Shown here: piece after piece, positions 1 through 64,000 of the stretch | Position numbering within the stretch: the first letter of the stretch is position 1 | Layout: the number at the start of each line of letters is the position of its first letter | IMG/VR virus record: IMGVR_UViG_3300025816_000006 | Coordinates: 98,691 to 162,690 of that record | Source of the DNA: a virus | Length of the DNA stretch: 64,000 bases | Reading direction: 5' to 3' (one strand) | Translations under genes and position numbers: made by a program | The notes under the pieces: generated by a model | The model's input: the letters and a program-made list of their open reading frames with translations, nothing else | The model's database searches: none | What the model was told of the DNA's origin: nothing

Positions 1-218
1 GCATCCACTAAAAAATCTGTGCCTATCGTCTTCTTTAGTCTTTCAAAGTTATCCGGCAGCGCCTCATAAAACAAAAGATTGCTTATGTCGAACTGTTTGT
101 ACAGTGGGTATTCTTGACCTACGTGTGCGCCAATGTGAATACAACCTTTTATCTGTAGGTTTATGCCTTGATTTCTAATGTGTGCCATTAAATTTGGCAA
201 TTGTCCTAATATTTCCAC
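1..218 (-). CDS. FkbM-family methyltransferase (partial, runs off window)
   Basis: Manual translation from GTG at 218 after GGAG: ...IKGCIHIGAHVGQEYPLYKQFDISNLLFYEALPDNF, an FkbM-type SAM motif. Confidence 0.7.
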   Translation of the reverse strand, partial: MEILGQLPNLMAHIRNQGINLQIKGCIHIGAHVGQEYPLYKQFDISNLLFYEALPDNFERLKKTIGTDFLVD

Positions 219-227
219 AGCTTTCTC

Positions 228-929
228 CTAGTCGTTTGTTATTTTTTGTTTGGGAAATCCTAGCTCTTTTCTCTTTTCAAAAACCATTTGATCTCTTCCA
301 GAGTAATGTAAAGTTTTTACGGTAGCGTTATCATGCTGTGAATCTTTCTTGAGGCTATAATGGTCATGTTTAATTATTACTTTGTTTATATACTTCTCTT
401 TGTCTAAACGTTTTACTTCTTGTGTAAATTCGTCATCACAGTATAGGCTCTTATAATCTGGGTGATAGATGTAGCCAAAATAATCATACAGCTTCTTGCC
501 TAGGATAGAGAATGTAATAAGTTCGCCATTTGTGTTACCGTCGTTGAAGTGAACGCAACCATCTAGATCAGGAAAGTGTTGATTCATGGCGTTGGCGATT
601 TCTACGTCCCAATACCAAACCTTTGGAATCATGTCGTCTGACGCGCAAATAACAACGTCAAAATCTTTACCTTCTATGTGATCGTTGATTGCACTAATCT
701 TGTCTGTGTTTTTATCAAACCAAACAGTGCCGTCTACATTATTTTTAACTTTGAGTAACCTGTGAATTTCATTGACCACTTGCTGATCCGTCATTGTTAA
801 ATCATCCACATCGCAGTTAATATTAAAAAATATCTCATTCTTTTCGCTACAAGTCTCAATGTATTGCTTGAGTACATCTAAAAACTTTTTTGGTCTACTG
901 TAGGTGGGAAACTGTGTTAGTAATTTCAT
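228..929 (-). CDS. GT-A (GT2-like) glycosyltransferase
   Basis: FPTYSRP start, ASDDM DxD-type motif, SLYCDDE. Confidence 0.7.
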   Translation of the reverse strand: MKLLTQFPTYSRPKKFLDVLKQYIETCSEKNEIFFNINCDVDDLTMTDQQVVNEIHRLLKVKNNVDGTVWFDKNTDKISAINDHIEGKDFDVVICASDDMIPKVWYWDVEIANAMNQHFPDLDGCVHFNDGNTNGELITFSILGKKLYDYFGYIYHPDYKSLYCDDEFTQEVKRLDKEKYINKVIIKHDHYSLKKDSQHDNATVKTLHYSGRDQMVFEKRKELGFPKQKITND

Positions 930-1801
930 ATCTGTTTTGCTATCTCCAGTAGAGTTTTTGAAACTTCTTCTTCTCCTAGCTCTGCCGCCAGTTGCGCCGC
1001 CCTATTGAAACAACTGTGATGTTTTTTTATCTGCTGTTTTATATTATCTATGTTTGGTGTGTCTTTTTCTTCGTAAAACAGAGTTGCTAGAACCTGATTA
1101 AAAAGTTCTTTTTGTTCTTCTGGAACTCTCACTGTTAGTTTTTCTGCTTTTACAAAACCGTCAAAAAATACTTGTGAACATGTAAAGTTTACATCGCCTG
1201 TTAATACTACTTCTTGGTATTTTTCATAAAGAGAATTCATATTCAGCACGTTTGCTTGTAAGTCAAAATTGGGATCTGGATTGTCTGCTAAGACAATCTT
1301 ATGATATGTGTCATACATCTTGCAAGCTTCTGAAAATTTGTCGCACACCCTGTTTGAAATAATTGCTGCTTTTATATTATAGTCAGGAGTAGGGGTTTTG
1401 TTAGAAAAAATATCGTAACAAGGCAAAATATTTACAATTTTTCTAGAGCCATAATTTACATTATTAAGAAATTTGTAATCTTGAGACATGAAGAAGGGAC
1501 ATTCTATCCCTTGGCTTGTCACTAATTGATTTAGATTATCAAAAATATTTTGATCTATACCTGTTATGTCTATAACAATTTTAATTTTGTTACCACTAAG
1601 ATATGAAATTAAATCTTGTTGTATCGTTTGAAAACTAGTGATCAGGACATCCGGGCGCTCCGAGTCTAGCTTGTCATATACACTAATTGGCTCATTAAGA
1701 TTCCATAGCTTACAGTCAACACCAATTTTAGAAAAGCACTCGTTCAGGTACATGGGCTGATTTGAGCATGAGTTTGAATAATTTTGAATTAATAGTTTCA
1801 T
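926..1801 (-). CDS. hypothetical protein, possibly degenerate GT-B fold
   Basis: Long ORF coupled within glycosylation operon; RPDVLI and C-terminal HSCFNRA resemble GT-B features. Confidence 0.4.
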   Translation of the reverse strand: MKLLIQNYSNSCSNQPMYLNECFSKIGVDCKLWNLNEPISVYDKLDSERPDVLITSFQTIQQDLISYLSGNKIKIVIDITGIDQNIFDNLNQLVTSQGIECPFFMSQDYKFLNNVNYGSRKIVNILPCYDIFSNKTPTPDYNIKAAIISNRVCDKFSEACKMYDTYHKIVLADNPDPNFDLQANVLNMNSLYEKYQEVVLTGDVNFTCSQVFFDGFVKAEKLTVRVPEEQKELFNQVLATLFYEEKDTPNIDNIKQQIKKHHSCFNRAAQLAAELGEEEVSKTLLEIAKQI

Positions 1802-2541
1802 TGTTTAATTCTCTTTAAGGTTTTTATATTGTTTAGTTTTGTTATCTTGTTTTTACCGACATCTGTAACGGAAACCGTGTTGTTTTTAAGAAGTTCATTT
1901 ATTGCTTCAAACATAAACTTATTTTTAAAATCAGGATTTGATACTATTGAATAAAATTGATCCACGACCCCTTGGCCGTTTAAGTATAAATTTTCTGTCC
2001 AGAAATCAGCTTTTTCTCCTAAACAAAACGATTGTAGTTTTTTCTTATTTACTATAGCCGAAACAAAAAACTCTGATTTAAAATTTTCTTGCTGTACATT
2101 TATTGATGTTTTTTTATAGTCAATAGAAGATAAGTAAGAAGGCGTTAATAAGATATTGCCAGAGCATATCAATATCTTAGTATTCATAGTATTGTTTAGA
2201 CATAATCTTGCGCTTTCGCAGCAGTTTGAATTGTAATGTAATTGATTTTCTACAATCCTTATGTTTTCTTTTTTAAAATTATTTTTAACGTATTCTGTTG
2301 TTTTTTTAGCATCAAAGCCAGAGCATAATATTATTTCATATCTAGGAAATACTGCTTTTATTGCTTCTATTTGTTTTTGTAAAAGTGTTTTTGCGTCTAC
2401 TTTTAGCAATGGTATCGGCCCATAAGATTTCATCCTATGTCCGTGATTCTCGCCAAGTAAAACCACTGTCACATAGTCTTTTACTATGTCCTCTTTACGA
2501 TGCGGCTCTTTTGCTGATATTATGTACTTTTCTGTTCTCAT
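1798..2541 (-). CDS. sugar/choline-phosphate nucleotidyltransferase-like protein
   Basis: VVLLGENHGHRMKSYGPIPLLKV is a variant of the LAAGxGxRM...PKPLL NTP-transferase motif. Confidence 0.6.
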   Translation of the reverse strand: MRTEKYIISAKEPHRKEDIVKDYVTVVLLGENHGHRMKSYGPIPLLKVDAKTLLQKQIEAIKAVFPRYEIILCSGFDAKKTTEYVKNNFKKENIRIVENQLHYNSNCCESARLCLNNTMNTKILICSGNILLTPSYLSSIDYKKTSINVQQENFKSEFFVSAIVNKKKLQSFCLGEKADFWTENLYLNGQGVVDQFYSIVSNPDFKNKFMFEAINELLKNNTVSVTDVGKNKITKLNNIKTLKRIKQ

Positions 2542-3107
2542 TTTATATTTTTAAATAAATTATCTTGTTTAGATTTTTCTATCAATTTGTCTGAAGTTTT
2601 ATCGTAGTCATTAAATAATAAATAGTTTCTTGAGACTAGTTTATAAGGGAGTGCCACTAAATCATTATAGACCAAGACCGTATCTTTTTTTGTAATATTC
2701 TCATTTATTTTTACAAAAAAATCTGATGGTATTTGTTGATCCACATTCATCTTGACTAGATAGTTTGCATGTTGACATAAAGAAAAAGCATTGTGTTCTA
2801 CCTCTGTCTTTGTCTCTAATCCATGATTCATTAGTAGTCTAGTGTGCTTAAATTTTTCTAGTAACGTGTTAATATAATTTATGTAAACATTTGGGTTTTT
2901 ATTGATGTGCGAAGACACTATTATTTTTAATTTCCCTGATGGATAATCTATTTTTAGTAAAGAGTCAATCGCTTCTTCTATGTTGGAAGCTTCTTTAGAA
3001 TCAAATAGCACCAACCCAAACAGTAGCTGTTGACTAAGACGCTCTTCTTTCTGCTGTGACTTCATAAAAAGCTCCGTTGATTGTAGAAGACTTGACAAAT
3101 AACCCAA
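2538..3107 (-). CDS. hypothetical protein (GT2-like fragment; start uncertain)
   Basis: IDSLLKIDYPSGKLKIIV resembles the GT2 N-terminal motif. Confidence 0.4.
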   Translation of the reverse strand: MGYLSSLLQSTELFMKSQQKEERLSQQLLFGLVLFDSKEASNIEEAIDSLLKIDYPSGKLKIIVSSHINKNPNVYINYINTLLEKFKHTRLLMNHGLETKTEVEHNAFSLCQHANYLVKMNVDQQIPSDFFVKINENITKKDTVLVYNDLVALPYKLVSRNYLLFNDYDKTSDKLIEKSKQDNLFKNIK

Positions 3108-3456
3108 AAGACCTAAGCTTGTTTTTTACTGAATCAATTGTTGACAAAGAAAGGCTTTTTCCAATAATTGCAGACGCGCTATCTTCATCTGTCATTCCGT
3201 TTATAACGTTTTTAAAGAAACATCTTAGCTCTACGCCAGAGACAACGACAGATCCTCCTGATCGTAACTTAGAGCATATCAAATTTAAAAAATCTGTTGG
3301 ACTAGGTGTGTTATCTAAAGCGCCCTTAGCTATTATTAACTCACAAGAATTATTAGCAACATTATCTAGATTTAGATTTTGATTTTGCTGGTTTAGGAAA
3401 ACAGTATCAAAGCCTTCAATTTTTTGTGACTCATCTTCTATAATTTGTAATTTCAT
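3034..3456 (-). CDS. methyltransferase-like hypothetical protein
   Basis: NNSCELII and KLRSGGSVVV resemble class I MTase C-terminal motifs. Confidence 0.35.
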   Translation of the reverse strand: MKLQIIEDESQKIEGFDTVFLNQQNQNLNLDNVANNSCELIIAKGALDNTPSPTDFLNLICSKLRSGGSVVVSGVELRCFFKNVINGMTDEDSASAIIGKSLSLSTIDSVKNKLRSFGLFVKSSTINGAFYEVTAERRAS

Positions 3457-4439
3457 TTTTTCATCCCGTATGCGAGGTCAAATACTTCGTTCCAATTGTT
3501 TATAAATTTATCTTCTGAAAACTTTTCTAAGATTGTTTCTCTTGCTGCCTGTCCCATTTTAGCTGCTAGCGAAGGATCTTCAAGTAGCTCCTTGGCGTAC
3601 CCCTTCAAGTCTTGCTCGTTGTTTGAGATATATCCATTAACGCCATTCTTTATTATTTCTGGTATCATACATGTAGCAGTAGACACAACCGCACAACCGC
3701 ATGACATGGCCTCTAAGAGCGATGTAGGCACAGGGCTTACTGTAGACGTATTTAAGAAAACGGACGCTTCCTGATACTCTGATGCTAGCTCATGGATGTC
3801 TTTTGCTGGCTTGGAAAGCCCCGGAGTGTTACCCACCAGTTTAACTGGTAGTCCTTCTGTAATTCTTTTCCAGCCAGAATAATTACAACAATAATCTCTA
3901 TTTACAAAATCGTTTACAACACTTAAAACTTTTCCATTCTTTTCTGTGTCATGTATTTTAAAAAGCTCTGTGTCTACTGAGTGATGGATAACTCTATTGT
4001 CGCAGTTCATGTTCCATTTGCCAGCAGAGTATTCTGATATAAATACATTAATATTACCAGCCATAGATCTAAAATTATTCAACTGACTTTCCGGCCAGTT
4101 GTCTATAGGTAGGGTATGCTCAAGAGAAACAATGGGTAAACCAAGTCTTTGATTAATACTGTGCGCTGCTTGAAATTGACCAAATTTACTATGAGATAAA
4201 ATAAAATCAAAATCTATACTTGTCATAATAGAATTTTTAGGCATAACGTAATAGTTTTCTGGAAGTTCTGAATAGTTGTTATCCCACTCTTTACATCCGT
4301 CATACCTAAAAGAAAAGAAATTATGACCAGTCTTTGCTTGTTGGTACTGGTATCTTTCATGTGTATCAAAAGTTAAAATATTGTATTTATCTTTCTTTTG
4401 TGTGGCTTTGCTTATAATAGAAGCTGTCTGACTACTCAT
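3453..4439 (-). CDS. GT4 glycosyltransferase
   Basis: SPVPTSLLEAMSCGCAVVST, NGVNGYI, MGQAARETI. Confidence 0.85.
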   Translation of the reverse strand: MSSQTASIISKATQKKDKYNILTFDTHERYQYQQAKTGHNFFSFRYDGCKEWDNNYSELPENYYVMPKNSIMTSIDFDFILSHSKFGQFQAAHSINQRLGLPIVSLEHTLPIDNWPESQLNNFRSMAGNINVFISEYSAGKWNMNCDNRVIHHSVDTELFKIHDTEKNGKVLSVVNDFVNRDYCCNYSGWKRITEGLPVKLVGNTPGLSKPAKDIHELASEYQEASVFLNTSTVSPVPTSLLEAMSCGCAVVSTATCMIPEIIKNGVNGYISNNEQDLKGYAKELLEDPSLAAKMGQAARETILEKFSEDKFINNWNEVFDLAYGMKK

Positions 4440-5568
4440 TAATAATATCCTTCATCAATTTTCCAATGTTTTCGTAAGAGAACATCTCTGCTCTTTTTAG
4501 TCCTGCTGCTTGATTTCTGTTTTTATACATAATAGGATTTTTATTCCAAGAATCAAAATACTGTCTCATTTGCTTTCTAGTACCCATTTCGCATGGTTGA
4601 AACCAGTATTCTCTACCCGTAAAGATGTCTGGAAAAGCAGCATCTGAACATTTACAAACAGAAAAAGCGCCATCCACTAAATGTCCAGTTTTCCAGTCTG
4701 ATTTATCTATAAACTCTTTTGGTCCACCAAAATTACTACAGATGGGAGTGTTGCCAAAAGCCATAGCGTCAAAAGAAGGAATAGACCAAGCCTCGCCGTG
4801 GGTAGGACATAAGAAACAATCCATGTTTTGATGAATAGAACATATGTCTTCGTCGGATGTTTTATCAGAGATGATGACGAGCTTTTTGTATTCATTAACA
4901 TCTTGATGCATTCTAAGGGAGGATTTTACCTTTGTTGAAATTTTATCAACATGCTCTGATATTTGCTCTGGAGAATATCCGAATTTGTTTATTTTTAATA
5001 TTAAAGAAGCTTTTTCTGATCTATCGAACTCACTAAAGAAACAAGTAAGTATAGACTCTATATTTTTTCTGTCGTTAACGTCGCCAATATAGTAAAACTT
5101 AAAACAGTTTTCTGTATCTGGAATAGAAAGTTCTGTATATCTTTTTTTGTATTTAGCGGTATCGCAAGTATGTGGTACAATCTTTACGTTTTCTATTCCA
5201 TCTCCTTTTATCGCTTTTTCGGAGTCTTTATTTGCAACCCAGACTTGATCTACCTGTTTTAAAAATTCAGTCCAAGGTAAATGAGTAATATCTAGAGTTT
5301 CCGTTTCAACAAAGGCAATATTTTTATCAAAACCATCTGAACCCACAATATGATGCGGTAAGACGTGTTGAATACAAATATTACAACCTTCTGTGCTTTT
5401 TGATTCTAGCGCTAAAATTCTTTTGTCAACGTCTTTCCTATCCTGAGTTAGTGTGACATTTCTGCAAACAACATCTACGCCAATCTTATCTAAAGCCAAA
5501 ATGTTGTCTATTGCAGCTTGTGACCAGCCACCAAACTCTTTATAGTGTCCTATGTATAAAACTTTCAT
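4432..5568 (-). CDS. GT4 glycosyltransferase
   Basis: RKNI and PTHGEAWSIPSFDAMAFGNTPICSNFGG; start set at MKVLYIG. Confidence 0.85.
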   Translation of the reverse strand: MKVLYIGHYKEFGGWSQAAIDNILALDKIGVDVVCRNVTLTQDRKDVDKRILALESKSTEGCNICIQHVLPHHIVGSDGFDKNIAFVETETLDITHLPWTEFLKQVDQVWVANKDSEKAIKGDGIENVKIVPHTCDTAKYKKRYTELSIPDTENCFKFYYIGDVNDRKNIESILTCFFSEFDRSEKASLILKINKFGYSPEQISEHVDKISTKVKSSLRMHQDVNEYKKLVIISDKTSDEDICSIHQNMDCFLCPTHGEAWSIPSFDAMAFGNTPICSNFGGPKEFIDKSDWKTGHLVDGAFSVCKCSDAAFPDIFTGREYWFQPCEMGTRKQMRQYFDSWNKNPIMYKNRNQAAGLKRAEMFSYENIGKLMKDIINE

Positions 5569-6203
5569 ATATTCATTGTCTCCAAGCAATTAGCATATTC
5601 TTTTTGAATATCTTTATTTTTTTCAAATGTTTCTTCGTCTACAAACCAATCTTCTACAGGGCCGTATCCTTCCAAAGACACATTTCCCCAAAGTAATTTA
5701 TATCCATGTTTAGATAGTGTCTTTCTGTAGTGTGCATGTTCTTTTATAATATTCTTCCTGTGTTCCTCTGTTCTATTTTGTCCACAATTAGGATCTGATT
5801 GAAATAAATTATGCTCCAGAGTCAACACTTTAAATTTGTATTTATCAAAATCAAAATCGTTAAACACTTTCATTTGCGCATCATCTACGTCTATAGAAAG
5901 ATAATCAATTTCTGTAGGACAATTTGACTTGTCTAGCACTTCGTTTATGTTTTTTTCTAGTAAATCTACACATATACAATCTGCTAATCTTAACGGACTG
6001 ACTCTTGACCACCAACTACTATCGTAATCAATAGCTATACCTTTCCAGTTTTTAAATGTCTCAAAATAATAAGTATTACTATAGAAACCCGCAGCGTGAG
6101 TGGGTAGGCCGCCTGTACCTGCGCCTATATCAACAAAAAATCCTTCTGTTTTATTAAGAATTTTGTCAACAAATATATCTTGACATGCTTGAGCATTATA
6201 CAT
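5565..6203 (-). CDS. FkbM-like methyltransferase
   Basis: GFFVDIGAG, SNTYYFE, WKGIAID, IDYLSIDVD, TLEHN. Confidence 0.8.
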   Translation of the reverse strand: MYNAQACQDIFVDKILNKTEGFFVDIGAGTGGLPTHAAGFYSNTYYFETFKNWKGIAIDYDSSWWSRVSPLRLADCICVDLLEKNINEVLDKSNCPTEIDYLSIDVDDAQMKVFNDFDFDKYKFKVLTLEHNLFQSDPNCGQNRTEEHRKNIIKEHAHYRKTLSKHGYKLLWGNVSLEGYGPVEDWFVDEETFEKNKDIQKEYANCLETMNI

Positions 6204-7887
6204 TCGTCACCTGTTGTTGAGAAATCTGCTGAATTCTTTGAACTCTAGCTTGTTCCCAGTGATTTCTTAGATCGCACTGCATTTTCATTTGATCATAAGC
6301 AGAATCAAAGTTAAAAGGCTGTCTATGGTTTTGACCATCAAAAGCAGCAGAAGATTCATTGAAGTACATACCTCCAGTTGATTGTGTGGTCTGTTGATAA
6401 ATCAAGTCTCTGGTCATTCTTGATTCAAAATATGTATTCAGTTTACTTTGATCTCCTAAGACATTTGCTATAAGCCATTGACATAAACTAGAATGATTTT
6501 CATTGCCTTGAAGTTTAATTTTTTCTGCGGGTTGATGCAGCCTTGGTTGAGAAGCCCAACCATGCTCGAAAGACACTGGCTCTGTCTCGTCAAAATATTT
6601 TTCCCAAACAGAACCGCTCAGGTGCCACTGATAATATTCTTCAAACTTCTCTCTTGTTCGTTCGCCTTTAATAAGTCGCCATTCGTCGGATTCGTCAAAG
6701 AAATCCAAGAAAAAGTCTGCTGCCGCTTCATTATCTGGAACTGCGCGTAAGCACCCAGTTTCTAGCTCTTTATACAAAGCCGCTGGCTTGATGGGGTATC
6801 CGCCTAACTTCCGTAAAACACTTTCCATAGCAGAATAATCAGTTCCGCAGACGGGAACCCCACAAGCCGCAGCTTCTACTTGAGGTAGTCCAAATCCCTC
6901 ACAGTTTGCGTATTGAGCATACAAATCAAAACAGTTTACTACATTTGATAAATCTTCATAACTCAAACCATTTTTTACATTAGATAGTGTACAACCCCAT
7001 TTTCCGGTGTAAGGAGATTGCGCTATCGCCCCTCTGAACGTAGAGACAAAAGGTTTTTTTGTTTCTGGACAGATGTATGTAAACAGTACATTAGAAGCTA
7101 ATTCATGCTGATGTAGAAGTTCTGGTATATCCCAACCCAAGTCTGGATAAGATGTATGACAGTATAAGTAGTATTTTTTATTTTCTGACTTATCTAAGAA
7201 TAACTTGAATGCCTCGAATAAGTCTGGATACAGTTTACGTCTTTGGTTGCGCATAACTGTTCCGATTACTTTATAGTCTGGGTCAATTCCCATAGAGAGC
7301 TTGTGGGCGTTCTTATCTGGAACGGGTGCGTAGGCAGGGTGCGCAGAAGGAGGGGCGCTTCCAAGGTAATTAATCTTACCTCCAGATTGATCTTCTAAAA
7401 CGCCGCCAGCCCAATCTGAATATGTCAGACACGCATCTGCGTTTGCATAAGTGGCAATCCATTGCCTAGCTTGCGGCCTTGCGTCTACTGTTGGCATAAC
7501 AGCCCATTTAAAAAACGGTCTAAATGGAGATCTTTCCGCAAAATCAAGCATCCAAAAGTCACGAATATCGCATACGAAGTCTGGTAAGAAATCTAAGCAA
7601 ACATGCTCAAATGCCCATCCACCAAACTGATTGACAGGATTTGAGTTGTAAGAATTTATTTCTTCTTCGGATGCTTTTGGTTCACACTCTGTATTTGGCG
7701 CTACGCCGTAATATGTCCACGGAATGTTAGCCGCTCTTGGGTCGTTTTTTTGTCCATAGGATGCCATCTCAGCAATTTCATACTTACCTGTACCATGAAG
7801 GTAGTTCAAAATTTCTCTGGTGTAAGTTGCATACCCAGTGTTTAGAAAGGTAGCTTCGCTGCAAAACAGAATTCTTTTCTTTCTCAT
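6196..7887 (-). CDS. GT4 glycosyltransferase
   Basis: RNQRRK and EGFGLPQVEAAACGVPV. Confidence 0.85.
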   Translation of the reverse strand: MRKKRILFCSEATFLNTGYATYTREILNYLHGTGKYEIAEMASYGQKNDPRAANIPWTYYGVAPNTECEPKASEEEINSYNSNPVNQFGGWAFEHVCLDFLPDFVCDIRDFWMLDFAERSPFRPFFKWAVMPTVDARPQARQWIATYANADACLTYSDWAGGVLEDQSGGKINYLGSAPPSAHPAYAPVPDKNAHKLSMGIDPDYKVIGTVMRNQRRKLYPDLFEAFKLFLDKSENKKYYLYCHTSYPDLGWDIPELLHQHELASNVLFTYICPETKKPFVSTFRGAIAQSPYTGKWGCTLSNVKNGLSYEDLSNVVNCFDLYAQYANCEGFGLPQVEAAACGVPVCGTDYSAMESVLRKLGGYPIKPAALYKELETGCLRAVPDNEAAADFFLDFFDESDEWRLIKGERTREKFEEYYQWHLSGSVWEKYFDETEPVSFEHGWASQPRLHQPAEKIKLQGNENHSSLCQWLIANVLGDQSKLNTYFESRMTRDLIYQQTTQSTGGMYFNESSAAFDGQNHRQPFNFDSAYDQMKMQCDLRNHWEQARVQRIQQISQQQVTNV

Positions 7888-7888
7888 T

Positions 7889-8212
7889 TTATTCCTTATC
7901 TAAACAACCAAAGTCAAATTCATTAATTCTAAATATAATATCGTCACTAGCTTCTGTTTTCATAAAGCTGTTTCTAGCAGAGGCATAGACGGTCATCTTA
8001 GTGCCTTTCCTGCCAAGTTTAAAGATGGTCTCTGCGCCGCTAGCCCAAGCCTGCAAGGTTATTGTAGTGGGAACTTTCTTCTTTTCTCCACGTTTATTTT
8101 TACGATACTCGTAAGTTACCATTTTTACAGTGCAACAGGATGGTTCATCTGCATCGCTGTCTATCTGTGGGTCATGTAAAAGATACCCGGTAAAAGTGCA
8201 ATTATTCATCAA
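7889..8212 (-). CDS. ssb: single-stranded DNA-binding protein-like (OB fold, no acidic tail)
   Basis: NNCTFTGYL...AWASGAETI...KGTKM pattern of SSB. Confidence 0.6.
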   Translation of the reverse strand: MMNNCTFTGYLLHDPQIDSDADEPSCCTVKMVTYEYRKNKRGEKKKVPTTITLQAWASGAETIFKLGRKGTKMTVYASARNSFMKTEASDDIIFRINEFDFGCLDKE

Positions 8213-8240
8213 TTTCTCCTTTCAAGCTGTCTTATGTAAT

Positions 8241-8269
8241 ATTATAGCATAGAATTTTAAAAAAGTCAA
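8241..8269 (-). promoter_or_regulatory. sigma70-type promoter TTGACT-N17-TATAAT
   Basis: Read on minus strand upstream of ssb/GT operon. Confidence 0.7.
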
Positions 8270-9829
8270 TTATATTTCATGTATTTTATTAATAATAAAT
8301 GAGCCATCTTTTTCTACCTCTCCACAGAATAATAAGTTAAGACCTTCGTCTAGTATGTATTTAGTTTTCTCTGTGGTCTCTGGAAAGACTACCACGTTGT
8401 CAATAGAGCAGCTTTCATCTTCTAGTGTTAGAAAACACATATCCTTGCCTTTACTCTTGCCTTTTTTGCATTTATACTTCTGCAACCTGCTTACATTTGC
8501 TACTATACAAATATCTTTGCCGTGTTTGCCATTTAAAATCTCTTTACACGTAGTGTTAGAGTGAGAAGTGTCAGATGCTTCTACCTTAGATAGTGATATG
8601 GGGCATCCCAAAAACTTCTTTTCTTGTTCAACGATCCACTCTGGGTCGTCGGAAAGATCGTAAGGAGGATTTTCTATGAAAAACATCTCATTTTCTATGA
8701 CTTGCTTTCTATCAACCTTGCTTGTCCCACCGCCTTCTTTCTTTGTGGGCGATAGTGCTTTGAAAGCATCGTAAAGATTATTCCACTTTCGCACAGGGTA
8801 ATTTAATGTCAGCCACTTCAATTCTGCCTTTGTTAGATTTTTAAATATTAGATATTCGTAAAGAGCTTTATTTCTAGTGACGCCAATAGATTCCGTAGAG
8901 AAGAACCCTACAGAACACAGAGCTTTAAAGGCTGTTGCATTTATTTTAGGCGATAAATATACAAGTACATCCAACCAAGTAAAGTGCTTAGGCTTTTTAC
9001 TTGTAGTTGCGCAGGCTTCAGATATTGCGTTTATAACCTTGTCGCCATTTACACCAGTTAATGATTTTATATCTTTAAGACCAAAGTAAACATTGCTCTT
9101 ATAAACGCCAAAAGTTCTATTAAACAAACTGATCTTAGGAATTTTTACTTCAATGTCAAACAGCTTTGCCTCAGAAACAAGCTCGTATATTTCTTGGTGC
9201 GGATCTTGCTTTTCATTCGCATAGGTTAGGTATGACAGAAAGAATTGCTTTGTATGATTAGCTTTATACCAAGCGCTCTTATAAGAATTTTCTGCGTAGC
9301 AAATTGCATGAGACTTATTAAACGAATACCTAGAAGACTTCTCAATCCACCCAAAAATTTCTTCTGCGGTTTCTACGTCTACAATTGCTTGCGTCACACA
9401 CCCCTCTAGAAAGTCTTTTTTAACTTTAGCCATGAGGTCTGCTTTCTTCTTTCCAATCGCCTTGCGAAGCACGTCTGCTTCTTGTAGGTTGAAACCTGCA
9501 AGCTCTTGAGCAATGCGCATGGACTGTTCTTGATAAATCAACACACCCTTGGTGGACTGCAATACGTCTGTTAGCGACTCATGCAAATACTTAATTACAT
9601 CTAAGCCGCTTTTTCTATCAACGTAGTGCTGAGTCATAGACTTGCCATCTGTTATCGCTTTTAGCGATCCCGGTCTAATCAAAGCGATCAATGCTCCAAG
9701 TTCTTCAAGGTTGGTAGGTTGTAGTCTTTTGGACCAAGCGCGTCCAAGATTGCTTTCTAGTTGAAAGACACCTTTAGTTCTACCTTCTTTAAAAAGATCC
9801 CAAGTCTTTTCATCGTTATAATCAATCAT
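8270..9829 (-). CDS. dnaE: DNA polymerase III alpha, C-terminal part (fingers/HhH/OB)
   Basis: GVFQLES, ALIRPG, GVLIYQEQSM, ADVLRKAIGKK, YSFNKSHA, MCFLTLEDE. Confidence 0.93.
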   Translation of the reverse strand: MIDYNDEKTWDLFKEGRTKGVFQLESNLGRAWSKRLQPTNLEELGALIALIRPGSLKAITDGKSMTQHYVDRKSGLDVIKYLHESLTDVLQSTKGVLIYQEQSMRIAQELAGFNLQEADVLRKAIGKKKADLMAKVKKDFLEGCVTQAIVDVETAEEIFGWIEKSSRYSFNKSHAICYAENSYKSAWYKANHTKQFFLSYLTYANEKQDPHQEIYELVSEAKLFDIEVKIPKISLFNRTFGVYKSNVYFGLKDIKSLTGVNGDKVINAISEACATTSKKPKHFTWLDVLVYLSPKINATAFKALCSVGFFSTESIGVTRNKALYEYLIFKNLTKAELKWLTLNYPVRKWNNLYDAFKALSPTKKEGGGTSKVDRKQVIENEMFFIENPPYDLSDDPEWIVEQEKKFLGCPISLSKVEASDTSHSNTTCKEILNGKHGKDICIVANVSRLQKYKCKKGKSKGKDMCFLTLEDESCSIDNVVVFPETTEKTKYILDEGLNLLFCGEVEKDGSFIINKIHEI

Positions 9830-10298
9830 TAGTTTTATTACTTTTTCTTTTCTGTTGAGCTTTTTTAGAGTTAAAACCGTTTGTTACCCACTGTAAGTTT
9901 TCTACTCTGTAATCTGACTTATCATCGTTTATGTGATCTACTTCTAGTTTTTTAGAAGTGTCATCATTTTCTACAAATGCTAATGCTACTAATCTATGCA
10001 TAGCTATTACAACTCCACCCATACCTATGCAGGGGTACTGATTTCTAGTAGTGCTTATGGATAACTTTTTACCCTTTGTTCCTATTACATACGGAAAATC
10101 ACCAGTATTCTTATGAAGGAAATATTTACCAGAATTCATAGAGTTTAACTTAGAAATCATGATGTTGGATTTTCTATGCATCTCTTTGTCGCCAATAAAG
10201 TTAGCTTTTATCTTACTGACATCAATTACATCTTTATCAGAAACTTCATGGTTTGCAGTTTCTGGTAATTCAAACAAAGTTAGCTGTCTTAAATTCAT
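9822..10298 (-). CDS. free-standing HNH homing endonuclease
   Basis: HRLVALAFV...EVDHINDDKSDYRVENLQWVT. Confidence 0.85.
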   Translation of the reverse strand: MNLRQLTLFELPETANHEVSDKDVIDVSKIKANFIGDKEMHRKSNIMISKLNSMNSGKYFLHKNTGDFPYVIGTKGKKLSISTTRNQYPCIGMGGVVIAMHRLVALAFVENDDTSKKLEVDHINDDKSDYRVENLQWVTNGFNSKKAQQKRKSNKTND

Positions 10299-10972
10299 AG
10301 GTAAGTATTCCCATCCGCAAATGCTTTTTCAAGTTTCAGGTTTCTATATACAGCGCGATGGGTCTTCATAAACTTAATCATTAGATTTGCCGTATCCTTT
10401 ACGTCCTGTAAGGCATCGTGAGCATTCTCTGTTGACATACCCATCCTGTCTCTAATCGCGTCCATGCTCCTAGATTTTACACTAGGATCTCCCTCTGTCC
10501 ACATATAATAGTTGTCCATCATGTCGATTTTATGAATTTGATGAAACAGCTTCTGTCTCTGTCTTTGGTCGTCCCAAGGTCCGTATTCTTTACAGAGTCT
10601 GTCTACGATAATCATATCGTATCCTAAAATGTTATATCCAGCAGCAATGGGTGCGAAGAACGAAGTTCCCTTCCAGTTATACTTGTCTACAAAAGCGCAA
10701 AACTTTTTCCATACAGCTTTTGGTTTAGGTGCTTTTGCTATTTCTTCTCTGGTTTGTCCTGTAACTTTTAGTGCGCCATCCTCAATAGGTCCAAGACCTT
10801 TCTTTGTGGCCTTTTCGTCGTCCGTTTCTGCCCAAATCTTGCTATTAAACTCACCTTTGAGTCTAAAGTTTCTTCCATCCAAAGCTATCGCCGCCAACTG
10901 AGTTGGCTGACATGTAACTGGATTTCTACCGCCTGTCTCAAAGTCAAAAACAATTATATCACGGTTCGACAT
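10295..10972 (-). CDS. dnaQ: DEDDh 3'-5' exonuclease (DnaQ/epsilon-like)
   Basis: VFDFETGG, GYNILGYD, AHDALQD (Exo I-III). Confidence 0.85.
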   Translation of the reverse strand: MSNRDIIVFDFETGGRNPVTCQPTQLAAIALDGRNFRLKGEFNSKIWAETDDEKATKKGLGPIEDGALKVTGQTREEIAKAPKPKAVWKKFCAFVDKYNWKGTSFFAPIAAGYNILGYDMIIVDRLCKEYGPWDDQRQRQKLFHQIHKIDMMDNYYMWTEGDPSVKSRSMDAIRDRMGMSTENAHDALQDVKDTANLMIKFMKTHRAVYRNLKLEKAFADGNTYL

Positions 10973-12629
10973 TATTTTCCTTCATTTTTACGGAATCTGG
11001 ATTGGCTACTATGTAGTCAATATACATAAGTTTGTCCAGCAGGTTAATTGCTAGAACGTCAAACTTAACGTGACCAAGTGCCTCTAAGTCTGCCATTTCT
11101 AGTCCTGCTATCTTTTCATCACTACTTTTTGAGTTTACCATAGGGCAAACTTCTGATAGTTTGTTTGCTGATATAACAACACCCGCAGCATGTTTGCCTT
11201 GAGTTTTCAGCGTACCCTCTATCTTGATCGCTTGTTCAAAATATTCTGCATAGTCACCTTCTAAGTAACCCTTCTCATTTATGTGACAATAATCATACAA
11301 GTCTTGTTCGTTGTTTTGCAACGCCCACCTAATAATAGATCTGTCTTCCTCGTCCATCTGTGATAGTTGATCAGAGATAGCCGCTTCGTCTGGAATATAT
11401 TTTGTAATCTCGTTCATCACGCTAAACCCACACGCTTCGTTTACACGTAGGATTTCTTTGATTGCGCTACGCCCCTGTAGTCTACCGAACGTCACCATCT
11501 GACTAACATTGCCGTGTCCGTATTTATCTTTGATATACGATATGATCTTATCTCTTTTCTTGCCGGGGATATCTATGTCGATATCTGGAAGTGACACATT
11601 GTCTTTGGTGTTTCTGCCACTATTATAGAAGCGCTCAAACAATAAGTCAAACTCAATCGGATCAATTTGTGTGATTCCAATCAGGTAAGATATTAAACAT
11701 CCAGCAGCAGAGCCACGACCCGGACCTACCATCCAACCTTGATCTACCGCATACTTGATAATATCACGAACAATAAGAAAGTAACCAAACAAATCTGCTT
11801 CTTCAATAACTTCAAATTCTTTCCTGAATCTGTCTCCATACTTTTGACGACCTTCTTCTTCTGTGATTTTTTCTGCGAGTAGATTTTTCCATCCTCTTCT
11901 AGCCAGTGTCCTTAGATAATCTTTTTCTGACTCTCCGTTAGGGGTATCAAACTTAGGAAGAATAGGTTTGCTTAGAATGTTATAATCTTCACACTGATCG
12001 TATATATCGTCAAGATTCTGTGTTCCTACTGGGTCTTCAAGCATAGCTTCTGTTGCTCCAGTTTTATCTGGAACAAAAAAATGAGAGTAGTCAAAAAACT
12101 TTTTGTTAGGAAAATCTTCTTTGTTTTTGAACTTCCTTCTCAATTTGGGAAGAGTAGTCTTCATTTCAGAGCAAAGCAAAATCCTGTGTAGATTAGCGTC
12201 TTCCGATTCTGTGTAATGCGAGTCTTGGAAGCATCTACTTTTCTCGTACCAGCTTTTTTTGATTGGCGAATCCGCAGCAGATTCTGCCAGAACAATTAAG
12301 TTTCCTTTGTTGCAAATTTTAGATAAGTCGCTTGCATTGTAGTCTCCATTTTCATCTAACAAAGACACAATCTTTATAAGGTCAAACCATCCTCTTTCGT
12401 TCTTCGCAAACAACGTGAAGCTGTCGAACGAACAGCCTATAATTGGCTTGATGTTGTTCGCTACGCAAGCTTGATAGAAAGCCACAGCGCCAGATATAGT
12501 CTTGTAGTCAGCGATACCGCAGGCGCGGAAGTCGTTATCTTTGCATTTTGCTGCAAGTTCTTTGGGTTTAGAAAACCCTTTCAGCAGTGAGTAGTGCGTG
12601 TAATTACAGAGTGGGAACCAAGTCATCAA
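10959..12629 (-). CDS. dnaE: DNA polymerase III alpha, N-terminal part (degenerate PHP plus palm/thumb)
   Basis: GPGRGSAAG, LLFERF, PDIDID, GKHAAGVVI, VKFDVL. Confidence 0.93.
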   Translation of the reverse strand: MMTWFPLCNYTHYSLLKGFSKPKELAAKCKDNDFRACGIADYKTISGAVAFYQACVANNIKPIIGCSFDSFTLFAKNERGWFDLIKIVSLLDENGDYNASDLSKICNKGNLIVLAESAADSPIKKSWYEKSRCFQDSHYTESEDANLHRILLCSEMKTTLPKLRRKFKNKEDFPNKKFFDYSHFFVPDKTGATEAMLEDPVGTQNLDDIYDQCEDYNILSKPILPKFDTPNGESEKDYLRTLARRGWKNLLAEKITEEEGRQKYGDRFRKEFEVIEEADLFGYFLIVRDIIKYAVDQGWMVGPGRGSAAGCLISYLIGITQIDPIEFDLLFERFYNSGRNTKDNVSLPDIDIDIPGKKRDKIISYIKDKYGHGNVSQMVTFGRLQGRSAIKEILRVNEACGFSVMNEITKYIPDEAAISDQLSQMDEEDRSIIRWALQNNEQDLYDYCHINEKGYLEGDYAEYFEQAIKIEGTLKTQGKHAAGVVISANKLSEVCPMVNSKSSDEKIAGLEMADLEALGHVKFDVLAINLLDKLMYIDYIVANPDSVKMKENNVEP

Positions 12630-12655
12630 TATCTCCTTTCAACATGGGTCTACTT

Positions 12656-12684
12656 ATAATAGACCGTAAATCAACTTTTGTCAA
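12656..12684 (-). promoter_or_regulatory. sigma70-type promoter TTGACA-N17-TATTAT
   Basis: Upstream of dnaE-N. Confidence 0.65.
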
Positions 12685-13802
12685 CCATCTTCTTTTCTTT
12701 GAGTAAAATACTCAACTAAATCTTTTTCTATGCCTTTTTTGTTACCCGTTAATTCTAGTATCCCGTCTTTATTTACAAACATATCACATCTAGGATCAAA
12801 ATTATGTTTTTCTAATATTTTATGCCTAGTCATATACTGTCTGTTTTTTATATCCCCATGCCAAAGATGATAACAAATTCCTTGCTGATAATCTATTTTA
12901 AGATTATTTTTTCCAATTCTTTTTACATATGATATCAAAAAATCTTGCACTTCTTTTGGATATGCTTCTAGGGTTGATTTTGAGGCTGGAGATATCCTAG
13001 TTGACCCATAAAGAGCATAAGCTAGCCATTCGTCACCGCTTCCTGTTATTATTGTGGGAGTCGGGAATATGTCTTTAAGCTTATCTACCCTTGCTATCCA
13101 AGCGCCACCCGGAGATCCATAAGGATTTCTAGACTTCTTATGAAATATGTTATCGTGCATAGTCTTAGCTCTGCCCACAGAATCAAAAAGAAATTCTCCT
13201 GACTTGTCTAGATAAGACACTTTTTCAAATAACTGCACAGCGTCATGGCCTGATTTTAATTTATCTATAGATTCTTTTAGCCAATTCCTTTCTTTGAAAA
13301 CCAGATCGTGATCTATCCAACAGAAGTATTTTTTGTGTTTTTCAAGATTGCGAAATGCTAGATTTAGTAAAGGCTCTTTCTGCCAGAGGCAGTGCTTGTC
13401 CGAATAGCCTTTAATTACTATTGAGTTTTCTATTTCTGGTTCAGCGTCGTCAAAAACAATTTCATAACACTTTACATATTGACCTAGAACAGAAAGAGAC
13501 TCTATCCACTCTTGGTAGGTTTCTTTTAATCTTTTTGATTTAGACAAATTAAAGTGAAATGTTACTATTTCAACTTCATCAATGTCTTTTGGCGTGTTGT
13601 AAAATCTTGCTATCTCATATTTTCTTTTTATATAATCAATATAACTTTCATCTGTATGGACCGCTTTGTTATTCTCTAAAAAATACTTTAATCTTTTTTC
13701 TTGCGTGGTATTTTTACACCAAGAGTAATTTACTTGGTCCATCTCCTTGCCAAACGTAGCGCAAAACCCTGCGCATTGGCATTCACATTTAGATAGCTTC
13801 AC
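12681..13802 (-). CDS. putative GT-A glycosyltransferase with Cys-rich N-terminus
   Basis: WQKEPLLNL, WIDHDL (DxD), PGGAW, GSGD, HLWHG. Confidence 0.5.
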   Translation of the reverse strand: MKLSKCECQCAGFCATFGKEMDQVNYSWCKNTTQEKRLKYFLENNKAVHTDESYIDYIKRKYEIARFYNTPKDIDEVEIVTFHFNLSKSKRLKETYQEWIESLSVLGQYVKCYEIVFDDAEPEIENSIVIKGYSDKHCLWQKEPLLNLAFRNLEKHKKYFCWIDHDLVFKERNWLKESIDKLKSGHDAVQLFEKVSYLDKSGEFLFDSVGRAKTMHDNIFHKKSRNPYGSPGGAWIARVDKLKDIFPTPTIITGSGDEWLAYALYGSTRISPASKSTLEAYPKEVQDFLISYVKRIGKNNLKIDYQQGICYHLWHGDIKNRQYMTRHKILEKHNFDPRCDMFVNKDGILELTGNKKGIEKDLVEYFTQRKEDG

Positions 13803-13803
13803 T

Positions 13804-14067
13804 TCATCTTCCTAAAAAACAGCCTGTTAAAATCCCTACAACAAGGGAGACGAGAGTAGACACAACAAATACTTCCGTACAATCTAAAAATTTTAATTTA
13901 TACTTTGGCACTTTATGTGAATATCTTGATCCCCTTAGTCTACTTTTTAATATTTCTGAATTAGAAAAAACTAAATTGTGTAACTCCCCGTCACCATCCT
14001 CGACAACGACAAGGTTATAGTTGTCGCTAATTCCGTACAACTTTGTTGGAGATACGTTTGTAATCAC
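13804..14067 (-). CDS. small membrane protein
   Basis: C-terminal hydrophobic helix; in operon. Confidence 0.5.
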   Translation of the reverse strand: MITNVSPTKLYGISDNYNLVVVEDGDGELHNLVFSNSEILKSRLRGSRYSHKVPKYKLKFLDCTEVFVVSTLVSLVVGILTGCFLGR

Positions 14068-14071
14068 GGCA

Positions 14072-14743
14072 TCACCAAGCTCTACAAGACCAGTATCTTG
14101 CTTTCCAGCGAGGACCGGGATTACTACAGTTATGTCTTGCTCTGAAGTTTTTCCGGCGACCCGGAATATTCTTTTTAATTTTCATGTTTGGATCGCCAAA
14201 CCTAACAATGACCACTTTTCCACTACCATTCTTTACGTAGACAGCGCTTTTCTTTGGACCTCCGGGAGTCTTGAAGGGTTTGCCAAGCTTTACTTTTCGA
14301 CCCTGATACTCTGCTGACTCTGTGTAATCAAGCTCTGCTTTAGCAGGAATAAGTGTTCTTCCTTCTTTTTTATAGATACCTTTTTGTTCATACTCATAAA
14401 CCTGACCCGTTTTAGGATCTTTGTATTTATATTTAGACTGTGATTTCTTTAGTTGCTCTTGGGTGGGTCTACCCTCTTTTACAGTCTTGGCGGGTTTATA
14501 ATTTTTACCTTCTCGCTCTTTTTTTCTGCGAATATTTTCCCAGAGACCGGGACGATCTGCCGCCCAGTTCCACTCTTCTGATTCTTCTCCTAAATCTTCA
14601 TATTCTGCTTCTGACGGAATATAAAAATTTTCTTCTGTTACTTCTTCCGTCCATCCATGTTCATCCATATCAAAACCTAAGTTTTTATTGTAATGAAAGG
14701 ATTGATCCATGTCAAAAACGTAATTTTTTCTTTGATTAGACAT
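14072..14743 (-). CDS. basic conserved viral hypothetical protein
   Basis: C-terminal RFGDPNMKIKK...RKNFRARHNC...ARYWSC motif recalled from marine viruses. Confidence 0.6.
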   Translation of the reverse strand: MSNQRKNYVFDMDQSFHYNKNLGFDMDEHGWTEEVTEENFYIPSEAEYEDLGEESEEWNWAADRPGLWENIRRKKEREGKNYKPAKTVKEGRPTQEQLKKSQSKYKYKDPKTGQVYEYEQKGIYKKEGRTLIPAKAELDYTESAEYQGRKVKLGKPFKTPGGPKKSAVYVKNGSGKVVIVRFGDPNMKIKKNIPGRRKNFRARHNCSNPGPRWKARYWSCRAW

Positions 14744-15417
14744 TATCTGCTCCTATAATGTTGTAAATTTGGAAATAATTTATATCTAACATCTTGCCAA
14801 ATAGCACCGCTGATTACCATAGACGCTTCGTTGTCTGATGGATAATGGACACCTTGTAGGCAGCGAGCAAATCCGGCAAGATTTATCATTTTAAAAAACT
14901 CAGACGATTTATGTGGATACATGTCTGAAAAAAGGTAAGCACCCAAGGCCGCATAAACGGTATGACCCGATGGATAAGCCGGGGTGTGGTGTGTTTTTGA
15001 TTCTGTTACATTTATTTTGTAATTTAAAAGATCTCCTAACTGCTTGGGTCGCGGCCTATTAAACTTATGTTTCAAGTTCATTACAATAGGCTCTGATATC
15101 TTCCATATTTTTTCAAAATCTTTCTTTGGGATAGGCTTTCCCATTTTACTAAAGATTGGTTTATACAAATCTAAAGGTTCTTTGTCAACAAGATCTATTA
15201 GATTTTTTTCTTCATAGCCTAACTTACTTGTTAGTTTTTCTAAGTACTGAAGTTCTTTCTTTGTTTCTTCAGATGTGTTTTTAGGAGGCTCTGGTAAAAC
15301 GCCTTCCCAGTCTATGGTTATAATTTTTGGTACTTTCCAAGTTCTCGTTTTGTTTGTATAAACAACCGAGTCTAGCCTTGAAGAAAGTGACTTGTTAAAT
15401 TCTGATATAATATCCAC
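14743..15417 (-). CDS. PAP2/haloperoxidase-superfamily phosphatase
   Basis: KxxFNRPRP, PAYPSGH, RxxxGVHYPSD. Confidence 0.85.
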   Translation of the reverse strand: MDIISEFNKSLSSRLDSVVYTNKTRTWKVPKIITIDWEGVLPEPPKNTSEETKKELQYLEKLTSKLGYEEKNLIDLVDKEPLDLYKPIFSKMGKPIPKKDFEKIWKISEPIVMNLKHKFNRPRPKQLGDLLNYKINVTESKTHHTPAYPSGHTVYAALGAYLFSDMYPHKSSEFFKMINLAGFARCLQGVHYPSDNEASMVISGAIWQDVRYKLFPNLQHYRSR

Positions 15418-16649
15418 TACACCAAACCTTCTATTATTTTGCCGTTGTTCGCAATTCTCATTGGGCGACCATTCTTTGCTGTATAACTTTTTTCTGTACT
15501 AATTCCAAGAGACTTGCAAATTGTCATCATTAAATCTTCTGACGAGTATACTAGATCGCTAGTTATTTCTTTTCCATCGTCGCTTGTTGAGCCAATCGCT
15601 TGACCACCTTTAATTAATCCACCAGAAACAAATGCAGACCAGCATCTTGCCCAATGGTCACGACCAGCGTTTTGATTAATTTTTGGAGTTCTACCAAATT
15701 CTCCCATCATAACGATAGCAGTATTGTTCCACATGTCAAGACGTTTTAAATCCAGCATAAGAGTAGAAACTACCTTGTCTAATTCTGGAAGTTTAGTTGA
15801 TAACGTTTCGTGCGTGTTTTGGTGTAAGTCCCAACCGCCAAAGCCAAGCTCTACAAATGGCACACCTGTTTGAAGCAACCTTCTCGCCATCAAAGCGCCC
15901 TTACCAAATCCTGTCTCGCCGTAAGCGTCAATTACATTCTTAGGTTCGTCTGTTGGTTTTAAGGCTTTCATTTGTGGGCTTGTATTAAGTCTAAATGTTT
16001 GTTGCAACATTTTCATATGACTCTTTGCCATGTCACTGTTGCTTCTTTTTACAAAACCTGTTTCTATCGCAGCAAGAGCTTGCATCCTTTCGTTATCTAC
16101 AGAATCGCCAAGGTTTCTAACTTGACCGTTTGAACTTACAACAAAAGGATTCCAAGCAGAACCCAGAAACCCGCCACCAATACTTCCTGTACTAATTGAA
16201 AAGAATGGCGGTATTTCTAGGTAGTCTCTATCTTGAGATAGTTCGTAAGATATTACAGATCCCATTGATGGGTGACTCATATTTGGATTTGGCTTGAAGC
16301 CTGTGTGCATATAGTAGCGACCTCGCATGTGGTCTGCTTCTCTTGTTGCCATATTTCTAACAATAGAAAAATCTTTTCCTTGCTTTGCAAGCTCTGGCAT
16401 AAGCTCGTTGATTTGGAAGTCGCCAGTTGTAGTGATAGGTCTTGTTGGACCGCCAGTAGGAGCGCCAAACTTTACATCCCACATATCAATAGTCGGAGGA
16501 CCGCCATTAAGCCAAATAAGGATTGCGCCCTTCTCGTTCTTTCCTAAATCCTCACGACTATCAATGATCTTTTGACCAAACGCAGTTGACGCTGCGGATA
16601 CAGACGCTAATCCACCCGCATGTTGTAAAAAATGTCTTCTGTTAATCAT
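15417..16649 (-). CDS. DUF1501 family protein with Tat signal
   Basis: NRRHFL; WLNGGPPTIDMWD; ARRLLQTGVPFVE; GWDLH; GEFGRTPKIN; GRDHW. Confidence 0.9.
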   Translation of the reverse strand: MINRRHFLQHAGGLASVSAASTAFGQKIIDSREDLGKNEKGAILIWLNGGPPTIDMWDVKFGAPTGGPTRPITTTGDFQINELMPELAKQGKDFSIVRNMATREADHMRGRYYMHTGFKPNPNMSHPSMGSVISYELSQDRDYLEIPPFFSISTGSIGGGFLGSAWNPFVVSSNGQVRNLGDSVDNERMQALAAIETGFVKRSNSDMAKSHMKMLQQTFRLNTSPQMKALKPTDEPKNVIDAYGETGFGKGALMARRLLQTGVPFVELGFGGWDLHQNTHETLSTKLPELDKVVSTLMLDLKRLDMWNNTAIVMMGEFGRTPKINQNAGRDHWARCWSAFVSGGLIKGGQAIGSTSDDGKEITSDLVYSSEDLMMTICKSLGISTEKSYTAKNGRPMRIANNGKIIEGLV

Positions 16650-17920
16650 ACTATAATATCCTTAATTACTTCACCAAAATCTACAATTTCAATAGGTCTA
16701 TCTCCGGGAGCCATTAGTTCTTTATCGGCATTTATTCCCATTTGATGATAGATAGTTGTCGCCCAGTGTGGAATAGGAACTGGATTATCTTCTGGCTCTG
16801 TACCAGTAGCATCAGTTCTGCCGTAAGTCATGCCGCCTTTAATTCCACCTCCAGCAAGGATAGAACTAAACACCTTGGGATAGTGGTCGCGTCCAGCATC
16901 TTTATTTATTTTAGGAGTTCTTCCAAACTCCGACACTACACAAACCAAGGTAGATTCCAAAAGCCCTCTTTCGGTCAAGTCTTGAATTAGCGCAGCAAAC
17001 GCTTGATCAAATGGTGGAACTTGAGAATCTATACCGCCAAAGATATTTTGGTGCATATCCCAACTACCATAAGTCATCGACACAAACCTAGCACCCGCTT
17101 CAACTAATCTTCTGGACATAAGCATCCTTGCGCCAGCAGTATTGCGTCCGTACCTATCGCGTACTTCTGGTTTTTCTTTTTCTATGTCAAAAGCGTCTTG
17201 AGCTTTTTGATCTCCAACAAGATCGTAAGCTTTTTCATAAAAAGTATTCATAGCTTTTACAGCATCAGAATTAACTTTCTGATTCATGTTTTTGTTTACA
17301 ATCTCTAGCAATCTTTTACGCTTGATGAATTGTTCGTCAGTCACATTAAAAGATAAGTCTCTAACTTTGAATTTATCAGAAGCGGGATCAGAACCCAAAG
17401 AAAACGGAGCGTAGGCATTGCTTAAATATCCGGTTCCTGCAAACTCGTTGGGTTTTTCCGGCACACAAATGTAAGCAGGAAGATTATCCCTAGAACCGAA
17501 CTCATGAGACACAACAGAACCCATAGAAGGATACTGGAGTGCAGGACTAGGCTTGTAACCTGTGAAAATACTGTTTGTTCCTCGTTCGTGTGCAGCCTCT
17601 CCATGCGTCATGCTCCTGATAATTGTCAATTTATCCATGATCTGCGCGGTTTTTGTAAATCTTTCATTGATCTGAATTCCATCAACATTGGTGTTGATCG
17701 CTTTCATAGAACCACGATACTCTAGAGGGGCTACAGTTTTAGGGTCAAGCGTCTCTTGAGCGGCCATTCCGCCCGGAAGATATATGAAAATCATACTTTT
17801 TGCTTGACCTTCAACGCTTTCGTAGTGCTTTTGCTCGCCAATCGCATACTGGGTTCCAGCAGCAGCAAACAGGCTTGTTTGAAGAAAAGCTCTACGTCCG
17901 ATGTGAATATGGTTAAACAT
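16646..17920 (-). CDS. DUF1501 family protein with Tat signal
   Basis: GRRAFL; YLPGGMAAQETLDPK; SRRLVEAGARFV; WDMH; SEFGRTPKIN; GRDHY. Confidence 0.9.
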   Translation of the reverse strand: MFNHIHIGRRAFLQTSLFAAAGTQYAIGEQKHYESVEGQAKSMIFIYLPGGMAAQETLDPKTVAPLEYRGSMKAINTNVDGIQINERFTKTAQIMDKLTIIRSMTHGEAAHERGTNSIFTGYKPSPALQYPSMGSVVSHEFGSRDNLPAYICVPEKPNEFAGTGYLSNAYAPFSLGSDPASDKFKVRDLSFNVTDEQFIKRKRLLEIVNKNMNQKVNSDAVKAMNTFYEKAYDLVGDQKAQDAFDIEKEKPEVRDRYGRNTAGARMLMSRRLVEAGARFVSMTYGSWDMHQNIFGGIDSQVPPFDQAFAALIQDLTERGLLESTLVCVVSEFGRTPKINKDAGRDHYPKVFSSILAGGGIKGGMTYGRTDATGTEPEDNPVPIPHWATTIYHQMGINADKELMAPGDRPIEIVDFGEVIKDIIV

Positions 17921-18788
17921 TTATCTTCTCCAGCAATATATTCTGAAAATTATCCCTGATTTCTATTCTCTTGGCGTACCACCACTGGTGCAGCCTCATA
18001 GCAAAGTTGTAAACACCTTCTTTTATCACCTTATTATACACTTCTGGAAGCTCATTCCACGATTTAACAAACGGAATTGGAGAATCAAATCCATAAATTC
18101 TACAGTGCCAGTCGCGATTCCAGTACTCTTTCAAGACCGGTATGCCTCCTGAGTTTAAAATCTCTGCAAATCTATTACATTCTGGGTGGACATTGCCCAT
18201 AGGACAGGGGCAAATTACTGAATTTGCATACACATCCATAGATTGTTCTGGTGTTATCATGTCTTGAGAAAGCCAACCCTTGTTAAAATAATGAAAATGA
18301 TCTTCCATTTTCTTCATTACTTCTAGAACTTCTGCTCTGTCAGACTTCAATTCGCCTATCATGGCAGTTTTAAACTTTTTTGTCTCTTTTGTAGGCTCTC
18401 TCATTTCTCCATGACCTTTTCCCCAAAATAATGGCATAAATGTTACATTAGGTAAATCGAAGCTCGGCATCCAATTAGGTCTAAAGACATGGATGGCATC
18501 TTTATATAAATTTGCTTTTTGTTGAATAAATTGAGGATATTGTTGATATGGGAACTCGTTAGACTTATGATATATGAGATATCCATTAGGTAATTTTTCT
18601 GCAAAATTAGCAACTTCATCAGGGATACCAAATCCCATGTGAGAATATTCCAAAACTGGCCTATCTATTTTAGAGGGGTCGTCGTCATAGCTATATTCAT
18701 TTAATTTTACGCCGTGATATAGGTGGTCAAACATATCTCTTTCAAAACCACTTTCACCCTCATGTCCTACTATATTTATTTCTCTCAT
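17913..18788 (-). CDS. exostosin-like (GT47) protein
   Basis: SVICPCPMGNVHPECNRFAEILNSGGIPV. Confidence 0.6.
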   Translation of the reverse strand: MREINIVGHEGESGFERDMFDHLYHGVKLNEYSYDDDPSKIDRPVLEYSHMGFGIPDEVANFAEKLPNGYLIYHKSNEFPYQQYPQFIQQKANLYKDAIHVFRPNWMPSFDLPNVTFMPLFWGKGHGEMREPTKETKKFKTAMIGELKSDRAEVLEVMKKMEDHFHYFNKGWLSQDMITPEQSMDVYANSVICPCPMGNVHPECNRFAEILNSGGIPVLKEYWNRDWHCRIYGFDSPIPFVKSWNELPEVYNKVIKEGVYNFAMRLHQWWYAKRIEIRDNFQNILLEKINV

Positions 18789-19822
18789 CCCGGTGCCTCG
18801 TAATATCCTATGGAAAAACCTTTTTTAGTGCAATCTTTTACTGTCTTTTTCATTCCGTCTGCTTTTAGCTTGTTGCCAACATGGATGCAGATAGGAGTGT
18901 CTGTACCTTCCCAGTTGTTTTTGTAAAAATGACACAGCTTCGTACATTTCCAGTGACTCCTGTCCTCCTTTAACGGTTTAGGAGATACATTGTCTCTTAT
19001 TCCCTCAAACTGTTTTCTAAGCATTTTTAAGAATCTTTTCTCATCTTCCGGCCCAAGACATATACTAAAAGGCATTGGGTCAACTTTACCATCTTTGTCT
19101 TTGTAAAAGAAAATGCTCATAATCCTATTAGGAAAATCTTTGTATAGTTTAGATATGGCATAGAAATACAGTAACAGTTGAGGGTCTTGTTCTAGCTTTT
19201 TATAGTCTTTTACCTCTCCTGTTATCCAGTCCATCCTACGACCGCTTTTCCAGTCAATGACTTCAATTGTATCATCTCCTATCAAAGTTGTCAAGTCGAT
19301 AGTTCCCTTGATTGCTAGTTGACCAGAGACTTTTTTTCCTTCTATTTCGTATTCAAACTTAGCCCAATCTTCTTCAATAGGAATGTCAAACTGCGCTTCT
19401 GGGTGGTAAATGTTTCTCTGTCTTGGGTCAAAAAGACTGTCTGAGTGATTAAGAAAAGTGAATACAGTATCTCTAACAACCTTCCTGTCTCCCCTTGTGA
19501 AGTTATGAATTGATCCCTCTGCATAATCTGTGACTGCTAATTCACACATTCTTTCCACGAACTCGTCCGTGTAAAGTTCGTCTTTTGTGATTCTAATCTT
19601 ACCGCATTTATCGTCCTCGATAACTAAATATTTTCTTTTAGGGTTATCCTGCTGAAACTTTTTTAGTCCAGCAAGAATTTCCATCACCTTATGGGCCATA
19701 GTTCCTAAGTCTGCTTTTTTATTACTATCAGACCTATGCCCCAAAACATAGGTTAGAAAGTACTGCATTTGACAGAAGTCGTAATTATTATAACTTGAAG
19801 ATCTTATATATGTTACTATCAT
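18785..19822 (-). CDS. PD-(D/E)XK exonuclease, Cas4/RecB-like
   Basis: GTMAHKVME, GTIDL, IDWKSG, QLLLY; N-terminal Cys plus C-terminal CTKLC...C. Confidence 0.8.
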   Translation of the reverse strand: MIVTYIRSSSYNNYDFCQMQYFLTYVLGHRSDSNKKADLGTMAHKVMEILAGLKKFQQDNPKRKYLVIEDDKCGKIRITKDELYTDEFVERMCELAVTDYAEGSIHNFTRGDRKVVRDTVFTFLNHSDSLFDPRQRNIYHPEAQFDIPIEEDWAKFEYEIEGKKVSGQLAIKGTIDLTTLIGDDTIEVIDWKSGRRMDWITGEVKDYKKLEQDPQLLLYFYAISKLYKDFPNRIMSIFFYKDKDGKVDPMPFSICLGPEDEKRFLKMLRKQFEGIRDNVSPKPLKEDRSHWKCTKLCHFYKNNWEGTDTPICIHVGNKLKADGMKKTVKDCTKKGFSIGYYEAPG

Positions 19823-20610
19823 TAAATCTGCTCCAATATTTTTTTGACTTCTATTATAGTATCGCCAATTGTCATATTACCGTTATCAAGAACACTCCAG
19901 AAATTAGCGTGATTATAGTTGTCTACGTCTAGCGCAGTCTCGCTATCGTGCTTGTCTTCGTGTACGTCTCTTTCTAGTCTTACGACTTTACCCCCCGCCC
20001 TGTTAATTGCTTCTACTTCGTTAGGAAATCTTACATCTGCAACAATAGAAAGTTCGCTACCTTCTTTTGTGATTTTGTTTAAGCAAGCATTGGTCCATAC
20101 GTTTGGATGAATATTACGCATAATATCAGTTCCAAAAAACTGCATGAATTCTCGCGCTGTCATTTCCCCTTCTCTCCAGCCCCAACTCTTTTTTGAGTCT
20201 ACTGGCATTTTCTTCATTATCTTCATGTTTTGATGCCTTGGCATATCTTCCCATCTTATATCGGAAAGTGTTTGATTTTTTTGTTCGTCTGTACCATAGG
20301 CTTGATCGTATGTAAACCCAAATAGATTTATACACATGTCTTTTAACGAATCGGCAAAATTATATAGTTTTACATTAGGCCACATGTTGTAATGAGCATA
20401 CTCTATGAACTGCTCGTCCTTTCTTTCTATTTCAAACTCACCCCAACCTTCCTGACCTTTAGAGTTACTTGTTTTGATCAACAACTTCCCTTGTTCGTTT
20501 ATGTTATAATCACCGATCATTTCTTTTTGAAGCAACACTTCGCCGTGGATTATATTAGCAACGGTTGTTTTACCTGCTTGCTTCTTTCCGGATATACCTA
20601 GAATCATCAA
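19822..20610 (-). CDS. deoxynucleoside monophosphate kinase
   Basis: GKKQAGKTT, FADSLK, REFMQFFGTD, DVRFPNE, HDSE. Confidence 0.85.
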   Translation of the reverse strand: MMILGISGKKQAGKTTVANIIHGEVLLQKEMIGDYNINEQGKLLIKTSNSKGQEGWGEFEIERKDEQFIEYAHYNMWPNVKLYNFADSLKDMCINLFGFTYDQAYGTDEQKNQTLSDIRWEDMPRHQNMKIMKKMPVDSKKSWGWREGEMTAREFMQFFGTDIMRNIHPNVWTNACLNKITKEGSELSIVADVRFPNEVEAINRAGGKVVRLERDVHEDKHDSETALDVDNYNHANFWSVLDNGNMTIGDTIIEVKKILEQI

Positions 20611-21620
20611 TAAAGTCCTTGTACTTGGGATAAAATATGTTTCTCTATTTTTTTAACAGATGTATCTCCTACGTCTTTTTTTGGCATAGGAGGATAAATT
20701 AAATTGAACATTCTATTTAACTCTCTCTGTATCTTCATTCTTCCTTCTCTACCTGCTTGGTCCATGTCTGTCAGTACAACTAAGTTTGTAACACCTGATT
20801 TTACAATGAGAGATTTTTGGGTTTCAGAGATATCTTTACCAAAAAGACCTACGCAATTTTTAACACCAGCTTCGTACATCCTCCAAACATCGCCTTGACC
20901 CTCTACAACAAAAAGTGTGCTTTTCTCTTGAGCAACCCCCATTGCATTGTCGTAATTATACAGATAGTCTGTTTTCTTAAAGCCTACGGAGAACAAATAT
21001 TTAGGTTGTATAAAATTCTTTGCCGCTCTCGCTATATATGCTATCTCTTTTTGTTTAAAAGTTACTGGGATGATAGCACGATTCCACATCTTTGAGTTTT
21101 TATCTATACAATCTTGTACTCCAAAATGCTCTAATGTGTCAGGTAAAAATCCTCTCTTTTCAAAATAAAAAGAATTATTTAACGTTTCTACATCTCTCAC
21201 ATACTCTGATTCTGTAGTCTTTTTCTTTTTACTAAATATATTAACTATCTCATCAAACTCACTTTTCTTAACTTTTGGCTTGGTTGATGTAGACCTGTAC
21301 TCGTTTCCAATGTTGTAAAGTTTACATATGTATCCTAGTGTTTCCGAAAACGTACCGTCCTCCCTGACGGCGCGAATAAACCCAAATATATCAGTACCAA
21401 AATCTTCTTGACATCCGCGAGTCCAACACCGCCAGTTCTTTTGAGTTAGGGATATTGACAAGCCTTTATCGTTGTCACCTCCGTGTATTGGGCATTTCAT
21501 AAAAATGTTATCGGATATCTGCTCGTACTCTAAGTCTAAATCTTCCAGCAAGACATCTATGTTATCAAGGATTAGATCTTTTACTTTATCTAAATCAAGC
21601 TTTTTCTTTGTGTTTGTCAT
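20607..21620 (-). CDS. dnaG: DNA primase
   Basis: CPIH...C...C zinc finger; VVEGQGD and DMD TOPRIM motifs. Confidence 0.85.
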   Translation of the reverse strand: MTNTKKKLDLDKVKDLILDNIDVLLEDLDLEYEQISDNIFMKCPIHGGDNDKGLSISLTQKNWRCWTRGCQEDFGTDIFGFIRAVREDGTFSETLGYICKLYNIGNEYRSTSTKPKVKKSEFDEIVNIFSKKKKTTESEYVRDVETLNNSFYFEKRGFLPDTLEHFGVQDCIDKNSKMWNRAIIPVTFKQKEIAYIARAAKNFIQPKYLFSVGFKKTDYLYNYDNAMGVAQEKSTLFVVEGQGDVWRMYEAGVKNCVGLFGKDISETQKSLIVKSGVTNLVVLTDMDQAGREGRMKIQRELNRMFNLIYPPMPKKDVGDTSVKKIEKHILSQVQGLY

Positions 21621-21856
21621 CTGGGGTCTCTGTTAAGGTGTGTTGTATACTTTACAAACACTTCTTCTTGTAAGTCGTAGAATAACTTTTCATCTTCTGT
21701 TTTAACTAGCCAATATGAAGATTGTGTCATTAGTCCACTTTCGTAAACTTTAGTAACCTTGTATACAGACTGTGCGTCAGGAAGTGGGATCACATCTCCA
21801 TGAGAAGGCCCACCATTAAATTGTGCTTCATATCTAGTCATTTTTTTCCTCGTCAA
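21617..21856 (-). CDS. hypothetical protein
   Basis: Translationally coupled ORF. Confidence 0.5.
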   Translation of the reverse strand: MTRKKMTRYEAQFNGGPSHGDVIPLPDAQSVYKVTKVYESGLMTQSSYWLVKTEDEKLFYDLQEEVFVKYTTHLNRDPR

Positions 21857-23279
21857 ATGGTAATTCAGCGCCTTCTAGGGCATCGTCTGTTCCAGATTTA
21901 ATAAACTCATCTCTTGTTCTTAGTTCTGAAAGTTTAGCATAGTCGCCATCCATTCTGAGGTTTATGTAGTTTCCATCATGCATTCCGGGTCCATGTCTAG
22001 AGACGATGGGTACAAGTTTTCTATTGCCTGCCTTTGGACCATCTTCTGCAAGTTCCTCCGCTGACTTTTCTTTAAAGATGGAGAATGATGTACACAGCCA
22101 GATAAGTCTGTCAGAACCGCTTACAGCGTCTGTAGACTCTTTTGTGATACCATCTCTATTCAGTTGAACAAACGCAAGACACGCGAAGTCATACTTAACA
22201 GCAAGGTTGTGTAGGTTTGTAATTTGGAATCCAAGCGCTTGATATTCTTGAATGTTCCCAGATATACCAGCAGACGACATGAGTTTGAGATAGTCATAAA
22301 CAACTACACACTCGTTTGTTCTTCCGTTTTCATCTGTGCCGACTTCTTGAATTACCCATCGCTTGATATGATTTAGGATATTCTCAAATGGCGCTCCTGC
22401 CACACTAACGTATGTATATGGTATATCTTTTATTTCTTCCATTGCTGATTTAACAGCGATAAACTTTTCTTCATCTTGTGCAAATTTTCCTGTAGATATT
22501 TCACTAATGGGAACTCCACTCATACTAGATAAGATTCTGTTTAAGTGATCTTCTTTGCTCATCTCTGTATCTAGCATCAAAACGGGTACACCCTTTCTTG
22601 CTACAGACACGGCAACGTTGTCACCGAATACAGACTTGCCAACTTTAGGTCTAGCAGAAACTAGGTCTACACATTTACGTCTAAGACCACCGCCAATGGC
22701 GGCATCGTACCTATCAAACCCGCTAGGTACACCAATCTGGTCACACTTGTTTTCGATAAGAAAGTCAACATATTCTTCTAATCCTTCACCTATTTTTTCA
22801 GGTTTATCTCTAGTATCGTCGTCTTGAAGAAACTCTGTAATTGGATTTTCTACGATACCAATAATATCGTCAATATCTTCGTCACCTTTTATTTCTTCTA
22901 TATCTCTACCAATCTTGCTGGCAAGACTTCTAATCTTTCTGGCAAACTCAAACTTTTTAATCTGCGCAGCAAAGTGGATTACATTATCTTTCTTTACTGG
23001 GAACTCCATTAAAGAATTTATGTATTCAAGTTCTTGTTTGGTTTGTATGGTTTCAGAAAAACCCAACTGATCCGCAGCAGAAAGCAATGCGGGTAGGTCA
23101 ACCTGAGTTTCTTTTAGTAGTATTTTCTCAATGCATTTGTATATTAGCTGATTATTTTGATGGCAAAAGCTATTGTGATCTATTATATCACTTATTTCAA
23201 CGTATGATTCTAGACCGTAGGTAAAGAGACCAGCTAACACTGCTCTCTCTGCGCCTAAGTCTAACAACTTAGATTCCAT
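21834..23279 (-). CDS. dnaB: replicative helicase
   Basis: AERAVLAG, ARPKVGKS, DTEM, VYDYLKLM, VQLNR, SRHG. Confidence 0.92.
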   Translation of the reverse strand: MESKLLDLGAERAVLAGLFTYGLESYVEISDIIDHNSFCHQNNQLIYKCIEKILLKETQVDLPALLSAADQLGFSETIQTKQELEYINSLMEFPVKKDNVIHFAAQIKKFEFARKIRSLASKIGRDIEEIKGDEDIDDIIGIVENPITEFLQDDDTRDKPEKIGEGLEEYVDFLIENKCDQIGVPSGFDRYDAAIGGGLRRKCVDLVSARPKVGKSVFGDNVAVSVARKGVPVLMLDTEMSKEDHLNRILSSMSGVPISEISTGKFAQDEEKFIAVKSAMEEIKDIPYTYVSVAGAPFENILNHIKRWVIQEVGTDENGRTNECVVVYDYLKLMSSAGISGNIQEYQALGFQITNLHNLAVKYDFACLAFVQLNRDGITKESTDAVSGSDRLIWLCTSFSIFKEKSAEELAEDGPKAGNRKLVPIVSRHGPGMHDGNYINLRMDGDYAKLSELRTRDEFIKSGTDDALEGAELPFDEEKND

Positions 23280-23704
23280 TACTTGCCCCCACACCGATTA
23301 CATCGGTGATACTCTCCATAAACTAAACTAGCATGTTCCATGTATTTTTTTCCACAAACAGAACACTCAAGCTCAAGCTTCTTGGTTTTACCTCTATTTC
23401 TAGAACTTCTTTTTCTGTCTGAAGAAAACTCTTCTTCGCCTTCTAGTTGAAAGCTACCATCGTCAACCCATTTATTCTTCTTGGCTTTCACCGGATTTCT
23501 CCTTGTAGAATCATTTATCTTTCTAGTAACAGTAAAATCTTCATTTACTTCTATATTAGAAGAGGCTATCTCTTCTTTTTGTTCGGGTTCTTCTTTTGTT
23601 TCTACACCCATCGTATCACCGATAGTTTTAAACACCTGTTGAAATTGAGACATTTGCTCTGGGCTAAGTGATTCAATAAAATTAGCCATATCTTCTGAAT
23701 TCAT
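23279..23704 (-). CDS. hypothetical protein with C-terminal zinc ribbon
   Basis: CSVC...CNRC. Confidence 0.55.
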   Translation of the reverse strand: MNSEDMANFIESLSPEQMSQFQQVFKTIGDTMGVETKEEPEQKEEIASSNIEVNEDFTVTRKINDSTRRNPVKAKKNKWVDDGSFQLEGEEEFSSDRKRSSRNRGKTKKLELECSVCGKKYMEHASLVYGEYHRCNRCGGK

Positions 23705-24165
23705 TTTCTTTTACCTTTTTCAAATAGTATGTCAGCCTTCCTTCTTATATTATACTCTCTAGACTTGATATTTTCAAGCCTTCCTTGAGCAGTTATTTTC
23801 CAGTCATTAATTTTTCTCGCTAGATCGTCATTTCTAAGAATAGTAGCCACCTTGGTTTCGTGCTTGGCGTATGTATCCCAGACACCACTACTTATCAATT
23901 CAGATATAATACTTTGAAGAGAGTTCTCGCACCACCGTATTACGTTTTCGCAGTTGGCGCGTTCTGAACCTACGTGGTCTACGTACTGCATTAGTTGGTA
24001 AGCATGACCAAAACATTCTTCCTGAGTTAACTTTTGCATACCATCTAAAGAAAGCGTTTCTGCTATGGCGAACTCTGGGTTAAACTTTGTTGGCGTTATG
24101 TTTTTAGCGGTTATGTAATTTTCAATACCATCTAAAAACTCTTTCAATCTTTCAGCGGCTGTCAA
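23701..24165 (-). CDS. hypothetical helical protein (UvsY-like position)
   Basis: Coiled-coil character, near recA. Confidence 0.45.
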   Translation of the reverse strand: MTAAERLKEFLDGIENYITAKNITPTKFNPEFAIAETLSLDGMQKLTQEECFGHAYQLMQYVDHVGSERANCENVIRWCENSLQSIISELISSGVWDTYAKHETKVATILRNDDLARKINDWKITAQGRLENIKSREYNIRRKADILFEKGKRK

Positions 24166-24574
24166 TTTGTTTTCTCCAATCTTCTATACTTTCTGAATAC
24201 TTTAATACAATTAAATCTATTTTGTTTAAGTTACACCAATCTTCTTTTACACTATCTCTTTTCAAAGAGGTTAAGAATCCGGCTTTAGTTTTATGAAAAA
24301 ACTTACAAAATTCGTAGTGCTGTTGCCCATGAACCTCTATCCCTAATGACAAGTTGGGTATGAAAAAATCCAAGAACAATACAGATTTTTTACTAGGACA
24401 CCTAGAACCCGGAAGTTTTACCTCTTCTAATATAGAATAACCAGAAAACATTTCATGTAACAGATCTCTTGCTACCATATGATAGCGAGATTTCTTTGTT
24501 TTGTCATCTTTTTTTATAATATATTTTTTAAGGTCTAGATTGTAGCCTCTACCGTTTAAACCCGTAACTTTCAT
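24152..24574 (-). CDS. Vsr/DUF559-like endonuclease
   Basis: LDFFIP...IEVHGQQHY...RDSVKEDWC. Confidence 0.7.
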   Translation of the reverse strand: MKVTGLNGRGYNLDLKKYIIKKDDKTKKSRYHMVARDLLHEMFSGYSILEEVKLPGSRCPSKKSVLFLDFFIPNLSLGIEVHGQQHYEFCKFFHKTKAGFLTSLKRDSVKEDWCNLNKIDLIVLKYSESIEDWRKQIDSR

Positions 24575-25677
24575 AGAACACTTTTGATTTCATCGTACAG
24601 AAACTCTTGTATCTCTTTGTTCTCTTTTATGAATTTACTCAGGTTCGCCATACCTTGAAACTTAAAGAATTTCTCTAGAGCTTCTTGATTTTTTGCGTCT
24701 ACTTCGTGTTTTTTCAGTAGCGATAAAATTCTTTTGTCTTCAGATCCTATAGCAGATGATACGGTGTACCAAGCGCCAGCTTGTTTAATAAAGGTTAGTT
24801 CGTTTGCTATTTCACAAAGTTCTCTAACCTCATCAATGCCTGTTCCATACTTGATATAGGATACAGCGTTTGAGTTAGGTTTACCTCCAGACGCAGAGGT
24901 TTTTACTAGCCAGTTAGCAACCTGACCTACATCGTGACCATTCTCGTCTGTCTCTTCCCACTTGCCCCTGTGGGTAATTACCATGTTGGTTCCAGCTTGA
25001 TACTGAATCATGTTTCCTCCATCTGCCATTTTAGCGGGCGACCATCTTGAACCCCCTGTGTTAGCTATGTTGTGCAAGATGCAAACCAGCATAGCTCTTG
25101 TTCTTGAAACATCATTAGAAATTCTTTTGAAAAACATGGAGTTTAGGCGAGGTAACTGATTCCTGACACCTGTCCGAATCTCACCATCTAATTCGTCTTG
25201 GGGGACCATGCTAGAAGATGAGTCTACAATTCCAAAGAAATCTGGTGTATTTTTGACGTAGGTTTCTATTACATTTAAAAAGGTTTCTGCTGACACTACA
25301 GGTTGAGCATCTGTAGCTTGGACAATCTTAATTTTTTCTACATCTAAACCTTTAATACCTTTGAAGTTTTCTTTTGTTAGCCTACCCTCTGTATTAAAAT
25401 AGACAACAGTTTTGCCTGCTTGTTGAGCCTTTGCCGCAGCATAAAGCGCCGTGGTTGTTTTTCCGGTCTTGGGGTCGCCAGCCATCAAGGTTACACTACC
25501 CTCTCTTAGTCCACCGCCTAGCGCTAGGTCTAAGGCTGGAGAGATTGATAGGGTTTGGAAATTTTCTAGATCTTTAAGCACCTTTGTGCCTTCTTCTACA
25601 ATGTCTCCATATTTTTTAATAATCCCATTGCTTACAATGTCGTCTTCAAATTTATTCTTGGCTTTCTTCTTTGCCAT
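24571..25677 (-). CDS. recA: RecA/UvsX recombinase
   Basis: LDLALGGG, GDPKTGKTT, VDS, KQAGAWY. Confidence 0.9.
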   Translation of the reverse strand: MAKKKAKNKFEDDIVSNGIIKKYGDIVEEGTKVLKDLENFQTLSISPALDLALGGGLREGSVTLMAGDPKTGKTTTALYAAAKAQQAGKTVVYFNTEGRLTKENFKGIKGLDVEKIKIVQATDAQPVVSAETFLNVIETYVKNTPDFFGIVDSSSSMVPQDELDGEIRTGVRNQLPRLNSMFFKRISNDVSRTRAMLVCILHNIANTGGSRWSPAKMADGGNMIQYQAGTNMVITHRGKWEETDENGHDVGQVANWLVKTSASGGKPNSNAVSYIKYGTGIDEVRELCEIANELTFIKQAGAWYTVSSAIGSEDKRILSLLKKHEVDAKNQEALEKFFKFQGMANLSKFIKENKEIQEFLYDEIKSVL

Positions 25678-26107
25678 TGTCTAATCCTCTAAGTTTGTTT
25701 AGTCCAGATTTCTTTCCGTAAGATTTCTTCCTAGTCTTTGCTTCTTTCTTTACGTCTAATTCCTGATTAGGTTTCTTGTCTTCTTCTTCTATTATTTTTT
25801 TCTGTTTAATTATTTCTGGGACAAGACGTTTGTTCTTTAGAGAGAACACGGATTTTTGATTAGCAACCGCCTTTAGTACAGCTTTCTCGCCGTACTTCTT
25901 TATTAGACTATTTGCAGCAAACATTTGCTGCTTAAAAGTCCAATCCCAAGGTTTCTTGTTCCAGAATTTATATGTAAGATTGCCTTCGTTCTTGTACTCT
26001 GCTAGGCGAAGACACATCATTTCCGCCAAATAAGAAGCGCATGTGCAATGATCACCAGTTGTTTGGTGTTTATACTTACTCTTGTCTGTTCTCTTTCGTT
26101 TTGTCAT
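25652..26107 (-). CDS. hypothetical basic protein
   Basis: ORF in operon; start at MTKRK. Confidence 0.55.
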   Translation of the reverse strand: MTKRKRTDKSKYKHQTTGDHCTCASYLAEMMCLRLAEYKNEGNLTYKFWNKKPWDWTFKQQMFAANSLIKKYGEKAVLKAVANQKSVFSLKNKRLVPEIIKQKKIIEEEDKKPNQELDVKKEAKTRKKSYGKKSGLNKLRGLDNGKEESQE

Positions 26108-26501
26108 AGATGATTGCTTCTTCAAAACAGTTTTCAATTTCATCTTCATATTCTTTATCTAATACAAGTTCTGGTGTAATCCACATTTTTTTAGAGACAT
26201 TAGACCCTTTTACTAAACCAATCGTGTAGTATTCTTTAGAGTCTGAGCCTAATGCACCCAGCAATGATCTAATTAAATAGACACCATCTACCGCATCGCT
26301 TATATCTATAGTAGCCTTATGAGAGCGATATTGCAAGTACAATTCTAATAAAAATAAATCTTCTTCATCACACTTGGCTTTTAACTCTCTCCATCCTTCA
26401 AATTTATCATAGTTAAATTCTTCGCCATTTGTTAGCTTACACCTAATCCAAACCGCTTGTTTATTTTTTCTATAGTCTTTCAACCATTTTTCCCTATCCA
26501 T
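26076..26501 (-). CDS. hypothetical protein
   Basis: ORF in operon. Confidence 0.55.
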   Translation of the reverse strand: MDREKWLKDYRKNKQAVWIRCKLTNGEEFNYDKFEGWRELKAKCDEEDLFLLELYLQYRSHKATIDISDAVDGVYLIRSLLGALGSDSKEYYTIGLVKGSNVSKKMWITPELVLDKEYEDEIENCFEEAIIYDKTKENRQE

Positions 26502-26502
26502 T

Positions 26503-26823
26503 CTATCTCCTTATGGAAGTTGTACACTCACTTCTTTTTCCTAAGAACTGTGATTTTTTTCTGAAATCATCTGAAATTGTAGATCCATTTTCTGTCATTA
26601 CCGTAGAACCTCTACTGGAAGGTATTTGAGATGCTAGGTGTGTAGGCTCTTTTTTTTGTTTAGTGTCTTCTGTGTTCTTTTTCTTTTTTTGACACTTGCT
26701 GGCATAGGCTTTAACTACACTTTTTGCTCTATCTAAATCTGACGATAGTACATCTAGATCTACGTCACAGTTGTTTTCTATGTAAAATTTTTCTATCTTA
26801 CTTAATGGTCCTCGTTTACTCAT
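26503..26823 (-). CDS. hypothetical protein (possible HTH)
   Basis: LSKIEKFYI...LSSDLDRAKSVVK. Confidence 0.5.
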   Translation of the reverse strand: MSKRGPLSKIEKFYIENNCDVDLDVLSSDLDRAKSVVKAYASKCQKKKKNTEDTKQKKEPTHLASQIPSSRGSTVMTENGSTISDDFRKKSQFLGKRSECTTSIRR

Positions 26824-27142
26824 TTATAAATCTCCTGTTTGTCCTTGTTAAATAAATTGAATTTTTTGTTTGTAAGTAAATTAAATAAAAATCGAATGTG
26901 TCTTTTGACACTCTTTTAAGTTTTGTTTCTAAGTAATTTTCTCTAGTTGCCGCTGACCCCATAGGATCAAATGGTTGGTTTTGATAAATTTTTATTAAGT
27001 ATGTTTTATCTTTTTCAGATTCTACAATTTTTGCGTATGTTTTTTCTTTACCTTGAGAAACAGTTCCGTTCTTATTAAAATCTATCTCCTTTTTTATATT
27101 TATTTCTTGCATATTTTTTGTATCTTCGTTTATGTACTTCAT
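26816..27142 (-). CDS. hypothetical protein
   Basis: ORF in operon. Confidence 0.55.
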   Translation of the reverse strand: MKYINEDTKNMQEINIKKEIDFNKNGTVSQGKEKTYAKIVESEKDKTYLIKIYQNQPFDPMGSAATRENYLETKLKRVSKDTFDFYLIYLQTKNSIYLTRTNRRFINE

Positions 27143-27492
27143 CTTCCCTCCATGATGTATTTAGTTTTTTGATTCTCTGACATTTTATTTATATCTTTCA
27201 AAGACTTATCTCCCTGTTTATGATGCCAAGGTTTTTCTGGTGGAGGATTCTTTTCTTTTTTCATAGCCTCCATCTCGTTTATCTTATTTTTATTGGTGCG
27301 AGTGTTCTTATCTGCAATGCTACCTATTGTGTTGCTACCCGCCATGAAACTGTGAAGCCCGCCTGTAACAACCCTGTAAAGTCCGCTTGTTCCACAAGCC
27401 TCACATTTTTTTAACTCTGGGTCTGTAACTTTTTGAAACACGTCAGTTACTTCTGCTCCACAGTCTTTGCATTCGTAATCATATATCGGCAT
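27139..27492 (-). CDS. FmdB-family zinc ribbon protein
   Basis: MPIYDYECKDCG...CEACG. Confidence 0.85.
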   Translation of the reverse strand: MPIYDYECKDCGAEVTDVFQKVTDPELKKCEACGTSGLYRVVTGGLHSFMAGSNTIGSIADKNTRTNKNKINEMEAMKKEKNPPPEKPWHHKQGDKSLKDINKMSENQKTKYIMEGR

Positions 27493-28157
27493 TAATTCTC
27501 CAATCTATTTAATATATTTCCTAATATTCCGTTCCTTTGGATGTCGCTATATCCTAATCTACACACACCGACACCCTCTAGTCCATCTAACTTATCTATA
27601 ATTTCTTCTAGACCACTCTTTCTGTTTAGGTCCGTTTGTCTTACGTCCCCGTTTATAATAACCTTACTGCCCTGTCCCATTCGGGTGATAAACATTTTGA
27701 TTTGTTCCCAAGTACAGTTCTGTGCTTCGTCTAATATCATATATGAATTATGAAACGTAGACCCTCGCATGATTTCTAGTGGCGCATATTTAATCTTACC
27801 TTCATTACTATAGTGTCCATAGTAAGCTCTTCCAAGGAAAAACTTGAAATTTTCTTGCATTGGCAGGAGATAAGGCGCTATCTTATCGAGAAGTTCTCCC
27901 GGTAGCGACCCTATTTCCTTACCAGTACATACCAGCGGACGGGTTACAACAACTTGGTCTATGTCTTCACGGTGTAAGTGTTCTGCTGCTATGCCCGAAG
28001 CTATGAAAGACTTACCACAGCCAGAGGGACCGGTACAGAATATCACATCGTTTTCTATGATTGCTCTTATATAGTCTTTTTGTCTGGGTGTTTTAGCCTC
28101 TACTATTTTAACTTTTTGTGGTGCTAAGTTTTCTTTTCTGGTTTTTCTCTTGGTCAT
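27492..28157 (-). CDS. phoH: PhoH-like ATPase
   Basis: GPSGCGKS, TRP, MRGSTF, LDEAQN, GDVRQTD. Confidence 0.93.
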   Translation of the reverse strand: MTKRKTRKENLAPQKVKIVEAKTPRQKDYIRAIIENDVIFCTGPSGCGKSFIASGIAAEHLHREDIDQVVVTRPLVCTGKEIGSLPGELLDKIAPYLLPMQENFKFFLGRAYYGHYSNEGKIKYAPLEIMRGSTFHNSYMILDEAQNCTWEQIKMFITRMGQGSKVIINGDVRQTDLNRKSGLEEIIDKLDGLEGVGVCRLGYSDIQRNGILGNILNRLEN

Positions 28158-28178
28158 CTGTTAGCCTTATTATTAGTG

Positions 28179-28700
28179 TTATGAGCCAGAACTTCCAAAC
28201 CCTCCCGATCCTCTATTTGTATCGTCCAAGTTGTTTACCAACTGTAAGTCAAAATCCTCTACTTTTTGAAATACTATTTGTGCTATTCTGTCGCCTTTTT
28301 GTAACTTGTAGTCGTTATACTGAGAGTTGTATAGTATAACCCCAATATCACCTCTATAAGACGAATCTATGACGCCAGCGAACACGTCTATTCCATGTTT
28401 ATACGCCATTCCAGATCTAGGCCAAATTAACCCAACGTAACCTTCTGGAATAGCCATAGCGATCCCTGTCTTAATTAGTTTATGGCAGTGTTTTTCAATT
28501 ATAGCCCCATGTAAAGCATAAAGGTCGTACCCAGCGTCCGATCTGTTTGCTTTGGTTGGGACAATTGCCATGCCGTCAAGTTTTTGCACTTTTAACTGTG
28601 GCCCATTCCAACTAGGAAATGGCGCTCTATGTTTATTTTGTGATTTTCTTAACATTTTCTCTCTGGCTAATTCATCTGGATGGGTACTCATATTTCGCAC
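28179..28700 (-). CDS. dut: trimeric dUTPase
   Basis: AGYDL, PRSG, GVIDSSYRG, GDRIAQ, RGSGGFGSSG. Confidence 0.95.
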   Translation of the reverse strand: MRNMSTHPDELAREKMLRKSQNKHRAPFPSWNGPQLKVQKLDGMAIVPTKANRSDAGYDLYALHGAIIEKHCHKLIKTGIAMAIPEGYVGLIWPRSGMAYKHGIDVFAGVIDSSYRGDIGVILYNSQYNDYKLQKGDRIAQIVFQKVEDFDLQLVNNLDDTNRGSGGFGSSGS

Positions 28701-30877
28701 TTTCCTCCTGCGCAGGCAAGCTCCTGCTCTGGTTGAACATTGTTAGTTTCCTCGATAACATTTGTAAAATCTACATCTTTATATTCACGATTCATGTCAA
28801 CCCACTCTTTCCAGTTGTATACATCTTTCATGCAGTAGGTTAATTGTCTCAAGTCTCCATTGAAATATTTACCGGCAAATTTCTTGCATCGGTCTTTCCA
28901 AGCTTTTTTTCCATTACCTTTGATCTTTTCACCTACGCCAAGCAAGCTATCACATGCGGTCCATAGATTGTCTTCCCAAAGCGTAAGGGCGACTTCGATC
29001 AGACCGCTAACAAACAAAGATGCGTCACCGTAGTGTGCAACTTGTTCGCTTGGCAGATATACGGTAGTAAAAGGGGCTTGAGGATAGTCTTTATCTCCAG
29101 AAATAGGAAGTAAAGAAATGCCACAGAAATATTTTCTATTCTTATAAATATACTTTTCTACTTCTTGCCATTCGTCTGGCTTAACATTGATAGTATTACT
29201 TACATTATGAACAAGCCAAGGTTGTGTACATAGTTCTTTATTAGTACCGTTAATTACCCAGTTTTGCTGTGTAGACTTTACATAGTCCAACAACTGAATA
29301 GCATCTACTGCATTTTTAGTTTTACTTCCGTCTGGAACTTCTACGCAAAAACCAACAACGTCATCGCTATCATTATTACTCCAAACGCTTTCTTCACATG
29401 CTCTAGGGTTAATTTCTTTCATGTAATTATAGATAGGTTCCATCTTATTTGCCTGTACTCGCCTAATGTAGCGTTTGGCGTGATGTGGATGGATGCCGCT
29501 AGATGTACCAAGGATGCAGCTAGAAGTACCTTCTGGTTTGATACAGGTAGTGCGAGCGGCTTGATTGACACCGATCATTTCTGCAATCTTTTTGTTTGTT
29601 TTCTTTACAATAGTAGCGCCACGCTTTTGTGCAGTTGCGTCTAAGCAAATTTGATGCTGCTCCATTATACCCGTCATACTTACACCAAGCAAAGCTTCTC
29701 TGGAGATAATTCTTTCTGACGCCTTGCCCAGATATTCAAACTCCGAAAAACCCGCCTGTAGAGTGCCTATGATGGTGGCGGCACGACAGGCATCAAAAAA
29801 GTCTTGTTCTGTTTTAATTTTTGCACAGTTGATTGTACTAAGATTACAAGCCTGCCATCCTGACTCTTTTGTTTTTTCGCACACAGGCCACATACCAATC
29901 TCAACGCAGGGATTGACTAGCAACTCTGTACTGTCTGACCAAACAAATCCCGGTTCTCCAAACTCTTTGACAGATTTCATTAATTCTGCGAATTGCTCTT
30001 TGCTCGTTTCGTCCCTGAGTAGAAGCGCCGAGTTATTGGATCTTCCTCTTTGTGGGTTGTCGATGAACCAAGTTCCTGTTTTAGCGGTCGCCATCTCAGT
30101 GTCGTCAGGGCTAAATACGCAAATGGTAGCACTACGGCGGACCCCGCCAGAAATAACAGCGTCAGCGGTATGCATAACAATGTCATAAGCTTGGATGGGT
30201 GAGAGTTTTGTTTGTCCATCTTTCAATGCCTTGTCTAAAATTTTTCTAATGTTTGTAAGTGCTTTTTTAAGCGGCTCTGGTCCCGGTGCTTTGCCTCCAC
30301 TAGATTTAAGGTATGCTCCAGCAGGGCGAATCTCGCTATAGTCGAAGTTTACATTCTTGCCAGAATATTCTACAAACAACTCTTCATCAGCAAATTGATT
30401 AAAATAACTTGATACGAGGACTCCGACAGCATCACTCCACCCCTCAATCGTGTCAGGTATGACATATTTTTTACTTCCTTCTTTTTTAGGTAGTAATTCT
30501 GGTAGTTTGTCTATGTGGTGTTTTTGTACACTAAACCCTGTTCCACAGCCGCACAGAAGAAGATACATACATTCTTGAAAGAATCTTGTTCTGTCACAGA
30601 AAGATACAATGCAATTATACATTCTTGCATTGTGTTTAAAGATTGGCTTGCCGCCAAATTGTAGAGCGCGCTGACTACCAAGCACTCTCTTTTTACGCAT
30701 TTGTTCGTATGCCCATTCTACTTCTGGTAATACTTCTGGTTTGTCTGCGTATTTCTCAAGCATCATTTGCTTGACTCTATCTACAGCCTCGTTCCAAGTT
30801 TCTCTTCTTTTCTTTTCCGGTATCCATCGTGCATATTTGCTAACAAAAGTATAATCCATAAGGGACTTCAATGACAT
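28688..30877 (-). CDS. nrdJ: class II (B12-dependent) ribonucleotide reductase
   Basis: GGVRRSA, NPCVEI, CNL, KPEGT, C-terminal ACAGGKCEI; no beta-subunit gene in window. Confidence 0.88.
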   Translation of the reverse strand: MSLKSLMDYTFVSKYARWIPEKKRRETWNEAVDRVKQMMLEKYADKPEVLPEVEWAYEQMRKKRVLGSQRALQFGGKPIFKHNARMYNCIVSFCDRTRFFQECMYLLLCGCGTGFSVQKHHIDKLPELLPKKEGSKKYVIPDTIEGWSDAVGVLVSSYFNQFADEELFVEYSGKNVNFDYSEIRPAGAYLKSSGGKAPGPEPLKKALTNIRKILDKALKDGQTKLSPIQAYDIVMHTADAVISGGVRRSATICVFSPDDTEMATAKTGTWFIDNPQRGRSNNSALLLRDETSKEQFAELMKSVKEFGEPGFVWSDSTELLVNPCVEIGMWPVCEKTKESGWQACNLSTINCAKIKTEQDFFDACRAATIIGTLQAGFSEFEYLGKASERIISREALLGVSMTGIMEQHQICLDATAQKRGATIVKKTNKKIAEMIGVNQAARTTCIKPEGTSSCILGTSSGIHPHHAKRYIRRVQANKMEPIYNYMKEINPRACEESVWSNNDSDDVVGFCVEVPDGSKTKNAVDAIQLLDYVKSTQQNWVINGTNKELCTQPWLVHNVSNTINVKPDEWQEVEKYIYKNRKYFCGISLLPISGDKDYPQAPFTTVYLPSEQVAHYGDASLFVSGLIEVALTLWEDNLWTACDSLLGVGEKIKGNGKKAWKDRCKKFAGKYFNGDLRQLTYCMKDVYNWKEWVDMNREYKDVDFTNVIEETNNVQPEQELACAGGKCEI

Positions 30878-30918
30878 TAATTTGTTCCTCTGTATATTAA
30901 ATGTTTAGTAGATAGTAT

Positions 30919-30947
30919 ATTATAGATTGAGAACTGTAAAAAATCAA
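30919..30947 (-). promoter_or_regulatory. sigma70-type promoter TTGATT-N17-TATAAT
   Basis: Upstream of nrdJ. Confidence 0.6.
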
Positions 30948-30959
30948 GCACAATTTGTG

Positions 30960-31265
30960 TTACTGTCTCATTAATTTTGTGATGTAATTTTCTACAACCC
31001 ACTCTATAATTAACTTCACGATAAGGCTAACTAGCATAGTGACAAGAGGGTTTCCTGCTATCTCTTCCTTTAGGTTTTCTTTTATATATTTTTTACATGC
31101 TTTTTTTGCTTGCGACTTTGTAAAGTCTTGAATCGCATCGCCCCTTACTGTTGCCCATTCGTCTGCGAGCAGCAGACAAGACTCGGCTATTCTTTTGTTT
31201 CTACTTCTTCCTTTAAACTTTTTTTCAATATCTAAACCTACTGTAGTTTTAATTTCACTGTTCAT
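30960..31265 (-). CDS. hypothetical protein with C-terminal hydrophobic helix
   Basis: PLVTMLVSLIVKLIIEWVV. Confidence 0.55.
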   Translation of the reverse strand: MNSEIKTTVGLDIEKKFKGRSRNKRIAESCLLLADEWATVRGDAIQDFTKSQAKKACKKYIKENLKEEIAGNPLVTMLVSLIVKLIIEWVVENYITKLMRQ

Positions 31266-31542
31266 TTTCTAACCACTCGTATTTAAAAGGTATATTAGGG
31301 AAGTAATCCAGTTTAAGTATCCCGCCGTCTTCCCTTAGCTCGATACCTTCTACGGTTAATTTAAGTCTTATTATCTTTTTTATTGTTACCGTTGGTTGAT
31401 TTTCCTGAAAGTCTATAACGATAGACTCGTCATTCTTATATATGTCTATAGAGGTTTCACTCTGAACCTTCAGGGTAAAGTCTAAGATTTTTAGACCGTC
31501 TTCGGAAAAGATAGAAGACATCGCTTGGTATGGATTCACCAT
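31255..31542 (-). CDS. hypothetical protein
   Basis: Coupled ORF. Confidence 0.5.
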   Translation of the reverse strand: MVNPYQAMSSIFSEDGLKILDFTLKVQSETSIDIYKNDESIVIDFQENQPTVTIKKIIRLKLTVEGIELREDGGILKLDYFPNIPFKYEWLENEQ

Positions 31543-32270
31543 TGGTTATACATACGTCCTACAGTTTCAGCAGACTGATAACCAGTTTTATGGGATTTAT
31601 ATTTACCGTTTACCATTAGAACAAACTCAGGCACTACCCTAGTTTGTTTATTAAACATTAGCTGTTTGTTAGATGGTTTGTCGATGTCTACAATCCTTAT
31701 CATGGCCTCTGGCTCTTCTGAAATCTTCCACTTAGGGTTGGTTTTAAATCTTGCCAACTCTTTTTGTTTCCAACTCTGGCAGGGTCCACACCAACTTGCT
31801 GTAAAAAATAATATTTGTTTTTTCTTAGATTTATTTAAACCATCTTGTTGATCTATTCCAGACTCTTTGCGTTCTTGTTCTCTGACTACCTGAGAAACCA
31901 CAAGAGGGGGCGTCTGTTCTTTTTTTTTTAGATCCCCCACTTGCGGTATTTGTTTAACTTCCTGTTGGGTTACGGGTTTGGCGGGTCTACACTGACAGCC
32001 CTCTGGACTCTCTGAGCAGGGACATGGCGTTTTATGACCATCTCCGTGGATAAGTTCTTTCGTGCCGTTACATTCGCATTCATTTTGAACATCACCTCCC
32101 TCCGTGTCAAACGATTTCTCGTTGACAATAAAAGCTACAAAACCTTCTGACCTTGCCTTATCAATACTAAATTCTGTTGGTAGTGCTGAATTTCCAGCAC
32201 CAACAAAAATAGACAAAGCAAACACTATTAAGACTACTACAGTAGTAGTGCTTAGTTGTAAGTTTTTCAT
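31536..32270 (-). CDS. exported thioredoxin-domain protein with Cys-rich linker
   Basis: N-terminal signal/TM; CECNG...GDGH..PCPC..CQC; FTASWCGPC. Confidence 0.8.
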   Translation of the reverse strand: MKNLQLSTTTVVVLIVFALSIFVGAGNSALPTEFSIDKARSEGFVAFIVNEKSFDTEGGDVQNECECNGTKELIHGDGHKTPCPCSESPEGCQCRPAKPVTQQEVKQIPQVGDLKKKEQTPPLVVSQVVREQERKESGIDQQDGLNKSKKKQILFFTASWCGPCQSWKQKELARFKTNPKWKISEEPEAMIRIVDIDKPSNKQLMFNKQTRVVPEFVLMVNGKYKSHKTGYQSAETVGRMYNQW

Positions 32271-33175
32271 ATTATTCTCGTATTTAGTTCGCGGGGTTTA
32301 AAACCTTCATATCCACTAAACGCCCAAGAGTCACCTTTCTTGAGAATACGTCTTTCTATTTCGTCTGCGTCAACCCAGAATGATCCATCTGGCTGATCGT
32401 TTCTTTTTGGTCCACCATTCCAAGTACCCCAAGAGTTTTGAACAAGCACTCCGGGACGTTTGTACTCGTCGTCTACGCCCAATATAGACATTTGATGCGC
32501 CCAACTACCTTTTGGCGAAGCGAATCCTTCGCTATCTCTTCTAGAGCTAAACCCTTGACTGCTTGCTATTGTAACGGCATATCCGTTAGAAATCAAGTCT
32601 CTAACTTCTTCGTATGTAGTTACTTTTGAGACGGTTAATATAGGGTGTTGTTTCGCTTTTGGTATTAAAGATTTAGGAACCCCTGCGCCCCCTCTTCCCC
32701 AACTTCTTGCTTTTGAGCCACTATAAGTTGTTAGGTCTACGTTTCCGTATTTACCTCTTGGTAGCGCTCCGTACTCGTTTACATATCTTGCCGCCCAAGC
32801 GCCAATAGATCCGTCTCCACGTATTCTACCTTTGCCTATCTGAACGCGACTTCCTGCATAAATATCTTCTGTTGCAGTTTCCGCTACCCATTCTTCAAAT
32901 TCTTTATTTAGAATTATGTCTACAGATTTAACAGCATCTACAGCATAAGCCGCCCCTTGAGCAACGCAGTCGCCAACGGTTTGTTTTCTTTTTGGAAATT
33001 TGCCGCCAGAAGCTTGCTTGATATAGTCGTAGAGTAAAACTTTCTTCCCTTTACCTGAACCCTTTATGGGAGTCCAAACATCTTGAAATACGGGAAATGG
33101 TAAGTCGTTCATTACCGCCTCTACCGCTGCCGGATCATCAACCCAGCCGTCATTACCGCCAAGAAATTCACTCAT
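32267..33175 (-). CDS. papain-like (C1) cysteine peptidase
   Basis: QTVGDCVAQG (Gln/Cys), WAHQM (His), QNSWG (Asn). Confidence 0.8.
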   Translation of the reverse strand: MSEFLGGNDGWVDDPAAVEAVMNDLPFPVFQDVWTPIKGSGKGKKVLLYDYIKQASGGKFPKRKQTVGDCVAQGAAYAVDAVKSVDIILNKEFEEWVAETATEDIYAGSRVQIGKGRIRGDGSIGAWAARYVNEYGALPRGKYGNVDLTTYSGSKARSWGRGGAGVPKSLIPKAKQHPILTVSKVTTYEEVRDLISNGYAVTIASSQGFSSRRDSEGFASPKGSWAHQMSILGVDDEYKRPGVLVQNSWGTWNGGPKRNDQPDGSFWVDADEIERRILKKGDSWAFSGYEGFKPRELNTRII

Positions 33176-33590
33176 ATTTAGTTGCCTCTGCTAAAGACTT
33201 AAATATATTGGCGAAGTCTTTTCTTTGTTGGTCTGTAGTCAGCGGTTTTGGCTGATTGTAACCAACGGAAACAAGATATTCTGAAACGGCATCAGTAAAC
33301 GCTGGGTACTTTTCTCTATTCCAACCGTATGACGATTGAACTCTACCAAGAATGGGATCAAACTGCTGTGTTGCTTGTAAAGACTTGCAGTTGTTTAAAT
33401 ATTCAGCAGAGCCAGCAAAAAGTTTGTAAATAGTTAGCTTATCTTCTTTAGATTCTATGGAAGAGAAAGCTTGAGATACATTACCTATAGCGGAATCGTT
33501 CGCTACAACCTGTGGGGTTGCGGCTGTATAGTTTTCATAGCCCGCAACGCCCACAAGTATCGCTACAATTAAGATTGCTTTACTTTTCAT
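33168..33590 (-). CDS. exported hypothetical protein
   Basis: N-terminal signal peptide/TM. Confidence 0.6.
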   Translation of the reverse strand: MKSKAILIVAILVGVAGYENYTAATPQVVANDSAIGNVSQAFSSIESKEDKLTIYKLFAGSAEYLNNCKSLQATQQFDPILGRVQSSYGWNREKYPAFTDAVSEYLVSVGYNQPKPLTTDQQRKDFANIFKSLAEATKYE

Positions 33591-33927
33591 CTAATTCTCC
33601 AGAAAATATTAGTGTATTTAACTTTACAACTAAATCAAAAGCTTCTTCTGACTCTATTTCTTTTGCTCTATCTTTTAAGTAGTTTAAAGCTTTAAAGTCT
33701 TCGTAGTCCTTGTTGTTTTCTGCTTCCTCGTCTTCTGAGTCTTGTTCTGGAAGTTCAAAGTTTAGAACAAGGTTTAGAATCTTTGGACCCAGTATAACCA
33801 GTGCGCCCACCCCAGCAACGGCAACCTGAATCATAGCCTGAGAGGTTAAGCCGTCAGAAAAAAACTGCTTAAAGATTAAAAGACCGAACGACCAACACAA
33901 AAGAGCCACACCTATTAGTAAATCCAT
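33580..33927 (-). CDS. two-TM membrane protein
   Basis: Two hydrophobic segments followed by acidic tail. Confidence 0.6.
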   Translation of the reverse strand: MDLLIGVALLCWSFGLLIFKQFFSDGLTSQAMIQVAVAGVGALVILGPKILNLVLNFELPEQDSEDEEAENNKDYEDFKALNYLKDRAKEIESEEAFDLVVKLNTLIFSGELDEK

Positions 33928-33928
33928 T

Positions 33929-34168
33929 TTACTCTCCTTCTGGTGAGTCGGGTTTTACTTCTTCTTTTGAGTTATCTTTTGCCCATTTAACAATCGTGTC
34001 TAATACCAAGGTGACGATTGGAATAACTAGCGCTGTGTACGTTCCTAAGTCAATAATATGAAGATTATTCATAATATATGTGATAAACGCCGCCACTGCA
34101 ACAAGTAGCCCGTTTTTCAAAACATTCATCAAATCGCCAGTGTTTATCTTAAATTTGTCCGAACCCAT
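33929..34168 (-). CDS. holin-like two-TM protein
   Basis: 79 aa, two TM helices, charged C-terminus. Confidence 0.45.
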   Translation of the reverse strand: MGSDKFKINTGDLMNVLKNGLLVAVAAFITYIMNNLHIIDLGTYTALVIPIVTLVLDTIVKWAKDNSKEEVKPDSPEGE

Positions 34169-34169
34169 T

Positions 34170-34736
34170 TCATTCTCCTTCTAAGTAAATTAAAAAACCA
34201 AAATTCTTGTTGTTGTCTCTGTATGGGAATCCTGTGTACTTTATCTTCTTTCCTTCCGTAGAAACAGTTTCAAATTTTAATTCTCTAAGTTTTTCTGAAC
34301 ATGATTCAAATTCTCTTAGGAAATTTTCTCTTTGAGGTTCGTCTATGTATGAAACCCAGTCTAATCCCTTTAAATTCTTTGTACCCATCACATTGTGGAA
34401 TTGTTCATTTGCCCACAATATGTTTCCACCTTCGTCTACTTCTAGTATTGCTTTCTCTATGTTATAAAATATTGCTTTGGATCTTTTGTCTAGCATGACT
34501 TGACGACGATCAATTCTGTTGACCGTATCTTTTATTGAAGATCCACCATTTGTTGTTAGTTCTTTTTTAATATCTTCTACAGAAGATACTAAAGTTTGTT
34601 GATTTTTATACAGTCTTATGGTTGGTTTTATTATGTATTTCCAGCCCCAAGCCAAGCTTGCGCAGAGTCCTCCCGCCAGCGATAATACTATTCCTACTAT
34701 CTCTAAACTCATACCAAAATTCATTTGTATCTCCAA
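34170..34736 (-). CDS. membrane-anchored PAS-domain protein
   Basis: TM, coiled segment with NGGSSIKD, then AILEVDEGGNILWANEQF...GLDWVSYIDEPQRE. Confidence 0.7.
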   Translation of the reverse strand: MEIQMNFGMSLEIVGIVLSLAGGLCASLAWGWKYIIKPTIRLYKNQQTLVSSVEDIKKELTTNGGSSIKDTVNRIDRRQVMLDKRSKAIFYNIEKAILEVDEGGNILWANEQFHNVMGTKNLKGLDWVSYIDEPQRENFLREFESCSEKLRELKFETVSTEGKKIKYTGFPYRDNNKNFGFLIYLEGE

Positions 34737-34764
34737 GAAAATACCCCTCCCCGAAAGGAGGGGC
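34735..34764 (-). terminator. rho-independent terminator
   Basis: GCCCCTCCT-TTCG-GGGAGGGGT then ATTTTCTT. Confidence 0.75.
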
Positions 34765-34792
34765 GTTTATGCTGCTTAATAAAGATTAAGTA

Positions 34793-35527
34793 TTAAGCTT
34801 CACGTAAATTCTTGGCTTTGTACTCATCAGTTGTTGGAGCAGCAAGTGCGCCAAAGTGGTAAGTAAGTTCACCGGGAACTGCCTTACTAGGAGCAATCTC
34901 AGCCTTCTCAGCAGCACTACCGTCAGCAGGATTGACCATAGTAGATGCATTACCTGCATTGCTACCTTTGGTGCGACCCGGAACGATATTTGTGCTAGGC
35001 ACAGCGTAGATGTCAAATGCTTCGTCTGCTTTAGATCCAATAAGTCTGTCAGTAGTTTTGGTTCTACCAACCTTAGTCGCAACATCATTAGATCCACCAT
35101 CAGAGTTAACAATCTCTCTAGCTGGACTGGCGAGACGAGTGTTTGCGCTTCCTGCAAGAGTGGTCGTTACGTTTCCACCCTGCATAACCCACTGGGTTGC
35201 GCTAGCGTTGAAACCCAAGACTGCGCCGTCAGCGACATTTGCTGCAATAGCTCCAGAAACACCAACTCTATCCGTTGTCGCAGCGCCAGTACCAGCGTTT
35301 GCTACAACTTTAGAGCCAATTCTTCTTTCGCCAAGGTTATCAGCTAAAGTATTGATGGAAAGATCGTTAGTTACTGGGCTGTCTGAAGCCTTGTTTCCAG
35401 CTTTGATGATTGTACCACCATCAACGACAGCGCCGGATACTGTGTTGGTAATGTCATAACCAGCAGCAAAAGTTGCGCCTTTTGTACCAGCCAAAAAAGC
35501 AGAGCCGTACCTTGAAGGTAATGCCAT
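34793..35527 (-). CDS. Ala/Gly/Thr-rich putative virion protein
   Basis: Composition; own GTGTATAATA upstream motif and terminator. Confidence 0.5.
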   Translation of the reverse strand: MALPSRYGSAFLAGTKGATFAAGYDITNTVSGAVVDGGTIIKAGNKASDSPVTNDLSINTLADNLGERRIGSKVVANAGTGAATTDRVGVSGAIAANVADGAVLGFNASATQWVMQGGNVTTTLAGSANTRLASPAREIVNSDGGSNDVATKVGRTKTTDRLIGSKADEAFDIYAVPSTNIVPGRTKGSNAGNASTMVNPADGSAAEKAEIAPSKAVPGELTYHFGALAAPTTDEYKAKNLREA

Positions 35528-35598
35528 ATCTAAACTCCTTAGAGTTAAATTTTATTTTCCTGTGTATCCCGTAAAATGTTATTCCTATTTCCTTATTA

Positions 35599-36081
35599 TT
35601 ATACACCAGAATACAATCTGGATTTTATAATTTTAAGATTTTTTTTGATTCTTAGTCTCACCGCTTCCTTTGTGATAGATTTCTCTTTTGCTATCTCGCT
35701 TAGGGTTTTGTTTTCGTAGAATCTTCCGTACATAATGTCGGGATCTTTGCAGTTTTTTATTTCGTCCATTATATCTATGTTACTTGTGTAACCGCTTTTG
35801 TCTTCTATTAAATTAAATCCGCTATAATTGATAACTTTTAACTTTTTATTCTTGCCGTTATTATTTTTTATTTGCTTTGTACACTCTATTACTACTCCTT
35901 TATACAAAAATGTGGTTAATTTTGTATTTTTTTCTGGATTAAAGGACTTAACCGAGTTCCAAGCGGCATTTGTGATACAGCAATTTATCTCATCTTGAGA
36001 AAGAACTCCAGAGAAAGGTATTGATGCCTTTTTTGCAACATTAAGACAGTCCGAATCACTCAATATATCTTCAATTTTCAT
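35599..36081 (-). CDS. sigma70-like factor (regions 2 and 4)
   Basis: SFNPEKNTKLTTFLY; KTLSEIAKEKSITKEAVRLRIKK. Confidence 0.75.
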   Translation of the reverse strand: MKIEDILSDSDCLNVAKKASIPFSGVLSQDEINCCITNAAWNSVKSFNPEKNTKLTTFLYKGVVIECTKQIKNNNGKNKKLKVINYSGFNLIEDKSGYTSNIDIMDEIKNCKDPDIMYGRFYENKTLSEIAKEKSITKEAVRLRIKKNLKIIKSRLYSGV

Positions 36082-36088
36082 AATTTCC

Positions 36089-36535
36089 TCAATTAATAAT
36101 TTCTTCTATTCTTTTTCTTACATCCTTGAAGTCAAACATCTGCCCAACTCCGACAAAAAAACGATACCTACTGCAAATTTTTAGAACCTCCACTCCTTCC
36201 ACTTCTTCAAACTCTTTCTTTATCATGGGTGTGACGTTAAAATTTGTATGTCCTAGCCAGCAGTCATAGTTTGTGACAAGAGAAACCTGTTCGTAAAACG
36301 AGTTTGGAACTGGTACTGCCAATATCTCTTGCGATTCTAGCGCCTGTTCTAATTCTTCTTGGTATACCTCGTCTTCTTCCGTTTCTAGGTTTAGGTCTAG
36401 GTCTAAGTTCGCTGACATCATTAGAGAAGCTAAAGGTGAAGAAATCTGTTTCTTTATCATGTCTTCGTATTTTTGCCAGCCTATTTTTTTTGACATATCA
36501 ACCTCCATTATATCATATCGGACGGGTTTATACAA
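36089..36535 (-). CDS. hypothetical protein
   Basis: ORF in operon. Confidence 0.55.
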   Translation of the reverse strand: MYKPVRYDIMEVDMSKKIGWQKYEDMIKKQISSPLASLMMSANLDLDLNLETEEDEVYQEELEQALESQEILAVPVPNSFYEQVSLVTNYDCWLGHTNFNVTPMIKKEFEEVEGVEVLKICSRYRFFVGVGQMFDFKDVRKRIEEIIN

Positions 36536-36876
36536 GGTTCTTCTGAGTAATCCGCTTCAATATCTTCTTCGTCAAATGTTATCATTCCTGCTGCTTTTTC
36601 TATTATTTTTACATATAAGTCTTGTTTTCCTGCTGATTCTAACTGAGTTTTAATTACGGATGTTACTTGAAAAAATGAGCTTGGAGAATACATACAAATT
36701 AAAGAAGCTAGGCACTCTACTGTTTCGTCTGAATCGTCTATTATTCTTACGTCTACATATATCTGACCATCTTTTTCCACGTATATAGTAATTCCTGCTT
36801 TTACATCGCTCTTTTTAGAAAAAAGACTTTTTATTTTTTTAAACATCTTATCATCTCTCTTGCTGTATTTTGCCAA
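36508..36876 (-). CDS. hypothetical protein
   Basis: ORF in operon. Confidence 0.5.
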   Translation of the reverse strand: MAKYSKRDDKMFKKIKSLFSKKSDVKAGITIYVEKDGQIYVDVRIIDDSDETVECLASLICMYSPSSFFQVTSVIKTQLESAGKQDLYVKIIEKAAGMITFDEEDIEADYSEEPCINPSDMI

Positions 36877-37913
36877 GAGAATCTTTTAGCGGTTTCTATT
36901 CCTGCTAGATTTACAGTACCCTTCTTGTCAAGGATATATTTCATCATTTTCATGTACAGATCCATTTCTTCGTGCGCTCCAATCTTCGCCCAGTTACCCT
37001 GACCAAAGAACCATTTGTTGTCAAACGCTGGCTCTACGTCAGTTATCGACACAAGACCTGCGTTTTCTTTAGTACAAAATTCAGTGTGCGCTGAATAATC
37101 TGTTGCTACAACGTGCTTTCCTGCCGCCATCATCTCTAGTAATTCTAGATTCCAGCCTTCTCCGCGAGAAGGAAATACACCGCAATCTACTTGGGACATT
37201 ATATTATACACTTCTGCCTGTGTATCAGCCCTTGGAATTAGTTTGACTTTAGGGTGATTGTATAGCTGATGCCATTTTGCATCTTCTTCGGGCGAGTTGA
37301 ATGGATTTGTACACATCATCCACAATTCAGCATCTTCTCCGTGTTCAAGCACCTTTTTGAAGGCATTGATGAGAATATCGTGACCCTTGCGGATCTCCCA
37401 CTTGCCACAGTTGAAGAAAATCGTTTTGTCGTCCTGTCTTACTAGTGCTGGCGGGAACAGTTCTGCGTCTACGCCAAGGGGTACAACGTGAACTTTTGCG
37501 TCAGCATCTAAGTATGTATGACCATTGGGAGACATATACAACTGATCCAGACATACCTGTTTCGCCCACTGAGAGCAAACCATCAATTCGTCACAGGAAT
37601 TTAGATGATGCTTCTCCAATTCGTTAAAAGTATCCAACTCAAAGATAGGAAATCCAATAAATTTACCTGACCCTATGCGTTCTGCCATCTGGTTCTGATG
37701 CCATATTTTTACGCAGGGTGCTTGTGGGTCAAATGTCTGAGCTAATCTCATCCCTCTTCTAACCGCATAGGCATCTTCTTCGTTTGTTACTTGAGGTTGA
37801 CCAATAGGAAAGAATGAAACCTCTACCTCCTCTTCGTAAAGCGCTTTAAGGATATTCAAACCAGCAACGCCATATCCTAACTGATTGATTGGTGCTTGTA
37901 GATTTAATTTCAT
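36831..37913 (-). CDS. GT4 glycosyltransferase
   Basis: GKWEIRKG, PSRGEGWNLELLEMMAAG, FSW. Confidence 0.87.
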   Translation of the reverse strand: MKLNLQAPINQLGYGVAGLNILKALYEEEVEVSFFPIGQPQVTNEEDAYAVRRGMRLAQTFDPQAPCVKIWHQNQMAERIGSGKFIGFPIFELDTFNELEKHHLNSCDELMVCSQWAKQVCLDQLYMSPNGHTYLDADAKVHVVPLGVDAELFPPALVRQDDKTIFFNCGKWEIRKGHDILINAFKKVLEHGEDAELWMMCTNPFNSPEEDAKWHQLYNHPKVKLIPRADTQAEVYNIMSQVDCGVFPSRGEGWNLELLEMMAAGKHVVATDYSAHTEFCTKENAGLVSITDVEPAFDNKWFFGQGNWAKIGAHEEMDLYMKMMKYILDKKGTVNLAGIETAKRFSWQNTAREMIRCLKK

Positions 37914-38377
37914 CGCTTTCCATACTCCGTAATAAAATCTTGTACCGTTTTAATGTTAGGGGTTTTCTCAAAAATAGTCTGCGCTTCTGCTTTTGCTTTT
38001 CTTGCTGGCGTTCCAAGTCCAGTAAGCGCGTCTACACAATCTTTCATCAGATTATTATCAAACGCTGGCTTTTGTAATTCTGCTAACTGTTTTTTCAGTT
38101 TAGCAATCTCAACCTGTCTTTTAAGTTCTTTTAGTTCGTCTTTTTCTTCCACAACGATTTTAACTTCTTGAGGTTGTTCAATCACCTCATCGTCTGTTAT
38201 ATAACCTAGATCAAAATTATTGCTAAGTTGTAAAGGCTTTTCTGTCTTTGAAAGAAAACCTCCGATTGCGGATAAAGTAAATATTACAACTAATGATCCT
38301 AGTATTAACTGCGCTATTATATCTCTTGTTTGGTGATCTGAAAATAATTCTATATTTGTGTAGTCTGCTAATATCAT
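37910..38377 (-). CDS. membrane protein with RuvA C-terminal-like domain
   Basis: TM, coiled coil, then DCVDALTGLG...VQDFI. Confidence 0.45.
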   Translation of the reverse strand: MILADYTNIELFSDHQTRDIIAQLILGSLVVIFTLSAIGGFLSKTEKPLQLSNNFDLGYITDDEVIEQPQEVKIVVEEKDELKELKRQVEIAKLKKQLAELQKPAFDNNLMKDCVDALTGLGTPARKAKAEAQTIFEKTPNIKTVQDFITEYGKR

Positions 38378-38391
38378 TTTGATGCCTAGAT

Positions 38392-38427
38392 AAAAAGACC
38401 CCCGCCAAGAGCTTGCCTGACGGGGGT
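38392..38427 (-). terminator. rho-independent terminator
   Basis: ACCCCCGTCAGG...TTGGCGGGGGT-CTTTTT. Confidence 0.75.
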
Positions 38428-38452
38428 GTGGTTTGCCTTAGAGATTGATGGT

Positions 38453-38785
38453 TTACTGGTTGAGATTTACGATAGAGCTTGGGTCTGGACCAAGTGAGAT
38501 TTCGTCTGCCATGATGCAAACAGAACTTCTCTTAACCTTGTTCTCGTCCTCGTAGTCATCTACCTTAACTTTACCCTGAATTGATACAATCCTACCCTTC
38601 AGTAGTCTTGGCTGTAGACTTTCCGCCATCTTACCAAAACATAAAACATTTACAAACAATGTGTCATCGTTACGACGATCATTTACTGCTAGGCGAAACT
38701 TACTCATAGCCGTACCCTTCTTGGTGGTAAGAAGTTCTGCGTCTTTAGTGAGTCTACCGCAACCAAGCCAACAATTCAAGTTCAT
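38453..38785 (-). CDS. ssb: single-stranded DNA-binding protein
   Basis: GRLTKDAEL, FRLAVND, FGKMAE, KGRIVSIQG. Confidence 0.88.
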   Translation of the reverse strand: MNLNCWLGCGRLTKDAELLTTKKGTAMSKFRLAVNDRRNDDTLFVNVLCFGKMAESLQPRLLKGRIVSIQGKVKVDDYEDENKVKRSSVCIMADEISLGPDPSSIVNLNQ

Positions 38786-38822
38786 CTTTTTCTCCAATAC
38801 TAAAACTAAATTAAATACAAAA

Positions 38823-39020
38823 TTAAGGGGTGTTCTCGACGGGCGATGCGTTTTCTTGCGATTCTGCCCTATGAGAATCAAGAACTTTAACCCCTTGTTC
38901 TAAATAATCATTGAGTCTTACGATCTCATCTGATATTTGTTCTCTTTGTAGAGATAATCTTTCAATCTCTTGTTTTACGTTTGTAAGGTGCGCTTCTGTC
39001 ATGTCTAATAGTTCTTTCAT
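38823..39020 (-). CDS. small coiled-coil protein
   Basis: AGGAG RBS and own promoter. Confidence 0.6.
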   Translation of the reverse strand: MKELLDMTEAHLTNVKQEIERLSLQREQISDEIVRLNDYLEQGVKVLDSHRAESQENASPVENTP

Positions 39021-39040
39021 AGTTTTCTCCTTTCTACATT

Positions 39041-39069
39041 ATTATAGCTCGTAGGCTATGTTTTGTCAA
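39041..39069 (-). promoter_or_regulatory. sigma70 promoter TTGACA-N17-TATAAT
   Basis: Perfect consensus. Confidence 0.8.
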
Positions 39070-39099
39070 TACAAATATTAAATATTATTCTTAACACTG

Positions 39100-39392
39100 T
39101 AAATCTACACCGACTACGTTTATACCTGTGAAGAACCTTGTGTCCCGCAGGTAATCAGTAGTGTTTATGAGCAGTATCTTACAGACTAATATAAATTTTT
39201 ACGCTTCGGCTTACGCCGTCTTCACAGGTCCAAGTTACTCGCCAGTATTGCTTGGATTTTTATTTCGATACCTTGGAGTGGTCGTACACTCACCTCTAAC
39301 TCATGATCTTAAATGGATAAGACTACAAACTTCATCCAATGTTAGTTTTATAAATTTTTTAAGATAGCCGACACTGTACTACCATTGCCGAC
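39100..39392 (-). ncRNA. candidate structured ncRNA or long leader (about 290 nt)
   Basis: No credible ORF, own promoter, several helices. Confidence 0.4.
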
Positions 39393-39398
39393 ATCAAT

Positions 39399-39427
39399 AT
39401 TATAATCTAAAAACTAAATTATTTCAA
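39399..39427 (-). promoter_or_regulatory. sigma70 promoter TTGAAA-N17-TATAAT
   Basis: Precedes the ORF-free structured region. Confidence 0.7.
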
Positions 39428-39446
39428 CACTTAAATATAATTTTTA

Positions 39447-39908
39447 TCAACAACATCTCGATCCCTTCGCTTCAGGTAAGACAAAACCTGTATAAGAAAC
39501 TATTTCAATTCTAGCTTCTGTCATCATGTCGTGCGCTAGTTGAAAATTGCTAGACCATTTCTGATCCTTGTTCTCAACGGTCACAACGCGCCGTATACCC
39601 GCTTGAATAATAAGTGACGCACATCTACTACAGGGTTGAAACGGCCATGTATAGATCGTACAGCCCTTCACAGGAGCGTTTGCAAACAGAAGCGCGTTTG
39701 CCTCTGCGTGTACTACCATTTCATACTTTAACTCTCTATTATCTAATCGGTGATCGTCCTTGATACCTTTAGGGAAACCGTTGTATCCGATAGACACAAC
39801 TCTGTTGTCATCATCAACAATGACTGCACCCACTTTTGTAGACGGGTCTTTGCTAAACGTAGATACAGTTTTAGCTAACTCTAAAAAGTTCTTGTCCCAT
39901 TTATTCAT
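39447..39908 (-). CDS. dCMP deaminase
   Basis: SKDPSTKVGA, HAEANA, PCSRC. Confidence 0.92.
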   Translation of the reverse strand: MNKWDKNFLELAKTVSTFSKDPSTKVGAVIVDDDNRVVSIGYNGFPKGIKDDHRLDNRELKYEMVVHAEANALLFANAPVKGCTIYTWPFQPCSRCASLIIQAGIRRVVTVENKDQKWSSNFQLAHDMMTEARIEIVSYTGFVLPEAKGSRCC

Positions 39909-40154
39909 TTAACACTCCGTATCGTCTTCGTCCCAAGTATAATACCTATCTAAGAATCTATCATAAGTATTAGCTGCTGTCAAGTCTTTACAAATCAATT
40001 TATACAATTCTTTGGGAAACATCATCATTCCCCTATCTTTAAAAAGTTTTGTCTTTACAGACTTAATTTCTTTGTCGGCTTTATAAATGTATATTCTACA
40101 TTCACGCTGCTTGAGTTTTACAACCCAGTCCTGTATCTTACACTGTACTAACAT
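39909..40154 (-). CDS. hypothetical protein
   Basis: GGAGG RBS. Confidence 0.5.
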   Translation of the reverse strand: MLVQCKIQDWVVKLKQRECRIYIYKADKEIKSVKTKLFKDRGMMMFPKELYKLICKDLTAANTYDRFLDRYYTWDEDDTEC

Positions 40155-40172
40155 TTCTCCTCCTTATTAGTA

Positions 40173-40245
40173 TGACCCTACGGGAACTCGAATCCCGATT
40201 GCCGCCGTGAAAGGGCGGTGTCCTAACCGATTAGACGATAGGGCC
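40173..40245 (-). tRNA. tRNA-Glu(UUC)
   Basis: Cloverleaf GGCCCTA.../CCGCC-CTTTCAC-GGCGG/TTCGAGT; CCA not encoded. Confidence 0.93.
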
Positions 40246-40250
40246 GCAAG

Positions 40251-40325
40251 TGAGTGACGGGATTTGCACCCGCGAATCTAGTCTTGTCGATCTGTCTAAT
40301 CGCTCTAGGCTTCCGACTTCACTCA
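40251..40325 (-). ncRNA. tRNA-like element lacking a canonical D/anticodon arm
   Basis: TGAGTGA/TCACTCA closing stem; T-arm GCGGG-TGCAAAT-CCCGT. Confidence 0.5.
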
Positions 40326-40344
40326 TTTGTGCTACGATATAGTA

Positions 40345-40582
40345 AAGCCCCGTTTGGATAATAAGGACGAGGCGACTCCCCAGACAGCTTACGCTGCCAA
40401 TGCGAGACTTTCATCTGCAATTAAAAGGTTGATAGATTTTTAACGTAGCCCTTCTATCAACTACGGCATGAGATACATTACGTCATATTGTATGTCGAAT
40501 CTAAGTCATCCCCGTAAGTGGAGATGGAGGGAATTGCACCCTCGTCCATGACAACATCAATAATAATCTTTATACATGCTTG
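40345..40582 (-). ncRNA. ssrA: circularly permuted two-piece tmRNA; tag (A)ADESLALAA
   Basis: Acceptor piece (...GGACGAGGGTGCAATTCCCTCCATCTCCA, ends 40519) precedes GGGGATGACTTAGATTCGAC (starts 40513); G3-U70 pair; tag ORF 40418-40389; outer ends approximate. Confidence 0.9.
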
Positions 40583-40957
40583 TTAAAATGGCCCATCGTC
40601 TGCGCTATCATGAAATCTTGTGATAGCTTTCTCTAACGCTCCCTTAAACTTACCTGTAACAACATAAGAAAAACTACCGTCTGCTTCCACCATCTGCTCT
40701 AGCATCCCTTGGTGAAACATCATAAACAATTCTTCGCCAACATATTGCATGGCGACTTCTTTCATTTTTAGTATTGATGGCTTATCGTTCATTTCAAATT
40801 TCATTATGTTAAAGGAAACGCTTTCTGATTCTGGTCTTATATTCTCCACTTTATTCAAGTGGGACTTTGCTTTTCTCATAGTATCATACACGCCAAGTGG
40901 CTCAGAAACAACTCTTTCAGGCGTACTAATCAACATTTCTAATAAATATACTGTCAT
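40583..40957 (-). CDS. hypothetical protein
   Basis: ORF with RBS; ends DDGPF. Confidence 0.55.
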   Translation of the reverse strand: MTVYLLEMLISTPERVVSEPLGVYDTMRKAKSHLNKVENIRPESESVSFNIMKFEMNDKPSILKMKEVAMQYVGEELFMMFHQGMLEQMVEADGSFSYVVTGKFKGALEKAITRFHDSADDGPF

Positions 40958-40961
40958 TTTT

Positions 40962-41291
40962 TTATCCTTTGTAGGGCCATGTCTCTCTTAGTATATCGGT
41001 AACTCCGGGGATGTCAACCAGCCATCTTCCATATTTTCCTGTTTTTGTTGTTCTTATTTTTACCCACCATTCTTCATCTGGTAAATCCTCAAAGTTTATT
41101 TCTGCGACAGACTTTAATAATCCCGCACAGACAGCGGTAGCCTTTGACCAATCTTCATGTCCTCGTTCTGGCGTATCAACACCAATAAGTCTAGTTCTGA
41201 TCTTTATATTGATATTAAATCCAAGATCAACAATAAAGTCTACAGTGTCTCCATCAACAACACGATCAACTTTAGCATTATATTCATACAT
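40962..41291 (-). CDS. thermonuclease (SNase)-like protein
   Basis: RVVDGDTVD, RLIGVDTPE, GKYGRWL. Confidence 0.85.
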   Translation of the reverse strand: MYEYNAKVDRVVDGDTVDFIVDLGFNINIKIRTRLIGVDTPERGHEDWSKATAVCAGLLKSVAEINFEDLPDEEWWVKIRTTKTGKYGRWLVDIPGVTDILRETWPYKG

Positions 41292-41596
41292 TAATCTATA
41301 TTCCTTATAATATTATTATCAAGTTCAGGCATAATTCTGGCACTAGGTGTAGCCATAAATGAATAAAATGAATACACCAGCATACAAAATGCTATCGTAG
41401 CGAGAAGTGACGCACCAATCATTTTCATACCCTCAATATCTAAACTAAGTTTTAGTTTTACTTTTTTCGCTGTTCTTTTATATTTAAACTTTGCTGGCAG
41501 CTTTTTAGGTGGAGGTTTGTTTCGTCGAAACATGTCCTCCAAACCCTTTTCTGCTGCCCTTTGGGTTTGAGATTTAACCCTTGCGTCAGTTTTCAT
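41291..41596 (-). CDS. membrane protein
   Basis: Basic N-terminus plus one TM helix. Confidence 0.5.
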   Translation of the reverse strand: MKTDARVKSQTQRAAEKGLEDMFRRNKPPPKKLPAKFKYKRTAKKVKLKLSLDIEGMKMIGASLLATIAFCMLVYSFYSFMATPSARIMPELDNNIIRNID

Positions 41597-41822
41597 TTAA
41601 CGGCAACCAAGACCCAAAGTTTCGCTTCAATGTTTCAATCCTGTCCTCTGCATCAGCAAGACTAGAAAGCGCCTCGTTTAGATTGTTATGTAGATCGTCT
41701 GTGCTATGATCTCCAATACCTGCTGGGTGATCCAGCATAATCTCCAAACTTGTCATTGCCTCTGCTCTATCTGATGCTGCTTTCATCATCAAAGAATTTA
41801 ATGCCTGTGCTTTAAAACTCAT
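41586..41822 (-). CDS. conserved phage hypothetical protein
   Basis: PAGIGDH helical hairpin motif. Confidence 0.6.
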   Translation of the reverse strand: MSFKAQALNSLMMKAASDRAEAMTSLEIMLDHPAGIGDHSTDDLHNNLNEALSSLADAEDRIETLKRNFGSWLPLNEN

Positions 41823-42699
41823 TTAACCAATCCTCCAATTTAACTTTAGGTTTCCAATTTAAAATATGTCCCGCCTTACAGGTGTCGGCTTGAGTGTCAC
41901 GCGCCTCTCCAAGTCTAGGTGCGATATGTGTTACTTCTCCACCAATCATTCTCGCAATATCATTTACAGAATGATTAACTCCTGTTCCGATGTTAAACAA
42001 TTCGCCACATGCTTCTTCTGGCGCAGTCATAGCCGCGATATTTGCCGCCACAACGTCTGAAACATGCGTGTAGTCTCTTGTTTGTTCTCCGTCACCCACT
42101 ACGGTCATTGGTTCGCCAGCAGCAGATTGTCTCTGGAATAGCCCAACTACAGGCGCATACTGACCCTTGGTTGGTTGTCGTTCGCCGTACACATTAAAGT
42201 ATCGGAATGTCACTGTTTCTAATCCATATAAATTAGTATACATCTTACAAAAATCTTCGCCAGCAGTCTTTGTAATAGAGTAAGGATTCAAGCAATCCTT
42301 CTTCATGTCCTCTCTATGAGGTATAGGATTTACAAGACCATACGCAGATGATGTAGATGAATACATCACTCGCTTTACACCATAGTCTAACGCATACTTT
42401 AGTATTCTGCAAGTGCCTAATTCATTAGTTTCTATCGCGAGTTCTGGATTTTCTAATGCTGGTTGAATCCTAGACTCTGCTGCTAGATGAAATACATAAT
42501 CTACATTTTGAAATAACCCAGAAATATATGAGTTCGTTATGGATATACAATGATACTCTGCTTTATCATTGAAATAAAATTGATCGTGAGCAGTGGCAGA
42601 TTGATTATCAATAACAATAACGGTATGTCCCAGATCAACCAGTCTGTCTACAACATGAGAACCAATAAATCCTGCTCCACCTGTTACTATACATTTCAT
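41812..42699 (-). CDS. NAD-dependent nucleotide-sugar epimerase/dehydratase
   Basis: TGGAGFIGS, HLAA, YSITK, RYFNVYG, TRDYTHV. Confidence 0.92.
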   Translation of the reverse strand: MKCIVTGGAGFIGSHVVDRLVDLGHTVIVIDNQSATAHDQFYFNDKAEYHCISITNSYISGLFQNVDYVFHLAAESRIQPALENPELAIETNELGTCRILKYALDYGVKRVMYSSTSSAYGLVNPIPHREDMKKDCLNPYSITKTAGEDFCKMYTNLYGLETVTFRYFNVYGERQPTKGQYAPVVGLFQRQSAAGEPMTVVGDGEQTRDYTHVSDVVAANIAAMTAPEEACGELFNIGTGVNHSVNDIARMIGGEVTHIAPRLGEARDTQADTCKAGHILNWKPKVKLEDWLNEF

Positions 42700-42700
42700 A

Positions 42701-43414
42701 TTATGTCTCCCTGTTCAACTTAAAAGCATCAAGCGTACACTTGAATGGGTTTCCTTGTATATTCTCAACCAACTCTAACATTTTAGCAGCAATCTCGCGT
42801 ATTTCAACCTGTGCATGTTCAGAATTACGAAGTTTCTGGAAATTAGCAAAGGATCGCATATTAAAGGAGATGTCTGCCTGAATCTGACTGTTGTACGTCT
42901 TGAAGAATCTCGCTGACTCTTTTGCTCTCTTACGCCCCAGTGCAGGGGTCAAGTCCTCTACGCACTGGTGATAAAGTTTATTGCCTAATTCAGTATAATC
43001 TTTTAATATATCGCTCCACTTATCACCCTCTATAAAGCATGAATTAAAGAGCGTATCTGCATGTGGTAAGTTCACAACAACCTCTGCATCTTTTGATAAT
43101 TTTACATCACCCCAATCTTCCGGCAGGAAGTATTTATCTTCTTTTAATTCCTTGTACCTAGCTGACTCAGCATTAAGACTACTAATGCGATGTTTAAGCA
43201 AATGAATATGACTAGCAATGTCTGTGTCAACAAGAAAGTGAACCGAGCCTTTTTCAAAAGGCGTTTCATGTCCGTTGATCCAGAGCATCTCAATAAGTCT
43301 TTGTATTCGTCCTCGTTTTTCATCCGTAAGATTCCTGCTTGTACTCGTCCATGCTGAACAGGCGATGACCTCATCGCTGCCGTAGTGTCCTAAAAGTTCT
43401 ACTTTATTGTCCAT
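42701..43414 (-). CDS. thyX: flavin-dependent thymidylate synthase
   Basis: GHETPFE, KHR...SARY, KESAR, HAQVEIR. Confidence 0.9.
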   Translation of the reverse strand: MDNKVELLGHYGSDEVIACSAWTSTSRNLTDEKRGRIQRLIEMLWINGHETPFEKGSVHFLVDTDIASHIHLLKHRISSLNAESARYKELKEDKYFLPEDWGDVKLSKDAEVVVNLPHADTLFNSCFIEGDKWSDILKDYTELGNKLYHQCVEDLTPALGRKRAKESARFFKTYNSQIQADISFNMRSFANFQKLRNSEHAQVEIREIAAKMLELVENIQGNPFKCTLDAFKLNRET

Positions 43415-43847
43415 CTTTAACCTTTTGCAAGAGAGTGCTTGATGATTCTGTTTTACCGCCACCTACATTGTAAAGCAAGTGGATGTCATTCTGCTGACAG
43501 AACTCTGACTCTGGCGTGTTTCCTTCTTTTCTGTCTCCACCATTCATAAAGTAAAGACCAATCATAAATGGATCATCAGCGTATCGTTTATGTATCTGTG
43601 CGATAGACCTTACTACCGTTCCATCTTCGTCAACAGAAACCATAGCTTTGTCTACACAAGACAAGGCATTAACAATTCTAAGCCTAGCGTTATCATCCAT
43701 AAACTGCTTAGAACCTTTAAGTGCAACCTGATGATCGTTATTAACAATTACATACAGTATGTCACACTCCCGCCTTGCTCCTTCAAGATAGTCCAAGTGT
43801 CCTGTGTGAACTGGATTAAAATATCCAGATACAATTCCTACTCTCAT
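43404..43847 (-). CDS. cytidylyltransferase-like (HIGH) protein
   Basis: SGYFNPVHTGH, NGGDR, GGGKTESSS. Confidence 0.85.
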   Translation of the reverse strand: MRVGIVSGYFNPVHTGHLDYLEGARRECDILYVIVNNDHQVALKGSKQFMDDNARLRIVNALSCVDKAMVSVDEDGTVVRSIAQIHKRYADDPFMIGLYFMNGGDRKEGNTPESEFCQQNDIHLLYNVGGGKTESSSTLLQKVKDGQ

Positions 43848-44047
43848 GTAAAAATCTCCTTTACTCTTTCCCAAAGTGTTTTCTTTTTACCTTTGCCTGA
43901 CTCCCAACGCTCTCGCATCTCTCTTATTCTATACTCTTTATCGAGTTTGTCAATGTTGTCCTTTAGTTTTTTACTGACAATCTTTTGACTTTTCATAAAA
44001 CGACTGTCAGACATATTTGAATCGCCTCTCATTCCAACGGACTCCAA
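43844..44047 (-). CDS. hypothetical protein
   Basis: Coupled ORF. Confidence 0.4.
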   Translation of the reverse strand: MESVGMRGDSNMSDSRFMKSQKIVSKKLKDNIDKLDKEYRIREMRERWESGKGKKKTLWERVKEIFT

Positions 44048-44349
44048 TTATTTTCTAAGTACCAGTCATCCTTGTCTATTTTAACCTCAGTAAAGCTAAT
44101 CTCTACGTTACCAATCCACACAGCACTTATTCTGTAGTGCCGTGTTTCTTTTACGCGAGCGCATTTTCCATTCTCATTGATAAGTTTTTTAAAACCCTGA
44201 TAATTCATCTTGATTTCACCACCAAAGAAGTCACTGGGTCCATACCCAGACTCCACTAGATAATCCCAGACTTCAATAGTTTCTTTCCACAACTCTTTTT
44301 TGTTTATGGAATGTATTGGTTTATCACAAACTATTTCTTCCACGTTCAT
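44029..44349 (-). CDS. hypothetical protein
   Basis: Coupled ORF. Confidence 0.45.
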   Translation of the reverse strand: MNVEEIVCDKPIHSINKKELWKETIEVWDYLVESGYGPSDFFGGEIKMNYQGFKKLINENGKCARVKETRHYRISAVWIGNVEISFTEVKIDKDDWYLENNWSPLE

Positions 44350-44487
44350 CTTCTACTCCGTTAGAGACAACAAAAGACCACTGGAAGCTTTCTACTTCCG
44401 AGTCAGTGGCTTCTTTAACAACTTCGTCATCATACCTGCCTTCTTCTATGGCATAGTATGTTTCTTCTTCATTTGCTTCGTCCAATT

Positions 44488-45015
44488 TTATTCTCCACTT
44501 GAAATTCTTTGGTAAATTAAATCTAAACTTTGTTTTTGAAACAAGTTGTTAGAAGCAAAGGCTCTAACAGACAAATCTATTCTTCTTAAATCTTCTATGA
44601 CCTGATCGAACGTAGCAGGTACAACCTCATTGCCATCTTTGTCTGATTTAAATTCAGAGAAGGGTTGCTGGACGTAGGATTCTTCCATACCCTCTGGCAT
44701 CTTTGGTTTATCTGGTATGGGACGACCCAAATCATCCACATCCAACCCACTTTGCAGCGAAACAAACACGCCACCCTTACTACCGAAATCTTCTTCTCCT
44801 ACACCTTCTTCGTCCATTTTCTTTATAATATCCATCAAAACGTCTGCGTTTTGCGACTGAGTGAAAGAAACCACTCCTATAGAGTTGATTATCTTAGTAT
44901 TCCACTGGATCATTTCTTTTGCTTTGTCGTTCTTAATCTTAATCCACCAACACAACCCTAGTATTACCAACAAGTTCAACACTCTCAAAACATTAGTTTT
45001 AGTTGAGCATTTCAT
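44488..45015 (-). CDS. membrane-anchored hypothetical protein
   Basis: N-terminal TM; upstream GTGTATAATA. Confidence 0.55.
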   Translation of the reverse strand: MKCSTKTNVLRVLNLLVILGLCWWIKIKNDKAKEMIQWNTKIINSIGVVSFTQSQNADVLMDIIKKMDEEGVGEEDFGSKGGVFVSLQSGLDVDDLGRPIPDKPKMPEGMEESYVQQPFSEFKSDKDGNEVVPATFDQVIEDLRRIDLSVRAFASNNLFQKQSLDLIYQRISSGE

Positions 45016-45122
45016 ACCGCTACTCCATATATGAGGTTTATTTAGTGTATCGTATTATACACCATCAGTATAACATTAACACTTATACTTGTCAACACCT
45101 ACCTTATGTTAATTTATATTCC

Positions 45123-45707
45123 CTACTGATGGAACTGCGGAACCAACCTGTCCACAAACTCGCGCCACTCCTGAGTAATCACCGGAGGCTTCTGATTTGG
45201 TAATTTTGTAAGCCCCCTCCTGAACTCGCTGCGAAAAAACTCTCTGTCTGCTGTCTCTGGGTCGTACTGGGTATATGTTTCTACAAATATCTTTGACTTT
45301 ATAAGTCTGGGAAAACCCTTGTCTAAAAACTTTACCTCCCAGTATCTTGTTTTAAAGTTCTTGAATGGATAATACTTACCTCCAACAAAATCTCCACGAT
45401 AGGCACTGGCGTTTAAAAAGTCTCGTCTAACTTCCCAGTCTCTAATTTTATCTGCATAAGCCCTTATACCCTTGTCCCACTTCTTCTTACCTTCCTCTGT
45501 CTTTTTGTAAGCATCTTTCATCATAATCCAATGCTGAACACGAAACACGCTCTTTCTACCATACCAATCCCAACAGATTAACTGGGACCAGACCTCAACA
45601 CCCCACTCGTTATGATAGTGGTTTACTTCAATCCTACTAAAAGTATCGACTATAGTTGGGTCGTTGTCAATCCTAAAACACAATAAAAGTAAAATTAACT
45701 TAACCAT
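45123..45707 (-). CDS. exported hypothetical protein, planctomycete-like
   Basis: IEVNH...QLICWDW...ETYTQYDPE...RRGL recalled as a Planctomycetota family; unverified. Confidence 0.5.
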   Translation of the reverse strand: MVKLILLLLCFRIDNDPTIVDTFSRIEVNHYHNEWGVEVWSQLICWDWYGRKSVFRVQHWIMMKDAYKKTEEGKKKWDKGIRAYADKIRDWEVRRDFLNASAYRGDFVGGKYYPFKNFKTRYWEVKFLDKGFPRLIKSKIFVETYTQYDPETADREFFRSEFRRGLTKLPNQKPPVITQEWREFVDRLVPQFHQ

Positions 45708-45844
45708 CTGACTACGGACCCCACAGCAAAAAGGTAAACAAACAAAACATTAAGCATGGCGATTAGTGCCACTAGCGAAAGCGCGATAGACTTCCAACTA
45801 AACTTATCTCGGTTTTCAATTCTTGGAGGTTGATACGGATTCAT
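45695..45844 (-). CDS. 49-aa membrane peptide with NPYQPP motif (not in ORF track)
   Basis: MNPYQPPRIENRDKFSWKSIALSLVALIAMLNVLFVYLFAVGSVVRWLS. Confidence 0.55.
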   Translation of the reverse strand: MNPYQPPRIENRDKFSWKSIALSLVALIAMLNVLFVYLFAVGSVVRWLS

Positions 45845-45845
45845 C

Positions 45846-46181
45846 TCATTTTATTCCTTTGTGTTTAATTCCAAAACCTGTGCAGATAATTCTAATTGTT
45901 TTGCTTTGCTTGTTCCAAACGTAAATGAATGGACCCTTCTTTTTCGCTGACTCTACAGGTACAAGTTTAATCTCTTTTTGAGAAAGAAGTCTCAACGCTG
46001 TAAGCTGTCTACCGTCTTTGTGCTTCCACTTTTTAATTTTGTTGCTCCAAGTCCAATTTTCTTTAAACTCAACAACCTGCTTGTATTTGCTGGGTATTGA
46101 GTTGTTTTTAACGGTTTTGTACTCTGCTGCCTGTGAAAAAGATGCGGCAAGTGCGACTGCGATTACGATTAGATTTCTCAT
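45846..46181 (-). CDS. secreted hypothetical protein
   Basis: Signal peptide MRNLIVIAVALAASFSQA. Confidence 0.6.
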   Translation of the reverse strand: MRNLIVIAVALAASFSQAAEYKTVKNNSIPSKYKQVVEFKENWTWSNKIKKWKHKDGRQLTALRLLSQKEIKLVPVESAKKKGPFIYVWNKQSKTIRIICTGFGIKHKGIK

Positions 46182-46230
46182 AGTTCTACTCCTAAGTAAA
46201 GAAAAGTTTAATTCAGGACACTATCGTCAC

Positions 46231-46452
46231 TCATTTGTCAACTCCTTTGGGGCGGAAGTCATTGTTAATATCTAAATCATATTTAATTCTAATTTCACCC
46301 ATTATTCGATGGCACTTCTCGTAAATGTCATACATAAACCTGTTATCTTCGTAAGAAAAGTCTTGTTGGTAGTGCATAGACTTTGCGATTTGCTGCATCT
46401 GCTTTAAAGACTTACAAAGACTTCTTGGTGTGTGGGATTTTTGTTTACTCAT
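46231..46452 (-). CDS. hypothetical protein
   Basis: Bounded by the 18-mer. Confidence 0.55.
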   Translation of the reverse strand: MSKQKSHTPRSLCKSLKQMQQIAKSMHYQQDFSYEDNRFMYDIYEKCHRIMGEIRIKYDLDINNDFRPKGVDK

Positions 46453-46636
46453 TTGTCAACTCCTTCAAAACCCACCACATACGACCATCACCGTTCTCAT
46501 AAGATTCGTTGTTTTTGTTATCATCTTCTTCAAATACTAATCCATAATCTTGTAAAAGATAATTAACACTATCAACAACACTATCAAGTTGATCGTCGTA
46601 ATCTATTACTAAATATTCTACATCATCTTCACTCAT
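46445..46636 (-). CDS. acidic hypothetical protein
   Basis: Bounded by the 18-mer. Confidence 0.55.
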   Translation of the reverse strand: MSEDDVEYLVIDYDDQLDSVVDSVNYLLQDYGLVFEEDDNKNNESYENGDGRMWWVLKELTNE

Positions 46637-47070
46637 TTGTCAACTCCTTCAAAGATATTACCGATTACTTCTTTATATTCAGGATGAATGCCGCCATAAT
46701 AGTCATTTGGCTCGTCTGACTTCACATCTTTTCCGTTATAATCTCGGATGTTAAATTCACACCACTGTTCTCCCGAATATGCTTTTGCCCACTTTATTTC
46801 TGTTCGCTCCTTTGAACCGAAAGATTCTCCCTTTTTGTTGTTATTTACAATAGCGTCGAAATAACCCAAGATGTCGCCCTCGTAAATCTCCACACCATTC
46901 TTGTCTTTAAGTCCTGTGTATTGTTGAACAGCCCATTCTGCTTGAGTTTCTAAATAACGACTACCAAGAGGTGTGGTAGTCTCAACCATAGCCAAGCCGT
47001 TTGCTTGATGAATAACAAAAGACTCTCTAAACTTTTCACCATCCCACGCCCTAAACTTAATCTCTCTCAT
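46633..47070 (-). CDS. YopX family protein
   Basis: MREIKFRAWD...QYTGLKDKNGVEIYEGDI...EVIGNIFE. Confidence 0.92.
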   Translation of the reverse strand: MREIKFRAWDGEKFRESFVIHQANGLAMVETTTPLGSRYLETQAEWAVQQYTGLKDKNGVEIYEGDILGYFDAIVNNNKKGESFGSKERTEIKWAKAYSGEQWCEFNIRDYNGKDVKSDEPNDYYGGIHPEYKEVIGNIFEGVDK

Positions 47071-47125
47071 TTGTCAACTCCTTTCAGGGTACAAAACCCC
47101 TCCACTTATAAATATCTGGCGGTAA

Positions 47126-48196
47126 TTAGTAAGACCTATCTTCTCGGTATCGTGGGTCGGCAATTCTTGCAGTTCCTTCTTCATATCTCTTGAGAACTTC
47201 CTTATCTTCTTCCATTACTTTATTAGCAACCTTCATTTGATCTTCCTGTCCCATCAAACTTCTCAAAGGTTGAGCAAGTGCCTCGCCCAGTTCTTGAAAA
47301 GCAGCACAGGCACGAATCGCTGCGTCCTTGGACTTGAGTTCTATGTCCCAGTCGTATGCGTCACTGACAGGATGACCTGTAGGCATGTCTGCATGTTTGC
47401 GTGGATTCTTATGATCTGGCATAGACTCGCTGTAGTGGAACAGAGGTTTGATCTTACCCCAAGTCTTAACACATTCCTCCATAGGATAAAAATAATCTCC
47501 ATTAAAAGGAAGAAACTGTGAGGGATTACACTTGTCGTGTAGGTTATCGTAAGTAATTGGAATATCAAAATGTTCTAGCAAATTAGCAACAGTCCAACAA
47601 CCTTTGTCCTCGTTCTCAATCACTAGCCTGCTGGTTACGCTCTGATCGCACTTGTTTAGGTTGGACATGAAGCGAGCAGCAATATCGGCAAGGTCGCCCT
47701 TGGTGCAGTTGACATGAATATTCATAGGATTGTAGTAACTACGCTCACAACCCAGCATGTCCATGACCCAACCGTGATGGTTGAGTTCTGCAATAGTCTT
47801 GTCTACTGACGCTTGATTCTCGCTGGCAAGCACGTTGAACTGGTCTGGATGCGTAGACAAACGAACCTGCCATGTCTCGTTGTAATAAACGATGTCACGA
47901 AATTCCTCGATGATCTGCTCGTACTGAGGTACGTTATGTACGCCATACTCAAACTCTGGATGAGTCAGGCATGGAAACAATGCGCTTGATACACGGTATC
48001 CCCAGCCGTTGTCTGCACAGTGTTCTATGCAAAGACGAGTTACCTCCACGTTATTAAGCCAACGCTGGCCTAACTGATCTAGTGCGTACTCTGCACCATG
48101 CTCGTCACGCAGTTGGTTAAATCGCTTCCAAGTCATAGTCTGAAACTTGTAGCCTTGCTCTTTGAGTTCGTTGCTAATACAGCATAAGTTATACAT
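47126..48196 (-). CDS. uvsE: UV-damage endonuclease
   Basis: YRVSS, STHPDQF, NIHV, IENED, DNLH, FHYSE, KHAD, ELKSK. Confidence 0.9.
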   Translation of the reverse strand: MYNLCCISNELKEQGYKFQTMTWKRFNQLRDEHGAEYALDQLGQRWLNNVEVTRLCIEHCADNGWGYRVSSALFPCLTHPEFEYGVHNVPQYEQIIEEFRDIVYYNETWQVRLSTHPDQFNVLASENQASVDKTIAELNHHGWVMDMLGCERSYYNPMNIHVNCTKGDLADIAARFMSNLNKCDQSVTSRLVIENEDKGCWTVANLLEHFDIPITYDNLHDKCNPSQFLPFNGDYFYPMEECVKTWGKIKPLFHYSESMPDHKNPRKHADMPTGHPVSDAYDWDIELKSKDAAIRACAAFQELGEALAQPLRSLMGQEDQMKVANKVMEEDKEVLKRYEEGTARIADPRYREDRSY

Positions 48197-48283
48197 AGTT
48201 GATTCCTAAATGAGATAAACCCGATGACACACTATCATTATATAGTATGTATCGGGCATGTCAAGCATAAACTTTAAAAATAG

Positions 48284-48356
48284 TAGTGCGAATGGGAGTC
48301 GAACCCATACTGGATAGATTTTAAGTCTAGTGTCTCTGCCGTTGGACTACCGCACC
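48284..48356 (-). tRNA. tRNA-Leu(UAA) with short variable loop
   Basis: GGTGCGG.../CTAGA-CTTAAAA-TCTAT/TTCGACT; 73 nt. Confidence 0.85.
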
Positions 48357-48386
48357 AAAAAAAAGGGAGCAGGCGAACCCACTCCC
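48357..48386 (-). terminator. rho-independent terminator after rIIB
   Basis: GGGAGTGGG-TTCG-CCTGCTCCC-T8. Confidence 0.85.
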
Positions 48387-48407
48387 AACCACCAACCACA
48401 GTGGAGT

Positions 48408-49256
48408 TTACCAAGAATCGTTGATTACATCACCATCTTCTAGTTCGTCGAGGTAATCTTCCTCGTCACAGTAATCATCAACGACTGCTGTTTCAATAAT
48501 GTCTCTAGCGACATCTACTACCTCGTAGGTACGGCAGCGAAGTTTCTGGAAATCGCAATCCGTAGGGATGCTGACCACATCGCGTGGATCAATCTTAACC
48601 AAAACAACTTTACCGTCACTGCCTGCCCAACCGCTGGCATATTCAAAAGTACCAGCGTGAAGTCCAGAGCCGCAACCGTTGTTGCAGTTGTCGTCTACCT
48701 TGCGGCGTTTCATCGCTGGTGCATCGCCAACATTATTGCGATGCGAACAGCCAGTATATCGGTCAACCAAATCACCCTCTTTAAGAGTGTTACCATCCAA
48801 ATCATCTTGCTCTGGACCCGAATAAACTACTACACCCTTGTAGCCAAGGATGTAACCATCTGGCGTGATAGCAAGACCCTTATGCTGAATCCAATCGTAG
48901 AACTCAGTGACCGCACGATGACTGACGTTCTCGTACAGGTTTTCCAAGAACTTGAGCATGGGCTTATGATCCCATCCTTCTTTGAGCATCTGCACGATGC
49001 GACTGGTGATGACCTTGCGTACAGGTTCATCGTCATAGAACAGAAACCCGTCCACAAACCGGAAGTCGCCTTCCGACCAGTTCTCAATAGTATGACCAGT
49101 TTCCAGAAGTCTAATAAATTCTTCTGCGTCACCAGTCTTTACGCACTCTACCAGATTGATATATTCTGGATGAGTGGGATCGAAGATTACTGGCTTGTTT
49201 TCTACAGTAACGTGCCAGTGACCTTTTCCATCTTTGATGTGTGGAAGATGCGACAT
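48408..49256 (-). CDS. rIIB: rIIB-like protein
   Basis: FLENLYEN, ITPDG...YK, CGSGLH, VKIDPRDVVSIPTD, KLRCRTYEV. Confidence 0.88.
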   Translation of the reverse strand: MSHLPHIKDGKGHWHVTVENKPVIFDPTHPEYINLVECVKTGDAEEFIRLLETGHTIENWSEGDFRFVDGFLFYDDEPVRKVITSRIVQMLKEGWDHKPMLKFLENLYENVSHRAVTEFYDWIQHKGLAITPDGYILGYKGVVVYSGPEQDDLDGNTLKEGDLVDRYTGCSHRNNVGDAPAMKRRKVDDNCNNGCGSGLHAGTFEYASGWAGSDGKVVLVKIDPRDVVSIPTDCDFQKLRCRTYEVVDVARDIIETAVVDDYCDEEDYLDELEDGDVINDSW

Positions 49257-49322
49257 TCTAAATTCTCCTAAAAGTGATTGACCGAAAGTTATGTTTTAAT
49301 TATACTACTGTTATCGGATATG

Positions 49323-49520
49323 TCAATACATATCTTTAAGATTTTCTGTGGATTTTTCTACATCTTCGTAGTAGCGATCCATGTTGTCATCCACTCCTGC
49401 GTCCCATGCGTCATGGTCTAAAATATCTACAACATATGTTTCATCTGGACAGTAGACCGATTGAATGATTCCATCGTGAATCTCTACGACGATATGTTTA
49501 TCACTGTTTGTTTTACTCAC
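49323..49520 (-). CDS. hypothetical protein
   Basis: Coupled ORF. Confidence 0.5.
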   Translation of the reverse strand: MSKTNSDKHIVVEIHDGIIQSVYCPDETYVVDILDHDAWDAGVDDNMDRYYEDVEKSTENLKDMY

Positions 49521-49846
49521 TTGAATAACCCTTTCTTTTTCTTCTCTACATATCTTCCTAAAGTTCTATCCTGTATCGTCTTGTTGGTGGGATTGTAGTG
49601 TAGAAAATAACTACGCTCTGCAATCCTATTTGTCCAACAAAACTCACCTTCGCCTTCTACTTCATACTTCTCAAAAACATCAAGACGATGACGCTCGTAG
49701 TCTCCTTGGGTCCAGAGGTGAGCATCACGAATCTTTACGATATTTACTCCATCTGTGTTTACATTATTCTCTACCCATAACATTAACTCGTCCCTTGGAA
49801 TAATCTTCTTGTCTTTACGCATTGGTACTGGTGACGGTAAACCCAT
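49517..49846 (-). CDS. hypothetical protein
   Basis: ORF with RBS. Confidence 0.5.
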   Translation of the reverse strand: MGLPSPVPMRKDKKIIPRDELMLWVENNVNTDGVNIVKIRDAHLWTQGDYERHRLDVFEKYEVEGEGEFCWTNRIAERSYFLHYNPTNKTIQDRTLGRYVEKKKKGLFK

Positions 49847-51788
49847 TTACTTTCTCCTTAATGTGGTTGATTAAAATGTCTAACTGACTGTCGCTGGCGT
49901 GAGAACCATTCCAGTGTAGCAATTCTACAACAGGATACTCAGCAACAAACTTGTCTGCAATCTGCTGCAACTTATCTTCTGACTTGATCTTGTGACCAAG
50001 ACCCAAGACGTTGTAAGCAAACTTGTCAGAGTGTTCTGCTTTTGCCAACTCTACAGTGTCATTATACTCCTTGACAATCTCGTTGTCAAACCTGTTTCCA
50101 AGTTTTCTGAATAATTCTTGATACGGATTTTCACTATTTCTATTTTTCTCGATTACCTCGATGTCTAGCATACTTACTGACTCTCGCTGGATGTACTCGC
50201 CAAGACTAATCCAGTTGCCCTGCTTGAACGCTTTGGTTTTCAGGAAAGCAGTCTTGAGTCCGTAGATAGAATTGATAGCAACACTAAGATGCTCAAGACT
50301 ATCCATGATATTCTTAAATTGATCCATGCCGTAACTTTGCGATTCATACCTGTTGATCTCAACATACACTCGCTCACTACCATCGTTGTCAATCTCAACG
50401 TCATCCCAGCACTCATTTGCCTTGACTCTCCATCCAGTAGTCTTGCCGTTCCACTCAGCAACCTTTGATCTTGTAGGAGTTGATCCTCCGTAGCTATTGC
50501 TACTTTTCGGCACAACTTCTTCCAAATCTTCAATTAAATCGGCAGGAATACCAAACAAATCAATTTGCTCCTGCTTGAGCAGCACAATTTGTAAACCTCT
50601 CTTGTTGCGCATCCATTCCATGATACGAGTTTTCATGCGGTCTTTGTGCAGGAAGTACCTAATATCCCAATCGTTACTGTTTACAAGTGGCAACCTAGTA
50701 AGACTCTCGATGTCTGGTGAATCTCTGTGCCAAGTGCCTCGCTTGTACGCAGCAATACGTTCTTCGCCCTCTTTGACGGATGGTAGGCTGAACTTATCAA
50801 AGTCTAAGCTAGAACTTCTTAAAACGCTACGCATAGAACCTGAGTAAACTTCTTCTTTCTTCTTTGCTCTTGCGAAAGCACATTGCTCTGCTTCTAGTTT
50901 ATCGTAAACAACCTGTGAAAGACTATCCTGAACCTGCTGGATGCGAGACTTGAGCAATTTCTTGGTGCTGTCGTCCATCGACAATTCTTCTCGACCAGCA
51001 TTGAAAGACAGATCGCCAATGTTGAAGTTAATAAATCCAGACAGATCGCTTTTGTAATCGCTTGGAATCTTGTACGCGACATTACCCATACGAGCATACA
51101 GACTACCATAACCAGTATTGAACGAACCCTCATCGCAAACAAATTTGTAATATCCTTTGGATTTGAGAATATACTTTACTACTTCTTTGTCATTGATATT
51201 TGGCAATACATCAAAATATTTGAATACATTTACTGCTTCGTCCTCAAAGTCATCTTGCCTACCTTCTACTGACATGCTGACCTCCAAACCGTTTGGTTCG
51301 TCAGTATCGCTGGATGCAAGCGTGGCGATTTGTGGTTCACCATACTCGTCCTTGTAGCAGCAGTAGTCGGTCTTGACTCCGTTGTAATAACTTACAACAG
51401 TAAAACTGTCAACAAGAGAGAACGCTGACTTGCTGCCTAAACCCAACGCTCCCACAAAATCATTACTATTAGTTTTAGTAGAATGAAAGTAAGTAGTGAA
51501 TATTTCACGAACCTGCTGGTCCGAGAGTCCAGTCCCATAATCACGAACTGAGAAGTAAGGCTCAAGCAGAGTAGGAAGGTGAACATCCCAAGGTTCCCCG
51601 TTACCAGCAGCAACATGAGCATCATACGCATTGCAGTTGTATTCGCGAATGACGGCACGAACCTTGTTAGTGTAAATGTTACTGGACAGAATCTCAAATG
51701 CCTTGGCACTTGCCTGAATCTTGAAACCAGATGTTTTGAAGTCATTTGAAACGCTAACATCACGCTTATCATTTGAAAGAATCGCCAT
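49815..51788 (-). CDS. rIIA: rIIA-like GHKL ATPase
   Basis: ILSSNIYTNKVRAVIREYNCNAYDAH, VRDYGTGL, GALGLGSKS. Confidence 0.9.
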   Translation of the reverse strand: MAILSNDKRDVSVSNDFKTSGFKIQASAKAFEILSSNIYTNKVRAVIREYNCNAYDAHVAAGNGEPWDVHLPTLLEPYFSVRDYGTGLSDQQVREIFTTYFHSTKTNSNDFVGALGLGSKSAFSLVDSFTVVSYYNGVKTDYCCYKDEYGEPQIATLASSDTDEPNGLEVSMSVEGRQDDFEDEAVNVFKYFDVLPNINDKEVVKYILKSKGYYKFVCDEGSFNTGYGSLYARMGNVAYKIPSDYKSDLSGFINFNIGDLSFNAGREELSMDDSTKKLLKSRIQQVQDSLSQVVYDKLEAEQCAFARAKKKEEVYSGSMRSVLRSSSLDFDKFSLPSVKEGEERIAAYKRGTWHRDSPDIESLTRLPLVNSNDWDIRYFLHKDRMKTRIMEWMRNKRGLQIVLLKQEQIDLFGIPADLIEDLEEVVPKSSNSYGGSTPTRSKVAEWNGKTTGWRVKANECWDDVEIDNDGSERVYVEINRYESQSYGMDQFKNIMDSLEHLSVAINSIYGLKTAFLKTKAFKQGNWISLGEYIQRESVSMLDIEVIEKNRNSENPYQELFRKLGNRFDNEIVKEYNDTVELAKAEHSDKFAYNVLGLGHKIKSEDKLQQIADKFVAEYPVVELLHWNGSHASDSQLDILINHIKEKVNGFTVTSTNA

Positions 51789-51847
51789 AGTTAAATCTCC
51801 TAGTAAGTGGTTGGTATGTCTCTATTATACAGTGGTTATCGTCACTG

Positions 51848-52228
51848 TCAAGTGGTTTCTTTAGAAATTTCTAAATATCTTTCAATATCTTTTACAACAT
51901 CCTCATACAAATGACCATCCATATGAACGACACTACCTGCCGACACACAATCCTTGCTTTCTAGTAATTCTTTCAAGATATAGTTGATATTTCGTTGTGC
52001 TTCTTTTTTACGCATCGCCTCGCTCTTTCCCTTCCTAAAGACGGATTCTTCCATTATGGTAAACGACTGGTCGCAAGAGCGTCCAAGGATAAACCAAGTC
52101 TTTCCCTCTGCCGAAAAAGTATCACCTTCCGCAAGGTGGTCCCTCTGACTGCCCAAGTTCCAAAGGTCACTATGCAAGTCGTAGTAAAAAACTGTGTCGT
52201 CATATAGGTCGCGTTGTAATCCACTCAT
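51848..52228 (-). CDS. hypothetical protein
   Basis: Coupled ORF. Confidence 0.5.
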   Translation of the reverse strand: MSGLQRDLYDDTVFYYDLHSDLWNLGSQRDHLAEGDTFSAEGKTWFILGRSCDQSFTIMEESVFRKGKSEAMRKKEAQRNINYILKELLESKDCVSAGSVVHMDGHLYEDVVKDIERYLEISKETT

Positions 52229-52551
52229 CGTAATTCTCCTTCAAGTCGATCTATCAATTCGCGCATTTCCATGTTTTCTTCTGTATCTTCTTCTTCTTCC
52301 TGTGGGCAAGAGAAATGCTCCTTAATCATATGGAGCAACTGCAAAGATTTACTGACCTCTGCTAGTGCCTCATGTGCCTCTTGGTAGGAGAAAACTCTGG
52401 GGGCATCGGCTGAACCCAGATTATCGTAATATTCATCTACAGTCTGGCAAGGTCGGGCGTCTATACCAAAAAGCACCTCAAAAACCTCTTTTTCAAATTC
52501 ATCCCGTTCTTCTTGCATACAAGCAAATTCTTCATCGTCGGTCATCTTCAA
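52225..52551 (-). CDS. acidic hypothetical protein
   Basis: RBS and upstream promoter. Confidence 0.55.
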   Translation of the reverse strand: MKMTDDEEFACMQEERDEFEKEVFEVLFGIDARPCQTVDEYYDNLGSADAPRVFSYQEAHEALAEVSKSLQLLHMIKEHFSCPQEEEEDTEENMEMRELIDRLEGELR

Positions 52552-52675
52552 TCTCCTGTGGTTGGTAAATAAATAAGAGGTGGGAATCCAACTTCATCGG
52601 GTTATGGTTTGGACGACACCCTGATCGCGCCTCACCCACACTCTCATTCTAATATAGTTATCGGAACTGTCAATA

Positions 52676-53464
52676 CTAATCTTCAATTAAATATGGGAAT
52701 AATGTTGGCATAAAGTCTTGTAAAACACTATCTGGTACTTCGCTTTTTAATAGTTTACCGTTAGCTTTACTTGTGCCAATATATTCTTTTTTTATTCTAT
52801 CAACTAAAGTTGGTTTTAAAAGTTTACCAGTAATTTCGCATTGTTCAACATCTAAATTCTGACTCTTAATAATTGTAAGGATCACTTCTGCAAATTGTTG
52901 TTCTTTGACCTTTTTAAAAGAATTTATGGTATGGTGCTTTTTTTGACTTCTGAAAAAAGCTAAAATCTCATCCAATTTCCCGCAATCTTCTGCCGTTCTT
53001 AACATAGTAATACAACCAAGTTTAATGTCTTGTGTTGCAGATTCCATCAATGAAAATCCACCATGATGAACCTTTCCTACAATCGACATCGCTGTTCGAT
53101 CTCCATGACAGAACTCAGCCATTATTAAAGCATTGTTATTTAATCCAGATCGCTCTTTATTAAGCTGTACAAATAGTTTTGCTTCTTCTTGAACCGGATC
53201 GGGGACTGATGTGAAGTCATACAGCGCTATTCTTACGAGCTTGTTTTTCATTTGTGCTGCGCTTTTCCTGTGCTGACCTTCAAATACCGATTTGGTTCCG
53301 TCTGCTCTGTGTGATACCTGTAAGACACCAGCCATAACATCGTTAAAATTTTTAGCTATTTTTCTAACTTTAGCTTTTGACACTTTTCTTTGGTAGCTTG
53401 TATCTACAGTTAAAGTATTTGGATCAACCCCGTCAATCAACTTGCACTTCAAATTATTTAACAC
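52676..53464 (-). CDS. ParB/Srx-like domain protein
   Basis: LTVDTSYQR, VFEGQHR, EAKLFVQLN. Confidence 0.7.
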   Translation of the reverse strand: MLNNLKCKLIDGVDPNTLTVDTSYQRKVSKAKVRKIAKNFNDVMAGVLQVSHRADGTKSVFEGQHRKSAAQMKNKLVRIALYDFTSVPDPVQEEAKLFVQLNKERSGLNNNALIMAEFCHGDRTAMSIVGKVHHGGFSLMESATQDIKLGCITMLRTAEDCGKLDEILAFFRSQKKHHTINSFKKVKEQQFAEVILTIIKSQNLDVEQCEITGKLLKPTLVDRIKKEYIGTSKANGKLLKSEVPDSVLQDFMPTLFPYLIED

Positions 53465-53698
53465 TTCAAAATTCTCCTGTGGTTAGTAATAAGTAACACT
53501 CTTATTATAATACTGTTATCGGAACTGTCAAGTAATTACTTTACCAATTTCTTAAAATATTCCACATGATTAAGATGTTACAGATTATTGCCTGTAAAAC
53601 TATAATGGTTCTAATCAAAGCGATTGTATCCGCTTCTTTGTTATCACCGATCTTTTCGCCAAGGGCTTTTGCCCATAATTTCCAAAACTTTTTCATAG

Positions 53699-53772
<74 letters not shown>

Positions 53773-53776
53773 GTAA

Positions 53777-53979
53777 AGGGCGCAAACAGTACAAACGTAA
53801 ACACTGGTCTGCTGACAGACAAACCTTTCCTGATTCCCGCTTCCAAGCGATACAGCGAACCCAAGACTCAGGGAGGATCACTTACAGCCTCCCGTCTTAT
53901 CTCAGTAATGACTAGCCCTGTCAAGCCGGTCATCGTTATTACGCAAAGTTACGTTCAATTACTCCTGTTTACAAACCCT
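53777..53979 (-). ncRNA. unidentified structured RNA (about 200 nt) between two tRNAs
   Basis: Long closing helix plus four internal hairpins. Confidence 0.6.
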
Positions 53980-53982
53980 AAG

Positions 53983-54056
53983 TAGACTCGGAGTGACTTG
54001 AACACTCGACCTGCCGATTATGAGTCGGATGCTCTAACCAACTGAGCTACGAGTCC
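53983..54056 (-). tRNA. tRNA with CAU anticodon, probably Ile2
   Basis: CCGA-CTCATAA-TCGG anticodon arm resembling Ile2; elongator Met not excluded. Confidence 0.85.
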
Positions 54057-54061
54057 GTAAG

Positions 54062-54132
54062 TAGTGCAGGTAGGAGTTGAACCTACGGAGGCGAGTATAT
54101 AAGACTCGCGTGGATAACCGATCCTCCGCACC
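54062..54132 (-). tRNA. atypical tRNA-Ile(UAU)
   Basis: 71 nt, reduced D-arm, 6-bp stem GCGAGT-CTTATAT-ACTCGC, normal T-arm. Confidence 0.75.
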
Positions 54133-54187
54133 ATGTTGTCCCTATTATAACATCGGGACTTCGTATGTCAAACTTTAATCAAAAAGT

Positions 54188-54391
54188 TTAGCAGCATCGT
54201 CGAACACGATTTAGCAATCGTTGAAGTGGTCGCATTGCACGAACACGGCAGACTGTCGATCTTACAGGTTGAGCAGAGACAACTCTCGAAACAACCGTTC
54301 GCACTGGCGTACATCCACTGGTACACTCGCCAGCATCAGCAGAACCAGCCATCAAAGCACAACTCAAAACCGCAGCAGCAACAAATTTCAT
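54188..54391 (-). CDS. small secreted Cys/Arg-rich peptide
   Basis: Signal peptide ending ADA, repeated PVR motifs, own promoter. Confidence 0.7.
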   Translation of the reverse strand: MKFVAAAVLSCALMAGSADAGECTSGCTPVRTVVSRVVSAQPVRSTVCRVRAMRPLQRLLNRVRRCC

Positions 54392-54488
54392 CCTAAAATC
54401 CTTTTCTAAAGAGTAACTTCAAACAACACATATATAATAGCACTGAACAGCGCGATGTCAACAGCAAAAAACAACATTTCTGTTATTT

Positions 54489-54677
54489 TCATGGATGCAC
54501 CCCCAACTCTGTGTCAAGGGTAGACAACATTTGTTCAATGTTAAAACTTTCTTCCTCTACAGAGGTAACATCGTCACAATACGCCGACAACTGAATCAAA
54601 GTATTCCACAAAAGAAACTTTAGTTCGTCAGTATTTGGTTCAATGTCACCTTTAATTAGTTTATCTGCAATATTCAT
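54489..54677 (-). CDS. hypothetical protein
   Basis: Own promoter and RBS. Confidence 0.55.
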   Translation of the reverse strand: MNIADKLIKGDIEPNTDELKFLLWNTLIQLSAYCDDVTSVEEESFNIEQMLSTLDTELGVHP

Positions 54678-54865
54678 TTTAAATCCTTTGGTAAGTGGTT
54701 CGTATGTTCCTATTCTACATCAAGTATCGTCATTGTCAAGAGGGTTCTTCATCTTTTTTACTATTTTTCAACCATTCTTTCACTAGGTCTTTATAAAGAC
54801 AATGTGCAGAAAATGATGACCAAAAACCTATCTCCAATCTTGTTTTTTTGGGTGCGACAACGGTA

Positions 54866-55066
54866 TCAGACTTTTTCATTGGTAAAATCCTCTGGTTCCA
54901 TGTCTAGTGACTCTAGTTGAGCGTGGAATACCTCATCGTCCTCTAGCATAATAGAGTAAATGTCATCATATACAAATTGTTTAAGTTCTGGTAAGGTCAT
55001 GCCATCAACAACAAACTCTGTCAAATTCTTAATCATCTCATGTGTAGGTACTGTAGTATTATCCAT
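54866..55066 (-). CDS. acidic hypothetical protein
   Basis: Coupled ORF; similar VVDGM/VIDSW motif to its neighbour. Confidence 0.55.
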   Translation of the reverse strand: MDNTTVPTHEMIKNLTEFVVDGMTLPELKQFVYDDIYSIMLEDDEVFHAQLESLDMEPEDFTNEKV

Positions 55067-55259
55067 TATCTAATTCCTCAAGAGTATAATCTTCTGCATC
55101 CTCAACGGCACGATCAATGTCGTACTGATAGTCTTGAAACAATGCCAGTTGAGCATAGTCTAGTAGGCACTCCATATCCCAACTATCTATTACCAGTTTA
55201 GCAAGGTTTTCGAGTCTGTCAACATTTAAATCTGTATCTTTAATTTTTTCTTGGTTCAT
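55059..55259 (-). CDS. acidic hypothetical protein
   Basis: Start MNQEK after GGAG. Confidence 0.55.
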   Translation of the reverse strand: MNQEKIKDTDLNVDRLENLAKLVIDSWDMECLLDYAQLALFQDYQYDIDRAVEDAEDYTLEELDNG

Positions 55260-55749
55260 CTTCAATCTCCACTATTGTTCCCATAATAACAAGTGTCATC
55301 AAAAAACCTATCGCAGTCATCAAAATTATATTACTCATCTTCAATCTCCTTAATAGCCAGCTTCGCCTTTTCTAAGATTTCCGACAATGACCAATTTAAC
55401 TCACAAATATCGTCAGAATCATCTTGAGCTAAACCGGCGATGTCTTTCAATAATTCCTTTACTTTACTCATCTTCAAGTTCTCCTACAACATTTGCTAAA
55501 ATCATAGCGATATGGTTTGGAATTGGTGCTTCAACGATCATTACGTTTAGATCACTGATAACGTCCTCAACAGTTTTGTATTCTCCACTACTCATCGTCA
55601 ATCTCCACCATTGTCCAATCCCAGCAGTCAAAAATATCAAGTATCGCCACTGCTTCTTTCTCCGCTTCCCTCTCTGTTCTATTTTCTATTACGAAAGTTT
55701 CAAGCACTTCGTTATCTTTATCGTAAGTAGTTACTCGCCAGTTACTCAT
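55240..55749 (-). CDS. chain of four microgenes (53, 43, 46 and 32 aa) not in ORF track
   Basis: 55749-55588, 55595-55464, 55471-55331, 55338-55240; each has a GGAG RBS and overlapping junction. Confidence 0.65.
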
Positions 55750-55760
55750 CGTCATTCTCC

Positions 55761-56147
55761 TTATGTGTACATTTTACTATATTCAACAGAAAAGTCAACT
55801 GCTAAATTGTAAACACTTTCAAAAAATGACGCACGATTGAAAGCATCGTAAGCATCCGTAGGAGAATCACCCCAAGACATACCACCAGTGACGTTGAGTT
55901 CGTACCTCTCGCCCTTGTCATTGTAGGTGGTTATTGTGGTAGTCTCGCGACTAACAGTAGAACAAGAACTCTCAATATCTTCTAGTAGTTGTTCTAAACT
56001 ATAATCTTCGTCATCAAGACCGTACCACTCTTGAAACTCATCGGTTTCGCTGGCTGGAAGATTGATAATCAACTCGCGGAAACGCTCGCGGCGATCATCT
56101 GTCATGTCGAAGTAAGGAAAAGTCGCCAAAGTAAAGTCAGCACCCAT
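55761..56147 (-). CDS. hypothetical protein
   Basis: MGADF start after GGAG; TGGMSWGDSPT motif. Confidence 0.6.
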   Translation of the reverse strand: MGADFTLATFPYFDMTDDRRERFRELIINLPASETDEFQEWYGLDDEDYSLEQLLEDIESSCSTVSRETTTITTYNDKGERYELNVTGGMSWGDSPTDAYDAFNRASFFESVYNLAVDFSVEYSKMYT

Positions 56148-56288
56148 CGAAAATTCTCCAGTTTTTTGTGAAAATGTGTATAATATAGTGACGATTCGCG
56201 CCGTCACAACGATATATAATATAACTCCACTTTCTGAACCTGTCAAGGTTGTGCGAACAGATTGTGGGGTTTTTTTTATGGATTAACT

Positions 56289-56813
56289 ATGAATACTAAA
56301 ACCTGTACGAAATGTATAATTGAAAAACCAGCAACAACTGAATTTTTTGGTAAAATGCGGAGGGGGAAGTATGGGTTAGACTCAATGTGTAAATCCTGTA
56401 AATGTAAAGCTATGCGAATATACAAACAAAAACCAGAGGTGAAAAGTCGAAGAAACGAAATTGCTAAAGAAAGACGAAAAAATGATACACGTTTTAAAAT
56501 CTTGGGAAATTTAAGGACTCGCTTATACAATGCCATTAAAGGTAACGTAAAATCCGAACCAACTCTTAAACTTCTAGGTTGTACGGTTGAATATCTTGTG
56601 TCTCACCTAGAAAACCAGTTTGCAGAGGGGATGAATTGGGATAATTACGGTGAATGGCACGTTGACCACATTACGCCCTGCGCGTCATTTGATCTGTCAG
56701 ACCCCGAACAACAGAAGCGATGTTTTCACTACAGTAATCTTCAACCGCTTTGGGCGGAAGAAAACCTTTTAAAAAGCGACTCAATCACCTATCTGTCCAA
56801 ACACTGTCACTAA
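56289..56813 (+). CDS. HNH endonuclease with N-terminal zinc finger, inverted orientation
   Basis: CTKC...CKSC; WHVDHITPCASFDL...FHYSNLQPLWAEENLLKS. Confidence 0.85.
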   Translation: MNTKTCTKCIIEKPATTEFFGKMRRGKYGLDSMCKSCKCKAMRIYKQKPEVKSRRNEIAKERRKNDTRFKILGNLRTRLYNAIKGNVKSEPTLKLLGCTVEYLVSHLENQFAEGMNWDNYGEWHVDHITPCASFDLSDPEQQKRCFHYSNLQPLWAEENLLKSDSITYLSKHCH

Positions 56814-57054
56814 AAGTAAGTTTACCAAATTGTTCCCAACTGCCTTCCATTTTAACAGTTATCGGTTCTTTGTCAAGTGATTCCTCAACTTTTTTCTCAA
56901 GATTCTTGATCTTTTTCTTGAGATTATTTGTCTTGTCTCTTTCAGCGAGTACAAAGACTATTCCACAAATTAAGATCAACCATATCAATAAAATATGTAC
57001 CTCATTCCATACCCCAAACAGCCCTTCTTCTTTTTCATTCATATTTTGTCCCAC
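56785..57054 (-). CDS. small membrane protein
   Basis: TM plus coiled coil. Confidence 0.5.
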   Translation of the reverse strand: MGQNMNEKEEGLFGVWNEVHILLIWLILICGIVFVLAERDKTNNLKKKIKNLEKKVEESLDKEPITVKMEGSWEQFGKLTFSDSVWTDR

Positions 57055-57132
57055 AAATACCAGATAAAGTATCCTACTGTTAAAGCCTCGACCACAAACA
57101 ATACGTCAAGTATATCAAACTTATCGTCCATG

Positions 57133-57648
57133 TCAACCTTTATATTCAAAGATTCTTGCTACGCACTTACAATTTGCGCCACAAATCTTGCAGGGGAAAG
57201 CCTTGTTATGGTCTTTGTTCCAATATCCCCTAATATCGTCCCTTGGCTCGAATCCGTTATTCATTAGCATTTTTTGTGCAGGAACAACACCGTCCACAAA
57301 CCAAGCGTATGATTTGATGGTCTGAACATTTTGCTCTTGTAACCACTTTATTCTGTGTTTGACCATAGCATCCCCGAAACCTGATCTCGTCATGTTTACT
57401 ACAGAGGTTTTGAGGATTCCTAGCGATCCTTCTTGTTTAATTTGCACAGAACAGTAACCCCCAAGGAATTGCTGGCTAGGATAAACAGAATATGGAAGTT
57501 GGTCATTGTTAAGAAGAAACCATTGATGAATACTACTGTCCCAAGTTTGCTTGAAGAACATTCCCTCACCAAAAGTATCATCTACTAATTCCTCTGCCTG
57601 AATAGCATAATATATAGGTAGGTCTGATGGTACTTTAATTATCTTCAT
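57133..57648 (-). CDS. GNAT-like acetyltransferase
   Basis: VVNMTRSGFGDAMV, NGF, C-terminal CKICG..CKC. Confidence 0.65.
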   Translation of the reverse strand: MKIIKVPSDLPIYYAIQAEELVDDTFGEGMFFKQTWDSSIHQWFLLNNDQLPYSVYPSQQFLGGYCSVQIKQEGSLGILKTSVVNMTRSGFGDAMVKHRIKWLQEQNVQTIKSYAWFVDGVVPAQKMLMNNGFEPRDDIRGYWNKDHNKAFPCKICGANCKCVARIFEYKG

Positions 57649-57792
57649 CGTCTACAATTCCTAAACATAAGACCACTACTGTCAATAATACCGTTAAGCC
57701 AAACATCATTGAAAATGTTAATATGTTCACTCGCGCTCCTTGGTTCCTTGTAGTATGCCCCAATTATACTCTAAGTATCGTCTTTGTCAACT

Positions 57793-58047
57793 CTAATCTT
57801 TACTTCTTTTCCAAGAGAATAAATTGTTAAGCCACTTCTTTCTTTTATTACAATTACATTCTTTAAGATTAAACCATTCTTTGAATCTTTCTTGAGTGAT
57901 TCCCATATTTGTAAGTACACTTTCCACAACATCGCCCAAGCCCGTCATGTCCTCGCCGTGATTAAATTTGACTCCACGTTTTTCCAACTGATTGATTACT
58001 TCGTCCATTTCGTTTTTTATGTCTTGTTGTGGCATTTTTTTCTCCAT
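57793..58047 (-). CDS. conserved phage hypothetical protein
   Basis: GLGDVVE...CNCNKRKKWLN. Confidence 0.65.
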   Translation of the reverse strand: MEKKMPQQDIKNEMDEVINQLEKRGVKFNHGEDMTGLGDVVESVLTNMGITQERFKEWFNLKECNCNKRKKWLNNLFSWKRSKD

Positions 58048-58395
58048 TTTTCTTTTTTTTGTATTTTTTCTACAATTAGAGACATTTTACAGAGAACTAT
58101 ATCTCCATTGTATTATACACTTTGTGTTTGTCAAGAGGTAAAATCTCTATGTTTTAGTATAGATATATAACACACGCTTACTATACGAGAATGTACGTTT
58201 TCTTTATACTGTTAATACTACTGTATATATACTATGTACTAATACTACTATATAAGGAATAGAAGATGGTGATATGGAGATGTATTTATTAAGAATTGTA
58301 GATTACACCTCGTCCCCCTGCACCAAGCGATAAACATATTCATGTATATATGAAAATCATCAGTGTCTATAGGTGTATATCGGCATATATGTATA

Positions 58396-58725
58396 TCAGT
58401 CTATATTGTATTTGTCCTTTAGTATAATAGTAATCATATTTATATAGTAGTCTACTTGTGATGGAGTAAGCTCGACTCCAGTCTCGGCAAGCTCCCTTCG
58501 ATACCGCAAGCGTCTACTTGCGTCGAACGAGGCGAAATTCCTCATGGTCTTTGCCATATACTTACTGTTTATTAGTTTATATGTAGCAGAATACTTCTCA
58601 AAGAAATATATTAACTCATTTAATGATGGGTGATTTTGCTCGTTTTTATCACATAATTCATACATTTTTACCTTAAAATCATTATAATTTATCATTTTTG
58701 GGCCTTTTTCGCTGGCTATAGGCAT
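58396..58725 (-). CDS. hypothetical protein
   Basis: Plausible helical ORF; start uncertain. Confidence 0.45.
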   Translation of the reverse strand: MPIASEKGPKMINYNDFKVKMYELCDKNEQNHPSLNELIYFFEKYSATYKLINSKYMAKTMRNFASFDASRRLRYRRELAETGVELTPSQVDYYINMITIILKDKYNID

Positions 58726-58934
58726 CTTGGCGATCCGCTTTGATTAGATAAGACACTCCCCTGTTTGTATATATGTATTAGTATATACTATATAGTATAA
58801 TATACACTTATATGAATGTCAAGCAAAAACCGCTGACTGTTTACATAATTCCGATTTGTATATATTTGGTGAGACAAAACTCGAAAGCCGCTGACTGTAG
58901 GCATCTTGGCGATGTCTTTAGATAAGATAAGACA
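58711..58934. repeat. imperfect 45-bp direct repeat (58711-58755 and 58890-58934)
   Basis: Shared TAGGCATCTTGGCGAT and AGATAAGACA at identical spacing. Confidence 0.8.
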
Positions 58935-59195
58935 AATATGTCTTTTTTGGCTGACTCTACACAGACACACGATGGGCGCGGATCGGCAAAGACAGCCGCC
59001 CATAGTATTAGAATATCTTAATATAAGTATATGTGATAGTGACCAGACGTGTCAAGCGCAGCATTAGAGAATCTAATTATACCATTATATCGTCATATGT
59101 CAATACATACTTTACATAAACCGTTGATATATATAGACTTACAACGAATACATAAATATATATTTGAATGGTATGATATTTGCGTCTTGATTTGA

Positions 59196-59276
59196 CGTAA
59201 CCCTATGGTATGAAAGGACTTAGGGCGATGGGGGCGGCCCCGCCCGCCGTAAACCCTTACTGCGTAAGGACTTACG
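59196..59276. repeat. 81-bp tripartite palindromic element, copy 1
   Basis: 11-7-11 arm, 23-bp GC core, 11-7-11 arm. Confidence 0.9.
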
Positions 59277-59365
59277 TCAGAGCGCGAATCAGTCACCAGT
59301 CAGCCAGTACACCCAAATCCACAAAAATAAAATAATAAAAAAATGAATCATGTCAACCCCCAAGG

Positions 59366-59400
59366 TAGAAAATCCCGCACCCCCAACGGGGGGATGCGGG
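59366..59400 (-). terminator. rho-independent terminator
   Basis: CCCGCATCCCCC-CGTT-GGGGGTGCGGG-ATTTTCT. Confidence 0.75.
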
Positions 59401-59417
59401 TAACACACCTTGATCGA

Positions 59418-60308
59418 CTACGCAGCAGCAGCGAGAGCGAGCGTCTCAGCCGTTCTGACTGCTCTGTTGTCCGATGCCTTGAGGATACGGTCAAACTCGC
59501 CTTTGAACCCCTCACGCCTCGGAGCGTCCCACTGGTTGAACCCCTGAACGGCATTGTATGCCTCCCAAGCGGAAACCTCAAAACCTGAACCGATAGCAGG
59601 TCTGCCGGTCTTGATTCTCTCACGCTGCAAACGCTGGAAAATCTTTTCAGTGCGATTCTTGTGAATCGTTACCGCACGTTGACCAGCATCGGCATCCGGT
59701 TCTGGATACACAGCGTTCAGGAAGTCTACCATCTGAACGGGTGCTGCCTGCATACCGTGGACGAGATTCTCCAAGGTTTGCCAACCATCTTTCAGACTTT
59801 GAAACTGCCCAATCAGTTCATCCATCGCGAAACGCAACCCGCTAGTATGGCGGATCGACTGGTAAGTCTCGGAAACGCTGCGAAGCATTGCGAGATTTGA
59901 GCAAGCATCGCGATAAATGCCCAAAGTGACGTTGAACGCACTGCGATCATAACCGCCACGGATGATAAGACGAGGGAAAATGTTGTCGTTGGACCCATAA
60001 ATGGACCGGCGATAGTCGTCAGACGGTGCGATGGAAACATAGTGACCATTGCGGAAATGCGTCTTGACTTGTGATGCCTCGTCGAATACACTTTCGCAAG
60101 CGTCAACGAGAGCAACCACATCCTCCGTTTGGTGAGGAGTGTAACGGTCAGTAACCGAACCCTCCCCAACAACCTCGCTGGAATCGGATCGGAACATAGC
60201 GTACCAAGGTGTACGCATACCGTCAGGACCGGACAAGGGAAACTTGTCAACGGTGAAATCGAAAGCGGCAGCAACTTGGTCAGCAGCAGAAATAGTAGCG
60301 TTACTCAT
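59418..60308 (-). CDS. DUF932-family protein
   Basis: VTDRYTPHQT, GIYRDACSNL, SIRHTSG, SAWEAYNAVQG. Confidence 0.75.
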   Translation of the reverse strand: MSNATISAADQVAAAFDFTVDKFPLSGPDGMRTPWYAMFRSDSSEVVGEGSVTDRYTPHQTEDVVALVDACESVFDEASQVKTHFRNGHYVSIAPSDDYRRSIYGSNDNIFPRLIIRGGYDRSAFNVTLGIYRDACSNLAMLRSVSETYQSIRHTSGLRFAMDELIGQFQSLKDGWQTLENLVHGMQAAPVQMVDFLNAVYPEPDADAGQRAVTIHKNRTEKIFQRLQRERIKTGRPAIGSGFEVSAWEAYNAVQGFNQWDAPRREGFKGEFDRILKASDNRAVRTAETLALAAAA

Positions 60309-60457
60309 AGGAAAATCTCCAAAGGTGTGAAAAACAAAATCGTTCGTGTTATGCCCCCATTATACAGTATTCATCGTCCATGTCAACCCCCAAGCTACAA
60401 TCTTTTGTGGTATTTTGCCGGAAATCTTTTGGCACAGTATTTGCACTGGTGATTTGT

Positions 60458-60538
60458 CGTAAGTCGTTGCCACCAAAGGACTTAGGTCCGGCGGGGCGGC
60501 CCCAATCGCCGTAAGTACTTACAGCGAAAGGGTTTAGG
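60458..60538. repeat. 81-bp tripartite palindromic element, copy 2
   Basis: Same architecture. Confidence 0.9.
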
Positions 60539-61315
60539 TTAAAGGGCTAACTCTTTTTCCTTTTCCTTAATAAACGAATCAAGCAGAGAATAGTTGATCG
60601 TTTTCTGATCTTTATATCCAATGTTCCTAAGATCAAAGTCAAAACCGAACTTACAAGAATCTGAATAGTTTGTCTGAAGGCATAGGTTCATCGGCACACC
60701 TTGACCACTTTCTTTGTATGTTAGCAATTCATACACTGGATCACCAACACTTAGACTGAGCGCATTAGCGTATCTGCCAGCCGCATTGTTGGTAGACCAT
60801 CTTGCCGCTGGATGATGGTCACTGTAATCCCAAGTAGAATTAGAACGATCTGCACCACACCAATTTGACGCAAGAAAATAATCATCTGCTAAACTAGGTA
60901 CAAGTTGATCCCTGAGCCAATTTCTGTTTTCTAGAGTTGGTTCGCTACAGCTATCAATATACGCAAAATCAAAACCGTTTGGTGCATATTTCCTGAACGT
61001 ATCGTTACTTATTTTGTTCAGATCGTCACAGATAACAGTGACATTTTTGTATCCACGTTCTCTTAGGGTTGTGCGGATATGACCAGCAATCCGTCCCTTC
61101 TTTTCTACCGCTACAATATTTGTTCTCTTGCCTACCATTCTTAGCTTTTCCATAACTCTTAGGTCAAGCATACCAATAGAAGGCAAGATCAATAAATTCT
61201 TGATATTATATTGGGAGCCATAGTGGTGTTTTTTTCTGGCACACTTTACAATGTTAATTAGATTGTATGTTACTTGCTCTTTAATATCTCGCTGCTTTAG
61301 TGGGTTGTAATCCAC
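60539..61315 (-). CDS. putative SAM-dependent methyltransferase
   Basis: IVAVEK, ICDDL, FDFAYIDSC. Confidence 0.5.
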   Translation of the reverse strand: MDYNPLKQRDIKEQVTYNLINIVKCARKKHHYGSQYNIKNLLILPSIGMLDLRVMEKLRMVGKRTNIVAVEKKGRIAGHIRTTLRERGYKNVTVICDDLNKISNDTFRKYAPNGFDFAYIDSCSEPTLENRNWLRDQLVPSLADDYFLASNWCGADRSNSTWDYSDHHPAARWSTNNAAGRYANALSLSVGDPVYELLTYKESGQGVPMNLCLQTNYSDSCKFGFDFDLRNIGYKDQKTINYSLLDSFIKEKEKELAL

Positions 61316-61418
61316 GGTAATCTCCTTTTTGTAGTGTGTTAGTTATGCTTTAAGTATACAACTATTATCGTCACTGTCAAGCCTGAAGATTAAACTTTCT
61401 TGATAAATTGTAGATTGT

Positions 61419-61499
61419 CGTAAGTCGTTACTGTCAAAGGACTTATGGCTCGTCGGGCTGCCCCGCCGCACCTAAACCCTTACCACGTAAGGACTTAGG
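61419..61499. repeat. 81-bp tripartite palindromic element, copy 3
   Basis: Same architecture. Confidence 0.9.
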
Positions 61500-61580
61500 A
61501 CGACGAATGCTGATTAGTCAAACTCCCAAAAGCTACCCAAAAAAATCCATAAAATAATCATAATAAAAAATAATATCACA

Positions 61581-62369
61581 CTACACCCCTACAGTGGGGG
61601 TACTCTTTTTACTGTAGGAAAATTTAACTTTATTTTTCTTGAGTTCTCTGATTGCCTCGCTCGCCTTGCTTCCCTTGGGTTGTGTTCCGTGAATCAGTAG
61701 AGCGAACGAATTTTTACGCTGCGAAGGAATAGCGGCGTGTGAATCGTCGTGGTCGATGATCAAACCGAGATCGTCGGCCTGCTCTTGAGAATAAACCACG
61801 ATAGCCTCCCGTAGATTATGCTCGTCGATTTTGTGATCCAAGCGACCACCACGCGATGCCGTCAATACCAAGTTTTTTGGTAGGTGTGGCTCATCGTCTA
61901 GCCAGTAGTTGAGGGATTTTGTATAGGCATAGAATAAACGGTCTGGATTCCATTCTGCGACATATTGCCACGCTCGGAAATACTTTTGATTGAAGAAGTC
62001 GCCCGCAACGTGAATCCGGCAGATACCAAGATTTGCAGGCATAACGTCGGCAATCGCACAAGCCATATCGTAAGATGATCCCATAGATTTTAGGTCTATA
62101 AAGTTTGCCATTCTTTTGTTGTATACGTTGGGTAATAAAGCCTCTTGTGATGCAGAAAAACAACGAAACTCGCACTTCTTGCCGTCTTTGATTTTGCTCT
62201 TGCCGTTGATCTTGTGGACTTTTGACAGACAAGCCTCAGCTTGTGGGCATGACCACCCGCTGATTAGGTCAAAACTGTGAACCTTACGGTTATTCTGCAA
62301 CCAATATTGCAATTCGTCAACGCTGTGTAGTTGGTCAAGTTTGGCGTTTGCCTTAGAAAATTTAAGCAT
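61581..62369 (-). CDS. Gp88-family phage protein
   Basis: GWSCPQAEAC, CFSA, RIHVAGDFF, FYAYTKS. Confidence 0.75.
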   Translation of the reverse strand: MLKFSKANAKLDQLHSVDELQYWLQNNRKVHSFDLISGWSCPQAEACLSKVHKINGKSKIKDGKKCEFRCFSASQEALLPNVYNKRMANFIDLKSMGSSYDMACAIADVMPANLGICRIHVAGDFFNQKYFRAWQYVAEWNPDRLFYAYTKSLNYWLDDEPHLPKNLVLTASRGGRLDHKIDEHNLREAIVVYSQEQADDLGLIIDHDDSHAAIPSQRKNSFALLIHGTQPKGSKASEAIRELKKNKVKFSYSKKSTPTVGV

Positions 62370-62432
62370 TTTAACTCCGAGGTAGTGGTTGGTACTGTTC
62401 TATTTTATACTATATCGGCAGAATGTCAAGAC

Positions 62433-62855
62433 TTATTTACTTTTATGTGACATAATGTGAGAATCTTTTTCATCCACCCAAATATCCACGAATTTTGCAC
62501 TGGCAATGGGTTGTCCTGTTTCTCTTTCTTGGAAGGTGTCGGAGAAATAGGGATTATAATAACTTTCGGTCCATGTAAAACCCGCTTGCTTGTCGGTCTC
62601 ACGCACGTCAGCCAAATAGCCCTCAACGAACGCATGAACGTTTTTTCTTTTCTCATCCCTGACTCTCTTTTGTCCTGCCTTAGAAATTATAAACTTACAA
62701 TCCTTTAGAACTATGTTAGTAGTCCAACATTTTACGATCCCGCCCTGTTTTACGCTTATGCACTTGCGGTGAAGGTTACGATATACGCGAACCTTTTTGG
62801 TTGGGTCGATGTGCTGGATAACGTCGCGATTTGTTTCGCATACTGGTTTTTTCAT
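62433..62855 (-). CDS. conserved phage hypothetical protein
   Basis: VYRNLH...AGQKRVRDEKRKNVHAFVEG...YNPY. Confidence 0.75.
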   Translation of the reverse strand: MKKPVCETNRDVIQHIDPTKKVRVYRNLHRKCISVKQGGIVKCWTTNIVLKDCKFIISKAGQKRVRDEKRKNVHAFVEGYLADVRETDKQAGFTWTESYYNPYFSDTFQERETGQPIASAKFVDIWVDEKDSHIMSHKSK

Positions 62856-62942
62856 GTTTTCCTTTCGTGTTGTTGATACTCTCCCATTATACCCTTATAT
62901 CGTCAATGTCAATGGGTAAACTTTAGGAAATACAAGAATAGT

Positions 62943-63024
62943 TGTAAGTCGTTATAGAGAAAGGACTTACGTCGGGCGGGGGCCGCCCCGCCGCACCTAA
63001 ACCCTTGTCAGATAAGGACTTAGG
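62943..63024. repeat. 82-bp tripartite palindromic element, copy 4
   Basis: Same architecture, 24-bp core. Confidence 0.9.
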
Positions 63025-63031
63025 TCAAAAG

Positions 63032-63156
63032 TACCTCGCGAGGGAATCGAACCCCCGCGCCCCCCGCTAATCGCATCATGCACAACACTTTTAGCTTCGG
63101 ACTGTCCGCGAAACAGTCATCGGAATAACCCGCAGGCGACCCACCAAGGTCAAGGC
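63032..63156 (-). ncRNA. candidate tRNA-like RNA (T-arm, no clear cloverleaf)
   Basis: GGGGG-TTCGATT-CCCTC-GCGAGGT-A 3' end; internal hairpins. Confidence 0.4.
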
Positions 63157-63162
63157 GAATCA

Positions 63163-63241
63163 AAAAGAAAGAAGCGGCCATCTCTTGCACCGATACCCCG
63201 CAGGGCAGAGGGAAAGACTTACAGGATGACCGCCACTCTCC
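63163..63241 (-). terminator. long hairpin with U-tract
   Basis: GCGGTCATC...GATGGCCGC then TTCTTTCTTTTT. Confidence 0.5.
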
Positions 63242-63251
63242 ATTCACAACA

Positions 63252-63278
63252 CAACAACAACAACAACAACAACAACAA
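63252..63278. repeat. (CAA)9 microsatellite
   Basis: Directly visible, abutting a stop codon. Confidence 0.95.
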
Positions 63279-63482
63279 CTAGCTCAGACCGGCCACGATC
63301 TTGGACACGGAAAAGGACTTGTGAAGCCCGTTATCCTCTGCGACAGTGATACCCTTGCCGCTTGGACCGGTGAAGGATCGAACCTTCTTACCGTTTACCG
63401 TGCGGAGGACGTTCTTGTTCCCGTTGACAGGATACAAGAAAGAAACCTTGCGACCATTACGCTTGTTTGACAGATTAACCAT
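63279..63482 (-). CDS. small basic hypothetical protein
   Basis: GAGG RBS, coupled ORF. Confidence 0.55.
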   Translation of the reverse strand: MVNLSNKRNGRKVSFLYPVNGNKNVLRTVNGKKVRSFTGPSGKGITVAEDNGLHKSFSVSKIVAGLS

Positions 63483-63696
63483 TACTCAATACCTCTTTTT
63501 CTACAGTTGCGAATGTGAGAGACTGAACGCCAGCCTCACCAAGTACCTCAATTTTACCACGAAAAATGCCAGTTACAACACCTTTCTTCAATTTTGTGCC
63601 AAGTTTTACAACTGGCGTTTGTGGATCAACCATCCTCATTCTCCTTTTCGAGTTTTGCTGCTTCTGCCCTTGCTGCTTCCGCAGCTTCCTCGGCAC
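63475..63696 (-). CDS. hypothetical protein (start likely near 63639)
   Basis: AGGAG upstream of MRMVDP. Confidence 0.45.
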   Translation of the reverse strand: MPRKLRKQQGQKQQNSKRRMRMVDPQTPVVKLGTKLKKGVVTGIFRGKIEVLGEAGVQSLTFATVEKEVLSNG

Positions 63697-63880
63697 GATC
63701 TTTACGGATACGATCCGCTTTACTGTTTAGTGTCTCTGCTAGTGAGAGATACTGATCGTCTGTCATTGTAACACAGACTTCGTTCTGATCGGAATCGTTG
63801 AACGTCAGTGCTTTCCAGCCAGTGTAAGCGTGATCGAATTTTAACTCTACGGTAGTTTTGACTTTCATAAGTCTCTCCAA
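63626..63880 (-). CDS. hypothetical protein
   Basis: Downstream of the promoter at 63906. Confidence 0.55.
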   Translation of the reverse strand: MERLMKVKTTVELKFDHAYTGWKALTFNDSDQNEVCVTMTDDQYLSLAETLNSKADRIRKDRAEEAAEAARAEAAKLEKENEDG

Positions 63881-64000
63881 AAGGGGTTGTGAACTGAACT
63901 CTTCTATTATACTATACTTATCGGGCTTGTCAAGAAAAAACTTTAGAATCCATGTTGATATTTCTCAGGTAATTTGCAGTACCAAGACAGCATATCTTTC

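Follow-up and report, generated by a model that had tools for sequence, protein, structure and literature searches.

Can a phage open the envelope of its host with a papain-family peptidase? The question is raised by a block of eight genes in the genome (163 kb) of a large uncultured marine phage, whose hosts are probably planctomycete bacteria. The analyzed window is a stretch of 64,000 nt of this genome (IMG/VR record IMGVR_UViG_3300025816_000006, positions 98,691–162,690). Planctomycete walls are reported to be protein-rich and to contain Cys-rich YTV proteins (PMC12673574). A sequence-only reading of the window had interpreted the block as a lysis or envelope module, and this interpretation is partly supported by the results presented below. 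Judging from the sequence, we hold with moderate confidence that the block may constitute an envelope-breaching (lysis-type) cassette, with a papain-family (C1-like) peptidase as its enzyme.

Organization and conservation of the gene block

The block occupies positions 30960–34736 and, as had been claimed, consists of eight co-oriented ORFs, all on the minus strand. The junctions between them are tight, with overlapping start and stop codons (in order: +1, +1, -11, -8, -4, -7 and -11 nt). An intrinsic-terminator-like hairpin (GCCCCTCC-TTTC-GGGGAGGGG followed by a T-run; positions 34743–34764, minus strand), located directly after the upstream gene, abuts the RBS of the first block gene. The downstream limit of the block is a sigma-70-like promoter (TTGATT-17-TATAAT; positions 30919–30947, minus strand) preceding a ribonucleotide reductase gene. 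The upstream gene (positions 34793–35527, minus strand) encodes a conserved Ala/Gly/Thr-rich protein of 244 aa with no assigned function; it possesses a strong RBS, a promoter-like site of the extended -10 type and a terminator of its own, and is always found upstream of the block in related phages. No late promoter was identified for the block. In RNA libraries of three studies, the block is covered by individual contigs of 2.8–3.4 kb, which indicates presence only.

Synteny of the block was found in approximately 12 distinct contigs of related uncultured phages, and most of the 22 loci from IMG/VR (approximately 12 distinct) retain the order 79 aa–115 aa–140 aa–302 aa–244 aa–95 aa(–101 aa). 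The 101-aa gene and the PAS and thioredoxin domains are present in some of these relatives and missing from others, and beyond the marine phage group conservation is detectable only for the peptidase. Both observations would suit a set of co-transcribed genes with unrelated functions (protease, redox, small membrane proteins) that do not form a module. We consider this quite improbable, since the core gene order is constant among contigs whose flanking genes differ, start and stop codons overlap, natural fusions occur (the 95-aa and 101-aa genes in relative L020, the peptidase and its downstream exported partner in P0251), and planctomycete loci repeatedly place an exported partner ahead of the peptidase, with 32 ORFs in this position representing one family.

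The peptidase is encoded by the best-conserved gene of the block (64–86% identity in related phages, compared to 21–78% for its block neighbors), and the 140-aa gene is second. PhoH and the reductase are less conserved than the peptidase in the same contigs, a relation that is unusual for endolysins.

The papain-fold peptidase and its relatives

The peptidase gene (positions 32267–33175, minus strand) encodes a leaderless protein of 302 aa, which was assigned to the papain-fold (C1-like) cysteine peptidases by profile searches, structure modelling and alignments. Comparison of its profile with the PDB placed xylellain (3ois) first (E 2e-4) and papain and cathepsins next, with the catalytic residues aligned to the papain motifs. 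The AlphaFold (AF2) model (pLDDT 94) matched 3ois in Foldseek (E 1.9e-13) and in VIA (Z 22.6, rmsd 3.2, 239 residues aligned), the latter also giving Z values of 17–21 for many cathepsins and papains. C70 and H227 show no variation in any of three family alignments; Q65 is fully conserved in two of them (A2, A3) and almost fully in the third (A1). In A2, N247 hardly varies and, overall, N247, S248 and W249 show little or no variation. Both the fold and the residues Q65/C70/H227/N247-S-W-G, in which an intact C1 active site (Q/C/H/N) had been seen, were thus borne out. As modelled, the protein is a true papain-fold (C1-like) peptidase, and hydrolysis is predicted.

No Pfam match was obtained for this protein at E ≤ 0.1 and the PF00112 gathering score was not reached. 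Three homologues at 37–42% identity (P0237, P0257, P0205) do reach it, which indicates that the phage enzyme represents a divergent subfamily and is not a typical C1 member. It shares with the papain family (MEROPS C1/PF00112; nearest structure, xylellain of Xylella fastidiosa) the two-lobe fold, the Gln-Cys...His...Asn-Ser-Trp-Gly pattern and an N-terminal segment aligning with pro-segments, but is only 12–22% identical to its members, is phage-encoded and stands in an envelope-linked gene context. The pro-segment is also very short (approximately 40 residues): in VIA, proenzymes align from model residue 1 and mature enzymes from approximately residue 40, and residues 1–40 match the C-terminal part of C1 propeptides in the structural alignment. 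We infer from the model that they may form a pro-segment-like piece which holds the peptidase latent. A further difference from the papain family is that C70 is the only Cys, so that the enzyme has no disulfides.

The phage peptidase has no signal peptide. However, N-terminal extensions are present on 36 of 150 cluster representatives of its family and include RR-x-FLK Tat signals, TM anchors and a lipobox (Sec/lipoprotein) signal, which indicates that the family acts outside the cytoplasm, in the envelope. Of 17 leaderless loci, 11 have a small TM ORF in the 2.5 kb upstream, compared to 6 of 38 loci with exported or anchored forms, counts that are confounded by shared ancestry and GC content. 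The family is concentrated in Planctomycetota, above all in Gemmataceae (30 of 120 genomes), where it is patchy and multi-copy; it was not found among 50,697 deposited phage records. Its members are heavily loaded with inteins at the catalytic motifs, which fits an indispensable gene.

A leaderless enzyme might also be a cytoplasmic protease with intracellular targets, serving host take-over, host-protein turnover or the processing of phage non-structural proteins, its membrane-protein neighbors being functionally unrelated. The adjoining replication and nucleotide-metabolism genes point the same way, as does the strong conservation combined with many inteins, reminiscent of core metabolic phage genes. 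We nevertheless regard such a role as unlikely, given the Tat, Sec, lipoprotein or TM leaders of same-family relatives. Moreover, in all relatives the peptidase remains translationally coupled to the exported 140-aa and thioredoxin proteins, and its planctomycete neighbors are exported, comprising the upstream family mentioned above and 14 downstream ORFs in two small clusters.

The binned contig L035, in which a head-tail adaptor gene precedes the peptidase gene and an HK97-type capsid gene lies 2 kb upstream of it, might suggest a virion maturation protease or another virion-associated enzyme. The Ala/Gly/Thr-rich protein encoded upstream of the block, which looks abundant and possibly structural, would be in line with this. 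Such a function is extremely improbable, since cytoplasmic proheads are out of reach for exported relatives and the phage has a separate head-maturation protease (phrog_94, 133, 2976, 1684). The latter is encoded in the plus-strand structural arm, approximately 45 kb from the block and on the opposite strand; the peptidase was therefore rejected as a candidate prohead protease.

Membrane-associated and exported partners

The first block gene (positions 34170–34736, minus strand, as listed) encodes a protein of 188 aa composed of a TM segment, a coiled coil and a probable PAS domain, as judged from hydropathy and TIGR00229. It probably starts at ATG 34724, preceded by a GGAG RBS, which gives 184 aa. 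Hydropathy analysis of the 188-aa form revealed one TM segment (11–29), and the positive-inside rule places the N-terminus outside and the PAS domain in the cytoplasm. The domain exceeds the cut-off of NCBIfam TIGR00229 (24.2 vs 22.9 bits) and falls below those of Pfam (PAS_9, 21.3 vs 27; PAS_8, 19.6 vs 21.8), while the PDB profile search retrieved a PAS sensor at E 0.013 at best. Other relatives encode a shorter TM-coiled-coil protein in which PAS is missing. A function of this protein as a timer is speculation.

The presence of two small two-TM proteins ahead of the peptidase was confirmed by hydropathy, with two TM segments in each. The 79-aa protein (positions 33929–34168, minus strand), encoded two genes upstream of the peptidase and conserved in relatives, has a charged C-terminal tail (KWAKDNSKEEVKPDSPEGE), and alignments revealed a conserved KW.KDNT motif. 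It is a holin-like candidate of class II holin-like size and topology. Holins are not recognizable by homology. The 115-aa protein (positions 33580–33927, minus strand) carries an acidic C-terminal domain of approximately 60 aa, as defined by hydropathy and alignments, and is a candidate second holin, antiholin or partner.

The 140-aa gene (positions 33168–33590, minus strand) shares 8 nt with the peptidase gene. Its product has a signal-peptide-like N-terminus, with a short h-region (MKSK-AILIVAILVGVAG) that was recognized by eye and lies under the TM threshold, followed by a conserved domain of approximately 110 aa; approximately 200 unannotated clusters are related to it. A weak profile match (E 0.005, probability 7%) was obtained with the exported partner encoded upstream of planctomycete peptidases.

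Directly downstream of the peptidase, a gene at positions 31536–32270 (minus strand) encodes a thioredoxin protein of 244 aa, which was analyzed by hydropathy, Pfam searches and alignments. It consists of a hydrophobic N-terminus (segment 6–24), a conserved motif (EGFVAFIVN + CxC..HGDGHKTPCPC), a linker and a WCGPC thioredoxin domain. The domain scores above the PF00085 cut-off (36.1 vs 23.5 bits) and its closest PDB matches are classical thioredoxins (TrxA/Trx h, WCGPC), while the whole protein stays far from the TIGR01068 equivalog (28 bits; cut-off 96.8). Unlike classical thioredoxins, the phage domain follows a hydrophobic leader and a CxC/His-rich motif, which indicates an extracytoplasmic location, and is dispensable in some relatives. 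The sequence-only reading was therefore correct in describing an exported (or anchored) WCGPC thioredoxin, but its “Cys-rich linker” is in fact the conserved CxC...HGDGHKTPCP motif, which is better conserved than the thioredoxin domain itself. The suggested function as a wall reductase was not supported, since some close relatives (L007, L019, L020) are devoid of the thioredoxin domain.

The block ends with genes for an acidic protein of 95 aa (positions 31255–31542, minus strand) and a basic protein of 101 aa (positions 30960–31265, minus strand). The former, examined by modelling and alignments, is predicted to contain one helix and eight strands (pLDDT 85) and its model has no recognizable fold relative; the latter has a C-terminal TM segment by hydropathy (tail-anchored).

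Genomic context and the proposed mode of lysis

It had been noted that no glycosidase or amidase endolysin is encoded in the window. This was upheld, and the search for a canonical endolysin in the rest of the genome was also empty: a six-frame search of the whole genome (163 kb) with 11 Pfam families of peptidoglycan-hydrolase or peptidoglycan-binding domains yielded no match (PF00959, PF01510, PF01464, PF01551, PF13539, PF05838, PF00182, PF07486, PF11860, PF02557 and PF01471). PHROG scans of 122 ORFs identified no lysis family or enzyme among the matches listed, although a divergent endolysin could escape such scans. Inspection of the ORF list by eye revealed no lipobox ORF, and hence no spanin of this kind, in or embedded in the block, and the 140-aa protein is not coiled-coil-like.

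The early/replication arm harbors the block, with an ECF-like sigma gene on one side and the gene for ribonucleotide reductase on the other; the block does not follow tail genes and is adjoined by nucleotide-metabolism genes. This position among early or middle genes would be consistent with envelope remodelling during infection rather than lysis, i.e. with a host-derived auxiliary module that might serve receptor removal, superinfection exclusion or reshaping of the periplasm. The very high sequence conservation and the patchy, multi-copy occurrence of the family in Gemmataceae fit this explanation. So do chromosomal, apparently non-prophage copies in Gemmataceae with housekeeping genes on their flanks; in Limnoglobus roseus a peptidase trio is set among housekeeping genes, which suggests a non-lytic cellular role for some family members. 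However, the phage peptidase lacks an export signal, so that the envelope could be reached only upon permeabilization of the membrane, and the genome yielded no other candidate lysis enzyme. On balance, remodelling appears rather unlikely.

In the lysis scheme that we favor, whose elements (holin function, latency and activation, substrate, role of the thioredoxin, timing and lysis itself) are inferred, the peptidase would be synthesized as a leaderless cytoplasmic protein and kept latent by its N-terminal pro-segment-like piece. The 79-aa two-TM protein, perhaps together with the 115-aa protein, would permeabilize the inner membrane in a holin-like manner, giving the enzyme access to the periplasm. 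There it would meet the 140-aa protein and the Cys-motif/thioredoxin protein, both exported earlier, and attack the host wall by cutting a load-bearing component, either peptide or protein. The thioredoxin would most plausibly keep or restore the catalytic thiol of C70 in the oxidizing periplasm; alternatively, it may open disulfides in the substrate.

A close parallel is provided by the holin-endolysin(-spanin) cassettes of tailed phages, of the lambda S-R-Rz/Rz1 type. As in these, the gene of a leaderless hydrolase is closely preceded by one for a small two-TM protein whose tail is charged, coupling of the genes is tight, additional membrane or periplasmic proteins are present and no other lytic enzyme was found. 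In contrast, the enzyme has a C1 papain fold and is not a glycosidase, amidase or known peptidoglycan endopeptidase, the lipoprotein spanin is absent, a thioredoxin and a PAS protein are added, the block is not located at the end of a late operon, and its lysis role is putative.

Some endolysins are exported, either as SAR proteins (P1 Lyz, phage 21 R) or by means of a signal peptide (fOg44 Lys44), and P1 Lyz becomes active when a thiol-disulfide rearrangement sets its catalytic Cys free. By analogy, P1 Lyz may be viewed as an earlier case of a Cys-dependent lysis enzyme under redox control. The coexistence of leaderless and exported or anchored forms within one enzyme family is common to both, but the peptidase family differs in its catalytic fold and its Tat-type leaders, and release of its TM anchors is putative. 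Baculovirus V-CATH, which acts with chitinase, is a papain-family protease made as a latent precursor, and late in infection it dissolves host structures and frees the progeny. The phage peptidase resembles it as a virus-encoded papain-family protease with (proposed) latency, but is not a close relative; V-CATH belongs to a eukaryotic virus, causes tissue liquefaction instead of rupture of a cell envelope, and involves neither a holin nor a thioredoxin.

The block may thus represent the holin-endolysin theme with an enzyme class new to it, a lysis role being about evenly balanced, and it is probably an undescribed way of opening a host envelope. As a tentative and rather doubtful generalization, proteolysis rather than peptidoglycan hydrolysis might be the way in which planctomycete phages, and some other uncultured ones, lyse their hosts: a papain-family zymogen, released by a holin or exported, would digest a protein-based, disulfide-bonded wall layer, while an exported thioredoxin-type partner would reduce wall disulfides or keep the only thiol of the enzyme active. 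If true, this would define a new class of endolysins and a redox-assisted mechanism of lysis.

Organization and setting of the eight-gene block

The sequence-only reading had placed a run of eight tightly coupled genes on the minus strand at positions 30960-34736, and ORF analysis recovered it there, with junctions consisting of 1-nt gaps or overlaps of 4-11 nt. The start codon of the first gene is most likely ATG 34724, preceded by GGAG. Hydropathy profiles agreed with the transmembrane (TM) segments claimed earlier, namely one in the 188-aa protein and two each in the 79-aa and 115-aa proteins; they also revealed an N-terminal hydrophobic segment in the 244-aa thioredoxin protein (31536..32270, minus strand) and a C-terminal TM segment in the 101-aa protein. 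The thioredoxin assignment was upheld by Pfam (36.1 bits, cut-off 23.5) and by classical thioredoxins as the best PDB matches. Two other claims held in part: the PAS domain of the 188-aa protein passed the NCBIfam cut-off (24.2 versus 22.9 bits) but missed those of Pfam, and for the 140-aa protein, described as exported, only a short signal-peptide-like h-region could be read from the sequence. Six of the eight proteins have no match in PHROGs or Pfam.

The peptidase encoded in the block was found at 22 IMG/VR loci, 19 of which are close relatives. The core order 79 aa-115 aa-140 aa-peptidase-Cys-motif/thioredoxin-95 aa (mostly followed by 101 aa) is kept in all 19, as scored for the core part lying within each fetched stretch. 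The block is therefore not a chance arrangement, and the view that these genes form no real module is improbable. Neither the block nor the peptidase and its TM-anchored and Tat-type relatives had a nucleotide or protein match among 50,697 deposited phage genomes.

Some relatives of the block carry additional genes. A Ser/Thr/Gly-rich beta-type protein of 168-194 aa (ending ...VIGLD or ...VMGII) is encoded within or beside it at three loci (L004:783-1367, L009:1756-2262 and L016:9731-10252); this protein, which the window lacks, may be structural. At L016:8918-9148 an extra 76-aa ORF with one TM segment and an extreme Cys run (CESCNTCNTCDDCCCKTCCCCC) separates the peptidase and thioredoxin genes.

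The source phage record in IMG/VR comprises 162,690 bp, of which the window takes up bases 98,691-162,690, and is rated 98% complete. ORF maps showed (i) a plus-strand structural arm at about 10-86 kb of the genome, encoding terminase, capsid, head-maturation protease, tail fibres and giant tail proteins, and (ii) a minus-strand arm running from 162 kb down to 86 kb. The latter begins with small early genes preceded by strong sigma-70-like promoters, a glycosyltransferase, an ECF-like sigma factor, a 244-aa Ala/Gly-rich protein and the block, and continues with class II ribonucleotide reductase, dUTPase, PhoH, a RecA/UvsX-like protein, DnaB helicase, primase, polymerase and a sugar island. The sigma factor gene, two genes upstream of the block (35599-36081, minus strand), encodes a 160-aa ECF-type member of the sigma-70 family whose region 4 exceeds the Pfam cut-off and whose NCBIfam ECF matches are weak; it is a candidate late or middle sigma factor of the phage.

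The Ala/Gly/Thr-rich 244-aa protein (MALP...GQRTNWS...PGEL.Y; 34793-35527, minus strand) is conserved and always encoded immediately upstream of the block. An extended -10 site, a strong RBS and a dedicated terminator make it likely that the product is abundant. The terminator, a strong intrinsic-terminator-like hairpin 3' of this gene (34764-34743, minus strand), abuts the RBS of the first block gene, and a sigma-70-like promoter (30947-30919, minus strand) lies 5' of the reductase gene. Given this hairpin before the block and this promoter after it, transcription probably enters the block by reading through the terminator, starting at the extended -10 promoter of the 244-aa gene or farther upstream. 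RNA-library contigs from three marine studies each span the block without a break (31087-34472, 31204-33997 and 31704-34985); they indicate presence only and carry neither level, strand nor timing.

A divergent papain-fold peptidase

The 302-aa block protein (32267..33175, minus strand) has no Pfam or PHROG match, and a single-sequence search of the PDB was also empty. Its family is very large and unannotated: clustering at 90% identity gives more than 939 clusters, and at 50% identity 1708 representatives. A profile of 54 sequences matched xylellain, a bacterial C1 protease (3ois), over residues 57-283 (E 2e-4), followed by papain, caricain and cathepsins K and B. The AlphaFold model (pLDDT 94, pTM 0.93) gave xylellain, procathepsin B and Legionella Lpg2622 as top Foldseek matches (E 1e-13 to 1e-9), and VIA-align superimposed it on xylellain with Z 22.6 (rmsd 3.2, 239 residues), dozens of C1 enzymes scoring Z 17-21. 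The Q/C/H/N residues previously described as intact are also conserved in the family: C70, the sole Cys of the protein, and H227 are invariant, and Q65, N247, S248 and W249 are invariant or nearly so. Three homologues with 37-42% identity to the window peptidase reach the Pfam Peptidase_C1 cut-off. The protein is a divergent member of the papain superfamily.

Proenzymes align with the model from residue 1, mature enzymes only from about residue 40; the conserved N-terminal piece (GWVDDP...LP.P.F) therefore takes the place of the C-terminal part of the C1 pro-segment, which suggests, as far as the model goes, a latent form. In xylellain, the N-terminal region reportedly covers the active-site cleft.

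Inteins are present in the family, as 33 insertions of more than 100 aa among 150 cluster representatives (up to two per protein), several with LAGLIDADG endonuclease domains. They lie at the three catalytic motifs, between GD and C70, between W.H227 and C, and between N247/SWG and C (e.g. L016:6879-8000, L017:1-345 and representatives P0121-P0260). A short conserved C-terminal tail (...DWF... then F/L-A-L/M-A-W/P/Y), which marine phage peptidases lack, was observed in the TM-anchored high-GC homologues P0237, P0205, P0170, P0256, P0266 and P0270.

N-terminal extensions of at least 20 residues occur in 36 of the 150 representatives. They include twin-arginine signals (MDRRNFLK..., MNRRDALK..., MLSRRDFL...), Ala/Gly/Thr-rich TM anchors (P0237, P0205, P0257, P0251 and more) and Sec or lipoprotein signals (P0226, with LTSC, and P0248). 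Since members are exported by three different routes, the family works outside the cytoplasm. The phage enzyme itself is leaderless, as a cytoplasmic protease with unrelated neighbours would be; with exported relatives and a conserved gene order, this explanation is rather unlikely. An enzyme of the exported family that lacks a leader would reach the outside only via a breached membrane, and the leaderless and exported forms follow the same logic as holin-dependent and exported endolysins. Consistent with this, a small TM ORF lies at most 2.5 kb upstream of the peptidase gene at 11 of 17 loci with leaderless and 6 of 38 with exported or anchored forms, counts that are confounded by GC content and drawn from loci that are not independent, because the marine contigs represent one lineage. 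ORF calls are noisy at loci of high GC content.

Partner proteins and planctomycete relatives

In the marine group of related contigs, the 140-aa gene ranks second in conservation (41-71% identity) and overlaps that of the peptidase by 8 nt. The family of its product (about 200 clusters, all unannotated) gave no PDB match as a profile, and the ESM Atlas held nothing for the 140-aa or 95-aa protein. A homologue of the 140-aa protein is also present on a 2.9-Mb contig.

A pattern scan of one genome per species, with patterns biased toward planctomycete-type sequences, found 65 peptidase loci, most of them labelled Planctomycetota (Gemmataceae, Gemmata, Limnoglobus roseus PX52, Fimbriiglobus, Singulisphaera, Isosphaeraceae, Pirellulales). 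The marine-type peptidase profile detected the gene in 30 of 120 further Gemmataceae genomes (up to four copies), in 4 of 300 sampled Planctomycetota genomes and in none of 300 sampled genomes from the phylum of a Sphingorhabdus MAG. The patchy, multi-copy distribution in Gemmataceae fits prophage-borne genes and supports a planctomycete host for the phage. PHROG scans of the upstream genes of prophage-like Gemmata loci gave nothing useful.

At the planctomycete loci, 32 upstream neighbour ORFs form one exported family of about 170-260 aa, whose C-terminal ~100 residues align end to end but weakly with the 140-aa family (hhalign E 0.005, probability 7%). Downstream, 14 neighbours are small, exported and share a KPLVVFVG motif; in P0251, a domain of this type is fused to the peptidase. 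On the chromosome of L. roseus PX52 (L038:7246-9298), an exported ~220-aa protein, a TM-anchored peptidase and a small exported KPLVVFVG protein are encoded together, and about 30 other planctomycete loci have the same set. It is flanked by housekeeping genes (HEAT/FlgI-like lipoprotein, aldo-keto reductase, MoaA-like), the aldo-keto reductase recurring at two further loci (L050 and L056), and looks like a chromosomal, possibly domesticated, copy.

No homologue of the thioredoxin protein adjoins the peptidase at planctomycete loci according to a family HMM, BLASTP found no similarity between the P0251 C-terminal domain and the window thioredoxin protein, and three hhalign comparisons were negative: the downstream KPLVVFVG proteins with the thioredoxin family, TM-coiled-coil proteins with the PAS protein, and the small downstream family with the 95-aa family. 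Conservation of the thioredoxin pairing beyond the marine group is therefore not claimed. The best-conserved part of the thioredoxin protein is EG(Y/F)VAF(I/V)VN ... CxCxGTG..HGDGHKTPCP. The WCGPC domain is missing from three loci (L007, L019 and L020), so a wall-reducing step is not essential to the whole group. Only part of the marine group has the PAS domain, the others encoding a shorter TM-coiled-coil protein in its place.

At L020:7157-7762, the 95-aa and 101-aa genes are merged into one ORF of 201 aa, which ties the beta-rich domain to a C-terminal membrane anchor. A staphostatin- or chagasin-like protease inhibitor was considered for the 95-aa protein (model pLDDT 85) but is not supported (Foldseek E > 0.25; best VIA Z 5.2, to unrelated folds). 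The model appears to have no fold relative by Foldseek or VIA, which is not proof of a new fold.

Endolysin search and a putative route through the envelope

The earlier statement that the window has no canonical endolysin was extended to the whole genome and stood: a six-frame HMM search detected no Phage_lysozyme, Amidase_2, SLT, Peptidase_M23, Peptidase_M15_4, GH108, GH19, Hydrolase_2, VanY or PG_binding_1 domain. The Muramidase HMM also gave no match, an uninformative result, as its control matched nowhere. PHROG scans covering 122 ORFs (90 aa or longer) picked up rIIA/rIIB, polymerase, nucleases and, in the structural arm, head-maturation protease families; no lysis enzyme was among the best 25 of 33-51 families per list. 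With head-maturation proteases encoded in the structural arm and the papain-type enzyme in the other, a virion maturation role for the latter is very improbable.

Minus-arm ORFs at approximately 47100-51800 (minus strand) match two "lysis inhibitor" families of PHROGs strongly, rIIA (E 8e-117) and rIIB (E 2e-64), the position being approximate because the batch scan tallies families, not individual ORFs.

We give roughly even chances to the block being an envelope-breaching cassette. The fold, the catalytic residues, the export signals of relatives, the synteny and the absence of known muralytic domains are observed; its functional steps are all inferred. The latent C1 peptidase would build up in the cytoplasm until the inner membrane is opened by the 79-aa two-TM protein, possibly with the 115-aa protein. 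It would then meet its pre-exported partners and cut a load-bearing wall peptide or protein, while the thioredoxin, where present, may protect or regenerate the single catalytic thiol or reduce the substrate. Non-lytic envelope remodelling would likewise place the peptidase outside the cytoplasm; with no canonical endolysin found in the genome, it is an unlikely reading, if one of some weight. The envelope-breaching cassette would work like a holin-endolysin cassette, from which it differs in having no known muralytic class and no spanins.

Planctomycete walls have been reported to consist mainly of protein alongside peptidoglycan, and Cys-rich YTV proteins to occur in those of Rhodopirellula, Gemmata and Tuwongella (PMC12673574).

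Our literature searches turned up no report of C1 peptidases acting in phage lysis, nor any on the lysis genes of phages that infect planctomycetes, and to our knowledge the well-studied lysis systems of phages all rely on a peptidoglycan hydrolase. If a papain-type protease does give lysis here, it would represent a new enzyme class for phage lysis and would account for the missing endolysin in these phages, a group abundant in marine and fresh waters. The inteins at the three catalytic motifs offer a natural source of tools for activating proteases conditionally, and the peptidases could serve for planctomycete lysis or transformation. The make-up of the planctomycete envelope, protein layer versus peptidoglycan, has long been debated; the peptidase could be used to probe it, and its substrate would reveal the load-bearing component.

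Follow-up and report, generated by a model that had tools for sequence, protein, structure and literature searches.

The locus described here raises the question of whether a tmRNA gene carried by an ocean phage, with its two halves in reversed order, can supply a working RNA, and from which tmRNA lineage the gene and its permutation were derived. Permutation of tmRNA genes is regarded as rare, with occurrences in three bacterial lineages and in mitochondria. The source is an IMG/VR virus record of 162,690 bp (a ~163-kb ocean phage), which is estimated to be 98% complete and has 39% G+C. The window, meaning the whole stretch of DNA that was analysed, is the final 64 kb of this record, and all coordinates below are positions in the window.

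ARAGORN reported a permuted tmRNA (tmRNA*) at 40298-40612 on the minus strand, in which the 3' tRNA domain lies upstream of the 5' tRNA domain and the tag ADESLALAA is followed by a stop codon. The Rfam permuted model RF04321 (tmRNA_permuted) was matched end to end (model positions 1-213) at 40389-40579, with 89.4 bits against a cut-off of 47 (E 8e-16). By the order of its halves and by this score the gene is of the permuted form, as had been proposed in the first-pass annotation, and the two checks suggested there, ARAGORN and the Rfam permuted model, agree in this call. The gene occupies 40347-40579 on the minus strand (233 nt); the interval given earlier, 40345-40582, fits these limits, and the minus strand was implicit in the earlier description. 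The gene and its surroundings contain the following features, given from the upstream side.

40990..41017, minus strand: sigma-70-like promoter match (11/12) from a consensus scan only, which is not evidence of function; upstream of the 124-aa ORF
40583..40957, minus strand: 124-aa ORF with no assigned function, syntenic in relatives; it ends with a stop codon 3 nt upstream of the acceptor piece
40519..40579, minus strand: acceptor piece, with the 3' strands of helix P2, the T arm (40527-40543), the acceptor 3' strand (40520-40526) and the discriminator A (40519)
40514..40518, minus strand: intervening segment CUUAC, read directly, without CCA and presumed to be removed
40347..40513, minus strand: coding piece, with the acceptor 5' strand from G1 (40513), the D-loop analogue, the P2 5' strands, PK1, the tag frame and PK2
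40429-40465, minus strand: PK1 pseudoknot, both stems of which covary in relatives
40389..40418, minus strand: tag frame, with resume codon GCA, ADESLALAA and stop (ARAGORN and direct reading)
40347-40382, minus strand: PK2, the post-tag pseudoknot, within the coding piece
40324..40341, minus strand: remnant of tRNA-Asn(GUU), its first 18 nt; the gene is intact here in L185, L189, L193, L197, L198 and L200
40250..40325, minus strand: tRNA-shaped element of 76 nt (15.5 bits with the tRNA model; fold)
40173..40245, minus strand: tRNA-Glu(UUC), in which CCA is not encoded; 97% identity to its counterpart in a Rubripirellula MAG

The acceptor stem has 7 bp and includes G3-U70, and CCA is not encoded. 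These points and the 5-nt linker CUUAC, all of which formed part of the earlier description, are confirmed by direct reading, as is the tag frame by ARAGORN (40418-40389), and the region that had been called PK1-like proved to be a true pseudoknot. The T arm and acceptor stem, closed by a 6-nt loop, fold at -17.9 kcal/mol and account for 95% of the ensemble; none of 200 shuffles folded as well. As a free 3' end is needed, the precursor would be cleaved into two RNAs that stay base-paired. With a tRNA-like domain, a tag frame that opens at an Ala resume codon after PK1 and closes with a hydrophobic degron of ALAA type, and SmpB available in the host, the gene appears to belong to the tmRNA class, and binding of SmpB is predicted.

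The T loop has a G at tRNA position 55, where the host has U. This base was considered as a phage signature and rejected, since the same loop is present in more than 120 bacterial contigs, mostly of Omnitrophota and Patescibacteria.

The gene is one of a family found in marine phages and numbering more than 25 contigs (labelled L185-L200, L218, L408-L416 and others). A pattern built on the 5' part recovered two IMG/VR and 16 marine metagenome contigs, and a PK1-to-tag pattern a further ten IMG/VR contigs and, misbinned in an 'Aliivibrio' MAG, one phage contig. An initial genome-wide pattern, which was over-specific, gave zero matches. Covariation was assessed on an alignment of 14 distinct family members, in which 92% of pair cells were standard pairs against 44-51% in controls with slid partners. 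Sixteen pairs had changed on both sides, and the observed covariation was reached in 0 of 500 shuffles. The covarying helices are the acceptor stem, the T stem, P2, both PK1 stems and PK2 stem 1; the outer P2 helix covaries by eye and is offset in the automatic alignment. G3-U70 is invariant across the 14 relatives and the pairs adjoining it covary. Across the core family the peptide of the tag does not vary, while its codons show synonymous differences. This is the pattern of an RNA that would be under selection for its tRNA-like as well as its mRNA-like roles.

The spacer between the halves is CUUAC in at least 15 contigs (it was found in L185, L186, L188, L189, L191-L194, L218, L408, L409, L413, L415 and L416), and L196 has UUUAC. 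Contigs with a 5-nt spacer differ from one another by up to 21%; seven of them, 79-98% identical, show compensatory changes at 8 pairs, and further 5-nt members have different T-stem and acceptor-stem pairs. By this divergence and these compensatory changes the 5-nt spacer is old and stable, rather than the result of faulty assembly or of recent damage. Elsewhere in the family, several contigs have spacers of 17-19 nt, L197 and L200 have one of 66 nt, and those of L198 (70 nt) and L190 (93 nt) encode CCA and form a long hairpin. The spacer of L414 reaches ~610 nt; within it lie a promoter-like site and an ORF of 182 codons that has an HNH-endonuclease-like motif. L410-L412 are related cases. 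The RNA body is nearly the same across members with long and short spacers. As the 66-nt spacer begins with CUU and ends with AC, CUUAC looks like an internal deletion of it. When spacers of 1-14 nt were scanned for, 5-7 nt turned up in ten further viral contigs, two of them with 5 nt and no CCA, and the 5-nt spacer is therefore not unique to this family, equally short ones being present in other phage tmRNA lineages. Rhodocyclaceae spacers are usually 27-45 nt and form a hairpin, with 6-7 nt in a few assemblies. The spacer sequences had no BLAST similarity outside the family, and host 5' flanks showed no consistent likeness to the spacer 3' end. In L190 and L198 the spacer hairpin has a base like that in the spacers of unrelated phage (L016, L022 and L025) and of betaproteobacterial tmRNAs. 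As the 3' trailers of Pirellulaceae begin with a short motif similar to this hairpin base, an alternative reading of the likeness is a shared processing signal.

The phage encodes rIIA, rIIB, a split family-B DNA polymerase and a DnaB-type helicase, in addition to ribonucleotide reductase, dCMP deaminase and thymidylate synthase; the helicase has less than 28% identity to that of any cultured phage. The record thus holds rIIA/rIIB and a T4-type replication module, in keeping with a phage, and the tRNA-Glu and a Pirellulaceae tag bear out the earlier suggestion that its host is a planctomycete. Of 185,579 species genomes, only two contain an exact copy of the tRNA-Glu core, and one of them is the Rubripirellula MAG; the MAG contig that bears the 97%-identical tRNA-Glu is otherwise unlike the phage and has 53% G+C. 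The tRNA-Glu match, the tag and the likeness of the surrounding RNA give independent support to Pirellulaceae (Planctomycetota) as the likely host. Neither SmpB nor a CCA-adding enzyme was found in the phage. Both are present in three of three host-family (Pirellulaceae) genomes, SmpB above cut-off, and RNase Z is represented in the host genomes by sub-threshold metallo-beta-lactamase matches only. CCA is encoded in none of the five phage tRNAs, and is likewise not encoded in most of the Pirellulaceae tmRNA genes checked.

The closest tmRNAs in sequence are of the standard, one-piece form. That of the Rubripirellula MAG (RF00023, 162.7 bits, tag ADENLALAA) has a PK1 and a resume region closely like those of the phage. 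Nucleotides 1-126 of the coding piece, from G1 to the stop, have 72% identity (74 bits) to standard tmRNAs of Rhodopirellula and Planctomycetaceae, against at most 31 bits by BLAST to Rhodocyclaceae tmRNAs. A motif that reaches from the 3' side of PK1 across the resume region into the tag start was present in only 12 contigs among the 185,579 species genomes. Planctomycetota account for ten of these, most of them from Rubripirellula; another is a phage contig of the family that had been misbinned, and the remaining one, in a 'Nitrosopumilus' MAG, has a planctomycete-like standard tmRNA. ADESLALAA is exact in 5 of the 12 standard tmRNAs of the motif-search set; Rubripirellula, Rhodopirellula and further Pirellulaceae have standard tmRNAs that encode it. 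A profile (R1) was built from the coding pieces of the family, on sequence only. In the Rubripirellula family (Pirellulaceae), 84 of 101 genomes gave 35-73 bits with it, and other planctomycetes 19-40 bits, against at most 22 bits, in 6 of 141, in Burkholderiales and at most 22 bits with other phage permuted tmRNAs. The acceptor piece is ~71% identical to Pirellulaceae tmRNA 3' ends, and this alignment is full-length, ungapped and colinear; betaproteobacterial tmRNAs align to it over the T arm and acceptor only. It also keeps a block before the T arm that is common to standard tmRNAs of several phyla and that beta-type genes are without. By itself, the 5' portion of the acceptor piece does not discriminate between phyla. 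The nearest relatives over both pieces, and the shared tag, thus point to descent from the Pirellulaceae ssrA lineage, a placement for which AU support is lacking.

No source of a ready-permuted gene was seen in the planctomycetes. All planctomycete tmRNAs that ARAGORN called at the loci checked are standard, and RF04321 was above cut-off in 0 of 121 phylum genomes and 0 of 121 family genomes (242 planctomycete genomes). In a published catalogue, 2512 Planctomycetota genomes yielded 1914 standard tmRNAs and one permuted ('alpha') (PMC11915505); the permuted entry may, like L218, come from a phage contig that was binned wrongly. A tree was inferred from the G1-to-stop region and the last 62 nt, with 122 rows that included standard tmRNAs of Bacillota and Pseudomonadota. 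The phage family formed one group (100/99), nested within the planctomycetes at nodes of 99/81 and 98/87, and the coding part alone gave the same placement, with one node at 99/98; the other permuted tmRNAs grouped with Pseudomonadota. Constraining all permuted tmRNAs to one clade cost 31-32 lnL (AU p 0.11-0.12) and excluding the family from the planctomycetes cost 16 lnL (p 0.24-0.25); neither was rejected, and all three constraints tested were non-significant, which is unsurprising with fewer than 200 alignment columns. The phylogeny proposed as a check thus nests the family in the planctomycetes, but the AU tests do not reject the alternatives. The first-pass annotation had offered an independent permutation or an acquisition; our results favour both together, with the part on acquisition borne out by the closeness to the host one-piece tmRNA, and the independence of the permutation favoured but not proven (AU p 0.11-0.25).

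This placement has to be weighed against a likeness to betaproteobacterial two-piece genes. RF01850 (beta) is the best Rfam lineage model for the window, with 73.8 bits (E 2e-22), which is under its cut-off of 84; in L185, L188 and L189 it reaches 90-92 bits, above the cut-off, partly through the flanking tRNA. RF01849 (alpha, cut-off 50) was not reported for the window at gathering thresholds, and scored 67 bits over part of the model in L017, a more distant relative. Matches to a pattern that combines the tag end with the PK2 loop came mostly from Rhodocyclaceae. PK2 itself is outside the profile matches to host tmRNAs, which end near position 127; by eye, its 5' side and stem 2 are in common with the host PK2 and its loop is like the beta loop. 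Read directly, these results would place the gene as a typical member in the betaproteobacterial two-piece lineage, acquired from a host of that class or evolving together with one. That reading was dropped after the Rubripirellula tRNA-Glu match and the profile searches, and is now disfavoured as highly improbable: the window falls short of the RF01850 cut-off, R1 separates Pirellulaceae clearly from Burkholderiales, the tag is that of Pirellulaceae while beta tags read ANDE(Q/R)FA(I/L/V)AA, and both the tRNA-Glu and the trees point to planctomycetes. The RF01850 match looks like a result of shared architecture. The top rank of RF01850 and the PK2 loop and tag-end motif in common with Rhodocyclaceae would also be expected if an older two-piece scaffold of the beta-like type that is common among aquatic phages had been partly overwritten by recombination with host tmRNA, so that the permutation was inherited; the likeness of the L190 and L198 hairpin base to that of other phage and beta bacteria, and a single permuted clade that AU does not reject, speak for the same history. 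We regard it as unlikely, though deserving of consideration. The host-like pieces (~71-72% identical and colinear) lie in reversed order, so two separate conversion tracts would be required; other phage permuted tmRNAs score poorly with the coding-piece profile, the acceptor piece retains the standard-type block missing from beta-type genes, and the beta score of the relatives comes in part from a flanking tRNA.

Two other readings concern what the RNA does and where it ends. It might be a decoy, an uncut or uncharged RNA that binds SmpB or ribosomes without rescue. A 6-nt loop on the acceptor stem is an unproven enzyme substrate, and the base before G1 is C and not the U preferred by bacterial RNase P before its cleavage site. 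A decoy would have a precedent in the tmRNA of phage DS6A, which is CDS-less (PMC11915505). It would, however, need neither tag frame, resume context, PK1 nor G3-U70, all of which are conserved in a diverged family, and the host-identical tag peptide has been kept through synonymous changes; the RNA body is the same with a long or a short spacer, and permuted tRNA genes with 1-nt spacers are known (PMC3978253). We consider a decoy very unlikely. The other reading turns on the downstream flank, where most relatives have an intact tRNA-Asn after the tmRNA, of which only 18 nt are left here and in L414. The tRNA-shaped element that follows is almost unchanged in L414; it has a perfect 7-bp terminal (acceptor-like) stem and a tmRNA-like T arm, lacks normal D and anticodon arms, and resembles the 3' tRNA-like half of tmRNA. 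In L414, RF00023 spans the coding piece and this element with 45.6 bits (cut-off 47), as it might if the two formed a one-piece tmRNA and the upstream acceptor piece were a leftover. This is extremely improbable, as the 3' strand of the element pairs with GGGGAUG only with mismatches and without G3-U70, whereas the upstream acceptor piece pairs perfectly and covaries; the element has a perfect 7-bp terminal stem of its own, and most relatives have the intact tRNA-Asn and no such element. The element may instead be a CDS-less mimic of the tRNA-like domain or a stray copy of the acceptor half, and RNase P, acting at its 5' end, may define the 3' terminus of the coding piece.

The best explanation, and in our judgement a probable one, is that this is a working two-piece tmRNA gene, derived from a standard tmRNA of the host family (marine Pirellulaceae) and permuted apart from the alpha-, beta- and cyanobacterial genes, with a role in rescue that we infer. 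An ancestor of the phage group would have captured a host-type tmRNA gene, whose halves were then swapped and which lost pseudoknots 3 and 4, reducing it from ~375 nt to 233 nt; this swap would be separate from the alpha-, beta- and cyanobacterial permutations. The stop codon of the 124-codon ORF 3 nt upstream leaves no room for a promoter of the gene's own, and the sigma-70-like site lies before that ORF. The ORF had no PHROG match and a weak, sub-threshold match to DUF7336 only; the same ORF end lies upstream of the tmRNA in L185, L189 and L194. Downstream, the tRNA-shaped element and tRNA-Glu are followed by a ribosome-binding site and the next ORF. From this layout the RNA is probably cut from a polycistronic transcript by tRNA-processing enzymes, and it would be transcribed together with the upstream ORF and the downstream tRNA cluster.

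In the working proposed for the two-piece RNA, host RNase P would cut 5' of G1 (40513) and free the coding piece, the five spacer bases left on the acceptor piece would be trimmed by host 3' processing, and the host CCA-adding enzyme would supply CCA. Such addition is likely to be routine in the host, as most Pirellulaceae tmRNA genes examined, like all five phage tRNAs, are without encoded CCA. The two pieces would be held together by helix P2 and the acceptor stem, charged with alanine by host AlaRS through G3-U70, and delivered to stalled ribosomes by host SmpB and EF-Tu. The peptide added would be the host's own degron, Ala followed by ADESLALAA, and the phage RNA should therefore feed the host degradation pathway and not divert it. 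The benefit may be extra rescue capacity as host transcription declines and truncated mRNAs accumulate, which is the simplest proposal and matches that made for phage Melnitz (PMC9004378).

Compared with Pirellulaceae ssrA (RF00023), the phage gene has the same tag, ~72% identity from G1 to the stop and ~71% in the 3' tRNA-like part, the same PK1 design and resume context, and no CCA. It differs in its swapped halves, its length (233 nt against ~375 nt), the absence of pseudoknots 3 and 4, a shortened PK2 and the T-loop G55 in place of the host U, and in being viral and placed within a tRNA cluster. The two-piece tmRNA of betaproteobacteria (RF01850), reportedly described by Sharkady and Williams in 2004 (cited in PMC9004378), has a corresponding order of acceptor piece, spacer and coding piece, the latter with PK1, the tag and, after the tag, a single pseudoknot whose loop is similar; the window, however, scores below the cut-off of that model, profile, tag and trees point to planctomycetes, and the spacer is 5 nt against 27-45 nt in Rhodocyclaceae.

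Two-piece tmRNAs in phages as such have already been published: Buchholz et al. (2022) found 53 of 133 distinct phage tmRNAs to be two-piece, nearly all in aquatic phages (PMC9004378). The OM43 phage Melnitz, the pelagimyophages and the cyanophages resemble the present case as large aquatic phages of myovirus type with a permuted ssrA and no SmpB, and the role proposed for their tmRNAs is likewise that of keeping the hijacked translation machinery running (PMC9004378). Their tmRNAs group with alpha, beta or cyanobacterial permuted genes, whereas that of this phage groups with a standard-form host lineage, and the glutamine riboswitch of Melnitz was not found here or in the relatives. Permuted tRNA genes known from red and green algae and from Thermofilum (reviewed by Soma 2014, PMC3978253) also place the 3' half first, have a short acceptor loop, with spacers down to 1 nt, that is cut by RNase P and a 3' enzyme, and receive CCA afterwards; they differ in that a circular intermediate leads to a one-piece tRNA, while the product here would be two-piece and carry a tag template. 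Near identity to catalogued phage tmRNAs, which the first-pass annotation had named as removing novelty, was looked for by BLASTN against 50,697 GenBank phage records, with no match, and in the literature searched no paper was found that links planctomycetes and phages with permuted tmRNA. What appears to be new is that the nearest relatives of the gene are standard tmRNAs of a phylum in which no permuted genes were found, from which the probable assignment to a Pirellulaceae host follows. New also is the extreme range of spacer lengths within one family, including a stable 5-nt form.

On balance we lean towards a further independent origin of permuted tmRNA, one that took place in a virus and started from the standard tmRNA of the planctomycete host, where the unpermuted parent type is still present at ~72% identity. 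The current catalogue types every permuted gene as alpha, beta or cyano (PMC11915505). If the rearrangement can recur, also in viruses, such model-based typing ('beta-type') can mislead. Tag identity and tmRNA similarity would offer a strong and cheap host marker for uncultured phages, and here the marker links a 163-kb marine phage group to Pirellulaceae. To our knowledge, few phages of Pirellulaceae are known. With spacers of 5, 17-19, 66, 70, 93 and ~610 nt on an RNA body that hardly differs, the family allows direct tests of what a two-piece RNA needs for its processing, and, if the origin favoured here is true, it would be a natural series on how permutation arises and on the minimal spacer for RNase P and 3' maturation.

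The spacer between the discriminator of the acceptor piece and G1 of the coding piece carries an open reading frame in close relatives of the window phage, and the region downstream of the tmRNA holds a tRNA-shaped element.

L414, 4352-4963, minus strand: tmRNA spacer of ~610 nt, likewise in L410-L412
Window, 40250-40341, minus strand: tRNA-shaped element of 76 nt, together with a tRNA-Asn remnant; also in L414 at about 4096-4190

An ORF of 182 codons in the ~610-nt spacer bears an HNH-endonuclease-like motif, and its stop codon falls within the 5' acceptor strand of the tmRNA; the spacer also contains a promoter-like site and a ribosome-binding site. The acceptor 3' strand is partly duplicated in these relatives, with the incomplete copy lying 12 nt past the first.

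In the window, most of the tRNA-Asn gene is replaced by the 76-nt element; the gene is intact in relatives. The element consists of a terminal 7-bp stem and a T arm with the loop UGCAAAU, lacks normal D and anticodon arms, and resembles the 3' tRNA-like half of tmRNA. It could be a tmRNA-like mimic devoid of a CDS, or a stray copy of the acceptor half. Owing to this element, the standard tmRNA model reaches 45.6 bits in L414 (cut-off 47).

Further features of the phage genome are as follows.

Window, 8270-9829 and 10959-12629, minus strand: family-B DNA polymerase, split in two ORFs
Window, 54061-54132, minus strand: tRNA-Ile with anticodon UAU, called by ARAGORN
Window, about 63033-63114, minus strand: acceptor-like stem and T arm without a full cloverleaf, from a simple scan
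Genome, 4608-4709, minus strand: acceptor-like stem and T arm without a full cloverleaf, from a simple scan

The two polymerase ORFs lie about 1.1 kb apart; the stretch between them could be a mobile intron or an endonuclease gene, or the split could be an intein-free one. The tRNA-Ile(UAU) is absent from the hits of the Rfam tRNA model at the gathering score; L195 carries a similar gene.

The T loop was considered as a possible marker of the phage family.

Window, 40527-40543, minus strand: T arm of the tmRNA, compared with L203 and L211-L217

Position 55 (tRNA numbering) is G throughout the family, whereas it is U in the tmRNAs of the Pirellulaceae, the inferred host family. The same G loop is, however, common in Omnitrophota and Patescibacteria tmRNAs, and was therefore rejected as a phage signature.

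Contig L218 (6.6 kb, 39.6% G+C) belongs to the phage family and was binned into an 'Aliivibrio' MAG, and L219, from a 'Nitrosopumilus' MAG, carries a planctomycete-like standard tmRNA. An artefact of the kind seen with L218 may explain the lone permuted tmRNA entered under Planctomycetota in the published tmRNA table.

In the two-piece tmRNAs of Rhodocyclaceae the usual spacer is a 27-45-nt hairpin, and it is only 6-7 nt in the beta-type genes of six Rhodocyclaceae/Azonexus assemblies (L075, L081, L104, L136, L142 and L176). The base of the spacer hairpin, which reads CCA, one base, AAGCA..., with a complement ending ...UGA before G1, is common to unrelated permuted lineages: phage-family contigs L190 and L198, other phage tmRNAs L016, L022 and L025, and Rhodocyclaceae loci L070-L184. 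A similar short motif lies directly past the discriminator in the standard tmRNA genes of Pirellulaceae. This common hairpin base may be a processing signal, or may reflect shared ancestry.

Follow-up and report, generated by a model that had tools for sequence, protein, structure and literature searches.

A previously undescribed family of structured RNA very probably occupies the whole 209-nt gap between the genes for tRNA-CAU and tRNA-Arg(UCU) in a tRNA operon of a marine phage. The window, i.e., the whole stretch of 64,000 nt that was analysed, covers the final 64 kb of an IMG/VR virus record of 162,690 bp, a phage of ~163 kb with an estimated completeness of 98%. Among its genes are those for a split DnaE-type polymerase, a DnaB helicase, a class II ribonucleotide reductase and UvdE. 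Since no sequence among 50,697 phage records shares more than about 31% identity with the polymerase, the phage belongs to an uncultured lineage; the sequencing runs and contigs carrying the locus are marine. The operon comprises the following features:

54144–54171, minus strand: operon promoter of the sigma70 type (TTGACA, 16 nt, TG-TATAAT; 12/12 matches), kept in relative L002
54061–54132, minus strand: tRNA-Ile(UAU), first gene of the operon (ARAGORN/Rfam), followed by 4 nt
53982–54056, minus strand: tRNA-CAU, Met or Ile2 (ARAGORN and Rfam)
53773–53981, minus strand: structured RNA element, form A
53698–53772, minus strand: tRNA-Arg(UCU) (ARAGORN and Rfam)
53541–53696, minus strand: 51-aa ORF of the WAKALGEK family, last in the operon, starting 2 nt after tRNA-Arg

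The earlier note, made from the letters of this DNA, had described an RNA filling almost exactly the gap between both tRNAs, and the borders predicted by ARAGORN and Rfam agree with it, giving 209 nt on the minus strand (53773–53981). The promoter, the three tRNAs and the element are on one strand, separated by gaps of 0–4 nt, and the element is thus probably co-transcribed with the tRNAs from the sigma70-type promoter. As read from the sequence, none of the three operon tRNAs encodes CCA. The 51-aa ORF shows an invariant WAKALGEK motif and a hydrophobic tail and belongs to a very large protein family of uncultured phages, with more than 500 confirmed matches in IMG/VR distributed in 109 protein clusters, adjoining tRNA genes at some loci.

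Relative L002 was reached in IMG/VR through a neighbouring HATPase gene, and further relatives were found in a metagenome scan that used the 51-aa ORF as a handle and returned 80 loci. Homologs of the element were present in 10 of these 80 loci, in all cases in the slot between tRNA-CAU and tRNA-Arg. The resulting 11 copies fall into two forms. Form A, of 207–210 nt, comprises the window copy and those of L087, L097 and L088, which are 93–98% identical to it; form B, of 163–166 nt, comprises L085, L086, L098, L090, L093, L094 and L091, with L085 being a mosaic that carries the terminal stem of form A around an interior of form B. The CAU-Arg site is empty in five loci (L002, L089, L092, L100, L118); in L002 the promoter and the tRNAs are the same and only 3 nt separate tRNA-CAU from tRNA-Arg. 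Across the phage records and the IMG/VR and GTDB loci searched, the 11 copies are confined to one clade, that of the closest relatives. Both forms share near-invariant ends and joining strands, and the segments between these differ. The conserved parts are GUUGUAAACAGGAGUAAUUGAAC on the 5′ side, AAUAACG, UCGCUGUAUC and GGGAAUYAGRAAA internally, and UUUACGUUUGUACUG on the 3′ side. About 55 joining-strand positions are near-invariant across two forms whose helices have diverged, a pattern indicating purifying selection on a folded core.

The element has a minimum-free-energy fold of -66.2 kcal/mol, with folding-energy z-scores against dinucleotide shuffles of -1.79 for the window copy, -1.94 for its opposite strand and -1.66 for form B. 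As these z-scores are unremarkable, the case for a structure rests on the homologs and not on thermodynamics. Form B and a structure derived by hand served to build a covariance model, with which we aligned all 11 copies. In this alignment 94.8% of the cells form standard pairs, vs 35–53% when partners are slid by 1–3 columns, and 11 pairs are changed on both sides, although the pair counts are inflated because the alignment was fitted to our own model. The covariation score, based on about seven distinct sequences from two clades, was 0.309 vs 0.142 in shuffles, and none of 500 shuffles reached 0.309. The search for homologs and covariation proposed in the earlier note thus yielded ten homologs with compensatory changes, in agreement with its description of a multibranched structured RNA on the minus strand. 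The parts of the element, from its 5′ end, are:

53965–53978, minus strand: 5′ strand of P1, GGGUUUGUAAACAG, pairing with 53778–53789
53959–53964, minus strand: J1/2, GAGUAA, invariant; its GUAA may pair with UUAC of J5/1
53939–53958, minus strand: P2, local hairpin with invariant UUGAAC (helix 3, with four pairs changed on both sides)
53934–53940, minus strand: J2/3, AAUAACG, conserved; its CG is paired to that of UCGCUG
53908–53933, minus strand: P3, hairpin with loop UUGACAGG, which carries the candidate kiss partner UGACAG (53918–53923)
53863–53898, minus strand: P3a, hairpin AAGAC-GGGAGG...CCUCCC-GUCUU, in form A only, with a compensatory change in L088
53850–53858, minus strand: J3/4, UCGCUGUAU, conserved
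53838–53849, minus strand: P4, hairpin CGCU-UGGA-AGCG (helix 5, with two pairs changed on both sides between forms)
53826–53837, minus strand: J4/5, purine-rich GGAAUCAGGAAA, conserved
53806–53825, minus strand: P5, hairpin GGUUUGU-CUGUCA-GCAGACC (helix 6), whose whole loop (53813–53818) is the other candidate kiss partner
53790–53805, minus strand: J5/1, AGUGUUUACGUUUGUA, with the invariant stretch UUUACGUUUGUA
53778–53789, minus strand: 3′ strand of P1, CUGUUUGCGCCC, then UUUAC, the leader of tRNA-Arg

P1 is a 12-bp terminal stem that joins the ends of the element; its variation is confined to the 3′ strand, several copies have a mismatch, A.C or U.U, and it is followed by a short U run, of six U in L087. 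The possible 4-bp extension GUAA/UUAC (helix 2) is paired in all copies and never varies. Changes preserving pairing also occur within forms: U-A to C-G in P2 of L093 (form B) and in P5 of L085, and G-C to A-U in L088, both in P3 (GGC/GCU to GAC/GUU) and in P3a. In form A, P3 is a small three-way junction bearing the extra hairpin P3a.

Most of the helices originally proposed from the window alone were found in its sequence and minimum-free-energy fold and are borne out by the homologs. This applies to the pairing of the ends (GGG..GUAAACAG with CUGUUUGC..CCC), to the hairpin AUGACCGGC/GCUAGUCAU, to AAGAC-GGGAGG/CCUCCC-GUCUU, where GGGAGG/CCUCCC becomes GGAAGG/CCUUCC in L088, and to the hairpin CGCU/AGCG, replaced by CUGU/AUGG in form B. 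The helix GAACGUAA/UUACGUUU is complete in form A, but form B keeps only its outer part, GAAC/GUUU, which is invariant in all copies. The hairpin GUCUG/CAGAC had to be revised, because it is broken in L097, whose swapped U-A and U-G pairs favour the register GGUUUGU/GCAGACC for P5.

In both forms the loops of P3 and P5 are complementary and may thus form a loop-loop kiss. In form A, the 8-nt loop of P3 contains UGACAG and the entire 6-nt loop of P5 is CUGUCA, allowing six out of six Watson-Crick pairs, a complementarity equalled by 0.3% of composition-preserving loop shuffles. The loops of form B (CGGCUAGG/UUUAGUCG), unrelated in sequence to those of form A, could form 8 bp including three G-U pairs, which is matched by 9% of shuffles, and those of L085 (GACUAA/UUAGUC) six Watson-Crick pairs (1.9% of shuffles); in the form B copies other than L085 the kiss is by itself not significant. 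The persistence of complementarity between the same two loops despite a complete change of sequence is the strongest individual indication of a defined tertiary fold, being strong for form A and suggestive for form B.

No known family accounts for the element. The comparison with Rfam suggested in the earlier note (Rfam 15, 4227 models, searched at gathering score and at E ≤ 10) gave no match inside 53773–53981 at gathering scores, nor at E ≤ 10 with either 651 nt of sequence or the 215-nt element alone, and the form A and form B copies from relatives had none at E ≤ 0.1. Models of 6S RNA, a long imperfect hairpin with a central bubble resembling an open promoter, did not match the element, whose fold is multibranched; of the likeness to 6S RNA that had been noticed, therefore, the length stands and nothing else does. 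Searches for tRNA, tRNA-like, tmRNA and YrlA sequences (ARAGORN and the RF00005, tmRNA and YrlA models, E ≤ 10) found nothing within the element, and the weak YrlA rows of the Rfam search overlap the flanking tRNAs. Likewise, the window element did not match manA (RF01745; at least 55.2 bits; motifs GUGaCUGAA and UGuGGGUA..UCCcaC) at E ≤ 10. With no Rfam family and with homologs showing compensatory changes, calling it a new class, as the earlier note did with caution, is fair. Hammerhead-like CUGA motifs of form A were considered and rejected: they are located in the part missing from form B, and no ribozyme model matches.

Blastn searches with the element plus its flanks, and with form B, against the 50,697 phage records returned matches to tRNAs only, or none. 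No small-protein frame was conserved across the homologs; form A contains a single long open frame, on the antisense strand, and in form B no frame exceeds 39 codons. Because the antisense frame is shifted by one-base indels between copies and is missing from form B, the element is non-coding. Searches for further copies were equally negative: in IMG/VR, no relatives were found through the neighbouring DUF6551 protein, scans with an exact 27-mer, a 5′-motif pattern and a core-motif pattern gave nothing or chance matches in coding DNA, and a tRNA-Ile(UAU) pattern retrieved the L002 contig only. In GTDB species genomes, a pattern scan produced 120 chance matches, none of them confirmed by profile. 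The rest of the genome of the window contains no second copy, and covariance model R1 detected nothing in 81 loci of more distant relatives in IMG/VR and nothing outside the 11 copies in the 80 metagenome loci.

The stretch or part of it is contained in 20 sequencing runs from eight studies, ten of which are on record as RNA. Four runs were examined, all as assembled contigs, and element-bearing RNA-library contigs with 0–2 differences were found in three runs from three studies (X7, 53737–54029; X4, 53727–54035; X11, 53831–54207); one RNA run also holds a form-B-like allele, so that both allele types are present in it. The contigs break inside the tRNAs, i.e., at assembly repeats. These contigs, which give no ends, strand or level, show presence in RNA libraries and nothing more: since the depth of the element is similar to that of its flanks and one contig extends upstream past the promoter, DNA carry-over or read-through are possible sources. 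Contigs of two RNA-library runs also connect position 52637 to 53496, indicating that 858 nt with the DUF6551 gene (52676–53464) are absent in some strains.

We consider it probable, with some reservation, that the element is an accessory structured RNA, a passenger of the tRNA operon that is released by tRNA processing and acts in trans. It would be transcribed together with tRNA-Ile(UAU), tRNA-CAU and tRNA-Arg(UCU) from the sigma70-type promoter. RNase P cleavage at the 5′ end of tRNA-Arg would then set its 3′ end, and 3′ processing of tRNA-CAU, for which the lack of an encoded CCA points to the RNase Z type, would set its 5′ end, both cuts freeing an RNA of ~205 nt. Release as a discrete RNA, already anticipated in the earlier note, is proposed because the element is flush against two tRNAs, and we hold excision from the operon transcript with moderate confidence. 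P1 would clamp and protect the two RNA ends, four hairpins (five in form A) would radiate from a junction with almost invariant joining strands, and the kiss between P3 and P5 would lock this junction. The RNA might thus bind a partner during infection, although we would name any specific partner with low confidence. A trans-acting binder is favoured because an invariant junction with covarying outer helices resembles the cores of RNAs that bind ligands or proteins. The element is dispensable, since there are sibling phages without it, and this dispensability fits an accessory role and a selfish role equally well.

A cis-acting function, either tuning the order or yield of processing of the flanking tRNAs or acting as a riboswitch or attenuator of read-through into tRNA-Arg and the 51-aa ORF, is unlikely in our judgement. 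The element does share a transcription unit with tRNA-Arg and the 51-aa ORF and immediately precedes them, and the neighbouring slot of relatives contains manA, which Rfam files as cis-regulatory. Additionally, GAAC has two alternative partners, one local in P2 and the other the invariant GUUU of J5/1, making a conformational switch possible, and a short U run (six in L087) follows P1. An architecture of junction plus kiss is also typical of riboswitch aptamers: the lysine riboswitch contains a five-way junction and the purine riboswitch an L2-L3 kiss, and, like them, the element combines a closing stem, P1, with joining strands that are conserved, hairpins that vary and a candidate kiss locking the junction. 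Unlike these aptamers, however, it is located between tRNAs, its kiss would link non-adjacent hairpins, and it lacks a covariance-model match and a regulated gene. A riboswitch also pairs its aptamer with an expression platform upstream of the regulated gene, but neither a terminator-like hairpin nor another expression platform was detected within or downstream of the element, and P1 is a long-range stem rather than a terminator hairpin. Moreover, siblings with flanks 92–97% identical have tRNA-CAU and tRNA-Arg 3 nt apart and no element, and, as they keep the same downstream genes, the tRNA and the ORF need no such control.

The distribution of the two forms and of empty sites does not follow the relationships of the flanking DNA. 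The downstream flank of the window (tRNA-Arg plus ORF), which carries form A, is 96% identical to that of L086 (form B), 93% to that of L089 (empty) and 92% to that of L002 (empty), and the flank of L088 (form A) is 97% identical to that of L089. These near-identical flanks with A, B or no element indicate that the type of cargo is independent of flank relationship.

The slot between tRNA-Ile and tRNA-CAU, of only 4 nt in the window, carries diverse sequences in relatives. In L097, positions 1953–2133 of this slot contain a manA RNA (RF01745; 59.1 bits vs a gathering score of 55.2), giving the order tRNA-Ile, manA, tRNA-CAU, form A and tRNA-Arg, with a tRNA on each side of manA and no downstream mRNA. 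Matches to manA below the gathering score occupy the same slot in L100 (2161–2338; 53.4 bits), L089 (1576–1764) and L002 (5171–5359), the last two with about 30 bits; in L002 the slot holds a different folded RNA, of 199 nt, with a weak match to manA. The slot of L087 (1094–1283) contains three tandem units of ~62 nt, CUGUCACC..CUGAG..CUCAG..GGUGGCAG, each folding as a hairpin of 8 bp plus 5 bp that contains internal loops, and without matches in Rfam at E ≤ 0.1, and that of two phages with form B a 60-nt extended hairpin (L090, 2129–2188; L093, 98–157). Free-standing ORFs for HNH endonucleases were also present, antisense, within the operon: one in L087 (1603–2133, minus strand; PF13391, E 1.5e-10), and another in L094 (220–612, minus strand) with the motif CANCHREHH only and no Pfam match. 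The 3′ ends of these ORFs overlap the genes for tRNA-Arg or tRNA-CAU. The varied RNAs of the Ile-CAU slot, together with the HNH genes in the operon, indicate that the slots behave as exchangeable cassettes. Homing endonucleases occur in tRNA regions of the T4 type and, by analogy, the HNH endonucleases might plausibly be the motor of cassette exchange.

These data also bear on the possibility, which we regard as rather improbable, that the element is a selfish or hitch-hiking cassette spread by recombination of the operon, possibly through gene conversion by homing endonucleases, and whose fold would serve its own persistence. The discordance between cargo and flank tree (the window vs L086, at 96%; L088 vs L089, at 97%), the mosaic structure of L085, the antisense HNH ORFs of L087 (PF13391) and L094 (motif only) and the coexistence of both allele types in one RNA run would all fit such a cassette. 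Nevertheless, the window copy has no terminal inverted or direct repeats, target duplication or associated enzyme, the conservation of about 55 joining-strand positions indicates purifying selection on the folded core, and mobility is compatible with a function that serves the phage. Finally, an ordinary spacer or decayed tRNA genes with chance hairpins, as the modest folding z-scores (only -1.7 to -1.8, and -1.94 for the opposite strand) and the narrow distribution could suggest, is highly improbable, because searches at E ≤ 10 gave no tRNA-like match inside the element, the helices persist in ten homologs despite two-sided changes, slid partners pair in only 35–53% of cells, and the loops of P3 and P5 are complementary in both forms.

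Returning to an accessory RNA that acts in trans, a broader and quite doubtful extension is that phage tRNA operons have defined cargo slots, in which unrelated folded RNAs such as the element, manA and the tandem hairpins would be swapped by recombination promoted by homing endonucleases and processed into trans-acting binders, for example decoys or sponges of a host defence or translation factor. If so, manA would be a stand-alone RNA and not a riboswitch, and exchangeable trans-acting RNAs would constitute an overlooked layer of phage accessory functions. In a narrower variant, the element may dock to the anticodon loops of the tRNAs of its own operon. J2/3 (53934–53940) carries AUA, the codon read by tRNA-Ile(UAU) and, if it is Ile2, by tRNA-CAU, and J4/5 (53826–53837) carries AGG (AGA in form B and L088), these being codons of tRNA-Arg(UCU); the UUAGAA of form B is the complement of six bases in the anticodon loop of tRNA-Arg. 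By our rough count, codon-like triplets would match by chance with a probability of about 0.1.

That phages make other RNAs along with their tRNAs has been known since T4 and T5. RNAC and RNAD (species 1 and 2 stable RNAs) are encoded in the tRNA cluster of T4 and, as is the case for the tRNA-like stable RNAs of T5, mature together with tRNAs. The element is likewise a non-tRNA RNA among phage tRNA genes and, if co-transcribed as proposed, is encoded within a phage tRNA transcription unit; its nearest kind is therefore the non-tRNA stable RNAs of phage tRNA clusters. It differs from them in having no sequence similarity (blastn against the 50,697 phage records matched flanking tRNAs only), in consisting of a multi-helix junction with a putative loop kiss, in existing in two exchangeable forms and in being absent from siblings. 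RNAC and RNAD have been described as “RNAs of yet unknown functions” (PMC9697503).

The RNA manA (RF01745) is associated with marine phages and catalogued as a cis-regulator of 5′-UTRs and riboswitch candidate (Weinberg et al. 2010; PMC2864571). It has about 190 nt, is, like the element, multibranched with a closing stem and, in relatives, is found in the neighbouring slot of this operon; its helices, however, are in a different order, and no conserved motifs are held in common. The closing stems also differ, GGAAGG/CCUUCC in manA-like cargo vs GGUUGUAAACAG/CUGUUU.. in the element, so that there is no common clamp. The location of manA between two tRNAs in L097 questions its label as a 5′-UTR regulator. 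The element also resembles GOLLD, which is associated with tRNAs and prophages (PMC5737381), and ROOL, in being an ornate phage- or prophage-associated RNA with complementary loops, which in GOLLD and ROOL make tertiary or quaternary contacts (10.1101/2024.12.08.627333); these RNAs are three to four times larger, and no Rfam model matches at the element. By comparison, the locus offers a compact and comparatively well-defined passenger RNA, with a conserved core, a candidate kiss and two allelic forms, for which natural “empty” controls exist in otherwise near-identical phages.

Two other features of the window were observed. Immediately upstream of the operon promoter, positions 54188–54391 (minus strand) contain a 67-aa Cys-rich ORF with an N-terminus resembling a signal peptide, conserved in L002 and without a Pfam match. 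Elsewhere, at 40298–40612 (minus strand), there is a permuted, two-piece tmRNA gene (RF04321, 89.4 bits) that encodes the tag ADESLALAA and adjoins tRNA-Glu(UUC).

Follow-up and report, generated by a model that had tools for sequence, protein, structure and literature searches.

The DNA analysed here (the window) comprises the final 64 kb of a 162,690-bp contig from an uncultured 163-kb phage. Its last part carries early gene cassettes of about 1.3 kb each, which lie in one orientation, have their own promoters and are separated by four double-palindrome elements of about 81 bp (Table 1). Each element consists of an 11-7-11 palindrome (two 11-bp arms around a 7-nt spacer), a GC-rich core of 23-24 bp and a second 11-7-11 palindrome, giving 81-82 bp in total. 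An initial annotation, made from the letters alone, had described this layout and placed each element between the end of one transcription unit and a TTGACA promoter 30-95 bp away. Checking of the window sequence bore out both the coordinates and the geometry, and the corresponding minus-strand -35 hexamers are found about 30, 38, 71 and 92 nt from the four elements. Direct reading also confirmed that the spacers are constant in length while all eight sequences are distinct.

Table 1. Elements, promoters and cassette genes near the end of the window (positions in the 64-kb window)
Feature	Position	Strand	Remarks
Promoter downstream of element 1 and solo site	59076..59103	-	TTGACA-16-TATAAT, 12/12 matches
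Solo palindrome, degenerate	59115..59143		flanked by element 1 and the 59103 promoter; 5 mismatches
Element 1, 81 bp	59196..59276		hairpin 1 59196-59224, core 59225-59247, hairpin 2 59248-59276
Intrinsic terminator	59374-59400		after the DUF932 cassette gene
Cassette gene, DUF932 family	59418..60308	-	
Early promoter downstream of element 2	60359..60386	-	TTGACA-16-TATAAT, 12/12 matches; gap ~73 nt
Element 2, 81 bp	60458..60538		hairpin 1 60458-60486, core 60487-60509, hairpin 2 60510-60538 (flipped variant)
Cassette gene, 258 aa, no family match	60539..61315	-	
Early promoter downstream of element 3	61353..61380	-	TTGACA-16-TATACT; 40-nt gap to palindrome (40-42 class)
Element 3, 81 bp	61419..61499		hairpin 1 61419-61447, core 61448-61470, hairpin 2 61471-61499
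Cassette gene, GP88 family (PF17338)	61581..62369	-	
Cassette gene, Phage_L5_gp82 family (PF25735)	62433..62855	-	
Early promoter downstream of element 4	62886..62912	-	TTGACA-15-TATAAT, read directly; 32-nt gap to 25-bp palindrome (30-32 class)
Element 4, 82 bp	62943..63024		hairpin 1 62943-62971, core 62972-62995, hairpin 2 62996-63024

When the window was searched for the pattern TAAGTCNTT-N7-AAGGACTTA with up to three mismatches, exactly the eight element sites were returned (15 strand matches), compared with 0.46 +/- 0.70 matches in shuffled sequences, none of 100 reaching 15. Hairpin 1 of element 1 is degenerate, its arms pairing at only 6 of 11 positions; the core of this element holds GGGGGCGGCCCC, and its hairpin 2 is of the TAAACCCTT/AAGGACTTA type. 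The ninth, solo 11-7-11 site noticed earlier is indeed present and matches YAANNNNTTGATW at 59117, but it is weak (5 mismatches against 18 specified bases; 5 of 9 arm pairs) and is probably a decayed copy of the element. The idea that the GC core is a central operator was not supported, as the core lacks sequence conservation across phages, where it is 83% GC, and folds no better than shuffled sequence.

The stop codon of the 258-aa ORF (60539-60541) directly adjoins element 2. On the minus strand, a tRNA-like RNA (T-arm 63037-63059) has its 3' terminus about 6 nt before element 4. A GC hairpin and a T-rich tract already come ahead of elements 1 and 3. In a terminator scan of the phage, only one good intrinsic terminator was found for about 32 early promoters. 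The element is present at only 10 of these promoters; therefore it is not required for early promoter activity as such.

The array and its relatives

Six more copies are located beyond the contig junction, at genome positions 1279, 2677, 3984, 5249, 6542 and 7991. The two ends of the contig share an overlap of about 464 bp (93.7% identity), and the copies in the window and at the left end therefore form a single array of ten in about 13 kb; the whole-genome scan suggested in the initial annotation found none in the rest of the 162.7 kb. All 20 palindrome spacers of these ten elements differ from each other.

Scanning of related phages and of Planctomycetota, also suggested there, detected the 25-bp palindrome TAAGTC(S)TT-N7-AA(S)GACTTA in at least 119 IMG/VR stretches and in at least 120 genome-assembly stretches, the latter mostly from Planctomycetota. 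Hundreds of contigs from uncultured phages, as well as planctomycete mobile elements, contain members of the family. The initial annotation did not recognise the element as a described one, and this view stands: Rfam gave no match at E <= 1, and the palindrome matches nothing in deposited phage genomes or in the searchable literature. Planctomycete host genomes contain just 4-12 full sites each, and the half-site is only about 2-3-fold above control; one Latescibacterota genome contains 32 copies, which belong to a larger multicopy unit. In a 30-kb planctomycete integrative element, a single copy, the sole one in its 4.1-Mb genome, separates the integrase 3' end from the tRNA att core. The duplicated core of this element is in the tRNA 3' end, outside the palindrome spacer. 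Further copies adjoin IS1595 and IS66 transposase genes or lie within a prophage. The module is portable and linked to mobile elements.

No integrase (PF00589) was detected in a six-frame search of the 98%-complete phage genome, nor were HU/IHF genes or a Y1 transposase (PF01797). No protein family is common to more than 22 of 120 element-bearing loci, and the palindrome is absent around Y1_Tnp genes at six loci sampled from five host genomes.

Relatives of the phage differ from it at element boundaries, as the proposal of module swapping had anticipated. In one of them (L175), the units found at 5249 and 2677 of the phage are joined via one element, leaving a two-cassette indel flanked by elements with the crossover inside one of them; in another (L021), the same blocks occur in a changed order. 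Judged from these comparisons, the elements mark the boundaries where related phages differ in gene cassettes. A composite of about 150 bp, consisting of the element and the promoter, is common to phages with differing flanking genes at 72-79% identity. The elements also adjoin the stop codons upstream of them: in 19 of 157 oriented cases the stop codon is the palindrome's own TAA (control, 0), and 50 upstream stop codons fall at -13..+10 nt of the element versus 17 in the control.

Conservation, polarity and phasing to the promoter

Across hundreds of contigs the arms retain TAAGTC(S)TT, in contrast to the variable 7-nt spacers. The arms pair no better with their local partners than in cross-comparison (16.04 vs 15.99 of 22), and there is no signal of compensatory covariation between them. 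Similarly, sense-strand pairing does not exceed that of the antisense strand (7.13 vs 7.28 of 9), and wobble favours the two strands about equally (42 vs 47). Arm position 7 is a C.C or G.G mismatch in 57% of 602 sites, with 162 GTCC/GTCG hetero-sites versus 11 symmetric combinations, and the site thereby gains a polarity. In 78 doublets this polarity is common to both palindromes, and opposite-polarity pairs are missing from the 12 commonest classes. The C-strand is the sense strand in 103 sites versus 26 (41 loci versus 15), and when sites are oriented by the downstream promoter the ratio is 66 to 10. The centres of the half-sites lie 16-19 bp from each other, and the paired palindromes are spaced by 42, 50 or 53 bp, values that do not always amount to whole helical turns. 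The statistics on conservation, pairing, mismatch and polarity, together with the promoter phasing described below, favour a DNA-level site, presumably recognised by a protein, rather than a hairpin in RNA.

Between palindrome and -35 hexamer, gap lengths are quantised, peaking at 17-20, 30-32, 40-42 and 47-52 nt. For 118 de-duplicated spacers, a periodicity of 10.5-11 bp was obtained (vector strength 0.52 at 10.75-11 bp; Rayleigh p ~4e-14). Among elements with a promoter no more than 250 nt away, 43% have a gap in these 17-52-nt classes. Six of the ten gaps of the phage itself are outside the main classes (about 73, 94, 109, 110 and 174 nt, and 28 nt at the 1279 copy). Phased A-tracts occupy the gap, and these units, each 10-11 nt, could by themselves account for the quantised distances, as could shared ancestry of the composites, in place of contact with the polymerase. 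Together with the polarity relative to the promoter, the phasing supports the earlier view of a repeated architecture tied to early promoters, read at the level of DNA.

A candidate docking module and its alternatives

The reading that best fits the above observations, to which we give about an even chance, is that the element acts primarily as DNA rather than as an RNA structure, namely as a docking module in which palindromes bind a putative protein in phase with the promoter, and which also serves as a cassette joint. Each 11-7-11 palindrome would be a sequence-specific, slightly asymmetric candidate protein site, with one such site on each side of a GC-rich spacer whose length takes discrete values. 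From the stop codon of one early cassette, the module extends to the A-tracts that precede the next promoter of sigma-70 consensus type, and it lies on a constant helix face relative to the -35 hexamer. The putative binder is most likely a host-encoded architectural or transcription factor of Planctomycetota; the lack of integrase, HU/IHF and Y1 genes in the phage and of any widely common protein family at element-bearing loci fits a host-supplied factor. Once bound, it may shape upstream promoter architecture through activation or bending, and/or the module may insulate the promoter against read-through polymerases from the preceding strong promoter. Because the same composite is found repeatedly, both between genes of no relation to each other and in related phages, it would also be the joint for the gain, loss or exchange of cassettes. 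Against this reading, the full and half-sites in host genomes are few for a global architectural protein, the spacing of the palindromes is not always integral, and most of the phage's own gaps are outside the distance classes.

Alternatively, the element could act in RNA, its three adjacent stem-loops terminating transcription, undergoing RNase III cleavage as at the T7 early RNase III sites, or shielding the upstream mRNA or tRNA-like RNA from 3' exonucleases. The position on the 3' side of genes, including the stop codon at element 2 and the tRNA-like 3' end at element 4, the stable predicted folds (-16 to -39 kcal/mol), the scarcity of good intrinsic terminators and the precedent of the PeSLs discussed below all agree with it, and one palindrome can act both as a terminator and as a transcription-factor site. 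However, a U-tract is missing after the elements on both strands, the terminator scan reports none of them as an intrinsic terminator (flanks read CGAC/TCAG and similar, not T-runs), and there is no Rfam match. An RNA signal also does not lead one to expect phasing to the -35 hexamer, a C.C mismatch as the preferred sense-strand state, arms without covariation, sense-strand pairing no better than antisense, or elements placed after an existing GC hairpin and T-rich tract. We consider an RNA role unlikely.

Recombination is the other process that the geometry brings to mind, and the initial annotation had noted a likeness to tyrosine-recombinase core sites. Theoretically, the palindromes could be 9-7-9 or 11-7-11 core-type sites for a recombinase supplied in trans (attC-like, or with a Tn916-like tolerance of spacer mismatches) or a MITE/REP-like mobile unit, so that the array would be the phage counterpart of an integron's cassette array. 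The likeness is one of geometry (9-11/7/9-11 bp, with lambda-type cores having 9-bp inverted repeats around 7 bp), and single-orientation cassettes, stop codons within the element as in attC, the element-bounded indel with its internal crossover, the copies beside integrase genes, att cores and IS elements, and an asymmetric mismatch recalling how attC and IS200/IS605 hairpins select a strand agree with a recombination site. Against it, the phage has neither a tyrosine recombinase nor a Y1 transposase, and the spacers are distinct in all copies, which would block ordinary tyrosine-recombinase exchange. Moreover, sampled host Y1 genes are not flanked by the palindrome, the att duplication is in the tRNA 3' end, the cassettes have promoters of their own, and promoter phasing is left unexplained. 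We regard such a site as distinctly improbable. Still more remote is a passive linker, kept solely for homologous shuffling of cassettes among co-infecting phages and having no molecular function of its own. The shared composite in phages with different flanking genes suits this notion, and PeSLs have been given the same interpretation; but runs of identity are only 9-11 bp, interrupted by variable spacers and cores, and so make poor substrates for homologous recombination, and conserved arms beside variable spacers, mismatch preference, polarity and phasing find no account.

A broader and rather doubtful reading is that phages, prophages and ISs of Planctomycetota have in common one portable control module. 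This would be a polar double operator, in phase with a consensus promoter and read by one conserved protein of the host, giving newly acquired cassettes instant expression and insulation. Phages of the phylum would at the same time use it as a recombination joint in a cassette exchange network that is integron-like but needs no integrase. Gene control in planctomycete phages, and in their hosts, is to our knowledge almost uncharted. A concrete handle on it is offered by a 25-bp site that is conserved in hundreds of uncultured phage contigs, is phased to promoters and is reused by integrative elements and ISs. The site is usable as bait for its reader protein, as a marker for assigning uncultured phages to Planctomycetota, and as a natural part in planctomycete expression constructs.

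Comparison with known systems

Upstream sites phased to promoters are familiar from class I CRP sites, the Fis sites of rrn P1, and IHF at lambda pL and attP. By analogy, the elements may be viewed as (quasi-)palindromes at integral helical turns before the -35 hexamer with A-tract or UP-like DNA between, and the equivalent site adjoining the att core of integrative elements may be likened to H' of lambda attP. Unlike the consensus sites of CRP, Fis and IHF, the elements show no sequence match beyond a partial IHF core, CAANNNNTTR, and are paired around a GC core. The comparison was made with the IHF consensus WATCAANNNNTTR plus an upstream A/T tract, and the specificity of planctomycete IHF may differ. 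The promoter-proximal arm, (C 57%)AACGACTTA, fits CAANNNNTTR, and full consensus matches are found at 59117 and in some phage clades. The IHF likeness pointed out earlier is partial: the arm CAACGACTTA fits the core, but the WAT positions of WATC are not conserved and the phage has no HU/IHF.

Integron attC sites and lambda-type cores likewise have inverted repeats around a 7-bp spacer, and the former share with our elements one-orientation cassettes, internal stops and an asymmetry that marks one strand. Unlike in an integron, the phage has no integrase, the R'/R'' signature GTTRRRY is missing, the cassettes have their own promoters and the att duplication lies outside the palindrome. An attC identity (IntI with RYYYAAC/GTTRRRY boxes) was rejected, with no PF00589 match and outer ends reading CGTAAGTC instead of RYYYAAC.

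The closest known systems are REP/BIME doublets and the PeSLs of T4-type phages, and the element belongs to neither. REPs and BIMEs, including the IHF-containing RIP/RIB and the CGTC-tagged REPs, are short imperfect intergenic palindromes just after genes, and their doublets have a short spacer, stems starting with A-T pairs, and CG/CGTC flanks (PMC3733652). The element resembles them as paired imperfect palindromes after genes with A-T stem starts and CG/CGTC flanks. However, CGTC REPs have an 8-9-bp stem, a 4-5-nt loop, an unpaired CGTC tag and a CCA-like tail (PMC3733652), whereas the loops here are 7 nt and the flank belongs to the palindrome itself (GACG...CGTC). Most REP doublets have a head-to-head arrangement, copies per chromosome run from tens to thousands, and RIP/RIB have an IHF site in the centre; here the two sites have the same polarity, planctomycete genomes carry 4-12 and the centre is GC-rich. 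No RAYT association was found in the PF01797 search of the phage or at the six host Y1_Tnp loci. Membership in REP/BIME was rejected on copy number and lack of RAYT, and membership in the CGTC-tagged REP super-family on loop length and the paired flank.

PeSLs are stem-loops just upstream of near-consensus sigma-70 early promoters (TTGACA-N17-TATAAT) that recur among small accessory genes where the genome is plastic, at breakpoints of indels or replacements between relatives, and they are single and simple, with a sequence that differs between phage groups (PMC2839356, PMC4122927). Like them, the elements precede TTGACA/TATAAT promoters (by 30-92 nt in the window) and lie at breakpoints between relatives. 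Instead of a single terminator-like stem-loop, there is an 81-bp double palindrome with a GC core and no U-tract; its arm sequence is conserved over hundreds of contigs and into integrative elements; and it shows no pairing covariation but a preferred mismatch, polarity and helical phasing to the promoter. PeSLs are carried by T4-type myoviruses; here, no similarity to any deposited phage genome was found. The view that regulatory cassettes also act as shuffling joints is extended beyond T4-type coliphages, into a phage group that is unrelated to them and much larger, and in which the upstream part is more elaborate and better conserved.

Anatomy and gene surroundings of the elements

The repeated module is best supported as a putative polar double operator, which would supply a portable early-promoter cassette with its upstream part and would also be a 3′ boundary mark of the preceding cassette and an exchange point. 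The initial annotation had placed four elements near the end of the window, and direct reading of 58900-64000 confirmed their positions as well as their anatomy: in each, two 11-7-11 palindromes enclose a GC-rich core of 23-24 bp that carries GGGGC-N-GCCCC or a sequence close to it. Scanning the 64 kb with the palindrome pattern TAAGTCNTT-N7-AAGGACTTA (up to 3 mismatches) returned only the eight palindromes of these elements (15 strand matches versus 0.46 expected; 15 was reached in 0 of 100 shuffles). The ninth, solitary site that had also been claimed is present, but only as a weak copy.

The virus is represented by a single contig of 162,690 bp (CheckV completeness 98%), whose final 64 kb form the window. 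A genome-wide scan found six additional full elements near its left end and no further full elements in the rest of the genome (~150 kb). Because the contig ends overlap by ~464 bp (93.7% identity, gapped), the ten copies constitute one array of ~13 kb, in which copies follow each other at 0.96-1.9 kb and all genes are on the minus strand. Assembly of a terminal repeat from strain variants could account for the imperfect overlap, as could a circle that was not closed perfectly.

Coordinates of the elements and of neighbouring or related features (window, the 64-kb stretch; genome, the whole contig; other loci in their own coordinates)
Feature	Position	Gap to -35 (nt)	Remarks
Element 1	window 59196-59276		first palindrome degenerate
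Element 2	window 60458-60538		second palindrome in flipped form
Element 3	window 61419-61499	40	
Element 4	window 62943-63024	32	
Solitary site	window 59115-59143		
Element	genome 1279	28	-35 at 1248
Element	genome 2677	41	
Element	genome 3984		
Element	genome 5249	49	
Element	genome 6542		
Element	genome 7991-8072		
Contig-end overlap	genome 1-464 and 162218-162690		
Promoter block	window 56800-64000 and genome 1-10000		minus strand
Intrinsic terminator	window 59374-59400		
Terminator with truncated promoter copy	window 59329-59400		22 nt (59349-59370) 91% identical to 60379-60400
Non-coding block	window 63030-63278		minus strand
TTG repeats	window 63252-63278		nine repeats
T-arm	window 63037-63059		canonical
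Plus-strand promoter-like site	genome 8070-8140		TTGACA, 15 nt, TACAAT
Divergent promoter pair	genome 9941/9958		
Sigma-like ORF pair	genome 10758-12042		plus strand
Permuted tmRNA	window 40298-40612		tag ADESLALAA
Integrase of L149	4602-5983		
Integrase of L192	2235-3943		
Latescibacterota unit	L135 3580-4060		and 31 other places

The block of ~17 kb that includes the array has ~32 near-consensus sigma-70 promoters (TTGACA, 16-17 nt, TATAAT); many of them are alike over an extended part of their spacers and in having a G/C run directly upstream of the -35 hexamer. The block has just a single good intrinsic terminator. Along the direction of transcription the order is gene or RNA, element, promoter. 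The window cassettes encode a DUF932 protein, an unknown 258-aa protein, a GP88-family protein and an L5-gp82-family protein. Element 2 directly adjoins the stop codon of the 258-aa ORF, and ~6 nt separate the 3′ end of a tRNA-like RNA from the start of element 4. The non-coding block upstream of element 4 contains hairpins and TTG repeats, and the tRNA-like 3′ end includes a T-arm; ARAGORN made no tRNA call in this block.

The single terminator is directly followed by a truncated copy of the promoter at window 60386, with the -35 intact and the -10 degraded to TATTTT. By its sequence, this copy has the look of a remnant left by an earlier cassette exchange, and it resembles the "degraded PeSLs" (promoter-early stem-loops) of T4-type phages. 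A divergent promoter pair is the point of switch to plus-strand genes, and those just past the array open with two sigma-like proteins. These two adjacent ORFs weakly match region 2 (E 9.5e-5) and region 4 (E 2.5e-3) of sigma-70 and may represent a phage sigma factor in split or paired form. The pair is kept in ~22 related contigs, followed by GDP-mannose 4,6-dehydratase and a small HNH protein. Elsewhere in the window, ARAGORN called a permuted tmRNA adjoining a tRNA-Glu; the window has five tRNA genes in total.

Promoter spacing, polarity and the question of DNA or RNA recognition

Downstream of the elements, a promoter was found within 250 nt in 230 cases. Gaps between the end of the 25-bp palindrome and the -35 hexamer cluster at 17-20, 30-32, 40-42 and 47-52 nt, with a periodicity of 10.75-11 bp (vector strength 0.52, Rayleigh p ~4e-14; 118 spacers, near-identical ones removed). 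The gap is made up of a conserved CGACAATT-like junction, 1-4 A-tract units and, ahead of TTGACA, a run of G4 or C4. In this genome 4 of the 10 copies fall in the main classes; the others, apart from the copy at genome 1279, have longer gaps. Such helical phasing would be expected for a protein site whose action involves RNA polymerase or curved DNA upstream. Alternatively, it could follow from A-tract units that are one helical turn long, or from the common descent of composite units. The plus-strand promoter-like site lies 41 nt to the right of the element at genome 7991-8072. Here a distance class recurs on the other side of the element, and divergent promoters may therefore be served by some copies.

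On the other flank, the upstream ORF ends at the palindrome's own TAA in 19 of 157 orientable elements (control 0), and within -13 to +10 nt in 50 of them (control 17). The start of the next ORF peaks 61-120 nt downstream of the element. The module therefore takes up the stretch from a stop codon to the upstream region of the next promoter.

Several independent counts favour recognition of DNA sequence over recognition of RNA structure. In 323 doublets (the two palindromes of one module), the arms pair across palindromes as well as within them (15.99 vs 16.04 of 22), and this comparison of local and long-range pairing gave no sign of compensatory evolution or covariation. With wobble allowed, pairing reaches 7.13 of 9 in the sense and 7.28 in the antisense strand; no wobble bias toward the sense strand was seen (wobble-favoured strand, 42 vs 47). 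Position 7 of the arm is C.C or G.G in 57% of 602 sites, and mixed-arm GTCC/GTCG sites far outnumber the symmetric combinations (162 vs 11). This mismatch makes the site polar, and the polarity is equal in both palindromes of a doublet (78 doublets). The sense strand is the C-strand in 103 of 129 orientable sites and in 66 of 76 promoter-proximal sites, the latter oriented from the downstream promoter. No U-tracts were found at the element flanks. RNAfold gives a three-hairpin fold that is nearly iso-energetic with one long hairpin, and folding therefore cannot decide between the two. The GC core (83% GC) was also considered as a conserved hairpin, which was rejected (mean MFE -8.83 vs -8.78 in shuffles); centred palindromes in the core are in modest excess (stems >=6 in 23% vs 14%; centred 70% vs 37%).

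Distribution, cassette exchange and copies in mobile DNA

The exact 18-base pattern TAAGTCGTT-N7-AAGGACTTA was found in at least 119 stretches of IMG/VR and in at least 120 stretches of GTDB genomes, where ~17 matches are expected by chance in 596 Gbp. The GTDB matches listed are mostly from Planctomycetota assemblies (Pirellulales, Planctomycetaceae, Phycisphaerae, Gemmataceae), with small phage-like contigs binned into other MAGs also among them. The retrieved viral loci (1.05 Mb), many of them ends of large contigs, contain 726 palindromes and 289 doublets, the latter in start-to-start spacing classes of 41-42, 49-50 and 52-53 bp. Rfam gave no match for window 56000-64000 (E <= 1), nor did blastn of the 7-kb region and of a single element against 50,697 deposited phage genomes. 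The arm strings occur in the searchable full-text literature in unrelated primers only.

One related stretch (L175) differs from this phage by two cassettes (2.6 kb), with the crossover inside an element: the chimeric copy combines the left flank and promoter of the unit at 5249 with the core, second palindrome and right flank of that at 2677. Another (L021) has blocks in common with this phage at 81-94% identity in changed order, and in more distant phages only the ~150 bp of element and promoter can be aligned. Judged from these alignments, the relatives are mosaic at element positions.

Complete or large planctomycete assemblies carry 4-12 copies each, versus 0 for a reversed-pattern control. 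Seven bacterial copies lie 0-4 nt past the 3′ end of a tRNA, tRNA-Sec or tmRNA gene, and copies so placed are junctions of integrated elements. For example, L149 and L192 are planctomycete integrative elements at tRNA-Glu. The L149 integrase has its stop codon in the 7-nt palindrome loop and its C-terminal K-S-L encoded by the arm; the L192 integrase likewise ends in K-S-L from the arm, and a homologous integrase (38% identity) has the same arrangement in another family. In L149, whose palindrome is the only copy in a 4.1-Mb assembly, a 28-bp direct repeat spanning the tRNA 3′ end is found 30.4 kb off. In lambda attP, host-factor sites are placed next to the att core, and the palindrome beside the att core of these elements may be analogously placed. 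Further bacterial copies adjoin IS1595 and IS66 transposase genes, or lie between terS and dnaB of a prophage or between ordinary host genes. In the Phycisphaerae MAG JTS-RE133 (L162, L126, L176, L199 and others) the palindrome is within a ~120-bp dispersed repeat, and in a Planctomycetaceae MAG (L124, L125, L129, L168, L184) it is at the edge of a contig-ending repeat; these repeats are probably MITE or IS ends. Judging by these settings, the site belongs chiefly to the mobile DNA of this phylum. In one Latescibacterota chromosome the palindrome belongs to a ~465-bp multicopy unit; it has the same GTTTTTC spacer each time, is accompanied by a G13-17 run, and is followed by 37-bp tandem repeats. 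These include GGGGGCCGCCCC, a sequence similar to the phage element's GC core.

Candidate readers of the site and the closest known systems

No tyrosine recombinase/integrase, HU/IHF or Y1 transposase was found in the phage genome. The host Y1 transposase/RAYT (REP-associated Y1 transposase) genes that were sampled lack flanking copies of the palindrome, so this is not a REP/RAYT system. An integron was rejected as well, given the lack of IntI and R boxes and the cassettes' own promoters. An all-against-all comparison of 3,448 ORFs from 120 element-bearing loci revealed no common phage-encoded partner, as no protein family occurs in more than 22 loci; the top families (sigma-like proteins, GDP-mannose dehydratase, HNH protein) are of one clade. 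No recurrent host gene stands beside the chromosomal copies, whose neighbours are mixed (trpE, ABC transporters, IS1595, IS66, terS/dnaB). The half-site was rejected as a widespread host motif, being only ~2-3-fold above control. Since widely differing phages, prophages and insertion sequences within one phylum use the same site, a host protein is an economical guess for its reader. The promoter-proximal arm partially fits the IHF core CAANNNNTTR, a sequence likeness that we take as a lead.

The closest described counterparts of the putative double operator are the PeSLs of T4-type phages, in which a terminator stem-loop is combined with a consensus early promoter and mediates indels (PMC2839356, PMC4122927). 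In anatomy, the closest are REP/BIME doublets (PMC3733652). Terminator palindromes directly upstream of promoters can also be transcription-factor sites (preprint 10.64898/2026.08.19.745784) and, by analogy, the element may have both a DNA and an RNA role. From all of these it differs by five traits of its own: the fixed tripartite geometry, an arm sequence conserved across the whole phage-host group, the preferred mismatch, polarity and phasing.
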